Part shown: one piece after another, positions 1 to 64,000 of the stretch
Layout of the letters: every line of letters begins with the position of its first letter
Position numbering within the stretch: position 1 is the first letter of the stretch
Origin: Cyanophora paradoxa CCMP329
Taxonomy: Eukaryota > Plantae > Glaucophyta
Length of the DNA: 64,000 nt
NCBI GenBank assembly: GCA_004431415.1
Contig: QPMI01000557.1
Coordinates: 1-64,000, forward strand
Direction: 5' to 3'
The notes under the pieces: model-generated
Seen by the model: only the letters and a program-made list of their open reading frames with translations
Databases searched by the model: none
Told to the model about the DNA's origin: nothing
Translations under genes and position numbers: made by a program

Positions 1-1
1 G

Positions 2-178
2 ACGACGACTGGAGACGTTCAGGGGGCGCAGATGGATTTTTACCGCTCGGAGCTCAAAAGACTGAAAGAAGGAAATGCATCGGGGGACAGGCTCCGCGCC
101 ATGGAAGAGAACATGCGCGACTTTAGCTACGTTATGGATCAGCTGACGGGAAGGGGTCAGAAAGACGCCGAAAACTGA
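2..178 (+). CDS. 3' end of hypothetical viral protein (truncated by window)
   Basis: Open frame from position 2 (...MDFYRSELKRLKEG...KDAEN*) ending at TGA 176-178, 8 bp before the next ATG. Confidence 0.55.
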   Translation, partial: TTTGDVQGAQMDFYRSELKRLKEGNASGDRLRAMEENMRDFSYVMDQLTGRGQKDAEN

Positions 179-186
179 GGAGAAAG

Positions 187-3100
187 ATGGCCGATGAGAA
201 GTGGAAAAACTTTGAGCGTCAGGCTGTTCAGAGGCCCATCAGCGATGCCATCTGGATAGCATACGGCGACGTGGAGGAGATGCACAGAGAACTGCGGACG
301 GAAGCGAGCCTGTGGCGGGGAGCCCTCGAATGGTCACGTACCGGATACAAAAGGGGGAGTTTTTGGCAGAGCTGCGAGCCAATCCGAAAACGGTGAGCGC
401 GGGCGCACAGAGCGCGTACCTCTCCATGGTCGATTACGTGGGCAAGCTGAGCAAATTTTGGGAAATGCGAAGAGCCATCATTCCAGCGGAGGGGCTCGCG
501 CAGTACGATGCCATGGTGCGCGATCTGGAGCCTTCAAACGTGAGCACCCACCCGCCAAATACAAGATCACATAGATACGACGGCATTCATGGGCGATCTA
601 AGGAAGAGAGGAGACGAGGCCAAGAGTCAGATCGAGGAGCGCTACAGAAAGGCCCAAGCGGACAAGGAGTACGCAAACAGGGTGATCGAAGAGCGGAAGC
701 AGCAAGCCAAGGAGAACGCGGCGAGACGCAACGCCGAGATAGAAGAGCAGAGGCGGAAGATCGCAGAGCGCAAGGCGGCAGAGGAAGAGGCAAGAAAGAC
801 CAAGGTAGAGACAGAGTACCAAGCATTGAAACGGGAGGCCAATCAACTGTTAAAAAGGAGGGGAAGGGCCTACGCCGACGAGGGCGCGGGCGTGGGCTCG
901 CCAGCCCGGACGACATCACCCTCGCGGAAAGGGACGACGTTTCCGTAGAGGAAATGCGCCCGGGCACGGCTCGCCTGCCCTCCGAGGGCGTATTTCAGAC
1001 GCTCGACAGGCGCGTGATGGGCGACTCGGACGTTATTCTGCGCAACGCCCTCATGCCCTACGGCGACTGGAACCGCGCCACCGCCGACGCCCTTGCCGAT
1101 TTCGACCTCGAGCGATTCACCACCAAAGAGCAGCGCGACGCCTTCCTGGGGCGCCCGAGGCCAGGCGGCCCGGGTGGCCAAGGAGGCCTTCAGCGCAGAG
1201 ACCCTCTTCTCCGCGATGGGTACGGCGAACAACGACGGCATGTCTTTCGGGGCAGCGATTTATTTCAGGGGGCGGGCATCGACTTGGTGGGCGCCGGGCT
1301 GGGGGTACGGGCTCGCGGGCCATGCGGCGGGCGGGCGCGGCGGCGGCCGGCCTTGGGCTGGCGACGGCGGGCGGCCTGCTCTCGGCCTACCAGGCGCTCT
1401 CGCAGGGCAAGATAGGGGAGGCCGAGTTCTTCGATACGTTCCGCGATCAGATGATCATGACGGTCGGCTCTTTTGGCCTTCAGACGGGCATGTCGTCCGC
1501 CCTGAGCGCCCTCACGAAAATGAGGATCGGCACGGTGGGCGGACTTGGCCTGTCCATCCTCGCGGGCGCCATCGCGCAGGTGATCGTGGATATCATCAAC
1601 GGGCGCAGCGCGGAAGAAATCGTGAAGAACTTTTCAAGTACCCCGTCGACTGGGCGACCGACACCATACAGTTCATCGCGGAGCTCTCGCAACAGATCTA
1701 CGACTGGGGCGTCGAGACGTGGGGCGACGAGGCGAGCCAGCTGCGCAACCGAATTAATCGGCTGGAGGGCGAGCTGGGCTCCGGATTTTTGGGTGTGTAC
1801 GACCCCTCGGAGGCGCGCGAAATGGCCTCGCTCTTGGCCCAGGAGCTGCGGTTAAACGAAATCAAGGAGCCGAAGGAGCTGCAGGCCTTCATTCGCGCGC
1901 TCGACAACAGCATCAACGATTACCGTACCCCCAAGGACCAGAAGACCCTGCTCGAAATCGATCGCGCGACCGTGCTCTTCCTCTCCCAGCTCACCGTTAA
2001 AATGCAGGAGGGCTTCGGGTCGACTTCGCTCGCCCTGAGTCGACTTATGCGCGACCTGAAGCAGATGATAAAGGAGGAGACCAAGGGGCGGAAGCGCGTC
2101 TTAATTGCCGTCTACCAGGAGGGCCTCAACAGGATCAATCACATCGAAGCCCTAAGGCGCGAATTCGGCTCGCCATCCGTCACTCGGGCGTCTCGTCGAA
2201 CGGAGGGGCGCAGGTGGCCCGCCTGGCGGACGCCAACTCGCGCCTCGAGATTCCCGGGACCTTCCGCATGCAGGATTGGTGGGAGGCCGAGGCCTTCAGG
2301 AATTACGGGGCCTTCATAGACAACGGGATCAATTCGCAGAGCCCCAAGGCAAACTGGCTGGTACCCAAGGCCTACGTCGATAAATTGGTTGACAGGCCTG
2401 CAGCACCATACACCAAGAAGATCGCCAAAGGCATCGAGTACTGGGCGCCCGAGCCAGGCCAGCCCGTGTTTGCATCGCAGAACTACGAGTGGCACATGGC
2501 GCCGGGGGCGAGCCAGGCCGTGAGCACCGTGGGCGTTGCCGTGCCGCAGCTGGCGACGGTGGCACACACGGGGCGTATGCAGATCTCAGCGGGAGGCCGA
2601 CGATACCCGTGATACCAACAACGTGGGCGTGGGATAGCATCACGGGGAAGCCGAGTACGTATCCCCACGCAGACCACCAGCACACCATCTCTCAGATCAG
2701 CGACTGGACGGCCCCGGACTTGACGAACATCTCCGTGGATTGGGACAACGTAACGGGCAAGCCACTTACCTTCCCCCCTCTACACACAGTCACAATGTGT
2801 ACTGGGATAATGTCATCGACCGACCCACTTCCTTCCCACCCTCTACGCACAGTCACACAGAGTACTCGCTCACCAGCCACGGGCACAGAAACGTGAACAT
2901 GGATGCGTACATAACGCACGGCACGTCCTTCCACTCCTACGCTGCGTACACGGAGTTTAACATCAATTCAACATACACGGTGACGTTCAACATTACATTC
3001 GGACAGGCGTACGACACTGGAGGCGGACTGGGGACCCAGCAAACCCAACGCCGGTTATTAACGTAACCCCCTCGTTCGACATCAATCCCGGCGGCAGCAC

Positions 3101-3250
3101 GGATGTCGATTTCTACGGGCCAACGTCACGGCGGTGAGTCACACTGGCTTTACAGTTAAAGTGAGATTCCAACCCAGAATGACGGTCACGCCCACCCAAA
3201 TTGTCCAGCTTTTTATTCATTGGACCGCGATCGGCAAGCTGCTTATGTAA
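187..3250 (+). CDS. Large (~1000 aa) structural protein: coiled coil, Gly/Ala hydrophobic segment, phage tail-fibre repeats and C-terminal H-lectin/gp53-like tip (several frameshifts)
   Basis: Overlapping ORF pieces 187, 312, 589, 1322, 1093, 2214, 2489 and 2740 join by single-base shifts. Motifs: ATVAHTGAYADLSGRPTIP; WDSITGKPSTYPHADHQH / WDNVTGKPLTFPP / WDNVIDRPTSFPPSTHSH repeats; C-terminus ...VSHTGFTVKVR...FIHWTAIGKLLM* (TAA 3248-3250). Confidence 0.65.
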
Positions 3251-3274
3251 TCGATTTTCTGATGCAATCCAAAA

Positions 3275-4335
3275 ATGTCGGTCGCTGTCCCTCTATTTAC
3301 CTATGCTGCCAGCGTGAATCACAAGGGCGATCACACGATTAAGGAGACCACCCTCGGAAACCAGGCCACCGAGGCCCCCTACAACGCCACGGCCGTCCCC
3401 TTTTCGAGGCCGACCTCGTCCGCGTCGGCGAGCTGCGCTGCGACAAGATGCGCACGCGGGAGGGCGGGTCGGCCGTGCCGGGGCGCGTGAGGACGCAGAG
3501 GCTCACCGTCACGAACGGGGCCTGGGACGGGAGCGGGTACACCACGAATCAGGTGACCTTTAATGGGACTGTGAACGGGGAGGGGAATGCGGCTCTGTAT
3601 GTGCAAGGAGGCGGAGCAAACGTGGTGGGGGGGCTTAGGGTGAGCGGGGCTTCAAACTTGGCGGGCATCGTTACATTGGACGATAAGCTGCAAATTACCG
3701 GAACGTCACCGTACATAAATGGCGGTGGTTCAGGCGTAGCTATAAAGTACAACGAAAACGATAGACTCCTCTGTGGGACTCTTGGCGTTGGTGTTACAGG
3801 TACTCTATTTACCTCGGCAATCGAAGGCCCTACTAATGGCCTAAGCATAGCAAACACTTCAATCGTTGATAGCGGAAGCGTCAGCTCTGGTCTATCCTTG
3901 AGAAACAACGGCACCGAACGACTGCTGTGCGGAACCGTCGGCGTTGGCATCACGGGTCGGCTCATCGTCTCGACGCTCACGGGCGATGGAAACCGAGCCG
4001 TTTATTCGGATGCTCAAGGATACCTGACAAACTCGTCGAGCGATAGCCGCCTGAAAGAAAATGTCGCGAGCATGTCGGGCATTCTCCCTCTTCTGCTGCA
4101 GCTGAATCCCGTGTCGTTCACCTGGAAGAACACATCCTCGGGGGGTTCGAAAACGGATTACGGTCTCATCGCACAGGAAGTCCAAGGCGTCTTCCCGAGT
4201 CTCGTTTTCGAGAACGCGGATGGATTTCTCGGGGTAAACTACGACAGGCTCATTTCCCTGTCGTTGAAGGCAATTCAGGAACTTTCACAAGAAGTTCAAA
4301 CTCTCAAAGACCAGGTAGCGGCACTGGCGAGCTGA
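3275..4335 (+). CDS. Tail fibre/spike protein with C-terminal peptidase S74 intramolecular chaperone
   Basis: Beta-rich repeats (ERLLCGTxGVG twice), then SSSDSRLKENV...LNPVSFTWK...YGLIAQEVQGVFP..V...GVNYDRLI...KAIQEL plus a coiled coil, the classic S74 signature. One frameshift near 3420-3450. Confidence 0.9.
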
Positions 4336-4355
4336 TCTGGAACAACTAGGAATAA

Positions 4356-6490
4356 CTACACCGCGAGTATCACAATTCGACCGTTGCCACCGTCGCTGAA
4401 AGACGAGCCACCGTTGCCGCCCCTACCAATGCCTGCTGCGTAGTGAGCGTCTCCGCTATTTCCTGCCACCTGGCCGGACCCAGGATACACCGTAGCATCC
4501 GTCAAGTTTCCTATGTAGCTCGAGCCACCGCCACCTCCAAACATTCTTGCTATTGGGTTCTCTGACACTCCGCTCCTGCTGGACCCAGAGCCTCCACCGA
4601 AGTAACCACCACCACCACCACCACCGAACCTGTAGCCGCTTGAATCAGGCCCAGTCTCTCCACCTTGGCGCAAAGTTCCCGGGTTGCTGGGCCTGGCCCT
4701 GAGGCCACAACACCGGCTCCGCCAGCGGTTTGGGTGCCTCCTTGAGCCGGTATCTCTCCGGTTACTCCAACCAACCCAGCCGCACCACCGGTCAACCCCC
4801 GCCTACTCCCCCGCCGCCATTCGAATCACATGTACCCCCACCTCCGCCCCTGCAACAACCAAGTCGGTCCCTGCAACGCGCTGAATTGCAGAACGACCAC
4901 CACCGGCGCCGTTTTTGTACTCCGGATCGACGCTATGGCTCCAGCCCCTTCCACCACCTCCGTAGACGGTAGCAGTGGCAGTCCCCGATACACCTTTGGG
5001 CCGCCGCATCCAACAACAAGGATGAGCGTCTCCCCCGAGGACACAGCCAATGTACCAACTACGCAAGCACCCGCGCCTCCACGGACCCCGTACCTGCGCG
5101 TTCTCCGCCTCCACCCCCGGCCGCCCATACGATGACACGCACAGCCACAGTCCCCGTTGGTACTACGAAAGTCTGGTCGGCCCCGGTGTAGGAGAATGTA
5201 CCCAAAACAGGAGCGTTTGCAGTTGTTGCACTGGCAGACGAGGACTGAGGGCCTTCCTCGCCGATCTGGTTGACGCCCTTGATGGTGTAAGTGTAAGTGG
5301 TTCCGTAAACGGTCGTTGTGTCCGAAAAGGGGCTGCTCGTGTCGCTGGCAAGGAACACGCCACCCCTGTAGATGTTGTAGGAGACGGTGACGCCCGTCAC
5401 CGGCACCGACCACTCGAGCACAACAGGCTGTGCTGCCCCGCCGCGGGGGTTGCAGTGAGCCCAGTGGGCGCCCCCGGGTCCGTGGTGACGTACGCCGCAA
5501 TACTCTTCGGCCCCTCCCCTCCCGTGTTCGTCGCGGAGATCTGGTACTCGTACCCTGTACCCCAGACGGTGGTCGTGTCGCTGTAGGAGTTGGTCGCGGA
5601 GTCTGTGAGGTAGGCCCCGTCTCTGTAAATCTTGTATCCCGTCGCTCCCGTGGACGCAGTCCAGCTGAGGCTGACAGGCTGCTGCTGGTCGTTGGGTGCT
5701 GATGCCGTCACGTTCGTGGGGGCGTTTGGCATAGTCCAGACCAGGAGCGGATCGGACTTGTCGTATTCGACACCGCCCACGATGCCGGCCACCTGGTAAG
5801 AGTATTCCGTGCCCCACGTAAGAGCAGTGCTATCGTCAATGTACGAGGTAGACAGGGCACTGCTCGCAAATCCGATTGGCGTACCGTTCCTGTAAATTCG
5901 AATCGAGTCCGCGCCCTCCATGGCCACCCAGTTGATTGTGACGACTATGGCGGGTTTCGGGAAGCCCGAAGACGCGGGGCCGCCCCCGGCAATAAAATCG
6001 CCGTAGGTCTGGGCCGTGGCGGTCGTGAGCGTGGTGTAGGCTTCGATCTGCGGGCTGAAGCCGCCTATGCCTTGGAAGAGAATGTAATTGCTCATGGCAC
6101 CCTCGTGGGTGTAGAGAAGCGACTGTGCGTAGGTTGTGGGCGGGGCTTTGCCATCAGAGCCCGTGCTGCTGCTGCCCTGTTCGCGAACCGCCGCCACGCG
6201 GTAGAGTCGCTGGGCCCCAAACTAAAGGGAGAGTCCGTGTAGGTGACGGTTGGCGCATTCACCGTGGCCACGAGATCCCAGGGGCCGTTGATGCTGGTCG
6301 CCCTGTACACCTTGTACTTGACGGCGTTGGTGACCGCGACCCAGTTCAGCTGAAAGCCGTACGTACTGTTCCCGTTGTTGAGCACGGAGCCCGATCGCAC
6401 CTGGGGCCTGCCCACAGTCAGCGAGATCGGCTCCACGCCATACTGCGGAGCCTGCACCACCTGCTTTTTCACGAATACGAAGCGGGGCAT
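4356..6490 (-). CDS. Surface/fibre protein with ~4 fibronectin type III repeats and a C-terminal glycine-rich (ALK/LTK GlyR-like) domain (frameshifted)
   Basis: FN3 motifs LSWTASTGATGYKIYRDG...YSDTT...YEYQISATN and APTGLTA. Gly-rich domain FSYTGADQTFVVPTG...GGGGGGYFGGG...GGGGGSSY...GGNGRIVI*. Confidence 0.85.
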
Positions 6491-6529
6491 TTTCCTCTAC
6501 GATCCGAAAAAATATCTGCCCCGGGGTAA

Positions 6530-7209
6530 ATGACTTCCAACTGGTACCAGACCCTCAGCGGCTCACTTGACGTTGGCAACAACACCAAGGATTTCGCACG
6601 CATACCCTCCGGCAGTTACGTCGACGTCTTTCTGCAGAATCCCGTCGTGATTCAGGTCGTTCAGAACGCCTACGCCACGCCCAAGATTTATTCCTACCAG
6701 CTCTTCTTCGACCCTCTGAGCCTCAGCGCAGAGGTTATCGAGCTGCTGCACGAATCAGGACTCGTGAAAAAGGTGGCACCTGCCACGGCCACTGCCAACG
6801 TCTTGCGCTGTCTCGAGGTCAAGTTCAGGGAGACGGGGTACGGCCCCACCGTGAACCGGTACCCCAGTTCTTCGAATCTTCCGGGTACGGGAACTTACCA
6901 GATGAGGGGTACGCTCAAGGGCGACGTGCTCTTCACGAAATTCAATCCAAGTCCCGCGACCCTGGGGGCCCTCTACACGGGCGGCAACCCACGCGGCTCG
7001 ACTCTACCCCGCTTCCCCTTCACCTTTTTCAGGTTCCAGGTCTTCCCCTCTCCTACGCCGCCGACCAGCCCCACTTCAGCACGGGCGCCAGCCTCTGCGC
7101 GGAGCTGCGTGAGTGCTCGATTTCCTACGCGTACGGCACCGACGCTGACTCTGTGCCTGGGGCCCGCGTCATGAACATCGGTGGCGACATCACCCTCTTT
7201 CACGGATAA
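6530..7209 (+). CDS. Hypothetical beta-rich virion protein A (~225 aa; paralog of next gene)
   Basis: ORF 6530 shifts near 7070 into ...GASLCAELRECSISY...ITLFHG* (TAA 7207-7209). Collinear motif similarity with 7233-8044. Confidence 0.7.
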
Positions 7210-7232
7210 TCTTTCTCATTTGAGGTCGCAAA

Positions 7233-8044
7233 ATGCCGACCACCTCGGCCACCATCGTGAAGACCGTGTCTGCCGGCTCGATCGTCCCCGATTTCTACGG
7301 CAACGCTGGGAACGTGGCCAACGCAGGGACGGACAAGGTGGAGTGGGACGGAAACTACGCCACCCCGCTCACCGTGAGGGTCCAGAATCCCGTCATGTTG
7401 CGCGTCACCTCCAACGATTTCGAGAATCCCGCCTCCTGCTCCGTGTACGTGTACTTTGACATCGACTCGGGCGTGAGCGCGGATGAGGCGGAGGCGCTCT
7501 GGCTCTCGGGCCTCCTGAAAAAGATAGAGCCCTCTGTGCCTGATCGGCCCGCCATTCGCGTGCTCGAACTCAAGTTCACCGCTAACACCGCCCTCACTCG
7601 CAAATTCGGGAATGGTGCGAATCCGAACATCAAAACGCATTTAGATGGCGCCCTCATCGATGCCACACACAAGACCACGCAGGCCGTTCCTTTGAGATGT
7701 ACAACCTCTGGAAGATGACCGCAAAGGAGATGATGACGAATGCCACCACGGGCGGCGCCTCGGGTACCGATTATTCATACGGCGCCTCGAATCCCCGTAC
7801 CCAGGTCTGGCCCCGGCTCCTCTTCACGAAATTCACTTTCAAATTGTACAACAACATCGCCGGAATGCCTACCTCTGGAATGGTCGTGGGCTCTACCCTC
7901 ATGGCCGAACTAATTGAGGCAGAGGCGGACTACACGACTGCGACTACCAACTCGACAGCGCCAGGCGCCGGAGCCGAAGTTTACGTGGCCTGGGAAACGG
8001 TCGGTCGCGAGTACGACACCAAGATTCACACCACTAGCGTCTAG
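7233..8044 (+). CDS. Hypothetical beta-rich virion protein B (~270 aa; paralog of previous gene)
   Basis: ORFs 7233-7718 and 7697-8044 are joined by one frameshift near 7690. AAAATG start. Confidence 0.7.
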
Positions 8045-8080
8045 ACTGGCTAAGCTGCATTAGCACCTGTGTCGCCTCCA

Positions 8081-8397
8081 TCATCTCCCGAATCTCCTCG
8101 CTCTTCTCCTGTAAATTGGCGTACCCCTCCTCTTCTTGCGAATCTCCGACATTGATGCCCAGCGCAGGTTCTCCCTCCTGTAGTCCAGCGGGTTGCCGTT
8201 GATGTGTTCCACGTAGCGTCCACGTGGCGACTTCCCGAGGATCAGCTGGGAGAGGTAGTGCTTGCGCCCTCCAAACGTCTTGCTCACCCTGTCCCTGTCC
8301 ACTCTCCAGGGAAACTCCAAGGCACTCGGGGTACGTCCGAGTTGACCAGGACGTTGTAGGCGACGTCTTGCGAGTCGGTGCACCGGAGCAGGGCCAT
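8081..8397 (-). CDS. HNH_3-type homing endonuclease-like protein (possibly catalytically degenerate)
   Basis: YLSQLILG...YVEHINGNPLDYRRENLRWAS resembles the HRLI...VDHING.RLDNRR.NLRW consensus. AAAATG at 8397 with one frameshift. Confidence 0.8.
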
Positions 8398-8418
8398 TTT
8401 GCCCTAGGTTCAGAAAAA

Positions 8419-8560
8419 CCTGGGACTTGGGACTTGGGACTTGGGACTTGGGACTTGGGACTTGGGACTTGGGACTTGGGACTTGGACTTGGGACTTGGG
8501 AAGAGTTGAAACCCAGGTCCCGGCCCAGACTTTCTCCAGGATCAGAAATTTGTCAGACAA
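8419..8560 (+). repeat. Telomere-like module 1: CCT(GGGACTT)x11 GGGAAGAGTT plus conserved flank
   Basis: Directly visible heptamer array 8422-8497, with one unit lacking a G. Confidence 0.95.
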
Positions 8561-8610
8561 GTCAGGTGAGTTTTTCTACCGACTTTTTTACTCCTACCAC
8601 TCCTCATACT

Positions 8611-8656
8611 CTTTTTTACTCGTAGTCTTTTTTACTCGTAGTCTTTTTTACTCGTA
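8611..8656 (+). repeat. 16-bp tandem repeat CTTTTTTACTCGTAGT x~3 inside the spacer between modules 1 and 2
   Basis: Copies at 8611, 8627 and 8643, with a degenerate copy at 8583. Confidence 0.9.
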
Positions 8657-8880
8657 TCCCATCTCGTACCCTCCTTCTCTCGACATCTCACACGAAAACT
8701 CCTACCCCTCTTCACATCCGTTTTCGGTTGCATACTCTCGTGAGCTTTCATGTCCAGTATCATGCTACAAGTCGTACACCAGTTCAGACTCTACCTCGCT
8801 TGAAATCTCACCTGGAATGTCACCAGAAACGTCATATGCAGATTTCCGTACCCCTCTACATGTCTGCCCGGTGGTTAGGG

Positions 8881-8998
8881 ACTTGGCGCGGCAAACTCTC
8901 AGATCCAGAGAGATTCTGGGCCCAGACCCTGAGTCTAACTCTTCCCAAGTCCCAAGTCCCAAGTCCCAAGTCCCAAGTCCCAAGTCCCAAGTCCCAGG
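8881..8998 (-). repeat. Telomere-like module 2 (7 units), inverted relative to module 1
   Basis: AACTCTTCCC(AAGTCCC)x7AGG. The flank is a diverged reverse complement of the module 1 flank. Confidence 0.95.
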
Positions 8999-9069
8999 AT
9001 CGCGCCAAGTCGTAACTGAATAGTCGGCCAATTTTTACAAGTATGTACAATGGAATGACGCAATACTAT

Positions 9070-10136
9070 TTACAGCATCTCAAAGTCAGAGTCATCGTCA
9101 TCGGAAACCAACTCAATGAGGCCCTCGGGCGCCGACTTAAGGGGAATGCGGGGAAGGGACTGCGCTGCCTGCACCAAGTCCTGCCGCTCGCGCTCGCGCT
9201 GCGCCGCCAAGGCCGCTGCCGCCTCTGCCTCGCGCTGCTGCTGAGCCTCGATGCGCGCCTTGAGCTCGGCCGCCTCCTTCTGCTTGCGCTCGGCGATCCG
9301 CGCCTTGTTGATCTGGTACTGGACAAGGCGCTCGTGGCGCCGCTTGCGCTCCAACTCCTTGCGGAGCTCGTTGCAGAGGACGCGCTTCTCAATGGTCTTG
9401 ACGTGCTGAGTCAGGCGCTCGCTGTAGTGTGACGTCACGCGAGAACGGGCAATGCCGGCGCCGAGCTTCAAGTCCTTCTCGTGTGCCTTGGCGGGGTCCT
9501 TGACGCGCTCGGAGTTGTCGGTGAATGACGTAGTCTCCATGAACTTCTTCTTGACGATTGACTTGGTCTTGATAATGCGGCGCTTGCGAGTCGGGTTTTC
9601 GTTGTCGCCTTCAGAGTCAGAAGACGACTCAGAGTCGTATGGAATCGGCACGTCAAAGTCGATGAAGTCGTTGATGTCAGACTCGACGTCAGAGGCCTCG
9701 GACTTGGCGTCATCGGCGGGCTCGGGGCGGGCTCGGCGACGGGCTGAGGGCAGATGACGACGATGACGGAGGGGGGTAATTCGTGAAGACTTGAGGGGGG
9801 TAGGCCCAGGCGAGCGTCTCGGCAGCAGACTCGGCGAAAAGCTTGGGTCGCCCCAGCCGTTGGCGGTCTTGACCCAGCCGGGGACGGGGGGCACGTCGAC
9901 GGGGGGCTCGGGCTTGGGTTGCTTGGACTTGGATTTCTTGGCCTTGGACGTGAAGGCGGACTTGGGAGAAGTTGCACTTCGGGGCCAGTGGCGCGTAAGA
10001 TGGCATAATTGTAGATGTACCCCAGAGCGTCGGCGCGCTGCTCCATCTCAGGGGTAGCCCCTTGAGTGCCACCGGAGTTAGCCCACGTTGCTTGGACAAA
10101 GGCGAAGTCCTCGGCAAGCTCAGCGGGAATCGACAT
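9070..10136 (-). CDS. Hypothetical regulatory protein (disordered N-terminus, basic NLS-like patch, coiled coil, C-terminal SIM-like motif)
   Basis: MSIPAELAEDF... shifts near 9970 into ORF 9070-9894. Contains RKRRIIK and ends LIELVSDDDDSDFEML*. Confidence 0.65.
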
Positions 10137-10475
10137 CTGCGCAAAGGGAAAAGAAATCAGCAAAGGCAAAACGTGAGGTGACTGTGAGGGCGGACTTGTG
10201 AAAATTCGGAGAGGCGGGGTTTCCTTGGGCTGAGAGAAGGCGGCGAACCCGTTTCAAGAGTGAGCCAAAATGGCGGCGGACCGCGGTTTTGTGGGCGATT
10301 TTTTTCGCGGTCTAGTTCGCAACGGAAAACGTTGCCAACTGGCCTGAAAAAAGCCAAATTTAGCGTTGGACCGAAGGCAGAAAAAGGGAGCCGGCCTGAC
10401 GGAAATCGCCCGAGTGCGTCCGCCGAAGGTCGAGTCTCGGATGGGGGGTACACCCTCAGGGGCCCCCCTGGCCCC

Positions 10476-10945
10476 TCACCCTGGTAGTGCCCTCTCAAAG
10501 GGATTTTCGAAGCCGTACAATTCTTGGTAAGTCTCGTAATCCGGGCTGTACCCCCTCACAATCTGCGGGAGCCCCATTGAAAGCCTCCGTCTATCCTCTC
10601 TCAATTCCCTGCGGAAAAGTCTACGGTCTTCTCGAGCTTCGCGTGTCACGCCAGCTGGGCGTGGTCTATGATTGTTAGGGTTGTCGTAGCCTGGTCCCAC
10701 CAGCCTCACGAAATTTTCGCGTATGGCCTCGGGAGGCTCTGGAAACGGCTCGTCGCGTGGAACTCAATCCATTCATTGAATCGACGCGGATATTGACGGA
10801 TGACTTCAAGCACGCCCTGTGTGTTGGGCTCTGGTGTTACGTCGGGGATGTCATGTCCCGTGAGGTGCCAACGCCAGAACTCGCGCAACCTCTCGAATGC
10901 CATATTCAACTCAAAGGGAAAATCGTAATAGAGATTGCCTGACAT
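10476..10945 (-). CDS. Hypothetical protein (~155 aa, one frameshift)
   Basis: AAAAATG at 10945, MSGNLYYDFPFEL..., continuing into ORF 10476-10709. Confidence 0.55.
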
Positions 10946-10949
10946 TTTT

Positions 10950-11058
10950 CTCCCCGTCCGAAAATTTCCCCGCTTTTGGGTCCAGACTCTGATTCCAACT
11001 CTTCCCAAGTCCCAAGTCCCAAGTCCCAAGTCCCAAGTCCCAAGTCCCAAGTCCCAGG
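10950..11058 (-). repeat. Telomere-like module 3 (7 units), direct repeat of module 2
   Basis: CCAGACTCTGATTCCAACTCTTCCC(AAGTCCC)x7AGG. Confidence 0.95.
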
Positions 11059-11189
11059 TCACATTTTTCTCCCATTTTGACTCGAGATTCTGACCAAGTC
11101 CAAATCCGGGCCCGGGATTCGAACCCTCGTTTTCGATCGATTTCACGCGTGAAAACGGCACTTTTCGGCCTTTTCCGATTTTTCCTTTC

Positions 11190-11290
11190 TCGCGATCGCA
11201 TTAATGTCCCCGATCTCGAAATCGCGATCGAAAAGGGTCGCGATCGGGAGAAAATCGCGATCGCCAGGGTCGTGATCGCCGCGATCGCCA
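11190..11290. repeat. Cluster of CGCGATCG palindromic motifs in the element terminal region
   Basis: Copies at 11191, 11223, 11239, 11256, 11271 (variant) and 11280. Confidence 0.8.
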
Positions 11291-11684
11291 GCCTCGGAGG
11301 GGGTACCCCCACAGCTGTTGCGGCGGTTATAAGAACCTCCGCAATCCAAGCGTCACTTCCGAGTCTCGAGCTCTCGGAGTTGACTTTTCGCGTTTGGCCC
11401 ATTGATGGCCCTCTTATATAATTAGCCACGGAATTAGCCCTGCGGGTTACTCTCTCATCCCTAACAGCACGGGTACAGTTAAAGCGCTGTAGGTAGGAGG
11501 TCCGGCGCGCCCGTAGCGTAGAAAGAGCATCGGAGTAGGCTCGGACGCAATGAAGCTTATTTGAGGAAACAAAAACAATTTGATGATAGGGCTGGGACTG
11601 AGCAACTATGGAGGGGAGGAAGGAGGCCAGAGAGCGCTCACGGGGGGATCGGAATCCGTGACATCTGGCGCGGCGAGGTCTGGG

Positions 11685-12672
11685 CTAGACAGAGACAGGG
11701 TGTAAGACGATGCCTCGTCCTCGGGAATCCACCGGCCAGGGGCCCCCGCACTGCGGCCGAAGGATGTGGAGGGGCCGAGGGGCGGCGGCTGGCCCGGGGC
11801 GGGGCAGGAGAGGCGGGCGGAGGGAGAAAGCTGGCGGAAGTTGGCCTGGCAGGGCGTTAGGGGGTGGGAGGGATGGGAGGGAGCGGGGCGGCGGGAGGAG
11901 CGGCGGGTACCTTGCGGATGGAGGGGACGCTGCGGTCTGGGGTCTGGGGCGCCGAGGAGGCCTTCGGGGAGGGCGAGCTGAGGGCGAGGGCCCCCGACGC
12001 CCGCCGTGCCTCAAGCGCCGCTTGCGCTGCCAGCGCCGCCTGGCCCCCCGGCCCCCCTCACCAGACTCAGAGAGCGAAGAGCCCGCCACAGGACGCTCAA
12101 AAAGCGCACCGCCGCGTTCGCAGCAGCTTCTAATAGCGGCCCCGCAAGGCGCAAATCAGCGCGGTCACGTGCGGCAATAGGGACGGGCTGCGGGGCACAG
12201 CGCCGCACGAACCGCTGGCGGCCCCCGCGACGCTTACTGCGGCGACGAGGCTGCGGGACATTGCCTCTTCTCGATCATCGTCGGGCACGACGACCCGCAG
12301 GGACGGGGTGCGGCCCGGCGCCGCGGTCAGCGCGGACATGGTCCGCGCCGCCAGCGACGAGGCCCGCGCGAGCTCCTCGTCCCGGTCGTCCTCCTCCTCG
12401 GGGCGCTGGTACTCGCTTGAGAGGCGCCTGACGAGCCGCAGGCTAAGTGGCGGCGACTCGGGCTCGACGGACGGCGCGTCGTCGGGCAGAGCTCGCGGCG
12501 GGCTCGACAGGACTGGGACGCCAAACGTGTCGAGCCCAGGATCGAGGAAGAGAAGGGGCGGAAGTGCCGCCGTGCGCTCGTACTGCTTCCAGGCAAGCTG
12601 ACGCCCAACAAGACTTGCGAGGCGCTCCTCTGTGCATCGCATTTTCTCGTGAAACTCCTCGGTCAGCGGCAT
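11685..12672 (-). CDS. Hypothetical host protein, multi-exon; 3' end uncertain
   Basis: Protein-like ORF MPLTEEFHEKMRCTEERLASL..., divergent from CEP120. No recognisable domain. Confidence 0.35.
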
Positions 12673-12945
12673 CGCGAAATCGAACTGCCGCCGAACGCGT
12701 ATCCTCTGCTATGGAGCTTCGACGCCGCCGGCGCCGAGTCCCGGCGGAACTCGACCTTTGGTCCTGGTCCTGCAAGGGAGTCGAACCCGGTACCCTCGCC
12801 CTCAGCGCGGGAACGCCAGCGCGTCCAGGCCTGCGAACCGCGCCCAGGCCTGAGAACCGGGCTTAGAGGCGCGGATTTAGTGAACACGCGGCCTGGCAAT
12901 ACGCCTTGCAGCGTACACGCTGCACCGCGGCCTGGCAACAGCGAA

Positions 12946-15900
12946 ATGCCCTCCGACACGCATTCCGGCGGAGGCTATGAGCTCGCCGTCCGGATCATCG
13001 ACGGCCGGAACTTTCCGCGCCTGAAGGGCTCCCGCGCGCTCCAGGTCGCGGCCAAATTCGCTGGCCAGGTCAGATCCCGCGCCGTAGGCCGTCCCATGCC
13101 CTCATGGTCCGCAGATGCGCACGACGCAGTTGCTTTACGCCGGCCAGCCGGGCGCGAACCCGTCGCACACACCTGTCTGGCGCGAGGAGCTGGTGTGGAG
13201 GATATCGGAAAGGGAGCTGCAGGCGGCGAAGGCTAACAGCGCGCACGTCAAGGTGCAGTTCTTCATCGTGGACTCGCCGGCGGGGCCGCAATCGCAACCG
13301 AAAAGCAGCGACGTGCGTGCGGGCGGATGGAACGGGGCGGGCCGGGACGGGACCGACGGGGCGTGCAGGGCCAGCGGACGGCGATCGGGTACGTGGTGCT
13401 GGACCTGCGGCAGGCGCAGTACGGGGAGGCAGAGACGCGGCCGCGCTGGTACCCGCTCCACTCCATCAACACCGCCCTGAAGCTGCCCGTCCCGCCCGAG
13501 GCGCGCATCCAGCACAAGCTCAACGCGACGCCGCACGGGCCAGGGGCGGCGCTTGAGCGCCGCGAGGCGGCTGGGGAAGTCTCGCCGGCACGGCGGCGCT
13601 CGGTGGAGTCGCTGCCGGGGACGGCCGGGGCGAGCTACGAGGGGGAGGAGGGCGGCGAGGCTGGAGGCGAGGAGGAGAACTTCTGCCAGATTGGAGAGGG
13701 CGGGGCGCTCTTCACGCTGACGGTGGCGGTGGCGGCGGCGGAGAACCTCGCCTTCCTCGCCGCGCCGGGCGCCCCGCCCCGCCCGCACGCCCTCGCCGCC
13801 TCCTTCCACGGCGTCGAGGCGCGGCCTCCCGCCCCGCCGGCCCCGCGCGACGTCGCCGGGGCTGAGGAGCGCAGGTCTACCGCTCGGCGGCCTTCGAGGA
13901 GCTGGAGCGGCCGCCGGACTTGACGCGGGAGCCCGGGGGCGCCGCCTGCCGCGTCACTCTCCGCAGCTCGCCCCGCGAGCTCCGCCACTTCTTCCTCGCC
14001 AACCCCGCCCCGCTCCGCTTCTCCCTCCTCCGCCTCCCCCGCCCCGCCGCCCCCGCCGCCGACAGCCCCGGCAAGCCCGGCTCCGGCGGCGACGAGGGCG
14101 AGGAGGAGGTGCGCGGGGCAGACGGGGCGGGCGGGGCGGGCGGGGCGGGGCTGAGGGGCGGGCAGTGCGTGGGGACGGCGGCGGTGGCCCTCGGGGAGGT
14201 GGTGGGCGAGGACCTCGAGCTGCGCGCCTTCCGCGACGTCTTCCTCCTCCGCCCCCCGGCGAGGCGCGCGCAGCCCCCGCCCCGCCCCGCCCCGCCCCGC
14301 GCGATGCGGCGCGCAGGCGGGCGGGGCCGGGCGCTCGGCCCTGGTCCCCTTTGTCGACGCCTTCGTCGCCCTCTCCGCCGGGCCGCCCTCCGCCGCCCCG
14401 GCCCCGCGCCTGCCTCGCCCGGCGGCGGGGCCGCGCGGGGCGCCGGGGCCCTCGTCGGGCCCCGCCGACCGTGAGGCCGAGGAGGGCCTCGCGCAGGCGC
14501 AGGCGGCCGCCTCGCACCGCCGCTCCCCGCCGGCCCCGCCTCCGCCCGCCCCCGCCCCTTCCCTCCCTCTCCCCGCGCGTCTCGACGGCGCGGAGCGCGG
14601 CATCGGGCGGTGCGGGGCGCGGGGCGTGGGCGGCGGGGGAGGAGGCGGAGGAGGCGCGCCACTACCGCTTCGGGGTGGAGCTGCGCGCCCTCGGCGACCT
14701 CCGCCCGCTGCGCACCGAGCGCTCGCCGCCCCTCCTGCGCCTCGCCTGCCGCTACTCCTACCCGGCCCTCGGCGCCCCGGGGCCCGTCTCGACGCCGCCG
14801 GTGGAGCTGCGGGTGGGGCTGGCGGGGGAGGAGGCGGTGCGGGGCGGGTACGCGGCGTTCGAGGTGGCGATGGAGCGGTCGGCGCTGTACGCGACGCTCG
14901 CGGGGAGCCCGCTGCTCGTGGAGGTGGTGCAGGTCGACGGCAGCGCCCGCGACGCCCTCCTCGGGGTCGCCACGCTGCGCCCCAGCGAGCTCCTCAAGGC
15001 CGCCCCCGCCCGCGCCGGCCCCGCCGTCGTCCGCGCCCTCGAGCTCGCCGCCCCCGTCGTTGCCTTCGAGGCCCGCCCCGCCCGCCCCGCCCTGCAGCCG
15101 CCCCCGCCCCGCGGCCGCCCTTGACGGGCGCGCAGGACGAGAGCGTCTGCCGGCGGGTCGCCACCCTGCGGTGCGCCGGCCCCAGCGTGGGTAGCGCGAG
15201 GTCCGACCCCCCCGCAGAGCGGCTCTCACCCTCGAGGACCTCGGGCCCGTGCCCCCCACCGGTCTCCCCGCCGCCCCGCCCGCCCCGCAGCCCATCGCCG
15301 CCCCTCCCGCGCACCCCTCGACGTCCACTGCCCGTGCGTGCGGCGCTCCCGTGCCTGCGGGGGGCGCTGAGGGCGCGCAGCGTCGGGGGCGGGGGCGGGG
15401 CCGGTGGCGGGGACGCCCGGGACGGCGGAGTACCAGGCTGCGTGGGAGCTGGAGATGTGGAAGGTGGGCGTGGCGGGGTGGGGCGGGGCCGGCGGGGCGT
15501 GACGGCGGGCAGGCGGGCGAGGAGGCGAAGTTCCGGGCGGCGCTGAAGGAGCGGGAGGTGGAGCGGATGCGGGCGCTCGAGGAGGAGTGGCGGCGCCGGG
15601 AGCGCGAGCGCGAGGCCGGGGCGCAGCGCCGGGAGAAGGAGCTAGCGGCGCTGGAGGCGCGGCTGAAGCAGGCGGCGTTCGAGCTGGAGAAGCGGGAGCA
15701 GCGGCTCGTGCTCGCCGAGGAGGCCTCCTCCCTCACCCGCGACGCCGCCGTCCGCGAGGCCAACCGCAAGGCGCCCCCGCCCCGCCCGCCCCGCCCCCGC
15801 CCCGCCCACCGCCGAGGCCGGCGCAGGTGCAGGAGGCGCAGGACGGGGCGCGGCGGGTGAAGGAGGAGTTCGCGCACCAGCTGGGCCTCGAGCGCAAGAA

Positions 15901-16597
15901 GCTCGCCGACTTGGACGGGCACTGCCTCGCCCTCCAGCAGCGCCTCAAGGGCGCCGAGGAGCAGGCCCGGCGCGGCGAGGAGGAGCTGGCCGCCGCGCGC
16001 GCCGCCGCCCGCCAGAGCCCCGAGGTGGCGCTGCAGGCGGAGCTCGCCCGCGTGCAGGCCGAGCGCGCCGAGCTCGCGCGCCGCGCCGAGGCGGCGGAGC
16101 GGGCGAAGAAGCACTACAAGGAGCAGCTGGCGCGGTGCCTGCGGGAGCTGGGGCGGATGCGGCGGGCGCTGCAGGCGGAGGCGGCGGGGCGCATGGGGCG
16201 GGAGCGGAGCGAGCTGGAGGCCCTCAAGCTCCAGTACCTCGCCAAGGAGGAGGCGCGCCCGCCCCCGCCCCCGCCCCCGCCCCACGCCGCCTGACGCCGC
16301 GCAGGGCGCCGCCCTGCAGGCCGACCACGCCGCCCTCCGCGAGCTCCGCCGCGAGCTCGCCGTCCGCCCCGCCCGCCCCGCGCCCCCGCCGCCCCTCACA
16401 CCCCACCCCAGGCCCTCCGCGCCGCCCCCGGCCCCGCCCCGGGGCCCGCCCCGCCCCGGCTGACCCCCTGTGCGCCGCCCTGCCTGCGCGCACCGGGGGC
16501 CGGCTGACGCTGCGGCAGGAGCTCTCCGGGGGGCCCGTGGGCGTCCCCGAGCATGCAGAGCCCGCCTCTGCCGCAGAGGCGCGCCGCCCCGCGCCCG

Positions 16598-16628
<31 letters not shown>

Positions 16629-17187
16629 TGACCGGGCGGCAGGGCGCGGGAGGGCGAGATCGCCGACGGGACTCCCCCGCGGGCGGCAAGCGCCGCGCCC
16701 GGGGGCACCAGCTTCGTGCTGACACCGCTCTCGGGAGGGGGATCGCCCCCGGGGCGGCGGCGGCGGCGTGGGCGGGGCGGCCGGCGCTGCGCGACCCGCT
16801 CTTCGCGGACGCCGGCCTGAGCCCGCCGGGCGCGGCCGCCCCGCCGGGGCCGCCCTGCACGGGAGCCCCGGGCAGGAGTCGGCCGGGTGGGCGGCGAGCG
16901 GGGCCGGGGGCGAGGCGGGGCGGCTTGCCGGGGAGCGGGCGGCGCTGCTGGCGACGGGGGCGTACCGGGAGGAGGACGCCGTCATCCAGCGCATCGACCA
17001 GCAGCTCCGCACCGCCCTCGCCGCCCCCACCGCCACCCCGCCCCACCTCCACGCCCCGCCCCGCCCCGCCACCCTCCCCTCCCCGCCCGTCTGCAGCGCT
17101 CCGCAGGGGCCCCCCTCTGCTGCCTCCTCCCCGTCTTCCGTCGCTGCAGGGGTCGGCGTCGCATCGATATCCCCTCCCCGCTCGTAG
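12946..17187 (+). CDS. CEP120: Centrosomal protein CEP120 (C2 domains plus coiled coil), multi-exon
   Basis: VRIIDGRNFP, IGYVVLDLR..RWYPL, EYQAAWELEMWK, MRALEEEWRRRERERE, KKHYKEQ, RAALLATGAYREEDAVI. Confidence 0.9.
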
Positions 17188-17435
17188 CGTTGGGCATCCG
17201 AAGCTCTGGCTTTAATTTTACTTTGAACGTGGCAATCCTGACAGATACAGTGCAGATCTAGTGATGCAGCAGCAGTACTGTAGTTGCTGTTCGACGGTGT
17301 TCGTTCGAGGGGGGTAGAGGTTTCGTTCGCTAGCGGGTAGAGAGTTTTGTGAGCTTGTGGTAGAGGGTTTTGCAATTGCAATTGTGAGCTCGGGGGTGTG
17401 GGCAGCCGCAGCTGCAGACAGCTGTGCTAGTTTCA

Positions 17436-18812
17436 ATGGCGGACGTGGATCGCGCCGCCCTGGCGCAGGTGCTCGCGTCCCGGATGCGTACGTTGCGCCC
17501 CGATTTCTTGCTCCTCGATCGACGGCACGCCCCGCGGAGCTGAAGTGAGCTATACGCACACGCGCAGGCGACCTGGAGGAAGCTGAGGAGCGCCTCCGTG
17601 TGTGCGAGGCGCGCCGCTCACGGCTGGCGACAGAGCTAGAGATGCAGCGCGGCGCCTCATCCAGCTCGGGCTCAGGCGGTGGGCTGGCGTACGCGTGGGG
17701 CGGGTGGTCGGTGATCGGGGGTCGAGACTCGATGGAGGACACGTGGGTGGCCCGAGAGCTGCCGCTGCGGTGCGGCGGCGCGGCGCTCCTGCTTGCGGTC
17801 TTCGACGGCCACGGCGGGGCGGAGGCGGCCGAGCTGTGCGCCGAGCGCCTGCCCGAGCTCCTCGGCGCTGACGGGGACGCCCTCTCCGACCGGCCCGCCG
17901 CCGCCCTCTCCCAGGTCCGCACCCCGGCGCCTCGGCCTCGGCCCACAGCTCCCGCTGCAGCCGGCGCCGGCCCCCGCCGCCTCCGCCTTAAGCTTCGCCG
18001 CGGGCGCGGAAGGGGCGGAGGCGACGGGAGCGCAGGCGCTGGAGGCGCTGCACGAGGAGTTTGTCGCGCGCTTCCCGGAGCGGCCCTCGACGGGCACGAC
18101 CGCGGCCGCGGCGCTTCTGGTGCGGGCGGCGGCCGCGCCACCCCGCCTCGTCGTCGCCAACCTCGGGGTGCCGGCCCCGCCGCCCCCGCCGCCCGCCCCG
18201 CCCCCGCTCAAGCGAGGCAGGACTGCGAGGCGGTCCTCGGGGCGGACGGCGGCGCCACGCCCGTCCTCCTTACGCAGGCCCGCCCCTACGCTGCTGCTAT
18301 GCCCCGCGCCGCCGGGCCGGGTCGAGCGGGGCGCAGGTGCACCGGGGGTCGTCGGAGGGGGAGGCGGCGGGGGTGCGGGGGCGGGGCGGGCGAATCGACG
18401 AATTCGGCTACGTGCGCCTCGGGGAGGGGGACGAGGGGCCCTGCCTCGCCGTCACCCGCGCCATCGGCGACGCCGACTTCGCCCCGGTCCTCTCCCGCGC
18501 CCCGCACCTCGCCGAGCGCGTCCTGGCGCCCGGCGACGCCCTCCTTCTCCTCGCCTCCGACGGCCTCTTCGACGCGCTGCCTCCGCCCCACGCCCTCGCC
18601 GCCGCACGCCTCCTCCTGCAGCCCGGTGCCCGCCCCTCGCCACCGCCCCCGCCTCTCCAGCTCACGCCGCCGCAGCCGGCCAGCCGTGCGGGGGCGCCTC
18701 GAGGGCGGTGGCGGTGGCGTGCGGGGCGCTGTGCCGCGAGGCGGTGGTGCACCGGCTGGCGGACGACAATGTCACCGTCGTCATTCTGGCGCTAGCAGCA
18801 GCTGCGCCCTGA
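17436..18812 (+). CDS. Protein phosphatase 2C (PPM family), multi-exon
   Basis: GGRDSMED, VFDGHGG, GTTA, VANLGD, LAVTRAIGD, LASDGLFD, DNVTVVI. Confidence 0.93.
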
Positions 18813-19631
18813 CGATTGATCCACCTCATAGCTCAACTTAAACAGTGAACGATACGTATACAGCTGGCCAGCTGGCGATACAGGTCACTCCGGTTAGTCG
18901 ATACAGGCGATACAGGTTACCTTAACTTTCTAGGTTAGCTATAGCTATATATATAGCTATAGCTACAGCTAGCGATTGCGAGCTTGAGGTTCAACTTCAA
19001 GTGACTCAGTGACTTGCGATTGCAATTGGCAATACAATCCGATGATCATGTAGTCCGACGGTCTCATGAAGTTCATGCCATGCCATGATGATCGGATGAA
19101 TCGGTGAATTCGAAGTTTCACGGGTCCGACGGTCCGAGTTTTGCGAGGGCCCGGGGCCGCCTCATGATCATTGTCTGAGTCCGACGCCGTGACGGTCCGC
19201 GGTCAGGGCCTACCAAGAATTTTCTTTGCAATTGCCACATCATGGCATTCTTCAAGTTCTAGATCTTCGCCGCCCTGCCGCCGCTCTGAACTTCGGAACG
19301 CGTTGCAGTTGCTGTTGCCAAGTCGCTCGCTGCATCTCAATGCCTTGACTCAGTGATGTCTTCTAATTCCGAAGTTCTAGATCTAGATCTTCTTTCTCCG
19401 TTTCGCCCCGAGAGGGACAGGCCTCGCCGAGGGCTGCCAGGCTGCCATGTACCCCGGCCCAGAGAGGGAATGTACCCCGGCCCCCCCCCCCCTCCGCCCC
19501 CCCCCTCCGCCCCCCCCTCCGCCCCCCCCCCCCTCCGCCGCCCCCCCCCCATCCCCGCCCCCCCCCCCCCCCCCTCCCCTCCCCAAATTGCTGCGCGCTC
19601 GAACTTGAACCCCGCTCATCCGACGGGCGCG

Positions 19632-22600
19632 CTACGAGCTCGAGGCGGGGAACGGGGCGGAGGGGATGGCGGGGGGCGGGCCGGGCCCGGGGGCCCCCTC
19701 CATGTCGGCGAGGAGGCGGCGGAGGGCGTCGGGGGGCAGCGCGATGTACATCCGCTCCCGGCCCCCGGCGCCCCCCGAGCGGGTGCGGATCTGGCGGGGG
19801 GCGGGAGTGAGGGGGGGGCCGGGGGCGGGGGCGGGGGGCCGGGGGCGGGCGGACGAGGTCGTGGTCGCGGAGCTGGGCGAGGTGCGCCTTGAGGGCGAGC
19901 TCCGAGGAGAGGACCATCTGCCCCCGGCACGCCTCCAGCAGCTCGTGCAGCGTCATGCCCCCGCCCTCCCCCCGCTCCAGGCCCTCCTCCCCCAGCAGCT
20001 GCCCCCGCCCCGTCGGCCCCCGCCCCGCCCGCTCCCGCCCGCCCCGCGCACCCGGTACACGCTCCGCGCCACCGGCGTGAGGCTCATCAGCACGACCAGC
20101 GCCGCCCGAAGCTGCGGCGCGCCGTGAGGCGCGGCGGGGCCCAAAGAGGGGCGGGGCGGACGCGGGACTCGGTGCCGCCCTCGCCGGCGGCGCAGATCGC
20201 CCGCGCGAACTCCGTCTCCCGAGTGTACCCCTCCAGTGTGCTCGCCTCTGCGCCGCGTCGGCCCCAGTGGGGCGGGGCGGGGCGGGGCGGGGCGGGGCGG
20301 GGGGGCGCGCCGTGCCAGAGGAAGTTCAGACGGCGCGCCCGCTCGCGGTCCCACACTGCAGCGGGGTCGACAGGGGCGGGGGGCGGGGGGCGCGGCGGGT
20401 CGGACGGAGAGGGGCGGTGACGTGGTCGACGGAGGCGATGAGGTGGGCCCGCGGCAGCGCCGCCAGCGCCGCCAGCGCCTCCTGCGCCTCCGCGCCGCGC
20501 AGCCCCGGCCCGTCGATGTTGTGCACCACTGGGGCCGCGCGTGAGCGGGACGGGGCGCGGGGCGGGGGCGGGAGCACCGAGGTAGAGGGGCGGGGCGGCG
20601 GGGGCGGCGAGGGCGGCGCGGATGGCGGCGAGGTGGGGGGCGGGGCCGCGCCAGGGGAGCTGCAGGCCGAGGGCCTCCTCCGCGAGGGCGGCGAGGGCCT
20701 GGCGCAGGGAGCACGCCGGGGAGTAGCCGAGCAGGACCGCCACCGGGCCGTCGACGCACCGCTGCCCCCGCCTCGCTCGCGCCGCGGCTCCCGGGGGCGG
20801 CGCGGGGGCGGCGCGGGGCGGGGCGCGCCTGCTGGGCGAAGGCGGTGAGGAGGGAGGCCTTGGAGCCGAGGCCGTAGAGGGCGACGCTGAAGCCGCACTT
20901 GAGCTCGAAGAGCCAGCGGTTGAACTGCTGCTCGAGCGCCCCCCGCAGCCGCCCGCGCTCCGCCTCGTGCCCCGCCCCAGCGCCCCCGCCAGCCCCGCCA
21001 GCTCCTGCGCCAGCGTCGGCGGCGCGGCGCGGGGCGGGGCGGGGCGGGGCGGAGCGGGGCGCGCCCGCTCGGGGCCCAGTCGAGGTCGGCGAGGGTGCGC
21101 TCCGAGGTGCGCGGCGGCGGCCCCGCGTTCGCCTCGAAGTAGTCGTCCCCGCCGGGCCCGCCGGCCCCGCCCCACGCCCCGTCTCCCTCCTCCCCGGCCG
21201 TCACGCCCCGCCGCCGGCCGGCGCGCGCCCCGCGCTGGCCCCCGCCTCCGCCTCCGCCTCCGCCTCCGAGCCGCTCCCGCTCCCGCTCGCGCTCGCGCTG
21301 CCGGCCGCCTCGCTGCCCGACGCCGACCCGCTCCCCGACTCGGAGCCGCCCGCCGCGCCGCCCTCCCCCGCATCCGCTTTCGGGGCCCCGGCGCCGGCTT
21401 GGAGGCTGCCGCCTTGGCCGCCTTGGGAGCCGTGCCCGCCGGCTCCTTGGGGGCGCGGGTGCCGGCGGCGCGGCACCAGCGGCGGCGGTGGATGTCGAGG
21501 CCGAGGGCGCTGCGGAACTCGTTGCCGCACGCCCCGCACCGCACCGCCTCCGCCGCCCCCGCGCCGACCCCCGCCCCGCCATCCGCCTCGCTGTTCCGCG
21601 CGCACGCCTTGCTGTGCACCTTGAGGCCCTGCCGCCCACTCGGCGCCGGCACGCGGGGCGGGGCGGGGCGGGGCTCGTGAAAAGGCACCGCAAGCGAGAG
21701 GCAGCGCTGCCCGCACCGCGTGCACTCGAACGACCCCACGCCGCCGACCCGATTCTCCGCCCCGCCGCCCGTCGAGCGTCGCGCCGCTGCCACCGGCGTC
21801 ACGGCGGCGGTGCGAGGCGCGGGGCGCGCAGCACCGTTCGCCTCGCTGCCGCGAGAGCTCGCCTCCGAGGGCGGTTCCTGCGTCGAGTAGAGCTGGCGTG
21901 GCGTGAGGGCGGGGCGGGGTGGGAGGGGAGGGGGCGGGGCGGGCACGGGGGCCGGGGGCCGGCTGTGGCGCTTGCCCTTGGGCGGGGCCCACGCGACGCC
22001 GTCCAGTCCCTCCTCGCGCCACGCCCCCTGCCGCCCACTCGGCCCCAGCGCCCCGGCCGCAGCGCCCCGGCGCCACCCTGCCCCCGCACCTCTTCCTCCT
22101 CCTGCTCCTGCTTCTCCTCCTCCTCCTGCTCCTCCCCCTCCTCGACCTTTCGCGAGGCGCCGGCGGGAGCCGCCGCTCGCGCCCCGCTGCAGCGTGCGCG
22201 GTGCGGGCCGAGGCCCTTTTTGCCGACGAACTGCTTGCCGCAGCCGGGGCAGGGGATGAGGGGCGGGCGGTAAGCTTCGCCGAGCTTGGCCTTCTGCCGC
22301 GCCTCCTGCGCGAGCCGCCGCTTCTCCCGCTGCCGCTCGTTCCTCGCCTCCCGCTTTGCATCCTCCTCGTCCGCCTCCGCCGTGAGCGCCGGCGGCTTCG
22401 GGCTGGGCTTCTTCCGCGGCGGCGCCTCCTCGTCCTTCGCGGCGCTGCTCGCCTCGCTCTCGCTCGAGCTCCCGTCACCGCTCCGGGAGGCGCCCCGGGC
22501 GAGGGCCATGCCTCGCGCCCCGCTGCAGCTTGCGCGGTGCCGCCCGAGGCCCTTTTTGCCGACGAAATCCTTGCCGCAGCCGGGGCACGGGATGAGGGGC

Positions 22601-24515
22601 GCGCGGCGAGCCCCGTCGCCTCCTTCGTTGGCCGAGATAATGACGTGCATGCTGCCCTCCTCCTCGTCCTCCTCCTCCTCCTCCTCGTCCTCGTCTTCCT
22701 CCTCCTCCTCCTCTTCCTCCTCCTCTTTCTCCTCCTCCAGATTGCGTTGCTTCTGGTTGCGCACCCTGCGGCGCGGCGGGGGCGCCGCGGCCGCCTCTCC
22801 GCCCTTGCAGAACTTGACGTGGATGACGAGGCCCTGCGCGGCCGGCTCGGCGCTGGCTGGCGCAGTGGGAAGGGGAGAAGGGGGGACGTGGGGGCGCGAG
22901 GGCGGGAAGGGGGAAGAGGCGAGGAGGGGTGGGGTGTGGGGGTGAGGGTGGGGGTGGGGGGGGGGGGGGGGGGGGTTGGAGGGGGGGGGGGAGGTGGGGG
23001 TGTCGGACCGATGCGGCGATGAAGGTCTTCTTGCAGCGGGGGCAGGTGAGGGAGCGGGCGCCGCCGGAGGGGGTGGGAGGGGCCCGCGGCGAGAGGGTGA
23101 CGGGGGCGGGTCCGGGCTCGTCGGCCGGCTCGTCGGCGGGGCCCTTGCAGTGGCGCTCGTGGATGACGAGGCCGGAGCGCGTCATCAGCGTCCGCCCGCA
23201 CACCGCGCACGCGAACCCGGGCGCATGCGCCGCCGCCTCCTCCTCCTCCTCCTCCGTCTCGGACTCGGGATCGGCCTTGGCCTCGCCGGTGCGCGCCCCG
23301 CCCCGCGACGGCCCCGAGCTGCGCTCCGCCTTCTGCCGCGCCTCCTGCGCGAGCCGCCGCTTCTCCCCCTGCCGCTCCTTCCTCCCCTCCCGCTTTGCAT
23401 CCTCCTCCGCCGTGAGCGCCGGCGGCTTCGGGCTGGGCTTCTTCCGCGCCGGCGCCTCCTCCTCGGAGCTGCCGTCGGTGCTGCGGGAGGCGCGGGGGGC
23501 CTTGCCGCGCCGCGCCCTCTCGGCGGACGAGCCCGCGGCGCCGCTGTCGGCTTTGGCGCCGCCTGTGCAGCCGCCGCGGTGGCGCCCAAGGCCTGCTATC
23601 TCTGCAAACGCCTTGCCGCACTTCGGGCACGCGATCGGCGGCGGCTGGCGCTCGCTGCTGTCGCCGCTTGCCTCCTCGCCTTGGGACGCTCGCCGGAGGG
23701 TCCCGGAGCAGTAGCTGCGGTGCGCGCGGAGACCCTGGGCGCTTCCGAACAGCTGACCGCATCCCGCGCACTTGAACGCGCCCTCCTCCTCCGACGAGCT
23801 GCCGTCCTTGTCCTCCGCCTTGCTGCCTCTCCCGCCTTGCCCGCCGTCGCTGGCTCGGCCAGCCGCCCTGCCCCGCGCCTGCCCCTCCCGCGCGGGGCAC
23901 CGGTGGGCATCGAGGTCGTCCATACCCGAAAACCCGGCCCCGCACAACGCGCAGGAACACACCTCGCTGCCCGCGCTCCCCTCCGACCGCGCTGGCTCCG
24001 TCCGCGCCCTCTTCTTTGCCGCACTCTTCTCCGCCGCCTCGTTGCTGTCGCTCGCAGCTGTTTCTCCAATTTCGATCGCAGGCTTGACTTCATCTCCCGA
24101 CGGCGGGGCAGCCTCGGGTCCCAGCGCCCCTGCAGCGAAGACCAAACGCTTGTGAGCGCGAACGCGCCTGGGGGCCTGCGGGCGGGGCCGGCGAACACTG
24201 GCTCTTCGGGTCATTCAATGGTGCGTCGCCGTTGTTCTTGAGCGTCTTCCTGACGAGGCCGGCCTCGAAGGCTGCGTCGACCTCGCTGCGCCACGACTTC
24301 GGCTTCTTCCGCGACCCCAGAAGCGAGTCCCAATGTTCCTCGACGTATTTATATACGTCCTGCTTGCGCGTCGTTGCCTTCTTGCTCGCTTTCAGCAACG
24401 CGCGGATCGCCGTCTGCACAGCGCTCGCCCTGCCGCGCGGGCCGCTGCTCAGCTAGCGAGCTGCAGCAGCGAGCCGCGGTAGAGCGTACCAATCGAGCTC
24501 TTCGTGGGGCGCCAT
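19632..24515 (-). CDS. ORC2: Origin recognition complex subunit 2 with long N-terminal extension (winged helix plus nine C2HC zinc fingers)
   Basis: ORC2 core about 19632-21150: DDYFEA..RTSERTL, FNRWLFELKCGFSVALYGLGSK, VVHNIDG, LIASVDH..APL.WD, VLMSLT, LSSELALKAHLAQLRDHDLV. Upstream exons carry CxxC-x12-H-x1-4-C fingers with no visible intergenic gap. The core call is strong; the fusion is less certain. Confidence 0.85.
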
Positions 24516-25570
24516 CTGGTTGATAAGCAACGTCCGACGCGAGCGCGGCAAGTCTCGAAATCGTCTACCCCCGCCGCGCCAGCTCTAGCCGCGAGTCCGA
24601 GGGAGTCTAGCCGCCGTTAATCGGCCTTGGGGAAAGGAGAGGCCCTTAGGTCTGTGCGTATCTTGTGGCAAACTTCAAATTGATTTTATAGACAAAATTT
24701 TTAGACCTAGGTACCCATTTTCGACCCTAGGGAGCACGATGGCGGCGCTACTTTTCAAATGCGACACCTCTAACAAGCACTAACAGCACGTCGAGAAGCG
24801 TCGAAAAGCATTTTCCCGGAAAAAAACTCAAAGCGCAAATCACATTGGCCTTCCAAGTCGAAATTTGAAAATTATTAATTTCAAGAGACCGCATCCCATT
24901 CGCTAGGAATTAGTGTCCAAATTAACGGGGCGCCACGATGTCGGCCTGCAAATTTGTATGAGACAGGGTCGCAGTGTGCCACGATGTGGGATTTAAAAGT
25001 ATTTGATGCGTTGATTGAAAGATATTTGAAATAAACAATTTAGACAGAGCCTTATTACTGCGAATTACATTCAAATGATTCATAGATAATTATTAACCAC
25101 CTCCAAAAAGCGCCGAAAGTCGTTTCCATTCAGCTGAACTTCGGAAACGACCAATGGGCCCCTCGGGGCCTGTGCTCGGTACAACTGCGGCCGATTGGGC
25201 CCCGCATCGATCTCTGTACCCTTGCGGCACAATTCTGTACCCTCTTTACTTGAGTGTGTACCCTTGCCGAGTGGACCCCCCTGTTTCTCCTCCCCCCTCC
25301 CCCGTAACCGCGCGCGGTTGCGGGCCCCCGTTTAAAAACAAAGAGCTCCCACCCTCACGCCTTGAATTCGAAGCCCCAAGACCCAAGGCCACTCCTGCTC
25401 CGCAGGGACTCGCTTGTTAGCAGCCGGAGCCCAGTCGGACCGGCACAATCCGAGCGCTTGCGCATGCTGCTCATTTACTGTTGTTTGCGAGCGTGCTGCG
25501 TCTTCATTTGTACTTGTATCTGAAACTGACCTCACCTGACCTGACCTGCCTGCCTGAGCCTGCACCCTTC

Positions 25571-28500
25571 CTACTGCTTTCCTACGCCGGATCTTGTGTC
25601 TGCCGCTAGCCGAAGCGCGCCTCCCGCGCCGACTTCCCTCCCGCCGTCTCCGTCTTGGATTTCCTGCGGGGCCCGTGAGCGCCCCGCCCGTCGCCCCAGG
25701 GGCGGGAGCGCAGCACGGGCGCACATCCGGGAGGCCTTGTGGCCCGCGCCGGATGGCGGCGCGCTGGCGACGGCGGCGGCGGATGCTGCGGTGTCGCGCG
25801 GGGCGGAGGCGTGGGGCGCGTCGAGGGCGCGCAGCTGGTCCTCGAGCTCGCCGAGGCGTATGCCGACGCGCGTGCGGCGCTTGCGCTCCGCCTCCTCCTC
25901 CTCCTCGTCACGGCGCGGGGCCTGGCGGGCGGGCGGCGTGGGCGGGGCGGGGCAGGGCCCCCGCGGCGGGGCGGGGCGGACGGGCTCGGCGGCCTCGAAG
26001 GTCTTGCGTATGATCTTGTCGAAGCCGATCGCCTGCTTCGCCAGGCTCTTCGGCTTCAGCGGCGGGTGCAGAATCTGCGCCCCTGTCACCACGCCCCCCG
26101 CCGCCCCCGCAGCAAGCGCGCGGCAGCACGTGGTAGGGCGTGAACTGCGTCGGGGTGGGGGGTGAGGGGCCGGGGCGGGTGGGGTGCGGGGCGCGGCCGC
26201 ACGGCGGGGTCGCTGTCGGGCTCGGCGACGCTGACGGTGCTCGCGATGGTCGTCAGCGTCGCCGCGCTCGCCGCCGGCGACTTCAGCGAGGAGGTCTCCC
26301 CCGCGCCCCGCCCCGCCGGCACCTCTGCCCGCCCTCAGCGCGGCGCCGGCGCGGGGCCGGGGCGGAGGCCGGGGGCGCGCCGGGGTGGTCGGTGTCGTTC
26401 CAGACGCGGATGGTGCGGTCCCATGAGCAGGAGAGGTACTGGCGCCGCTCGGGGACGTGCACGATGGCGCGGACGGCGTCGGCGTGCCCGGTGTGGATCT
26501 GGAGCGCCTCGCCGGCCACGGGGTCGTACAGGCGGATGTTGAAGTCCTGACTCGAGGCGGCGAGCACGTAGCCGCGGCGGAGGTCGATCCCCAGCGCGTT
26601 CACTCCGCCCCCGCGCGATTTCATCAGCTGCAGCATCGCCCCGCTCTTCGCGTGCCACGTCCGCACTGTCTCGTCCTCCGAGCCCGTCACCTGCGCCCCG
26701 CCCTCACGCCCGCCCCGCGCCCCCGCCCGCCCCCCGCACCCACACGTGGTGCACGGGGTTCCACTTGATGCACCTGCCGGCGGCTCGCGCGGGGCGGGGA
26801 GGCGGGGGCGGGGCGCGGGGGGCGCACGTGACGTCAGCGGTGTGGCCGGTGAGGACGAGGAGGGCCTGCCCCGAGTCGAAGTCCCAGACCTGCACGCCCC
26901 CGCTCGCCAAGTGGCGGCGCGGCTCGGGGCGGCGCCGGCGCCCGCCTTGGCGAGCTTGTCGGCGGAGGAGGTGCCGATCTCGTCGCCGTCGGGGCTGTAG
27001 TCGACGCCCGTGATGAGGTCCGTGTGCGCCTTGGCGATGACGTGCGCCGCCGTCCCCGTCACCAGGTCCCAGTACCGGATCGACATGTCCCACGAGACCG
27101 AGACCTGGGGCGCGTGAGGGGCGCGCGGCGGCGGCTCGGGGCGCGGCCCCCGGCGCACGACGATGTCCTCGACGACGACGAGGCCCACAATGCGGTCGCT
27201 GTGGCCCTCCGTTGCCTCCCCGGACCCCGCCGCCGCCCCCGCCGGCCCGCGACCCCCCCCGGGGGTGGGCCCGGCGGGGCGCGCCTGGGTGCGGAAGATG
27301 AACTTTGGGGTGTCGGACATGTCCATCTGCAGGCTCCCGCTCGCCGTCGTCCACACGCCTGCGGACGCTGGGGCCGGCGGGGCGGCGCGGGGCCGCGGGG
27401 GCGCGGGGCGCACGGATGGTGCAGTCGTCCGAGGCGGTGACGAGGGTGCCGGAGCGCTTGACGGGGAGGCCCGAGGGGGTCCCCGGCGACCCCAGGTCCT
27501 CGCTGTTGGTCACGAACGTCCCGTCCCGCTCCACTGCCGCCCGCCCCTCCTCCTCCCTGTACTCCCGGAACGCCATGCAGAGGACGGACCCGGCGTGCTG
27601 CGGCCCGTTGGCCCCACCCTGCCCCCCGCCCCGCCGCCCCCGCGCACCTGCGTCTTGATGACCTCCTGGCTGGGGGAGAGTGAGGCGGGGGGCGGAAGGG
27701 GGGCGGGGCGGGGCGGGGGCACCAGGAGTAGAGGTCGGTGGTGACCTGGGAGGAGGCCTCCCAGCGGCGGACGCTCCCGTCGGCGGAGGCGCTGTAGACG
27801 GACGAGCCGTAGGCGACGCACAGCGACTCCACCCACTCCTCGCCGCCCCGCACGATCCGCTTCGCCCCGCACCCGTTGAACTGCGCCGCCCCGTCGCCCC
27901 CCGCCCCGCCTGCGCGCCGCCGGCCGGGGCACCTTCCAGAGGACGAGGTGGCGCCCGGAGGTGGTGCCGACGACTTCCTGCGGGGGGCTCGCGGGGGCGG
28001 GGGCGGGGGCCGGCGGGGCGCGGGGGGCGCCTGGGTGTCGGGGAAGGGGAAGAAGGCGAGGTAGGCGGCGTCGCCGCACTCGGGCGGGGCCAGCGAGGGC
28101 ACGAACTCCGTCACGTTCATCCCCGTCCGCGGGTCGTACACCGCCGGCTCCGGCGAGCTGCCCCGTCTCACGCCCCCGCCCCCGTCCCCGCCCCCGCGCC
28201 CCCGCGCACCTCGCGGCGATGAGCAGCTGGCGGGTGGCCGGCACGTAGCAGACCCCCGTGATCGCCTCGCTGCCGGCCCCTCAGCGCCGGCAGCCGGGTG
28301 GCGCGGCGGGGCGCGAGCGCACCTGAAGCCCTCGAACTTCTGCAGGGCCTTGCCGTCCTGGGACCAGATCTGGGGGCGGGTGAGGGGGGTGCGGGAGGGG
28401 TGGGGGCGGGGGGCGGGGCGGGCCTTGGCGGAGCCGTCGAAGGAGCCGGTGATGAGCCAGTTGTTGACGTTGTCGAAGGCCACGCACGAGATCGCCCCGT

Positions 28501-29629
28501 CGTGCGCCCGCATGATCGTCGTGTACTGCCGCCCCCGTCACCCCCGCCCACTCCGCCCCATCCCCCCCCCCCCATCCCCCCCCTCCCCCCCCTCCCCCCC
28601 CCTCCCCCCCCCCCCCCCCCCCCCCCCCCCGCCGCCCCATTCCGCCCCGCCCTGTTCCGCCCGGCGCCACACCTTCCGTGGGTTCTCGGAGTCGTAGATG
28701 CAGACGGTGCCGTCGTAGCTGGCGAGGGCAGTGTGGGCGAGGCGGGGCGGGCAGCGAGGCGGGCGCACCCGCCCGAGTAGATCTTGCCGTGGTCGCTACA
28801 CACGATGCTCCGGATGAGATCCTGCGGTGCGCCGGCGTGAGGGCCGGGGCGGGGGCGGGGACGGGCGCCGGGCCTTGTGGGACTTGAGGGTGTGGAGGAG
28901 CTTGAGGGGGATCTTCTCCTGGGTCGACTTGACTACCAGGTTCCCCTCCTCCTCAATGCTGTACACCCGCATTTCCTTGTTGAAGCCTGCCGCCCCGCCC
29001 TCAGCCCCGCCCGCCCCGCGCGCCACTCCCCCCCACCTGCTATCAGATAGTTCTTCTTGTGCTCCAGCGCGAGACAGTAGATCGGCTCGTTGATCTGCGC
29101 GCGCAAAGATTCGGGCCGCGCAGAAAGCCGGCGCGGGCGTCCCGCGCACCTTCTCCGTCCATGTCACCTCGCACTTGTTATTCCACACCTTGATCTTCCC
29201 ATCAACGGAGCTCGAGAAGAGCAGCCGGTTCAGCGTGCTTCGCTCAGCTGTCAGCGTCCGGGGAGCCGCAAACATCGAAGGGGATGCGCACCTGTAGATC
29301 AAGCCAGTGACCCAGCCGGAATGCTCATGCAGCGTTCGTAGAAACTCCCCGGTCTCGCTGTGCCAGACCTTGATGCGAGAGTCTGGCGGAGATGGGTGAG
29401 CCGGGTCAAGAATACGGGCGATGCACGCGAGCGCAGCGCCGCAAGCGTTAGCTATGGGGCACTTAAGCGCAGCCAGCGCCTCTCGACACACGCCCGGCGC
29501 TTGCAGAGCCCGGGGCACGCCCTAACCTGCCAGTCCGGTGTAAAGTTCACGCCGGAACGGGTTGATGGCGACAGAGAGGATGTTCGAATCGGCTGCTTCG
29601 TGCAGCACCCTCCTTACTTCTAAGCTCAT
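25571..29629 (-). CDS. WD40-repeat protein (multi-propeller), multi-exon
   Basis: HSGWVTGL, SSSVDGKIKVW, AHDGAISC...TGSFDG, GHSDRIVGL..SVSWDMSIRYWD, GHADAVRAI...SCSWDRTIRVW. 3' end approximate. Confidence 0.88.
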
Positions 29630-29955
29630 CGTTAGCTAACTTACAACAGAGGCCGACGACCTGCGGCCTAGAAGCTACTCGGATTCCAGGGTCCAATTGG
29701 TTTCGTCGGCCTAGCGCAATGAATTGGCAGGCCGCAGGGGGAGCTGCAGCGCCGCGCGGAGCGAAAGCCAGCTGCGGGCCTGCGGCTGAGCTGCCAGCTG
29801 TCGGGGTACGCAAACGTGCGAAGCCAGAACCAGCCACCACTGGAGGCCAGGCACTCACTAGACGCAGACGCGCAAGCCCACGCACAAAACGACGACAGGA
29901 GGACGTGCAGCCCTAAGCGGGCAGCTGCTGCGAAATGGCGTCCCCAAGCGCGACG

Positions 29956-31686
29956 ATGAGCGGGGCCCAATCCGTTCTCATGCAAGAGTACGTGAGCAAG
30001 TTGAACAGCAAGAAGTGAGCCGCCCTTGGCGCGCCTCTGCGCTCTCCTAGCTAGAGCTGCGACTAGCGTGCGCCGAGCTGCGCTCGGCCGCGAGGTCGCC
30101 TGGCCGCCATCTGGAGGAAGGCGTTTTGTATGCTGCACGCTGGGCCGGAGGCAGCTTGCTAGCTGGAGAGGATTGGACGATCTGACACCGCGCTTCGCAG
30201 GAACCTCCCACGATACCTGAACATGGACAACGTATCGCCAGCGACGAGGCTTTTGGAGAAGAGGAGGCAGATGTTTGAAGTGCAGGAGGCGTTGGAGGCG
30301 CAGAAGGAGGAGTTCGCGAGGAGAGAAGAGCTGTTCAAGCGAAGGGAAGAAGCGCTCAAGAAGAAGGACCTTGAGCTGCAGGAATCCCTTATCAAGTTCA
30401 GCAAGTTCCTGCAGGCGAGCCCGCCGCGCGTCGCCGCCGGGAGCGGGGCTGGTGGCGCCTCGTCTCCCCTGGTTTGATTCTGACGACCTGCGCCGTACGC
30501 GCGTGCAGGAGAACGACGCTAAGCGGCAAAGAGCGGAGAAGAAGGTAGGCGAGGCGCGGCGGAGGGGCCGGGGCGCGCGCTGAGGGTGTGAGCAGGCGGC
30601 GGACGAGGTGGCGCTGCGTGTGAAGCGCGAAGGGGAGATCGCGAAGCTGCGAGCGGAGCTCGAGAAGCTGAAGAAGGACAAGCAGACGAGTTACACGATG
30701 CTGGGCAAGGGTGCGCGCGGGTTGATAGCGTGGCGGGGCGGGGGCGGGGGTGGGGAGCGAGGGGTCGGGGCTGGCAGGGATGAACTACCAGAAGTTCCTG
30801 GAGAGCGTGCTGGAGGTGACGGAGGAGTACCCCGAGATCAACGACCTGCTCATGCGCTACGCCACCCTTGAGGCCACGAACCGCGACCTCGTCGATAAGG
30901 CCCGCCGCCCCGCGCGCCGCGCCGCGGGCGGGCGGCTGAGGGGCGCGCAGGCGGCGAAGAGCGCGATGGAGATGGAGAACCACAGGAAGATGCTCTCGGA
31001 CTTCGTCAAGGAGAAGATGAACGAGATCCTGGGGTACAACAACGACATCGCGGCGCTGCAGAAGGAGCTGGAGCGGCGGACGCTGGAGGCGCAGAACCTG
31101 CAGGCCAAGCTCGACCAGGACGTGCAGGAGCACGCCAAGAAGACCACCGAGCTCGGCCAGATCCGCATGTGCGCCGCCCGCTCCGCGCCCCCGCCTCGCG
31201 CCCCGCCTCTCAGGCGGCGGCAGGGCGTGCGAGAACATCTTCCAGCGCGTCTTCTCCCGCAAGGGCCCCAACTCGCGCATGCCGCCCCTCGAGGGCAGCA
31301 CCGAGGAGCGCATCCTCGGCCAGCTCAAGGTCAGCGCTGCCCCACCCCGCCCCGCCCCACTTTCTCCGAACCCCTGGCGCAGCACATCGGAGAGAAGATG
31401 GACGACTACTGGAGCATCGTCAAGGGGGTCCGTCGACGCCGCCGCCCCCGCCCCCCCCCCCCCCCCCCCTCGTCTCCCCGCCGCCGCCCATGACGCGCCC
31501 CTGCAGGCCTCAAAGGAGTCTCACAAGGGCGCTGCCGCAGCGGCCTCCGCCAGCGCAGGCGTGCCGGCCGCAGCCGTAGGGGGAGGCACTGTGGGGGGCG
31601 GGGCGAGCCAGCGCAACGCAGAGCCCGCCACCCGCGCCGGCCCAGGAGCCTACTACGGAGGCAGCAACTCCGTTGTAGCTCGATAG
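29956..31686 (+). CDS. CCDC42: Coiled-coil flagellar protein CCDC42/CFAP73 family (DUF4200)
   Basis: SPATRLLEKRRQMFEVQEALEAQKEEF...LQESLIKFSKFLQENDAKR.RA, YQKFLESV, EINDLLMRYATL. Confidence 0.85.
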
Positions 31687-31756
31687 CTACGGCGACCCGC
31701 AGCGAGATGTCGGACATTCACCACAGTTTCTGACACTGCTCTAGTGTTTCCCCCTA

Positions 31757-31928
31757 AGGGTCCGGCACCCCCCGGGTTCCAGCACGTAGCGTGTAGCTAC
31801 CGTGTGAAGAGCAGCTCCGTAGGGTCCGGCACCCCCCGGGTTCCAGCACGTAGCGTGTAGCTACCGTGTGAAGAGCAGCTCCGTAGTCCCCCCCCCCCCC
31901 CACAGTGCTGCTCTTCACACGGTAGCTA
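31757..31928. repeat. 64-bp tandem duplication followed by a 22-bp inverted repeat (hairpin)
   Basis: 31757-31820 equals 31821-31884. TAGCTACCGTGTGAAGAGCAGC (31858-31879) is the reverse complement of 31907-31928. Confidence 0.9.
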
Positions 31929-32178
31929 AGTCCCAAGTTCTTGATCCCACCCCTCCATCACGTCTTACGCCCCTGTCCGATCTTTCTCGACGCTTTAGTC
32001 CTTGAATAAAGCAGAGAACTGTGTCCTTTGGCGCGAGGATCGACCTCTAGCAGCTGCGATTCGTCTTCGAGAACTGTGGGGCGCCATACTATGATACGTT
32101 GGTAGGGGGCATCTGGGTCCGGAAGCGTGACGGGATGGAGATGGGTGAGCGGAAAGGGAGGGAATAAGAGGCTACAGG

Positions 32179-32707
32179 CTACTTCTTCTTGGGCCTCTTC
32201 TCGTTCTCGTCGGGCGGCACGTAGTTGGGATCGGGCGGAGTCCACGTCGCCGTGTGCCGGTATAGAGGGAAGAGTGTGCTGTCCTGCACCATCGCAGCTT
32301 TTCGGAGATCCGACGGGAGCGCCCGAATCGCTGACTGCTTGCAGCGCAGCATCCTGTTCATCGCGCCCATCTGCCGATTGTGCTCGAGCAGCATCTCCCG
32401 GCTGTACCGCTTCGCCAGCGCCATGTTCGCTGCAAGCTCCTCGGGGCTTCGCTTTGGAAGCGGATCCTGTGGAAACTGATAGAACTTGAGCCAAACCTGC
32501 GGGGCCGCGAGTGTCATGCGAGCTGCGGAGGGCTTCGCGGCCGGGCGCGAGCGAGCGTTTGGGACGACGGCCGCAATGACGCACCTCCGTCTTCCAATCG
32601 CGTTTCGGCCCCTCCTTAGCCGAGCGGCGAACCGCCGTTCCCTCCGCTTCCTTTGCGAGGCGCATCGGCATGGCGCCGCGCGCGAGGCCGGCGCTTCGCC
32701 GCAGCAT
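32179..32707 (-). CDS. MRPL40: Mitochondrial ribosomal protein mL40-like, 2 exons
   Basis: Basic presequence-like N-terminus MLRRSAGLARG. Also AKRYSREML.EH...KQSAIRALP..LRKAA...D.TLFP...ATWTPP. Confidence 0.75.
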
Positions 32708-33235
32708 CGCTTTCCTTAGCTTGCCTGCAAGACGGCTCCGCCGCTGTGCCGCTCTGGAGCGATTTCTGTTAATGCCGTGAACGAAGTGTGCTCTACCCTG
32801 CGCCTTCGTTCGCTGCGGTTTAGGTTCGCCGCGCCTCCGGTTCGTATTCCGCCAGGGGGATCGCGCCCCCCTTCCAAGTTCAGATGGCCCTAGGCCTGCT
32901 GCGCATGCGCATTCCCGGCCGCAGTGCCTTGCCCAGCCGTAGGTCACCGTTGTCGACGCAGTGCGTTGTCGACGTCCGCAGTTCAACGGTTAGTATGCCC
33001 GTGTTTTTAATGTGCAATATTGATGCCCATGCTCAGCTCGCCTCGCTAGCTCCATTGAACCATGCTCAGCGGCTGTAGTCTCCGGATCCCCACTGCCAGC
33101 TACATTGACCATGATCGTCCAACGGTCAAGAGGGCCTCCGCGGCCGAGCCCTGGGGATTCGCAGAACTGCGGGCGGTGCAGTGCGCATGCGCAGAGCCTA
33201 AGAGGCGGCAGCTAGGTCAGGCGCGCGAGCTGCGG

Positions 33236-36200
33236 TCAGCCCTCCTCGTCCTCCTCGGCGTTCTTCAGCCAGTCAAGGAAATCCTCCGTCTGGTGGGGCG
33301 TCAGCAGGGCTGAGAGGGCGGGCCTTGGCGGGCGGGCCTTCTTGAGGTAGGCGGCGCTCTGAGCGTCGCCTGCCTCGGCCATCTTGGTGGTGATGGCCAC
33401 CCACTTGTCCAGCGCCTTCTCCGTGAAGACCTCGGCGTCGTAGAAGAGCTGCCGGGCGGGCGTCACGCGGGGCGGGGCGGGGCGGGGAGGGGCGGGGTGG
33501 GGCGGGGCGGGGCGGGGCGGGGCGGGGCGGGGGCGCCTTGACGAGCATGCTGTAGGCCTTGTCGGAGAGGGCGCTGAAGAGGGCGCTGCCGGCGCAGAAG
33601 GCGACCAGAGCCTTGACGCACTCCACGCGGTCCCCCACCGTCCGGATGTACTTGTTTGGCAGCTCCGCGAAACCCTCCAGCATCTGCCCCGCCTCAGCGC
33701 CGCCGCGGCGCGCAGGCACGGCGGGGCGGGAGGCAGGCGGGGGCGTGCCGTCTCGACGGCCTTGAGGAGGAGCTTGGGCTTGTCGGGGGAGACGCCGGGG
33801 AGGCGCTCCATGGCCTCGAGCATGCCGGCGACGATGTTCGTCGCGCAGTCCACCGCCTCCGCGTTGAACGAGAACTTGAGCCCGTTCACCTGCCCGCGCG
33901 CGCGCGCCGTCTGCCGCCACCGGTGCCGCGAGGGGCGGGGCGGCGCGCCTCGAGGATCGTGTTGTCGACGCGGTGCCGCTCGACGATGCCGCGCACCACC
34001 GTCGCCCGCACCTCGCTCCCGAACCCTGCCGACGCCTGGGTGGCGCTGCGGGGCGGGGGCGGGGGCGGGGGCCGGGGCGGGGCGGACGGGCGATGGGGTC
34101 CTCCTCCTCCTCGTCGTTGTCGTCGCCGGCCTCGTCGGCGCCCTCGTCGTCGCTCCCGCCGCTCTCGCTCGTGCTCTCCTCCGCGCTCGCGGCCGACCCG
34201 GGGCGGCGCCGGCGCGAGGGCCCCGCCTCCCCCGCCAGCACCGCCTCGAACCGCTCCACCTCCTCCTCGCCCGCTGCCCGCGCACCGCTCGCCGCCGGGC
34301 CCCGCCCGACGCCGCCCGGGGGCGCACCGAGGGCGTTGGCGGGGGAGGGCGAGTCGGCCTCGAGCGCCTCGAAGAGGAAGGCGTGCCCGCCGGGCCCCGC
34401 CGCGTCCGCCGCCGCCGCGGGGCCCGCATCGGGGCCCGCCTGCAGCTCGGGGGCGGCCCCCGCGGCCGGCGGCGACTTGCCGAACCCGTCCTCCTCCTCC
34501 TCCCCGAAGTCCTCCTCCTCCTCCTCCTCCTGCGCCGCGCGTCGCCGGGGCGCCGGGCGGGCCCTCGCGGGGCGCGCACGGCTCTCCGGGGCGTGGAGGT
34601 GAGCATGGCGTAGGGCTGCACGCGGTGCCCGGGCCCCACGACGACCTGCCCGCCCCGTCGCCCGCCGGCGCGGCGCCGGCGCGGGGCGGCGCGCCTTGAA
34701 CGAGACGACGCTGCCCGGGGAGAGGACGCTGCCGGCACACAGGCGCGCCCCACTGCAGACGATGCAGTGCGAGAGGCGCACGCCGTCCTGCGCGGGGGCT
34801 CGGGGCGGGGCGCGGGGCGGGGCGCGCGGGGCGGGCCTCGATAACAGCGTCGTCCCAGACGAAGGCGTCCTCCATGAGCACGTCCGCCCCGATGTGCACG
34901 TTCCGGCCCACCACCGACCGCCGCACCACCGTCCGCTCCCCGACCGCCGCCCCCCGCCCAAGCACCGTGTCCTCCCCCACCCGGCACGTTCTGGCCCGCC
35001 CCGCCCCTCACGCCGGCGCGGCGAGGCGGGGCGGGGCGGGGCGGGCGCACCGGGCGAGCTTGACGTCGGGGGCCTTGTAGACCCCGGGGCGCGTGTACGT
35101 GTACGTGTCTGCGGCGCGCGCTCGGTGGCGCAGAGGCCGCGGCGGGGTCTGCGCACCGGCCCCGTCCACGCTGAACTCGGGCGTGATTGGGTACACCCAG
35201 CGCCGCACAATGTGCGAGCTGCGCGCGTAAGGCGGGGCGGGCGGGCTGGGGCGGGCGGGCGGGACCTAATGGCGGCGTAGGAGCGGAGGTCCTTGACGCG
35301 GAGGGCGTACTCGCTGTGGAGGACGTGCGCGTGCACCTGCTCGCCCCGCACCTCCGCGTCCGCCTGCAGCACCGCCCGCAGGAAGTCCCGCTGCGCCCCG
35401 CCCTCACCGCCCCGCCACCAACGCCGCGCCCGGCCCCCGCACATGGATGTCCTGGTAGTCGAAGTTGTCCTGGAAGTTCACGAGGACCTGCGCGCCGTCG
35501 GCCCCGCCCGCCCCGCCCCACGCCGCCCCGCGCCCCGGGCGGGCGGCGCGCGCCTCGGGGGAGCAGACGTAGATATGGGAGTCGACGAGGTCCGTCCGCA
35601 GCGCCACGTCCGTGAACTCGCGGAGCACGTCAGCGCCCACCTGCGCCGGCCCCTCACGCCCGGCCCGCCCCCGCCCCCCGCGAGCCCCCGCCCCCCGCGA
35701 TAGCGGCGCCGCACCTTGACGTGCCGCGGGGGCCCCTTGCCCTCTTCCTCCTCGTCCACGTCGGAGAGCAGCTGCGGGGGGATCGGGAGGGGGGTCCGCG
35801 AGCCGGCCGGCGGGTCGGCAGACCTCGTAGCGGAGGACGCGGTTCGTGGCCGGCACGAGCGTCACGCACACGTCGTCCTCCCCCGCCGACCTGCCGCCCC
35901 CTGTGAGGCGTGCTGGAAGGCGGCGCGACGGCGCGGGGCACCGGGCGCCGCTGGTGGCGGGGAGCTTCTTGAGGATCATGGTCATGATGTTGGACTTGTC
36001 CTTCTCGCGGCGCGCCCTGGCGGGGGCCTCGGGGGCAGGGGGCGGGGCGGGACGGGGGCGCACTTGTGCTCGGCGACGACCTTGGCGACGTTGAGGTTGG
36101 TGATCACGTCGCCGAAGACGAGCACGAAGTCGCCCCGGATGAGGCTCTTCCCGTCGATCTCCCGCAGCGCGTCCCCGATGCTCTCGCACCCCTCCGCCAC

Positions 36201-36738
36201 CACGATCTGCACCGCCGGCGCCCCCGGCAGCTTCGACGACATCCACTTCGACGCCCTGCGCCGCCTCATCGCGCCGGCGCCGGAGCAGCCGCCGTCCGGC
36301 TCCGGGCGGCGCGCACCGCACGTGTTCCTCGACAAGCTTCGGGAACGCGCAGCAGAAAATGAATATCTCCTGCACTCCAGAAGCCGCCAGGAACTCCAGC
36401 GTGTAGTCTATCATCGCGACATTCACGAGCGGCAGGAGCGTCTGCACGGGAGGCGGCGCGGTGCGTCAGGCACGTGCGAGTTGATGCGGTAGAGTGGTGC
36501 ACGAGCCGGCGGAGGCCGGTGCAGCGCGCTCGAGGACCGCTCGCACCTTCGGCCGCTCGAACGTGATCGGCCTGAAGCGCCGGTTGAAGCTGTCCGCGAG
36601 AAGTACCGCCTGCAACGGAACACGCGCTGGAGTGAGCCGGCGCTCGCGCGGCATCGGGGTGGTGGCCCGCACCTGCAGCACATCCTCGCGCTTGATATCC
36701 GTCAGGTCTCCTCCCCGCGATTTGCTTTTCTTGCTCAT
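33236..36738 (-). CDS. EIF2B5: Translation initiation factor eIF2B epsilon subunit, multi-exon
   Basis: [57 protein letters not shown], left-handed beta-helix repeats, W2 end [14 protein letters not shown]. Confidence 0.95.
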
Positions 36739-37002
36739 CGCAGCAGCGGTAGGATGCGCCCGGTGCGCCGGTGCGTGTGCGCCGGGCGCGCCGGTGCGCC
36801 GGGTGCGGTGCGGGAGGGGTAGTGCAATTCTGTCGAGCTTGCACGGCGGTTCCACGTACAGATCGCGGACGACGAGCTGGAACTTGCCGCGCACTTCGAG
36901 AGCTTTGAGCGAGTTCCTATCGGCTTCCCGGACCGTGCATTGACCATCGCATTGCGGCACATATACAGCACGCCTGACTCGTTCGCAGTAGCACCTTTAA
37001 GA

Positions 37003-39503
37003 ATGTCATTTCTAAAGAAGCTCGGACTCGGTTCCTCGCACGTGCGTCGTGCCGTATTAGCGGACGCCGCGCCTGCCCACGCTAATGTACGCAGCTTGAG
37101 GACCGCATCGATTTATGCACGAGCGATATGCTCCTCGCACCGGACTGGCCGGCCAACCTGGAGGTTACTGACCTTATCAACGGCTCCGGTTCGATCTGTG
37201 ATGTTGCAGGCAAGTGCGGGCGGGCGATGAGATCCCGCGGCCGGCAGAGAAAGGCCCGCGCGAGGCGATGAAGGCCCTGCGTAAGAAGATCCGCGACAGG
37301 AACCCCAAGGTTGCGGTCCTGGCGCTGACTGTGCGTACGCCGCCTCGTCGCCGCCGCCCTCGCTGAGCGTTGGGGCGCGAAGCTGGTGGAAACGTGCATG
37401 AAAAACTGCGGGGTGCGCGTGGCGGGGCAGGGGCGGGCGGGGGGCGGCGGCTGACTGGCCGGCAGACGCGGTTCCACGTGCAGATCGCGGACGAAGAGTT
37501 CATGGAGGAGCTGGTGAAGGTGGCGACGGGGCGGCGCGGCGGCGAGGCGGAGGAGAAGGCGCTGCAGCTCGTGCGCGCCTGGGGCGAGGCCTTCAGGGAG
37601 CGGCGCGAGGACCCCGTCCTTGGCGCATTCTACCGCGCCTACGCCGAGATGCGCTCCCGCGGGATCACCTTCCCCCCCGCGGAGGGCGACGCAATGGCCG
37701 TCCCGCGCCGCTCGCAACGCGCCGAGATGGACCTCACCGCCGGCGAAGCGGCCGCCATCCGCGTGGCCGGCGGCGGCGCCCCCGCTGCAACCGACGACTT
37801 CATGGACGAGCTCGACGACTGGCGCTCCAACTCGCCGACCCGCCGCGGCCGCGCCGCCCGCTCCTCCCGCTCCGTTCGCACCGCCGGCTACTCCGAGGCG
37901 CGCCCCGCCGCCGCGCCGCGGGGGCGAGGGTCGCCGACGCGGGCGGGGCAGGCGCCGCAGCGCTCGGAGGCCGTCTCGGATGCTGCGTACGCCGAGTACC
38001 TGGGGCGCTCCGGCTCGGCCGCCCCGCGCCGCTCCGCCGCACCCGCGCCCCGCCCGCAGCCGGCGGCGGCGGCGCGCGCGCAGGCGGCGCCCGTGCTCGA
38101 GGTCAACCGGCAGAAGCTGGAGGGGGACCTGGAGGCGCGCGGGGCGCGGGGCCGGGGCGGGGGCGGCGCTGAGGGGGGCCCCAGGTGGTGCGCACCAACT
38201 GCGAGCTGCTCTCCGAGATCGTCGCGGCGTGCGACCCGCAGCGGGAGCTCATCACCGAGAACCCCATCGCCAACGAGCTCCACGCACGCCCCGCGCCCCG
38301 CCAGCCCCTCGCCCCTCGCTGACCCCGGCGCAGGAGTCGTGCACGGCCATGTCCATGCGCGTCATGGTGCGCCGCCGCCTCCGTCACGTGCGCCGGCGCC
38401 GGGGCCGACGGGCGCGCAGGAGCTGCTGGAGGAGCTCAGCGGGCAGCCCGACATGGACGAAGTCCTCCTCGCGCAGGCGCTGCTCCGCCCGCCCGCGCCG
38501 CCCCGCGCCGGCCTGACAGCCGCGCAGCTGCTCGCCGTGAACGACGACCTTCAACGCGTCTTTACCGCATACGAAAACGTGCGCCTGCGCCGCCGTCGGC
38601 GGCACGGCCGCGCTGAAAACGAGGGCCGGCGCAGGCGCGCGTGGAGGGGATGCAGCGGCAGCAGGCCCCGCAGCAGGCGGCGCAACAGCGCAGCTCCCGC
38701 TCCGCCGACGCGCCCCTCATCGACCTCCAAGGGCCCGACTCTGTCAGCGTGAGCCACCTGCGCCCTGCACGACTCCTCTCTAGCACCGACCGGCGGCCCC
38801 CGGCACCTTGCAGGCCAGCTTGGCTGCGATGAACCTGCAGGGCCGCCCCCCCGCCGCGTACACGACGCCGGCGCTGGCGGTGCGTGGGACGCCGCGGGGC
38901 GGGCGGGGCAGGGGAAGGGGCCGAGGCCGGGGCGCAGGACGAGGAGGAGGAGGCGCCCCTGCGGGGAAGACCACCCTCGCACTCGCCCGCGGCCATCCCG
39001 CCCCCGCCTCCGCCCCAAGGTCCCCCCGCCCCCGCCACCGCCACCGCGCCAGCCACGGCCCATGAACCGGCGCGCAGCGTTCCTCGCCGACGCCGACGGC
39101 TTCGCGCCGCACCTGGCGGCACCGGCGCCGGGCGTGCGCCCCGCCACGCAGGAGGGCTGGGACTTCTCCGCGCCAGCTCCCGCCGCCGCCAGCGACTTCG
39201 GGGGCAACCCGTTCGCCGGGCCCCCGCCGCCTCCCGGGACAGAGCCGGTCAACGTCGACGGTGCGCTCGCCGCCGCCCCAAGGGAGGCGCGCGCGGCCGA
39301 CGCCGGGCTCAGACTTCGACGCCTTCCTCAACGCAAGCCGGACGTCGAACGCTCCGCTGCCAGGCGCCACGACTGTCGACGTGCCTGCCTTTCACCCGCA
39401 GGCCGCTGCTCCTTGATCCTCACCCCCTTTGCAGCGGGCGGACATGGAGGAGTTCGACAGGTTCCTCGCCGGCAACGCGGTCCCGCAGACGCACACCCGC
39501 TGA
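37003..39503 (+). CDS. TOM1-like VHS-GAT endosomal sorting protein, multi-exon
   Basis: PDWPANLE, AMKALRKKI..RNPKV..LAL, MKNCG, FHVQIA, Y.EMRSRGITFP; GAT LLAVNDDLQRVF; NPF motif; C-terminal MEEFDRFL. Confidence 0.88.
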
Positions 39504-39689
39504 CCGCGGAGACCTCGTCAGCGACAGTCGTCCTCCTCCGAGTTGATGAGCGAGCGCAGACCTGATATATATCCATCTTGCATTTGTGTTCTAGTTATTC
39601 AGGCGTGCACGATCACTCTTTGCTTCCTAGGTTTCAAGGCTTATGGCTTTCGTCACTATTCTGAGCCGTTGAAACACAGCCTAGGCCGA

Positions 39690-41810
39690 TGGCTCGCAGG
39701 GACATGCGTATGGCGGCAATGGCCATGGGTCCTCGCCCGCCAACGTTTGGCTTCGACGAGCTAGAGCGAGAGATGCGGGGGCACGCCAGGGTCAGAATTG
39801 ACAGCGAGTGGTCTCTCGCACACGGAAAGTCCGTTTCGGAGCCCGACCTGGGCCGTCGCATGCGAACCGTGCGAGATCAAATTCTCGTAGGCAGTGACCG
39901 GATTCTGACGGAAACGACGCCGCCCAGGTTCGCAGTGCTTCGCAACGAAGTGCATACTGCAAAGTGCAAAGAGCAAGTTTGTGGTGTCGACGTCCATCAT
40001 GGCATGGACCGTCGGCGCTGGACCGTCGGAGCCTCGGAGCGCTCGCGGCCGCCCGCGCAGTGCTAGCGCGGCCGGGCTCCGGTTGCCCGGCAGCTGCAGT
40101 GCAATTGCAATCACGTCTTCTTTAGACGGCTTGAAGCGCCCAAATAAACCCATTCGGGCCCCACAGAAGGGCGGGGCGACCTGCGCTTTCTTCAGCGGTC
40201 TGGGGGGATACCCTTGCGACTTGCAGCTCTGAGACAATCGGGAGCAGGCAGCGCGTCTCCCCTTCGACAGAACGAAGCACCAGCAACTCGGTTCAAGAGC
40301 TGGCTGCCGCGCGCCCGGGAGGCGCGCACGACGGTGAGGCCGAAGTCTCGCTGCCATCCTTCCTTTGACGGCGGCACCCAGTCGCGCGGCTCATACATCG
40401 CTGCACGCTGCAGGAGTTCCGCGTGAATCAGGGTGCAATGGCCTCGGAAGCTCCCCCTTGCGACCCCGCGCGCGCCAGCTGCGATGTGAAGCGGCATCAT
40501 CCACCATACGAACAGCGCGCGTTCGTTCATTGAAGAGGTATTCTCGTCGATGCTTGCCTTCGTTTGTGACGAAGCCCGCGACTCGCCCAGCCGGCGTGGA
40601 GAACGTGAAGTCATGATCAGTATCCGCGCCTCGACTGACGCCCTCAGCTCCGGGCTCTTCTGCAAGCCGTTCGGGGCTGTTTTACAGCTCTGTCGTTCAT
40701 TCTGCGCCTCGGCAATGTGACGGACCATTCAACCCGCTCAACCGCCGCCATCAACCGCCAGCTTCGCGAGCTACTCCTACAAGTGTCTTGAGCTTCAGCG
40801 AGCACAGCATACAATCGTGGGCGTGGAACCGCCTGCTTCGTGGAGCTGCGTCGCTTGGAGGAGCATGTGCGTCGTGTTTCTCCGCCATGCGCCTCATGGG
40901 TTGATGACCTGGGCTGCAGAATCGCCTTTGTAAAGACTTTCACGCTTATGTAGCTTCCAATCCCTCGATGCGCACGTCCCCAACCGCTGAGACTCGAACA
41001 GCAGGGCAGGCGCGTCCGACGTTTTTCGAGCTCTTCATCAGGAACAAGCTTCGGCTGGACATTGCAGGCGTCTCGAATGATGTTGTCTATGTCGTGGACT
41101 AGTTTAAGAGCCTAGGTGTCTCGCAGGGACATGGGTCTTCGCCCGCCAACGTTTGGGGCTTCGACGAGCTAGCGCGAGAGATGCGGGGGCACGCCAGGGT
41201 CAGAATTGGCAGCGAGTGGTCTCTCGCACACGGAAAGTCCGTTTCGGAGCCCGACCTGGGCCGTCGCATGCGAACCGTGCGAGATCAAATTCTCGTAGGC
41301 AGTGACCGGATTCTGACGGAAACGACGCCGCCCAGGTTCGCAGTGCTTCGCAACGAAGTACGTACTGAAGAGAGCCACGTTGGTGGTGTCCATGGACCGC
41401 TCGCGGCTCCGGTTGGGGCGCCCTGCGGCCGTGTGATGATCACGTTCCGAGGCTCGCATCTCTCTAGACGGGTCGGATTCAGGCTGCCGCTCCAGTTGTA
41501 GCGCTAAGAACGCTCAAATAAACCTATACGGGCGCCACACAAGGGCGGGGCGGGATCCGCGCGCTTTCTTCAGCGACCTGGGGGGATACCCTTGCGGCTT
41601 TGCAGCTCTGAGGCAGTCGGGAGCAGGCAGCGCGTCTCCCCTTCGACAGAACGAAGCACCAGCAACTCGGTTCAAGAGCTGGCTGCCGCGCGCCCGGGAG
41701 GCGCACACGACGGTGAGGCCGGAGTCTCGCTGCCATCCTTCCTTTGACGGCGGCACCCAGTCGCGCGGCTCATACATCGCTGCACGCTGCAGGAGTTCCG
41801 CGTGAATCGG
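39690..41810 (+). repeat. Tandem segmental duplication (~39690-40430 versus ~41120-41810) of exon-like blocks of unknown function
   Basis: Near-identical blocks 39755-39949/41161-41358 and 40185-40428/41562-41807, separated by diverged sequence. Confidence 0.85.
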
Positions 41811-42005
41811 GGCGCGATGGCCTCGGAAGCCCCCCCTGACCGCAGCGTGAGCGTGATTTACACCAGCGGCCAGCCCCCCGCCGCGGTCAAGGATCCGTCG
41901 TATGAACAGCGCGCGTTCGACGCTGATCGAAGGTGAATTGCTTGGGGCGCTTTCGGTCGCTGGGGGGCTCGCCCTATGATCGCCCATTAGGCGGATCGCG
42001 ACTCG

Positions 42006-45000
42006 TTGAACCTGTCCACTCTCACCACGCGTCTGAGGCCGGCGCGCAGGACGGAACAGCATCAACACACTCTCGAGAGGGCAAGGGACTCCACGGTGGA
42101 CCACCCCCTTCGACCTGGCGTTGCGATTGCGGGCAGCGAGGAGGCCGTCTCCGAATCCCCCCGAAGCTCCTCACTGGAGACGTTTGTGAAGTTCATCGTC
42201 CCATCAGAACTCGAAAGCAGCGCCTCTCGTGCCCCGCCGTCGGAGATCGAATCTTCGGATGTGCCCAGCCCAACCAGCACCGACAGCAGCCGCCGGCTTC
42301 TTGGATGCGACATCTGTGGACGGGAATGTCTCACCACGCAAGCCCTCATCTCGCATCGCAAGAGTTGCGAACAACGTCTCGGCACTTCGGGCATTTCCGG
42401 CCAAGCAAACACGACGTGCCCACCGTTCGGGGCGACGAAGGTCAAACCGGCGCGGGCTCAGGCGACGGCTAGTGATGGCGCTTCTGCGGCGGAGCAGTGC
42501 GCGGCCACGGAAGAGGATGGCGACGGCGCGCAGCGCCGGCTAGACGGCGACGAGGCGCTCGAGGGCTCCGAGTGCGGCGCTCACGAGTTCGAAGCTGTCG
42601 GCGAGAACTCGCTGGGCTCGTCGGCGGACGCAGCGCTCCCTTTCGTGTGCCAGCGCTGCGGCAAGGCTTTCACGACGATCTTCGGTCTCGGGCGCCACAA
42701 CGGCTGGTGCCCTCTTCGCCCCGGCGTCGCCCCAGGCGCCGCCTTGAACGCGCTGCCTCCGCCCGGACCGGCGGTGGCGGCGACGGGGCCGGCGGTACTT
42801 GCAGGGACGAAGAAGCCGAAGAAGGGGCGCTGGTCAAAGGAGGCGTCGCCGACGTCGGCGAGCCTCCCGCCGCCCTCCCCGAGCGCCGTGCCGTCCTCGG
42901 CGCTGCCCCCTCCGATGATCACCCCCGGCGTCCCCCCGGCGGCCTCGGCGGGGAGCCCGCGCGGGGGCCCCCTCGTGCCTCCCAACCTGGCCCCGGAGCT
43001 CATCGCCGCCATCTCCCGCGCCGGGCCGGCCGTCCGCTGCGACGCCTGCGGCAAGGTCTTCGGTAGCGCCCAGGTGCCTTCCCCGCCGGCGCCGGGCCGG
43101 GATGGGGCGCTGAGGGGGCGGCAGGGCCTGGGGCAGCACCGGCGGCACTGCGCGGGGACGAGCCCCGTGCAGCGCGGGCGCAAGGGGAGCGAGGGGGAGG
43201 AGGAGTCGGCGCTCTCGCCAAAGCCGGAGCCCGGCCGCGACGAAGCGCACGGCGAGGCCGCGGACGCCGCCCGCTGCCCCCACTGCCGCAAGCGCTTCGG
43301 CAGCAGCGGCAGCCTCCGCCGCCACCTCAGCCGCTGCCCTCGCCTGCGTGCCGAGGGCGCCGGCGGGAGCGAGGGGGAGCAGAGCGAGGCGGAGAGCATG
43401 GAGGCGCCGCTCGACGTGCCCGAGCCGCCCGTGCGCCCGCCCCGCCGACAGCGCCCCGCCCCGCCGCCCCGCCCGAGCCGCCGCCAGATCAAGGAGGAGG
43501 CCTCTGCCGACGAGGCCGGCCCCGGCGGGGAGGCCCTCGCCTCCTCGCCCACGGGCCGGGAGGCGGCGCGGGAGCGGGCACGGGGGCGCCGCAGCGGTTT
43601 CGCGTGCGCGGTGTGCGGGCGGACGCTGATGACGCGCTCCGGCCTCGTCATCCACGAGCGCCACTGCAAGGGCCCCGCCGACGAGCCGGCCGACGAGCCC
43701 GGCCCCGCCCCGTCACCCTCTCGCCGCGGGCCCCTCCCACCCCCTCCGAGGCGCCGGCGCCGGTCGAAGGCGGGGCGGGCGGCGGGTGGAACTGCGAGGC
43801 GTGCGGGCAGGTGCGGGGCGGGGCGGGCGGGGCGGGCGGGGCGGGGCAGGGCACCGACGGGGCGCAGGTCTTCCGCACGGAGCTCGACTTCGGGAACCAC
43901 CGCCACTGGTCCGCCCCGGGCGCGCCTCACGCGCGACCGCCCCTGACGGCGCCCCCCCAGGTGCACCGGGCCCTTCGACGCCCGCGCTTCGTCCGGCAGC
44001 GCGGCGACAAGCAGGCCGCGTCGCCGCCTGCGGAGGCGCGTGCCTCGGAGGCGACGAGTGCGCGGGGCGGGTGCGAGGGCCGGGGCGGCGCTGACGGCCC
44101 AGCAGCGCCGACGGAGCGCGAGAGCGAGCGCTCGGCCGGCACCCGCTCCCTCACCTGCTCACGCTGCAAGAAGACCCTCATCTCCGTCCAGGTGCCCCGC
44201 CCCTCCCCGCTGCCCCAGCCAGCGCCGAGCGGGGCGCGCAGGGCCTCGTCATCCACGTCAAGTTCTGCAAGGGCGGAGAGGCGGCCGCGGCGCCCCCGCC
44301 GCGCCGCAGGGTGCGCAACCAGAAGCAGCAGCAGGCGCGGGAGGGCGGGTCGGAGGACGGGGCGAGCAGCGGGGGCTCGGGGGACGAGACGCCGGCGGCG
44401 GCAACAGGGAGCTGGCAGCGGGCCGCCTCGCGCCCCTCGGCCCTCTCGCCGCGCGACGCCGCCGACGCCGACGCGGAGGAGCCGCTGCACGGCTCCCCGC
44501 CGGGCTCGCCGTCGGCGGGGGCGGGCCTGCGGAGCCCCTTCTCGTGCGTGCGGTGCGGGAAGACGTTCGGCAGCGCGCAAGGCCTGGGCGGGCACCGCAG
44601 CTACTGCAACGCCACCAAGGCCAAGGGCGCCGGCCGCCCGGGCCCCGCCCCGCCCGCGACGACGAGGAGCTCCCGGGCGGGCCCTCTCCGCGCGCCGCCT
44701 CGCCCGCGGAGGGGCGGGGCAGGAGCCGCCGGCGCGGCGCGGCGCGAAGCGCACGCGGGCGGCCCTGGAGGAGAGCCTCGATGAGGGCCGCCTCGGCGGC
44801 CCGCCGACCCGAGGAGGCCGCCCCGCGCCGCCCACGCCGCCCGGACCCCATCTCCCTCCACTCCCCCGCGCCGCAGCGCCGGAGACGCCCTCGCCGACCG
44901 GGGCGCGGCGCGAGGCGTCGGGAAGGCGGCGTGCGCTGGAGAGCCCGGCGGGGCGGCGGGGAAGCGGGGCGGCGGGTGGGGCGGCGGGCGGCTCGGGGGA

Positions 45001-45544
45001 CGCAGACGGGGTGGAGGAGCTGGAGGGGCGGGGAGCGGGGAGGAGGGACACGAGGGGGAGGCCCACGGCGCCGCCCTCGCCCTCTTCAACGTCTCCGCCG
45101 CCCCTCGCCCGTCGGGCCCGGCCCCGCCTCGCCGCGCCCCGAGCCGGGCCCCGGGGGCGCCCCGCGGCGGCTCGAGGCCGACAGCGAGGTCGCCGGCCTC
45201 CTCCTCTTCCTCGTGCGCCCCGCCCCGCCCCGCCCCGCCCCGCCCCGCCCCGCCCCGCTCACCCGCCCGCAGAACGCCGCCCCGTCGCCGCAGGGCTCGG
45301 GGGGCCGGCGGCCTGGGGCCCGGGCCCACTCACCGTCGCCAAGCCAGGCGAGTGTGCCGCCGCGGCGCGCCCCGCAGAGGGGCCTCTGGTGCGCTGCCCG
45401 CGCCGCCCGCGCGGACCCTCCGCTCACTCCCGGCAGGAGGCGAGCCCCGCGCCGCCCCCGAAGCAGCCCGTCTCCCTCCGTATGGTGCCCGCCCCCGCTC
45501 GCTCGCTCCCGCCCGCCCTCACCCCGCACCCGCAGGACCCCTAA
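42006..45544 (+). CDS. C2HC multi-zinc-finger protein (~8 fingers); true start probably further upstream
   Basis: CDICGRE..LISHRKSC, CQRCGKAF..GLGRHNGWC, CDACGKVF..HRRHC, CPHCRKRF..HLSRC, CAVCGRTL..HERHC, CEACGQ.., CSRCKK..HVKFC, CVRCGKTF..HRSYC. Confidence 0.8.
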
Positions 45545-46517
45545 ACAACATAATTCGCAGCTTTTTCCCTTTTTTCCGTGTCGTGAGTGTTATTGATGAT
45601 GAGCAGCCTCCGTCTTTTTCTGTAGACAATCAGCACGCAGCCCTTCATCTTTTTACTCCTTTTTTTGCCTGCACATGTACGATTCAGGGCGAGATGCCAC
45701 AGACAAATCAAAGATCGAGCGCGCCGGCGCTCTTCGCGCCCTCCCGCAGAGGCAAAACGACAGAGGCAGACGGGCGGGGCTCTTCGGTGCTGGGCGGGGC
45801 GGTGGAAGGCTAGCTATCTAGCTAGCGCGAGCGGCGAGGGACTCGGAGGCGGTGGAGCGGTGCGCGACCGGCACGGGAAGGGAGGCGCCTCGAGACCTGG
45901 CGGCTGAGCGGGGCTGAGGCAGCCAGCGCCAGCCCGGCCGCCGAACGCTTCAAGATCCGATCCGATGATCGCAAGCCTCGGACCTGGGAGCTCAACTTGC
46001 AAGGCCGCGGCCGCCGCGCCGCGCGGGCGGGTTGCCGGCCCGGCGCCGGCCCGGGGCGGACGGCGGGGTTCCGAGGCTCAGATCCGATGATCATCACCGT
46101 GGCACACCGACCGTCGGACGTCGAATTCGAATTCGAAACCGTTGAACCGCCGGCCGGCCGGCGCCCAGCCGGCGCCGCGGCCGCCGCGGCGCGACCCGTG
46201 ATCTTGACGGGCCGTCGGACACACTGCATGGGCACATGCGAGGGATCCGAATCCGATGATCATCGGATCCCAAGATTTCTCACGGATCAGATCTAGACTC
46301 AGTAGTAGAGTTGCATGTGGCTTCCCGGAAGTTCCAGGCCCCGAGGTGCATGTGATTTCTCACAAATTCCTCAGTTTGTTCCCGCGCGCAGTCCCGGACT
46401 ATCACGTGTGCCTGCTTGCGCGCCCCTCCTGCTGTTCCCCCGCTGCACCCCCTTGGGCGCGGAGGGCAATGCGGGAGAGACGGGTGTGGAGCGCATTGGG
46501 TGCAGGAAGGCGCGGTC

Positions 46518-47885
46518 CTAGAGCTCGAAGACCTCCTGGGCGGGGTCCATGTCTGCGCCGCGTCAGGTGGCGCCGGGGGGCGGGGGGGGGGGGGGGGGGG
46601 GCGCTCACTGAAGTTGGCGGAGAGCTGGGGGATCTGCTCGAAGCCCTTCTGCTTCATGAAGTCCCGCAACGAAGAGACGATGTTCGCGTGCGGCTGCGCC
46701 TTGCCAGCCGCCACCGCGCAGTCGATCGTCATCTGCCCGCCCGCCCCGTCGCCGGCGAGCCCCGCCCGCCCCGCGGGGACTCCCGCACGCGCGGGCGGGC
46801 ACCTTGAACGCGTACGTCATCGCTGCCTCGCCGAGTCAGGACCCTGCACTGGCGAGAGGAAAGACAGCACGTACCGCCGGCTGCCTTGCCACCGAAGTGG
46901 GCGTCGGCGGAGCCTGCGGGAGGAATCAGGGGGCGGGGGGAGGGGGGGGGGCCGGCTCACACTGCTCGTCGAGACAGCCCGAGTAGAGGATGACCTTGGG
47001 GCGGTCGCCCGGGCCGGCCCGCGTGCCATACCCGGCGGCGGCGCTGTCCATCTGGGCGGGGGTGCACGTCGGCTGCCGGGCGGGCGGGGCGGGCGGGGGG
47101 CGGGGACCTGGAGCTGGACGTCTCCCATGGCGACCGCCCGGCCCGCCCCCGCGTGCTGCCGCCCCGTCACCCCCCGCCCCGCCCCGGCCCCCCCCCGGCC
47201 CCACGCACGGGGATCTTGTTCAGGTCCGCCGGACCGCCCAGACTGCTCATCTTGCTGACGAGGCCGCCTAGCATGCCCCCGGCGCCCCCGCCGCCCCCGC
47301 CCAGCATCCCCATCACGCTCTGCACGGGGCTCGCCTGGGGGGCCCCGCCGGGGGCGCCCCCCATGGCCCCCATGAAGCGCTGCGCCCCCCGCGGCTCAGG
47401 GGCGGGGGAGGGGGGCGGGGCCGGCGGGGCGGGCGCCTGGGCCATGCCGCCGAAGCTGCCACCGAGGTTGTTGGCCATCTGCGGGCCCCTCGGCGGGGGC
47501 GAGGGCGGGGACGGGGCGGAGCGGAGCGAGCGGGCGCACCATGTGCGCGACCTGCGACATGATGATCGCCTGCAGGTTCGGCCCGCCCCCGGGCTGCATC
47601 AGGCCCCCTGCCGCCCCCTCAGCCCCCGCCCTGCCGCCCGGCACGCTGACCCCAGTCGGGCCCCGCACCGAGCATGCCCATCATGCCGCCGGCGCCCTGC
47701 ATGCCCCCCATGCCGCCGGGGGCGGCGAGGGCGGCCGGCGGTTTGGGTCCGCTGCTTTTGCTGCTGCAGCAGGAGAGGATCATGGCGAGGATGCCTGCCG
47801 GGGCAAGCGAGTCAGAGCAAGCGAGTCAGACGAGGGAGGACGCTCCAGGGGCCGCCTCTGGAGAGCACGCCCGCACCCCCGTTGC

Positions 47886-47942
<57 letters not shown>

Positions 47943-48459
47943 TCATGGCAGGGGCCGGGGCGCCGCCCCCACCGAAGTTCATGTTTGCCTGCGGGGGGTG
48001 AGGGGAGCGGGGGCGGGGTGGGGTGGGGCGGGGCGGGGCGGCGGGGGCACCATGGGGTCGCTGAGGGTGTTGGAGACGGCCTGCGAGAAGCCCGAGCTCG
48101 GCTTGATCCTGCACGCCCCTCAGCGCCCCCCGCACCCCCGGCGCCGCCTCGCGCACGTGAACTCTGCCCGCCCCGGTCCTCCCCGTCGGCGGCCGCCAGG
48201 CGGGGGCGGGGGCGGGGGCGGGCGGGGGCGGGGCGCACCGAGGTCCATGCCGGAGCCGGAGTGGCAGCTGCGGGCCGGTGGCGGTGAGGCGGGTGGCGGC
48301 GGCGGGAGGCCCTCGGCGGCGGGCCCGGCACCAGTCAAGGACGACGGTGACGAGCACGCCCGCCGGCACCGCCTGCACCAGCAGCCGGCTGCGCCCCGCC
48401 CCGTCACCTCCGCCCCGCCCCGGTCGCCTTAATCGGGTCCCCCTCCCACCCCCCCCCCC

Positions 48460-48492
<33 letters not shown>

Positions 48493-49497
48493 CCCACCCC
48501 AACCCTCAACCCCTCACCCCGCCCCATCCTCCCCCTCCCCGCCCCCCCGCACTTGCTGCGTACGCAGGGGTGAGCGTGACGAAACAGCAGTGGGGCACCG
48601 GGCGATGCCGCACAGTTCGTCGTCGAGAATAACGCCGGCCGTCTGCGCGCACCCACACGCCCCTCTCAACGTCCGGCGGGGCAGCCGGCAAGGCGCGGCG
48701 GCACCTTGCAGTCGAGCGGGCAGATGCACTTGGGTACGAGCAGTCAGCAGGTGCCGCAGGCGCTCTCGCGTTGGCAGCTCGCAGCCAACGCACCTCGTCC
48801 TGCCTGCAGGCGGCGTCAGGGGAGGCGGGGCGGGAGCCGCGGGCGGCGCGCACGAGTCCTTCTCGTCGCCGGTGCGGTCGGCCACCTGGCTGCCGTGCCC
48901 GGAGAACTGCGCCCCAGCTCGCCCACGCCGGCCAGCCCCGCTGGCGGGGGCCGCAGCGCCGCACCTGGAAGAAGAGTCTGTCTCCCGGACGAGCGCCTTG
49001 CACGAGCCACTGCAGCCCTGCGCCTCCGCTCAGCGCCCCCGCAGCGCTTGTCCGCTGAATGTTTACCGTTCAGAATGTTCTGCTTCGTGGGCTGCCCTTG
49101 GGGCCCGCGGCTCGGCTCCTCGACGACCTGCGAGGGCGCCGATCGGTGCCGCTCCGCGAGTGCAGCGAGCACCGATTTCCGCGCCATCATAACGTTGGAC
49201 TCAGGGTAGCCGAAGTGAGTTGTGATCAGCTGCTTCCTACGCGCGAACGTCAACCAGTTCTTCCCGCCGTTCAAGCTCGTGCGCACCAGGTGTAGCTGTC
49301 GTTGACCTACGAAAAACCTTTTAAAAAGCTGAATTCGAAAATTCAATCTTGTTAAACGCACGCATCCTGAGAGCTTCCCGGACGTCCACGTTTCGTAGTT
49401 GATTCCAACTGGGAAATGTGAGAACTTCGCGGCGTCTTTCGCATGTATTCGCTTCTATTGCACTTTCCAGCTGACCGATAAGCGCTTTCTTGGACAT
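46518..49497 (-). CDS. Metacaspase (peptidase C14B) without prodomain, with a long low-complexity interdomain linker
   Basis: Spliced MSKKALIVGINY...LSGCVND, PTKQNIL, WLVQGARPGDRLFF.FSGHG, ILDDEL, VLD.CHSGSGMDL; p10 VILYSGCLDEQ, AMTYAF, QIPQLSA. Confidence 0.92.
47888..47940 (-). repeat. (CAG)n polyglutamine tract (~18 Q) in the metacaspase linker
   Basis: Uninterrupted CTG run on the plus strand. Confidence 0.9.
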
Positions 49498-49698
49498 TTT
49501 TGAAGAGAAAGGCGTGCGTTACGCGGGTTCTCAATTAGATCGAGGGCCGGATCGGATAATCTTGCTCGCGGGGCGCTCCTCGTTGCCGGGCGGCTCGTTT
49601 GCGGCAGGACGGACGATTCGCCTGGCGTTGCACTGAGTGACGCGTACCCGTCGCGCTTTTTTTCGCGGCTTAGCTCCTGCCGGCTTGGCCTTCTTGGC

Positions 49699-52055
49699 AT
49701 GGTGACGTTCATGGAGCTCGGTCTTGACGGCTGGCTCGTGGAGACAGTTCGCAACATGGGCATCGCTCGTCCCACGCCGATCCAGGAGAACTGCATCCCG
49801 CCGATCCTGGAAGGTAGCCAAGCAGTGCGCAGCGCCCACGCTCCCGCCCCCCGCTCACGCCCTTCAGGCCGCGACGTGCTTGGCGCGGCTCAGACGGGCA
49901 GCGGCAAGACGGCCGCGTTCGCGCTGCCGATTCTCCAGAAGCTGTCTGAAGAGCCCTTCGGGATCTTCGCGCTCGTGCTCACACCCACGCGGTGCGCCAG
50001 CTGCGCAGCGCACACCGGCGCCCGCTTAGCTGCGGCCCTCGCGCGCGCGGGGATCTGAGCTCTGTGCGTTCTTGACGAGAGGTGCGCACAGGGAGCTCGC
50101 CTTCCAGATCGCGGAGCAGTTCCGAGCCTTTGGGGCCTCCATTGGCCTGCGCGACGTCGTGATCGTCGGCGGCATGGGTGCGGCCGCGCCGCACCGCCGG
50201 GTGCCGCCGGGAGGGCGAGGGTCGGGCGGCCGGCGCAGATATGATGCAGCAGGCGATCGCGCTGGCGAAGCGGCCGCACGTGGTCATCGCGACGCCGGGG
50301 CGGCTGCTGGATCACATGCGGAGCTCGAGCACGGCGGACTGGTCGCGCCTTCGCTTCCTGGTGTGCGACGAGGCGGACCGGCTGCTGGCGGGGAACGTGG
50401 CCGAAGAGGTGGCGGAGGTGCTCGCGCGGCTGCCGGCCTCGCGCCAGACGCTCCTCTTCTCCGCCACCGTCAGCGAGGCCCTCGAGGAGCTCCAGCAGGC
50501 CCGTCCCGCCCCCCGCCCCCGGCCCCCACCCCAGCCTCCTCACCCGCCCCCAGCTCTCTCCGCGCAAGCCCTTCTCGTACAGCGCCCCCTCGGCGTGCGC
50601 GGCGGGGCGGGGCGCCGGCGGGGCGGGGCGGGGCGGGGCGGGGCGGGGCGGGGCGGGGCGGGGCCGACGGGGCGCAGGGGCTCGACGGTGGAGGGCCTGC
50701 GGGAGGAGTACATGTTCATGCCGGCGAAGGCGCGCTCGCCGGGGTGGCGCGGCGCGGCTGGGCGAGGGCGAGGGCGGGGCGGCGCAGGTGAAGGACGTGT
50801 ACCTCGCCCATCTGCTCCGCCGCCACGCCGACACCACCGCCATCGTCTTCGCCCCCTCCTGCCGGTCCCCCGCCCGCCCCGCCGAGGGGGGGGGCGTCCG
50901 CTGAGGCGGCGCAGGGCCTGCGAGTACGTCGCGCTGCTGCTGCGCGAGCTCGGCACCCGCTGCACCGCCCTCCACTCCTACGCCAGGCCCGCACTCCCCG
51001 CCCCGCCGCCCCGCGCCCGGAGCGAGGGGGCGGCAGCCAGCCCGAGCGGCTTGCCGCGCTCGCCAAGTTCAAGAACGGCGTCGTCTCCGTGCGGCCCGGC
51101 CCCGGCCCCGCGGCGCCCCGCGCCTGACGCCCGCGCAGGTGCTCGTCGCGACGGACGTGGCGAGCCGGTGCGGGGGCGCGGGGCGGGGCGCGGGGTGGGC
51201 GAGCGGGGCGGCAGAGGGCTGGACATCCCGACGGTGGGCCTGGTGGTGAACTACAACGTGCCGGCCGTCGCCAAGGAGTACGTCCACCGCGTCGGCCGCA
51301 CCGCCCGCGCCGGTCCGCGCCCCGCCCCGCCCCCCCCCCCCCCCCGCCCTCCCCCCCCCGCCCTCCCCCCCCCCCCCTTTTCGGCAGACGGGGGCGCTGA
51401 GCGGGGCAGGGCGGGGCGGGCGGGCGGTGACGCTGGTAACGCAGTACGACGTGGCCCTCGTGCAGGCCATCGAGGCCTTCACCGGCGCGCCCCGCCCCGC
51501 CGCCCCCGCCCGCGCCCCTCCCCGCCCGCGCCGAGGCGGGGCGGGGGGCAGGAAGAAGCTCGGGGAGTACGGGGCGGCCGAGGCGGAGGTGCTGGAGGAC
51601 ATCACGGAGGTCGTCACCGCCCGCCGCGCCGCTCGCCTTGTTCGCGCCCCGCCCCGCCCCGCCCCGCCCCGCCTCACCCCCGCAGCGCCTCGTGGAGAGC
51701 GGCTTCGGGAGAAGCAGAAGGAGCGCAAGGAGAAGGCTGCCCGCCGCGCAGCCCGCGACGTGCGCCCCGCCGCCCCACCGCCGTGCCGCCGCCCTCACCC
51801 GCCGCGCAGGCCGGCGATGGCGGCGCAGGCGAGGCCGCCGCCCCCGCAAAACGCCGCCGGGAGGAGGGGGGCAGCGAGGGCGGCGCCCGGCGCGGCCACA
51901 AGAAGCAGAGCAGCGAGGAGAAGCAGAGCATGGCGTGCGGGGGCGGTGGCGCGAGGGATGGGCGTGGCGGGCGCGGCGGCTCGCAGGCAAGTGGGCGTGC
52001 GTCGAAGGGATCGCAGCGAAGATCCAAGCCCAAGAAGCGCACCACGCCTGGCTGA
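49699..52055 (+). CDS. DDX49: DEAD-box RNA helicase DDX49/Dbp8, multi-exon
   Basis: [82 protein letters not shown]. Confidence 0.93.
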
Positions 52056-53169
52056 CCCCGCTTTCACCGCCCTCCTCTATTCACAAGCAAATTCAGAATT
52101 CGAACCAGAATTCACTGCGCCGGGTCGAAGCGCTGCCGGACAAACCTTGGGGAGTGGGGACTCCACGGCCGGCCCGGCGGGAGACTGAGAGATCCCGCAA
52201 GCCTTGAAGCTCAATTGCAAGCTAGCGCTGTGGCCCGCGCCCGAGATCACGCGCGTGCGCCCGGGCCCGCACGGACATCGATGTTTCAGAATTATCGGGC
52301 CGCCGTCACGCTTACTTCATTTGCACGGCATGGTCAAAAAAAAACCGTTGAACCTCGTGATCAGCCGCTGAGCTTGAACTTGTGAACTTCGGAAGCCTTG
52401 AAGCCTCAGGGCCTTTTTCGAAGCCCTGCATGAGCTCGGCGGTGCGCGGGCACCAAGCTGCAAGCAAGTACAGGACTTTCGCTGATTGCGATATCGTCTC
52501 GCAGTTGCCACCAATGCTTCAGGCACAGAAGCTCGGCCTCGCTACGCCACGGACTACGCAGGCGACACGGGGGTCGCCTCGCGGCCGACGCCTCCATCTA
52601 GCAGAACGTCTAAGACCGCCAACAGCGAGGACCCATGGGGCGCTATCCTGAACACGAGCGAAAGCGCCCAGTCCCAGCAGCTAGGCAGGAAGCTCAACGA
52701 ACGCTTCACAGGCCCGGTCATCTAGGGATTCAACTAGGGCTACCCATTTTTTCCTCTAGATGAGCACGAGTTGGCAGGCCGGCACCACTAGATGGCAAGC
52801 GGTTCCGGGAGATCCTGTCCGGCGAGCAGCGGGCCGTGTAGCTCGCTAGCTATGTTCTGTTATTAGTATAAACACTGCCCGCGCCCGCGCCGCTGTCCGC
52901 TGCATGAGTGGCATGTCAATGGTCCGACGGTCAGTGCGAGGAGCGGCGGGCCGCAGCAGCACGATAAGTCGCGACAGTTATGCTCTGGCTATCCATGGCC
53001 AGCGCCTCTGTATGATCCCTATGTCCCCGCTCTCGAAGTGCGCGCGCCCGCGGGCCGGCGCGCGCCCGAAGTTCGCGCTCGCTTCCCTTAGGTGCGCCAT
53101 CGGCTTTCTTTAGCGTTTCAGATGGTCCCTGGACTCTCCCGTTAGGTAAGGAAGGCCAGGTTCGCGCGC

Positions 53170-53760
53170 GCCGCGCGCCCTCGCCGCCTCCCCGCCCCGC
53201 AGAGAGCCGCCCCGATGCCCGCGCGCAGGCCCGATCAAGCCCCGCGACCGGCCGCCCGCCCGCCTCGCCCCGCCCCGCGCCGCCCCCCCGCCTCGCCGGC
53301 GGGGCCAAGGCCAGGTCCGCGCCGCCCTCGCCGCGGCCGCCTCCCCGCCCCGCAGAGAGCCGCCCCGATGCCCGCGCGCAGGCCCGATCAAGCCCCGCGA
53401 CCGGCCGCCCGCCCGCCTCGCCCCGCCCCGCGCCGCGACCGCGCCGCCCCCCCCGCCTCGCCGGCGGGGCCAAGGCCAGGTCCGCGCCGCCCTCGCCGCG
53501 GCCGCCTCCCCGCCCCGCAGAGAGCCGCCCCGATGCCCGCGCGCAGGCCCGATCAAGCCCCGCGACCGGCCGCCCGCCCGCCTCGCCCCGCCCGCGCCGC
53601 GACCGCGCCGCCCCCCCGCCTCGCCGGCGGGGCCAAGGCCAGGTCCGCGCCGCCCTCGCCGCCTCCCGCCCCGCAGAGAGCCGCCCTAATTCCCGCGCGC
53701 AGGCCCGATCACGCCCCGTGACCGGCCGCCCGCCCGCCCGCCCCGCCCCGCGCCCCCCCG
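53170..53760. repeat. GC-rich tandem repeat, ~155-165 bp unit, ~4 copies
   Basis: GCAGAGAGCCGCCC recurs near 53199, 53352, 53517 and 53673. Confidence 0.9.
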
Positions 53761-53999
53761 GTGCGGGCCAAGGCCAGGGGCCAAGGTGCGGGCCGCCCGC
53801 CCCGCCCCGCCCCGGCGAGCTAAGGCCAGGTCCGCGCCGCCTGCCCCGGGGCCCCGCGCAGACCCGCAGCGTGCGGGTAGCTTTAGTTGGCAGTTAGCAG
53901 TACTAGTTAGCCGTAGGCATGCAGCTGGATTTTGTGTTTATAATTACGATGTCACAGTGTCCGGATCCGTGGCCGATACCGAAATTTTACATTTTAATT

Positions 54000-54447
54000 T
54001 GACATTTTCGGGGATGCATCTCAAGAATATCTGAAATTCTGGCGAGCACGAGATTCTGGCGGCAATTCGGGGCAAGGCGGTTTCCGGTTTCGACATTTAA
54101 TTTTCCCGGAGAAAAGCCAACAATCTCAAGAATGTCAGAAATTCTGGCGAGATTCTGGCAACAATTCGGGGCAAGGCCGTTTCCGGTTTCGACATTTTCC
54201 CGTAGAAAAGCCAACAATCTCAAGAATGTCAGAAATTCTGGCGAGATTCTGGCAACAATTCGGGGCAAGGCCGTTTCCGGTTTTGACATTTTCCCGGAAA
54301 AAAGCCAACAATCTCAAGAATGTCAGAAATTCTGGCGAGATTCTGGCAACAATTCGGGACAAGGCGGTTTCGGGTTTTGACATTTTCCCGGAAAAAAGCC
54401 AACAATCTCAAGAATGTCAGAAATTCTGGCGAGATTCTGGCAACAAT
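54000..54447. repeat. 94-bp tandem repeat, ~4.5 copies
   Basis: TCTCAAGAATGTCAGAAATTCTGGCGAGATTCTGGCAACAATT at 54124, 54218, 54312 and 54406, with a degenerate copy at 54019. Confidence 0.95.
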
Positions 54448-54719
54448 TGTTGTATACGCATGGACCTCACACCCGGGCAATTCCGCTTCGCTCCATAGCC
54501 CCCGATTCCATGCGTTTCAAGTGTATACCTCCAGCGTTTCATTAGTTATTTCACCATATACGTCTACCCCACCGATCCAGCTACGTCTACTATCCGATTC
54601 CCTAGGTCGAAGCCTAGCAATATCTGACGACTATACAAGGCAGAGGAGACAACAAGAATAGGCGAAGAGGAGCGCTGCCCCCATGAGCGCGGTCTGCAGA
54701 GCAACGTGGCAGAATAGTC

Positions 54720-54975
54720 TAGACGATATTAATGTGTACAATGAAGCTATCAGAGGAAACACGTTTAGCTTAATTTTAGGCGATAATGAAGTGTACATCG
54801 AAGCTAACAGAGGAAGCACGTTTAGGTTAATTTTAGGCGATATAGATGAGTACGATGAAGCTAACAGAGGAAGCACGTTTAGGTTAATTTTAGGCGAAAT
54901 GATGAGAACATTGAAGCAACCAGAGGAAAAGCGTTTAGCTCTATCTAGGCGATAATGATGAGTACATTGAAGCAC
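54720..54975. repeat. 57-bp tandem repeat, ~4.3 copies
   Basis: CAGAGGAA at 54751, 54808, 54865 and 54921. Confidence 0.9.
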
Positions 54976-55084
54976 TTCGTGTCCCAAGAGCGCTCTGGTG
55001 CGGCCTCTGGAGGTGTGTCGATGGCTTTATCTTTGTTTTAAATGTTTTAATTCGGAGGGTCAAGTTCACGAGAAAACTTTGCGG

Positions 55085-55200
55085 ACGCCGTGACGTGATG
55101 CTGTGACGTGGCGAGAAAACGGCGAGATACGTGACACACAAAAGATTGGCGCTGATAGTGCGCTGATAGTGCGCTGATAGCTAGCACTACTATAAATGCA
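55085..55200 (+). promoter_or_regulatory. Putative Pol II-type promoter of the pPolB gene
   Basis: Two TGACGTG, an ATTGG (reverse CCAAT), GCGCTGATAG(T) x3 at 55149-55180 and TATAAAT at 55191-55197, about 150 bp before the ATG. Confidence 0.5.
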
Positions 55201-55342
55201 TTTGCGTACGCGTTTACACCGCCACCTTGCAGTTAGTTGCATGGCTTAAAGGTTTCTCGCATACATACTAGCAATCAGAGATTGACTGCGATTAATTCGC
55301 AAAAAGTTTTCGGCCATCCAATATTGTAGAGACCTATTCATA

Positions 55343-56037
55343 ATGGACAGGAACAATCTGAGAGCTGAAATTCGGAGTCTAGCGCAGGAGCTACACAATC
55401 TAAGGTACATTAACGGAACATATTTGAACACACTGATGCGACTAGCAGACCCACAGAGGGGAACCCACACACAAAATCTTCGAGCTAATCTGTCAACATT
55501 GCTTAGACTTAGACAGACGAACCGGCCGCAGCGCCCTTTGTACCAGTCATGGATAACAAGTCATTTTGAGAACGAACGCAATGCTCGAATTGAAGCCACG
55601 CGAGAGTTTGATGAAATTGTAGAGTATGGGATCTCGAATTTATTTCGCGAGACAGGTCGAGGCGATACCGTGTTAAATTATACTCATTATGCATATCCGG
55701 GGTTGTTATTTACCAAGGATGTTTTGGATATTGAACCGACTCCAATGCCAGAGCGGGTTAAAGAGATCACGATTGAGTTTCTGAGAGAGCTGCGAATTCC
55801 AGAGAAAATAGGATCAAGCGTTCTAATTCGGTTTCATTTCGATAACTTTCGCATGTATCGCACTCAACTAGCAACAATCGAAGAGGGCACAATGCAGTCG
55901 CTCTTGTCAAATCTGGCTGAAAAGATGGAACAATGGATGCTAGCGCAGCAGCCATATGAAGACAACGACCTTTGGCCAGTAGTGAAAATAGAGGTGCTCA
56001 TTGCAGAGAACGCTGCAGGCGCACTTGGAAACGTACC
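55343..56037 (+). CDS. Protein-primed DNA polymerase B, 5' part (putative terminal-protein domain), interrupted by LINE
   Basis: After removing the LINE and one TSD copy, ...ENAAGALGNVP joins in frame to KLPFNGKALTMNKIYC... Confidence 0.85.
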
Positions 56038-59000
56038 CCCCGGAACCTGGCGAGGCACGTAGCGGCACAGCGGCAGCAGCGCGGAGCGTGGTACGCACCT
56101 TTTCTTAGCCTCTGCGTGATTCTGGAACTCTCCTGCCTTCGGGCGCAAACTCTCTGCCGTATGGCGCAAACTCGTGTTACCGTCCCTGTTGCCCTGCGTG
56201 CGCACTCACGTGTGCATTGCCTTGAACTCCGTTCGGCAGCCGAAGCTGAAAAGTACGAAGCCCTGGCCACCGGTGTCCGCACGGCGTCATCCGTCAGTTG
56301 TGCTTTCGCCTCTAACTCCTGTCAAGCATGTTCTCGTTACATTCTACGTCATACATACGCTCAGCTCAGCTCTCGCGTGCGGGCATCGACTTGGGCAGTT
56401 ACCGTTACGTGGGTTGTGCGAAGTGACTCTGCTGACGGCCGATTAACTGCGCACTCTGTTATTTTTACAGCTGATGCCAAGCCAAGCTCTCGGGTTTTCG
56501 GCTCTCATCTCGTAACCCTTATACCTCTTTTCGTCGCTGGGACTGCCCCCCCGCCCAACATTCATCGCCTTCGTGCACCGCCGTGGCCTGATTAAATATG
56601 GTTAACATTGCATCCTTGAATGTGGGAGGGCTCAACAGTCCCAACAAGCTTCAGAAATTTGTGGAACGTTGCCGGAAGTTTGCCATTGCCCACAAGATAG
56701 ACATCCTCTGCTTACAGGAAACTAAGCTGCGGGAATTTGATGCTGCTGGCCACGCCTTAGGAAAGCTCGAAAAGATTGCAACTGCCTGGCGAGGCCCATT
56801 CTTCCACTCTGCTCCGACTCAATCCCGCTCCACTGGTGTTGCCATCATGGTCACACCCTTCTTCGCTGCAGAGCACGAGGTTACGCTTGCTCGTCAGGAT
56901 TCTGATGGACGCTTTATATCCGTATCTATTGCGTTTAAGGCATCGGGTTCCTTCCCGGCTACGAAAGTACTCTTGGCTTGTGTCTATGCCCCCGCTAGTA
57001 ATAACAGAGACCGCCTGGACTGGTGGCAGTCTTGTGTGCAGGCTGGGTATCTCTCCGCCACTATGCCTATGCTTCTTATCGGAGACTGGAATCACCGCAC
57101 TCCAAAGCCTAATTCCCTGCAGCGCTCGTACCTTCGCACAACGATGACCTTCCACCAGCTTGATGATCTTGCGAACCATGCTCCGCCGCCTCCTGCCGGC
57201 GAGCCTGCATCTGCTTTCGCCCCAACTTATTCGCGCATTGTTAGCCTTAAAGCTGTTAACTCGCGCCTCGACTTTGCTCTTGCAACCAAGTGGTTCCAGC
57301 GCCGCCTTGCCACGTACTCGCTCCTAGCGCCGTCTGATGCGCTCCATCTTCAGCTTGACCACCGTATTGTTGTTCTCTCCTTTTCAGGCCCTCGTGTGCA
57401 CCGTCACTCGCCCCGGTCCCGCGTGCAAGCGTTCCCGTACGATTTTGTCAGCAACCTGCCTGGACAGTACTCTCAGCGCGGCGACCCAGTCTGTCTTGAC
57501 CCAGCTCTGCGCAAGCGTACGGAAACGCACTTAACTCAGTTCCTGAACACTGTCCTGCAAGAACGTGGGGACAATGGGGTAGTTGTTGATGCTGCCGCCT
57601 TTGATGACACATGGCGCGCATTCTGTAAGCGGCTCTGCAAAATGGCACGTAAACACAGAGCACATGTGATAAGCAAGCTATACACGCATGAGCGCGCGGC
57701 GTACAAGGCGCTGGGCGATGTCGAGGTGAAGATCTACCGCTTGCCGCCCGGCTCCGATGCTGTCGCGCTGTACCGCGAGCGCACCCAGAGGCTTGAATCC
57801 CTGCGCGAACTTCAGAAGAAGGTCTCTCTCAACAATCGCCAGCTCGCTAGACTTCAGCACCGGCTCACGTTTGAAAGCGGCTCTAAGCGCGACTGGGCGC
57901 GGCTCGCCAAGCCCTCCTCCGTTGTTCCCCCGCCACTGCACTTCACCTCGGATGGTTCCACTGCTGTCGCTGTTGAGCCTGCCGCGGTTGCGAACTATTT
58001 GGCTAGGAAGCTTGAAGAACTGGGCGCTCCTACCCCTGCTTTCCTGTTGACTCAGACCTCTATCCTCGACTCTCTCTGCCCCCCTCCTGAACCCCCCGAG
58101 GACCCTACTGTTGATATCCCCCTTCCTGCTGCCCAGGATAATCCTTCCGCTGCTGCTTTCATTCAGCAATTTGGGGACGACCTCTTGCCTCATGTTCAGG
58201 GCACGGTCCCTCCTGCCTGGCGCACCCAGTCTAAAATCTCACCTGATGACGTAGCTTTTTCCATCAGTAAAGCATATGCCCATGGGGCGCCAGGCCCGGA
58301 TGGGATACCCGTTGGTGTCTTTAAGATGCACATTAAACCTTGGTCTGTTTTCCTGGCTGCCTACTTCCAGAAGGTTGCTTTTCAAGGCTTCCTTCCTGAT
58401 TTTATGCGTGACTTGACCTATACTTTCATCTGGAAACGGGCTGGCCTACCCACTGATGCCTCGAAATACCGACCTATTGGAGTCTCTAACACGCTCCTGC
58501 GCCTTTTGAGCGGACTATGGTTACGCTAGCCAATCCAATCTTGCAACTCATCATTCCTGAAGATCAGTTTGGATTTGTACAAGGTCGGGATGTTCATAAA
58601 AACATCTTTGCAGTGCTGGCCACGTATACACGCATCCGCTACGCCAATTATGATTGTGTTATTGGGTTCGACTCGGATCTCAAGTCTGCCTACGATCTGT
58701 TGCTCTGGGTTATTATGGCGCTCGTTCTCCATGTTCAACAGTGGCCCTGGCTTATCCGACGGATGCATCACTGCTTGTACAACCCTAGAGCTCCCCTCCG
58801 TGCACGTGTATTTGCGAATGGGCTCTTCTCTTCTGTTTTCTCACGTCTTGTGGGCACCATTCAAGGTGGTCCCTGGAGCCCAGTTTCTTTCATTCTCTCG
58901 ATCAGCCCTCTACGTTCTCTCTTGCTTTCGCTCACTGATATACCCCGCCCTGTTGGCACCCCCCTTGTCCAGTTTGCTGACGATATTTATCAACTGTTCC

Positions 59001-62000
59001 TGCTCCGCGCCCAGGGGCTATCTCTGCGTGACTCCCTCTTGGCTATCCATGCACGTTTTGGCTCTTTTAAACCTCTCTCTGGTCAGCATTTATCTATGGA
59101 GAAATCTCTTGCAATCGTCCTCAGGGAACCTGCTCCCTCATCTTTGGATCTTGATCCTGCTGATCCCCTGCCTTTCCCTGTTCTTCGCGCCTCTGAGCTC
59201 GACCCCGCCTGCCATAAGCAGCTGGGTTTCCCGCATCAGCTCCTTCTTGATCGTGAGCATCATCAATCATGGAACATGATTCAGTATAAAGCGACCTTCT
59301 TTACGGAGACAGCTGTTGATTTCCAGTCCTCCCTTCTTGGACGGGGTCGCATAGCCTATGCCTTCTGTCAGGGCGTATTGAGCTTCTATATTCGGGCAGT
59401 TCCAGCACCCCCTCTTATTCTCCGGGCTATCTCAAAATCCCTACAGACCTTCGTCTGGAAGCGTTCTTCGAATTCTGATGCGTTCATCTTACCCCATCAG
59501 GGCATGACCACTGCTTCGTGTCGGCCTGTATCTCTCGGTGGTCTCGGAGCACCCTCCCCTGAACACTTCCAGCTGGCCTTTGCCGCAAACTCTTTGGAAT
59601 CGTGGCTTGCTTCCCCGGCAGCTCTTCCTGGTCGAGAAATTATTGAGGCTTTCACGGAGAATGGTGGTTTCGGGCTCTGGCTTCCTTTTCTCAACAGGAC
59701 TGATCGCCTGGTGAAACCACTGTGGCCTCCGCCTGCTGACCCGTTCTTTGCCATCTTCGAAGCTTGGCGGACTATTTTCGATGTCAAGAAGCCCTGCTGC
59801 GCTTGGGATTTCCTGCGTATGCCGATCATGCACCCCTGGTATAAGAAAGACACGTACTATGAGCGTGACTTCACATTTTCGCTGCTTTTCCGTCTCGGCT
59901 TCCGTTTCAACTATCAAATTTGGGATTTCTCTGGAGAACATACCTCTATGTCGAGCCCTCCTATCCCGAGCAACTGCGCGACCAGCTGCATGCGCTCAAT
60001 AATCGACTTGCGCAAGAGGTTTGGCGTTGTGGTAAAACTGCAGACTGGAAACACGAACCTGGAGGTCTCGCTATCGGCCCTTTCTCGAAACTTGCTGCTG
60101 AGCGCGTCTCGCTCCAGGGAGTAGCTCTCTGTCGCGTTCGCCTTCTTCCTGACACACAGCTCGCTTTCCATGAGATTGACGTGCCCTGCAATGTTTCGAT
60201 TGACAGTCCCGTTGCCCTCCCCGATGTGCTTGCGATCCGGCCCGCGGCCCGTGCGATCGACTTCATTCCCGTGCCTGCGCATGCGCTTAGCCTTGTTAAG
60301 AACGCTTGCAAGTTGTCCTCCATGCCCGCACTCGTCCGGTTCCTCATGAAGTCGTTGCAGCTTTCCGACCTTGCACTCCGTCCGCTGCCACCGTCGTCTT
60401 CCCGTACGTTTGCGTTCTACTCTGACCGCGAGAACATCAGCGATCGCTCAAAGGAAGAGCTGCGCCTCTCTAAGTCGGTTGCGTACAAGCTGCCTGCTGC
60501 CCCGTCGCGTTTCACGGTTCACGACGTGTACAAGTACCTCTCCTCCCACGCTTTCATGGCGCCGACGACCGCTGAGACTAAGTGGCGTGCTGATCTCTCT
60601 CCTAAGTTCCTCTGGCCGCCAGGCTACGATGCTCGCACCGATCGCTTCCCCTGGTTCAATACGGTTATCCCCGACCTGCGCTACGCTCTCACGCAGCGCG
60701 TCCTTGACGGCTACTTTGCTCTGCGCTACAACACCCTCCGCACATCGTCCCGCATGGCTGCTATGGCTGCGCGTGATCTTCAGCGTCCCGCTTCGGCGAA
60801 TTTGCTTGACAGTGAGCTTCTCTCTTCGCTATGTCCGGTCTGCCACCGGTACTGCAACGCACTGCACGTCTTTGCTCTTTGCCCCGTAGTGCAGCAGTTT
60901 TGGTCGCTTATCTTCCATGCCTGCAGCTCCAGCCGATGCCCATTCCTTCTGCACGATTCGTTGCCTGGCTGCTCACTGGCTCGGTCCGTTTCTCTGATAC
61001 TTGGATGTTTTTGCAGAACTGGGAGTGGCAGGTTGTTCGGATTCTTGGTCTGCACGTCATTTTCCGCTCGTATTCTCTGGCCTATCGTACAGGTCGCTCT
61101 GAAGCTGCTGCTACGTTTGCGATGGACCCTGACATACAGCTGCCCCTTACGCCTTCCTCCAAAACCGGTTTGAAGACGGCCACTCTGATGTCTGCCCTGT
61201 TTCGCGAGCTCGACGATTTTATGGACATGCTTCCTCGCCGTTTACCTCGTTTCAAAGCTACTTACGTCCGTGGGGACTTCCGTTTCATCTCTACAGCTGA
61301 CCCATCTCACTCTTCGTTTTGTTCTAACCTCTTGGACGCGGCTCGTGCTTATGACCATACCCTAGCCTCTTTTGAGCACTGCGAGCATATCACTCAGCCT
61401 GCCCCTAGCCCCGATTTAGCTCCTAGCTCCCTTGTTGCTCAGTTTGCCTATGCCAGTGCACGGCCTGTTCTATTGCAGCGGCTCGAAAAAGAGGATCTTG
61501 AAGGCTATGAATCCTCCCCTGACACTGGATCAGACTCCTCAGAGCTTTCCGACCTGGGCCCTGATGAACCTGATGATTCTTCTACAAGCTCCTCTTCGGA
61601 TGACGACGACCCTCCTGAGGCACCGGACCCTGCTCCTGCTCCTGACCCTCTACTTCCTCCGTCTCCTTCGCCCTCTCACACTCCCCCTCACCCCCCGCCG
61701 GACTTTGACACTGAGGACGAGCCGCCTCTTCGCCGTCGCCGTGTCGATGCTTTGGACCCTCCTGCGCCAGCTCCTGGCGTTCTCGATGATGATGCTGATG
61801 ATCCCAGCTCGCCTCCGCTCTCTCCTCAAGTTATTATTGACCTCCTTGATCCCGAACTTGAAGCTTTATTTCTTTCTTCCCCTGAAATTGCTGCTGATAT
61901 TACTGCGGATGCTCCCAATGTTGGGGGCCATTCGTCGTCTCTTCCTTCTTCCTCTGTTCCTATGGACACTGATCCTGTCTTGGCTCCTGATTTCAACCTG

Positions 62001-62495
62001 AAGCGCCGTCGACCCTCTACCCCTGCTCCTCCTTGCCTCTCGGATGCCTATGGTTACCCAGACGGTACTATTGACCCATCTTTTCTTCCTTCCGTTAAAC
62101 GTTTGCATCTTTCCTCTCCTGCTGACCTTTCAGTTCTCAGTGATGATTCGGGTTCTCCTGTGGTGCTCATTGACTATGATGCTGAAGCTGATGCCATGGA
62201 CCTTCAATTTCTCTCCTCGACTGGGGTTTAAAGCTCTAAACAGGATCGGGAATACCCCAGGCCGGCATTAGGAAGAGGCCCGCATTGGGATTTCGCCGAT
62301 TGTTTTCCAGGTTTGCGTGTATGAGCGCCGGACCGCCGGGGCATACATGGTGAACTGTATAGGCGCCCGTCTGCGCCGCCACTACCCTTGTCTGGTTGGT
62401 TCACTGTCGATTGTGCTTCGGGCCTTCGGGTCCTTCGCCTTTCGTCAAAACCGCACAACCGGCTTGGGCGTGTCTTATACATACTCTTCTTCTTC
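56038..62495 (+). mobile_element. Non-LTR retrotransposon (L1/Tx1-like LINE), apparently full length, with (TTC)n tail
   Basis: 12-bp TSD TGGAAACGTACC at 56026-56037 and 62496-62507; 3' end ...CTCTTCTTCTTC; APE-RT ORF. Confidence 0.95.
56598..62231 (+). CDS. LINE polyprotein: AP endonuclease, reverse transcriptase, CCHC knuckle and acidic/Pro-rich tail (3 frameshifts near 58520, 59930, 61165)
   Basis: SLNVGGL, LCLQET, VYAP, IGDWN, SRLD, DHR; APGPDG, YRPI, QFGF..GR, DLKSAYD, GTIQG.P.SP, QFADD, GGLG; CPVC...HVFALCP. Confidence 0.93.
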
Positions 62496-62507
62496 TGGAA
62501 ACGTACC

Positions 62508-64000
62508 GAAACTCCCATTCAATGGCAAAGCCCTGACCATGAATAAGATCTACTGTCCGATTTCACCAGAAGACAACTGTGTGCTTGAGTGTTTTGAATA
62601 TGTGAAGCTAAACCCTGGAAGAATAAGCCTTGATCGAATTTACAAGCAACTTCAGAGACTGGACTACGGAGGGATTAGAACACAGCTAGGACTGCGGCGA
62701 GGAATGATATCAGTTGATGTGCCAACGATTAATAAGCTGAGCGCTTTTTACAGAGTAGACACGAGTGTTTTTGAGTTTTCGCAAGGAAAATTTAAGCCGC
62801 TTTTTGCAACCGATCTAGGATTTGAAAAGCGTGCTCACCTTTGTATTGTCGAGGCGCACTGCTACCTGATTAAGGATAAAAGAACAACTGAAATGGAGAA
62901 GTGCAGTGCCTGCGGGAAAATGCAGTTCGAACTGGAAAGACACAAGCTAACCTGTCAGTTTTGTGCTAGATGTCGTTGCGCCTACAATCCAATTGAAGAT
63001 CACACAAACAAATGCGTTGCCGCCATCAGAAACAAAGGTGTTATTGGAAGAAAGATTACCCCTTGCGAAAAGGAGAGTGAATTTACAGCGATGGATAGCG
63101 TGATAGGGGCAGACTTTGAAACATTTCCTTGTGATGGCAAGACCCACGTTCCATATGCAGTTGACACAGACATAATTTCCAAGGGCGAAATTGTAGGAAC
63201 CAAGATGTTTTACGGTCCTGAAACATTAAATGAATTCATGCTATGGCTGGATGGATGGACAGAGAAGACCACAGTAGTATTTTACAACGGTGCGGGGTTT
63301 GATCTGATATTCATATACCGATGGCTGATTGAGAATAGGCCAGACAGCCAGGTGAACGTCATGCGTTCCTCGGGAAAGATTAAGAGCATGAAATGGAAGA
63401 CGACAGCAGGAGGAGAGTTGACGAGTTTTGACCCATGCCTACATATTCAAGGTTCACTAAAACAGGCTGGAAAGGACTACGGCTGCACGACAATCAAAGG
63501 AGACTTTGACCATCGCAAGATCAAGACGTGGGCAGACGTTGAGACATACAAGGAGGAATGGGGAGAATATCTAAGAGCCGATGTGCGATCAATGACGGAG
63601 TTATACATGAAATATTCGAGTACGAGCTTTGAGCTATTCGGAATAAATGTGAATTCCAAACAAACACTTACAGCCTCATCAATGGCGTTTCAGATTTACC
63701 GGCAGCTGATGAAGACAGAGCTGCAACTTCCAAAATACAGCGAAGATCAGATTTTTCGCAGAGCAATTTACGGAGGTCGCTGTTTACCATTCAAACGCAA
63801 GTTTGTCTCGAAGGGACCAGATGATTACTTGGTAGATCTGGATGTGGTCTCTCTATATCCGACCGCGATGTACTTTAACCAGTTTCCTACAGGTAAATTT
63901 AAGCTAATCAATGAACCGGAGGCTTTGGAGCGTTTTAGAAAGTTTATGCTTAGCAGAAAAATGGAGCAACTGTTCATTGCGAGCATCAGTGCGAAAATTC
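62508..64000 (+). CDS. Protein-primed DNA polymerase B, 3' part (OTU-like domain, Zn finger, 3'-5' exonuclease, start of polymerase); runs off window and is absent from the ORF track
   Basis: Uninterrupted frame with GADFET (ExoI, ~63109), FYNGAGFD (ExoII, ~63280), YLRADV (ExoIII), RAIYGGRC and DLDVVSLYPTAM (motif A, ~63835-63870). Confidence 0.95.

Follow-up and report, generated by a model that had tools for sequence, protein, structure and literature searches.

A Probable Fusion of ORC2 to a Linker-Histone-Like Winged Helix and Eight Zinc Fingers in Cyanophora paradoxa

Results

In the 64,000-nucleotide stretch of Cyanophora paradoxa DNA that was analysed (the window), one gene on the minus strand probably runs from position 24515 to 19632 through about 17 exons and encodes an ORC2 protein of some 1300 residues, with an added N-terminal arm that may serve as a tether to chromatin or GC-rich DNA. 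That the open reading frame of the zinc fingers and that of ORC2 form a single fused frame is very probable, because the coding signal is continuous, RNA contigs lie across the region and a stand-alone ORC2 would have no start codon. An ORC2 on which eight zinc fingers follow a linker-histone-like winged helix has not been described before. The locus corresponds to the public gene model tig00021122_g18441.t1 (EukProt EP00741, C. paradoxa), a protein of 1214 amino acids (P0001) with zinc fingers and ORC2 as its precomputed Pfam domains; the public model already joins both. All features given below are on the minus strand.

The ORC2 core was called unmistakable in the original prediction, and it is indeed complete, with both Pfam domains above cut-off. 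PF04084 scores 207.4 bits on P0001 against a cut-off of 25.1 (E 2.8e-61, profile positions 27-251 of 251) and 46.4 bits on a single exon ORF of the window, while PF24882 scores 38.8 bits against 27.3 (E 7.2e-10) and 27.7 bits on window:19363-19956:-. Among solved chains, human ORC2 (5uj8_E/7cte_B) gives 4.4e-48, with about 280 residues aligned (284-561 of the chain), Drosophila ORC2 (4xgc_B) at 1.5e-44 and yeast ORC2 (5v8f_B) at 4.1e-26. The PF04084 match begins at P0001 residue 902, equivalent to position 20969, and the conserved core begins near 21000. By codon bias and reads, the ORC2 part starts within 20829..21200, with a piece in frame f1, a piece in f0 and then f2 leading into the RecA-like domain (...FNRWLFELKCGF...YGLGSK). 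The rest of this domain, matched by PF04084, occupies 19975..20828 and contains the HNIDGPGLR and ASVDHVTAPL motifs; the C-terminal winged helix matched by PF24882 (19974-19734) and its tail fill 19632..19974, with the stop codon at 19634-19632. The exons here are 20761-20579, 20529-20407, 20353-20312, 20248-20162, 20111-20052 and 19998 onward; introns 20828-20762 (GC-AG) and 20161-20112 are confirmed by RNA, and the remaining ones have GT/GC..AG ends. One RNA contig over 19598-19790 stops matching at the exon edge, 19790. Cyanophora thus shares with the canonical ORC2 of human, Drosophila and yeast the RecA-like domain, the C-terminal winged helix and the family motifs YGLGSK, HNIDG and ASVDH...APL..WD, and differs in an N-terminus of about 900 residues that bears eight zinc fingers behind a winged helix. 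The ORC2 N-termini known to us are disordered, span about 0-300 residues and have no folded DNA-binding modules.

Transcription and Splicing of the Arm

Seven introns of the locus are confirmed by RNA contigs (three runs, two studies), and RNA depth is nonzero in every bin over 19488-24900 and zero below 19488. The start codon had been correctly placed at 24515: this ATG (24515-24513), the first of the open frame, begins the coding part of exon 1 (24490..24515; MAPHEELD(W), P0001 residues 1-9), which the RNA-confirmed intron 24489-24430 splices to ASAVQTAIR... so as to read MAPHEELDW. RNA contigs reach at least 77 nt upstream of this exon 1/2 joint. Exon 2 (24197..24429, P0001 residues ~9-86), bounded on its other side by the RNA-confirmed intron 24196-24130, encodes the central part of the N-terminal winged helix. 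RNA contigs of runs X1, X3 and X7 lack an 84-nt in-frame GT-AG intron (23879..23962), which is unspliced in the DNA run X8; since its codon bias in f0 is coding-like, an isoform retaining it is possible.

Exon 4 (23009..23878) encodes three fingers, a basic linker that includes KKPSPKPP, and the opening half of a finger split between exons 4 and 5. Since RNA contigs pass through 23877-23419 with no joint, the public model's intron at 23773-23714 is spurious. The following intron, 23008-22834, has GT..AG ends and is taken solely from the public model; after it, exon 5 (22090..22833, with RNA contigs at 22389-22648 and 22150-22318) completes the split finger and also encodes a poly-Glu/Asp tract and two further fingers. 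Three small exons (22027-21947, 21892-21835 and 21786-21689) lie within 21629..22089 among four introns (22089-22028, 21946-21893, 21834-21787 and 21688-21629), the second and third of which have joints in three RNA runs; the 877-nt RNA contig X3-7 contains 298 nt between 22150 and 21627, precisely the 298 predicted by the exon set. The first part of exon 9 (21204..21628), with RNA contigs over 21627-21309, comprises the second half of finger 7, finger 8 and a Gly/Ser/Ala/Glu low-complexity stretch in f2.

Winged Helix, Zinc Fingers, and Linkers

On the predicted fold of a paralogue, the N-terminal domain appears to be a winged helix of the linker-histone H1/forkhead class. Its proposed likeness to ASH2L and PHF1 would hold at the level of the winged-helix class, but H1 fits better: Pfam ASH2L-like_WH (PF21198) scores 18.1 bits on P0001, below the cut-off of 25 (E 0.003; 17.7 bits on the exon ORF), and, in contrast to ASH2L and PHF1/MTF2, no PHD or Tudor domains lie alongside. 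Linker_histone (PF00538) gives no match at E ≤0.1 on P0001:1-110. The paralogue of the domain, P0003, scores 33.8 bits against 22.4 for Linker_histone, though over profile positions 7-37 only, and its predicted fold is a winged helix that matches H1 best; the structure model of the P0001 domain itself is poor (pLDDT 60). With respect to the globular domain of H1/H5, only the first two helices match in sequence, and the domain is joined to ORC2 instead of a Lys-rich histone tail.

The arm continues with eight classical fingers of the form C-x2-C-x12-H-x3/4-C, found by a search for ligand spacing: three in exon 4 (23770-23708, 23629-23567 and 23209-23147), one split between exons 4 and 5 (23044-23009 + 22833-22807), two in exon 5 (22587-22525 and 22251-22189), the split finger 7 (21724-21689 + 21628-21602) and finger 8 in exon 9 (21538-21473). 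Nine had been counted from the DNA, and nine finger-like motifs do lie where they were placed; however, the one near 23930 (23953-23897, C-x2-C-x12-H-x1-C) is inside the intron 23962-23879 that is removed from the RNA, and the observed mRNA therefore has eight. Residues 207, 347, 402, 496, 608, 729 and 771 are the finger starts in P0001, the public model having dropped one further finger. Profile zf-C2H2 (PF00096) scores 49.4 bits against a cut-off of 25.2 (37.9 bits for exon 4) and zf-C2HC_2 (PF13913) 34.3 (exon 5) and 27.5 bits against 27. As in classical C2H2 and zf-C2HC_2 fingers, the pattern F/I-x-C-x2-C-G-x2-F-x5-GL-x2-H-x3-C keeps the hydrophobic core positions of the beta-beta-alpha fold. 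Unlike in classical C2H2 proteins, the last ligand is Cys rather than His and the fingers are solitary, with starts 55-140 residues apart in P0001, linkers of 60-130 residues and none of the TGEKP type, so that, unlike tandem arrays, they could not recognise an extended uninterrupted stretch of DNA. A tandem sequence-reading array is ruled out by this spacing and by the lack of short conserved linkers.

The acidic and basic spacers noted earlier are equally apparent, since the long linkers are by turns basic (KKPSPKPP, KRRLAQEARQKA) and strongly acidic. They are of low complexity, and one 60-residue window contains 27 Asp or Glu. Motif searches of P0001 returned no AT-hook core (RGRP, GRP) and no full CDK sites. 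Direct repeats within the arm (22162-22282 / 22498-22618 and 22279-22434 / 23318-23464) are 85-95% identical in DNA, and by this sequence evidence the arm is likely to have grown partly through recent internal duplication. Protein searches, the last one covering 668-2124 aa, found no ortholog with this architecture outside Cyanophora, which bears on the suggestion that ORC2 N-termini be compared elsewhere; the arm, about 900 residues before the ORC2 core, appears to be lineage-specific.

For the arm as a whole we infer its function, and the tentative reading is that of a DNA or chromatin tether that may affect where ORC binds. The alternative that survives best, although we regard it as rather unlikely, accepts the fusion and gives the arm a regulatory or scaffolding role (protein or RNA binding, nuclear import, turnover, condensates), with origin choice lying elsewhere. 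Isolated fingers on long linkers often bind protein or RNA and not DNA, and the single, widely spaced fingers would suit such a role, as would the acidic low-complexity linkers and the young and changeable character of an arm with nearly identical modules and no orthologs found; moreover, the ORC2 N-termini of yeast and animals are disordered regulatory regions. It is harder to reconcile with the solved relatives of the winged helix (H1/H5, forkhead, ASH2L and PHF1), all of which bind DNA or nucleosomes, and with the basic linkers, for a classical finger that stands alone beside basic stretches can bind DNA, GAGA factor being an example.

The Junction between Fingers and ORC2

The weak point of the fusion is the join. 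The coding sequence does not simply run through short introns into ORC2, as had been supposed: the window as given changes coding frame four times between 21400 and 20960, in the order f0, f2 (~21375-21385), f1 (~21222), f0 (~21045) and f2 (~20968) by codon bias. Two of these four switches fall exactly on 1-nt insertions in reads. RNA runs X1, X3 and X7 have a 1-nt insertion after 21364, an extra G in the run 21369-21365, and an extra base at 20969 is carried by one contig of RNA run X3 and one of DNA run X8. Both insertions are read as omissions of the PacBio assembly, although X8 lacks the one at 21364, in agreement with the window, so that the strains may differ there or the frameshift may be real. 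Frame f1 is coding-like at 21187-21070 (DDYFEANAG...TSERTLADL), a piece that alone has no Pfam or PDB match, and is followed by f0 at 21004-20970; this switch can be explained by a candidate GC-AG intron, 21075-21005, or by another 1-nt omission. The assembly was built with Canu from PacBio RSII reads, and stretches lacking Illumina cover stayed uncorrected; the genome authors themselves state that gene models need manual curation (PMC6704402). The public model contains at least four errors, which arose where invented introns patch 1-nt omissions in this GC-rich PacBio assembly: at the join, spurious introns mask the frame breaks and the f1 piece is skipped.

With the RNA-supported base at 21364, frame f2 reaches a TGA at 21203-21201, the sole stop in any frame over 21480-20830. 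This would terminate the finger protein unless the assembly misses one more base within ~21232-21204. Reads contain no supporting extra base for the shift near 21222, where the alignments of RNA contigs end at a repeat (21300-21230), and here we infer a further 1-nt omission that keeps the frame open. Codon bias leaves no gap in coding potential across the join, and no ATG occurs in any frame from 21373, where it belongs to the finger protein's own frame, to 20087; any translated ORC2 must therefore continue from the finger ORF. The fusion as first proposed is likely, but needs one putative frame correction, near 21222.

Could the arm and ORC2 nevertheless be two tandem genes, merged by gene prediction and contig assembly? 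An upstream gene would then encode a winged-helix/finger protein of about 870 residues ending at 21203-21201, and ORC2 would have its own transcript, the 5' part of which overlaps the upstream 3' UTR. We consider this highly unlikely, even if the window's frame, with the base at 21364 restored, does run to that TGA, the public model joins the parts only through spurious introns, and C. paradoxa genes are packed densely end to end, with overlapping UTRs of neighbours and unreliable models (PMC6704402). Because of this overlap, the RNA contig that spans 22318 to ~21220 without break, and so supports the single mRNA originally proposed across 21000-22100, is not proof of it, since a contig may extend over two genes. 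Yet a separate ORC2 would have no possible ATG for a core starting near 21000, coding-like bias runs gapless with f1 from ~21220, and the same 400 bp contains two proven 1-nt omissions. The composition also argues against a border: GC is 0.73-0.85 over 19550-24050 and falls to 0.38-0.54 only at 18800-19400 and 24650-25250, whereas its lowest 60-nt value within 21000-22100 is 0.68, with nothing like the dips at true gene borders. None of the five searched poly(A)- and TATA-type motifs is present in 21000-22100, in keeping with the earlier remark that the unit has no obvious promoter or AT-rich gap; for a polyA site or new transcription start around 21150-22100, this speaks at the level of sequence motifs.

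It is most improbable that the ORC2 locus of the reference is decaying, with its frame broken, and that the functional ORC2 lies elsewhere in the genome, for in spite of several frame breaks, the agreement of X8 with the window at 21364 and a protein search limited to 668-2124 aa that a second ORC2 of normal length could escape, the core is intact over its whole alignment with human ORC2, the locus is spliced and expressed with codon bias kept in every exon, the join contains a single stop over all frames, and the break at 20969 is contradicted also by a DNA contig.

Discussion

Outside budding yeast, the way in which ORC locates origins is not settled; the solutions known so far are extra modules carried by ORC1 (BAH, PHD and disordered regions) or by Orc4 (the AT-hooks of fission yeast). 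In Schizosaccharomyces pombe, nine N-terminal AT-hooks before the canonical core of Orc4 set the ORC binding sites. The Cyanophora protein resembles it as an ORC subunit with many small N-terminal modules, DNA-binding in Orc4 and predicted to be so here, in front of the core; it differs in being ORC2 and not ORC4, with other modules and no AT-hooks, in a genome that is GC-rich rather than AT-rich. A survey of ORC in 132 species, with no glaucophyte among them, found extra domains on ORC1 only (BAH, and PHD in green plants; PMC7058166).

If the fusion is accepted, the canonical ORC2 core and C-terminal winged helix would take the place in the ORC ring that they have in other eukaryotes, preceded by the H1/forkhead-class winged helix and the eight isolated beta-beta-alpha fingers with terminal Cys ligand on long charged linkers. 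Such an arm may tether ORC to nucleosomal or GC-rich DNA via many weak contacts, and could be the Cyanophora counterpart of the BAH/PHD and disordered region of ORC1 or of the AT-hooks of S. pombe Orc4. It would constitute a third, independent solution, from the least studied lineage of Archaeplastida. A bolder version, which we hold to be distinctly unlikely, would have ORC2 itself place the Cyanophora ORC: the H1-like winged helix would dock at the nucleosome dyad or on linker DNA in competition with linker histone, and the eight finger-basic-linker modules would read short GC-rich motifs and so specify origins. If true, the origins of a GC-rich genome would be set by a DNA- and nucleosome-reading arm on a subunit without earlier known role of that kind.

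Identity and Borders of the Gene

In the minus-strand gene running from 24515 to 19632, a winged helix of H1/forkhead type and eight isolated zinc fingers precede a canonical ORC2 core, all within one transcribed and coding-biased unit. Upon protein search, the long open frame covering fingers 7-8 has a sole match, P0001, a 1214-aa EukProt protein (tig00021122_g18441.t1) that cluster look-up assigns to EP00741 Cyanophora paradoxa, with zf-C2HC_2, zf-C2H2, RecA-like_ORC2 and WHD_ORC2 as its precomputed Pfam domains. Since its exons match the minus strand of the window letter for letter over 24515-19635, the fused architecture is an existing public gene model, which carries no name. The exact P0001 sequence is on record in no other assembly, and no description of the architecture was found in the literature: a survey of ORC in 132 eukaryotes, which includes no glaucophyte, reports additional domains on ORC1 only (PMC7058166), and in a 2026 preprint on origin recognition neither zinc fingers nor AT-hooks are mentioned for an ORC subunit.

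By sequence comparison the identity of the ORC2 core is certain, as originally proposed. P0001 scores 207 bits with PF04084 and 38.8 bits with PF24882 (Pfam), two families that are matched also by individual exons of the window, and the core aligns with the ORC2 proteins of human (4.4e-48), Drosophila (1.5e-44) and yeast (4.1e-26). GC content lies at 0.73-0.85 across 19550-24050, dropping to 0.38-0.54 at 18800-19400 and 24650-25250 only. Within 21000-22100, where a boundary between two genes could be supposed, the lowest 60-nt value is 0.68 and a search for five poly(A)- or TATA-type motifs gave no occurrence, bearing out the claim that no obvious promoter or AT-rich gap separates arm and core. 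A scan for bacterial promoters and terminators, which is irrelevant to this gene, found nothing.

Directly upstream of the gene lies a high-copy dispersed repeat (24617-24747); in the DNA run X8, bins 24532-24725 and 24726-24900 have summed depths of 8137 and 2716, and positions 24617-24621 and 24747 are break points of many contigs whose flanks differ. On the plus strand, the neighbouring open frame 17600-18841 starts with motifs that by eye resemble those of PP2C phosphatases, GGRDSMEDTW and AVFDGHGG.

Transcription and Splicing

Spliced contigs mark three read runs from two studies as RNA, and X8 was taken as DNA. RNA is present in all bins over 19488-24900 and in none below 19488. Joints in RNA contigs confirm seven minus-strand introns, the splice sites of which were checked on the window sequence: 24489-24430, 24196-24130, 23962-23879 (84 nt, in frame and joined in all three RNA runs), 21946-21893, 21834-21787, 20828-20762 (GC-AG) and 20161-20112. 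Contig X3-7 from RNA run X3 (877 nt) spans 22318 to ~21220, and between 22150 and 21627 it has 298 nt, exactly the length of the exons 22149-22090, 22027-21947, 21892-21835 and 21786-21689 plus position 21628. RNA contigs also span 23877-23419 with no joint, and therefore the intron by which the public model excises the finger at 23770-23708 is spurious.

The GC-AG introns at 20762-20828 and 20248-20310 have the donor GCGCGCCC, while that at 21005-21075, a candidate only, has a weaker one; RNA confirms one of the three. Their interiors are rich in (CCCCG)n, and CCCCG repeats also fill several GT-AG introns of the gene.

The Winged Helix and the Zinc Fingers

For residues 1-110 of P0001 the best Pfam family is ASH2L-like_WH (E 0.003; 18.1 bits, below the cut-off of 25), and the domain can be assigned to no single Pfam family. 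An exhaustive HMMER search among 1.84 billion representative proteins of all lengths found one real relative (E 2.3e-5), the Cyanophora protein P0003 (tig00000204_g17755.t1), which has the domain twice (residues 1-85 and 304-390) with Ala/Pro/Lys-rich tails and lies above the Pfam Linker_histone cut-off (33.8 vs 22.4 bits). The second match, P0002, was rejected as a repeat artefact (8 stretches, with unrelated Pfam noise). Against the PDB, a profile built from all three copies places histones H5 and H1.0 first, weakly (E 0.016-0.25), and the predicted fold of the first P0003 copy (H-S-H-H-S-S, pLDDT 78) retrieves with Foldseek almost exclusively H1/H5 and forkhead domains (probability 0.99, TM 0.6-0.7). 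In the ESM Atlas, residues 1-95 of P0001 gave leads below 0.9 only (HARE-HTH, NFRKB WHD, SAMD1 WH) and the whole protein gave no usable match. The nearest family of the N-terminal domain is the globular domain of linker histones; the resemblance to ASH2L and PHF1/MTF2 initially noted holds for the fold class.

P0003 itself, encoded elsewhere in the genome, has 634 aa; Ala/Pro/Lys/Ser repeats come after each of its H1-like winged helices, and its C-terminal region matches nothing in Pfam. The protein is possibly an unusual linker histone with a double globular domain.

All nine finger-like motifs of the original prediction are present in the window. Eight have the form C-x2-C-x12-H-x3/4-C, with the core Phe and Leu of the classical beta-beta-alpha fold conserved and Cys as last ligand; PF00096 and PF13913 are each above cut-off. 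The motif near 23930 has a deviant spacing (C-x2-C-x12-H-x1-C) and falls inside the intron 23962-23879, which contigs of all three RNA runs lack, so that the observed mRNA encodes eight fingers rather than nine. Given that the codon bias of this intron is coding-like, a retained isoform supplying the ninth finger is possible. Two fingers are split by introns (23008-22834 and 21688-21629), and low-complexity linkers, some basic and others highly acidic, space the fingers at intervals of 55-140 residues. The set is not a tandem sequence-reading array and would make at most many weak, spaced contacts. Modules of finger plus linker are duplicated with 85-95% DNA identity, which indicates that the arm is still evolving. 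P0001 contains no AT-hooks and no full CDK sites.

Reading Frames at the Join

A codon-bias scan trained solely on exons outside 21478-20830 finds gapless coding potential over the join between finger arm and ORC2 core, with changing minus-strand frames: f0 to ~21390, f2 to ~21232, f1 over ~21220-21060, f0 over 21030-20975 and f2 from 20965. The earlier claim that coding sequence runs from the ATG at 24515 into ORC2 thus stands as regards coding bias, but not as one uninterrupted frame: without the shift from f2 to f1, f2 terminates at the TGA 21203-21201, the sole stop in any frame within 21480-20830.

The first switch (f0 to f2) coincides with one extra G in the G-run 21369-21365, seen in RNA contigs of all three runs, and the last (f0 to f2) with a base inserted at 20969 in two contigs, one of RNA and one of DNA. 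For the assembly, PacBio RSII reads were joined with Canu, polishing used Quiver and Illumina data, and wherever Illumina coverage was zero the sequence came from PacBio, a procedure that explains 1-nt errors of this kind; its authors, reporting a genome of 67.6% GC, call for manual curation of gene models (PMC6704402). Reads and window differ by 1 nt at 20033, 20803, 20969, 21364 and 23064, all in G/C runs within an 80-85% GC stretch, and these differences fit the pattern of residual PacBio homopolymer errors. The public model bypasses the frame breaks via invented introns (21478-21405 and 21203-21099) and continues through 21098-20970 in f2, a frame with negative codon bias there; in such GC-rich regions of the assembly, false introns probably often patch gene models in the same way.

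The switch from f1 to f0 near 21045 is compatible either with a 71-nt phase-0 GC-AG intron, 21075-21005, CCCCG-rich as confirmed introns are, or with another omission in a C-run. This intron fits the frame, with a donor weaker than GCGCGCCCCG; a GC-AG intron using the consensus donor GCGCGCCCCG at 21064 would be 60 nt long, would not change frame and would leave the switch unexplained. Near 21222, the switch from f2 to f1 has no space for an intron and no read support, the relevant contig alignments being cut at the 21300-21230 repeat. Of the stretch 21000-22100, over which one mRNA is expected, the unbroken X3-7 covers the part down to ~21220. A GT-AG intron excising the TGA was rejected, for by coding bias f2 and f1 are separated by <30 nt, and an intron ending at the next AG would cut into the f1 coding piece; a loose end of X3 at 21205, whose 30 letters occur nowhere in the window, was taken as a chimeric or foreign contig. 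The f1 piece, DDYFEANAG...TSERTLADL, which may resemble an ORC2 N-terminal box, has no Pfam match even at E 10, no ORC2 match in the PDB and only chance-level BLAST similarity to Tribonema ORC2.

Is the passage at 21222 open? Between 21373 and 20087 the minus strand lacks an ATG in all three frames, and the conserved ORC2 core starts near 21000; any translation of ORC2 therefore has to begin at 21373, where the ATG sits in the finger protein's own frame, or further upstream, and 21222 must be passed in any case. With the passage open, finger ORF and ORC2 are one frame. That the locus is instead a pseudogene is argued against by an ORC2 core which is intact, spliced and expressed. The gene is real and probably fused, and we regard a single ORF for arm and core as likely; a shorter isoform may exist beside it.

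Conservation and Proposed Role

Queries were single window exons, or P0001 and parts thereof. The same architecture was found in no other organism with fingers 7-8 (proteins of 437-1391 aa), the winged helix (all lengths) or the ORC2 core (proteins of 668-2124 aa), an absence that is weak evidence because low-complexity candidates saturated the word-based searches, in which 8000 candidates were scored. A search with P0001 residues 662-858 for peptides from spliced RNA contigs over the join gave no match. The only other long ORC2 found is the Tribonema minus model P0004 (1736 aa, NCBI protein), in which fingers are absent; named as ORC2-domain-containing, it has an ORC_WH_C domain (609-698) upstream of the ORC2 domain (1349-1600). 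P0004 either unites two ORC subunits in one protein or results from an annotation that merged neighbouring genes. The Cyanophora gene is known so far from one species and one imperfect assembly only.

What could the arm do? The AT-hooks of S. pombe Orc4 and the BAH domain, PHD domain and disordered region of ORC1 are modules that tether ORC, and constitute analogues of the role we propose for the Cyanophora ORC2 arm. For such appended modules the analogy draws also upon the ORC survey (PMC7058166). The arm would be a tether of ORC to nucleosomal or GC-rich DNA, acting through multivalent weak binding. That the arm is purely regulatory or scaffolding is a serious alternative to a tether. The gene varies in a new way the known theme of chromatin or DNA modules appended to ORC subunits.
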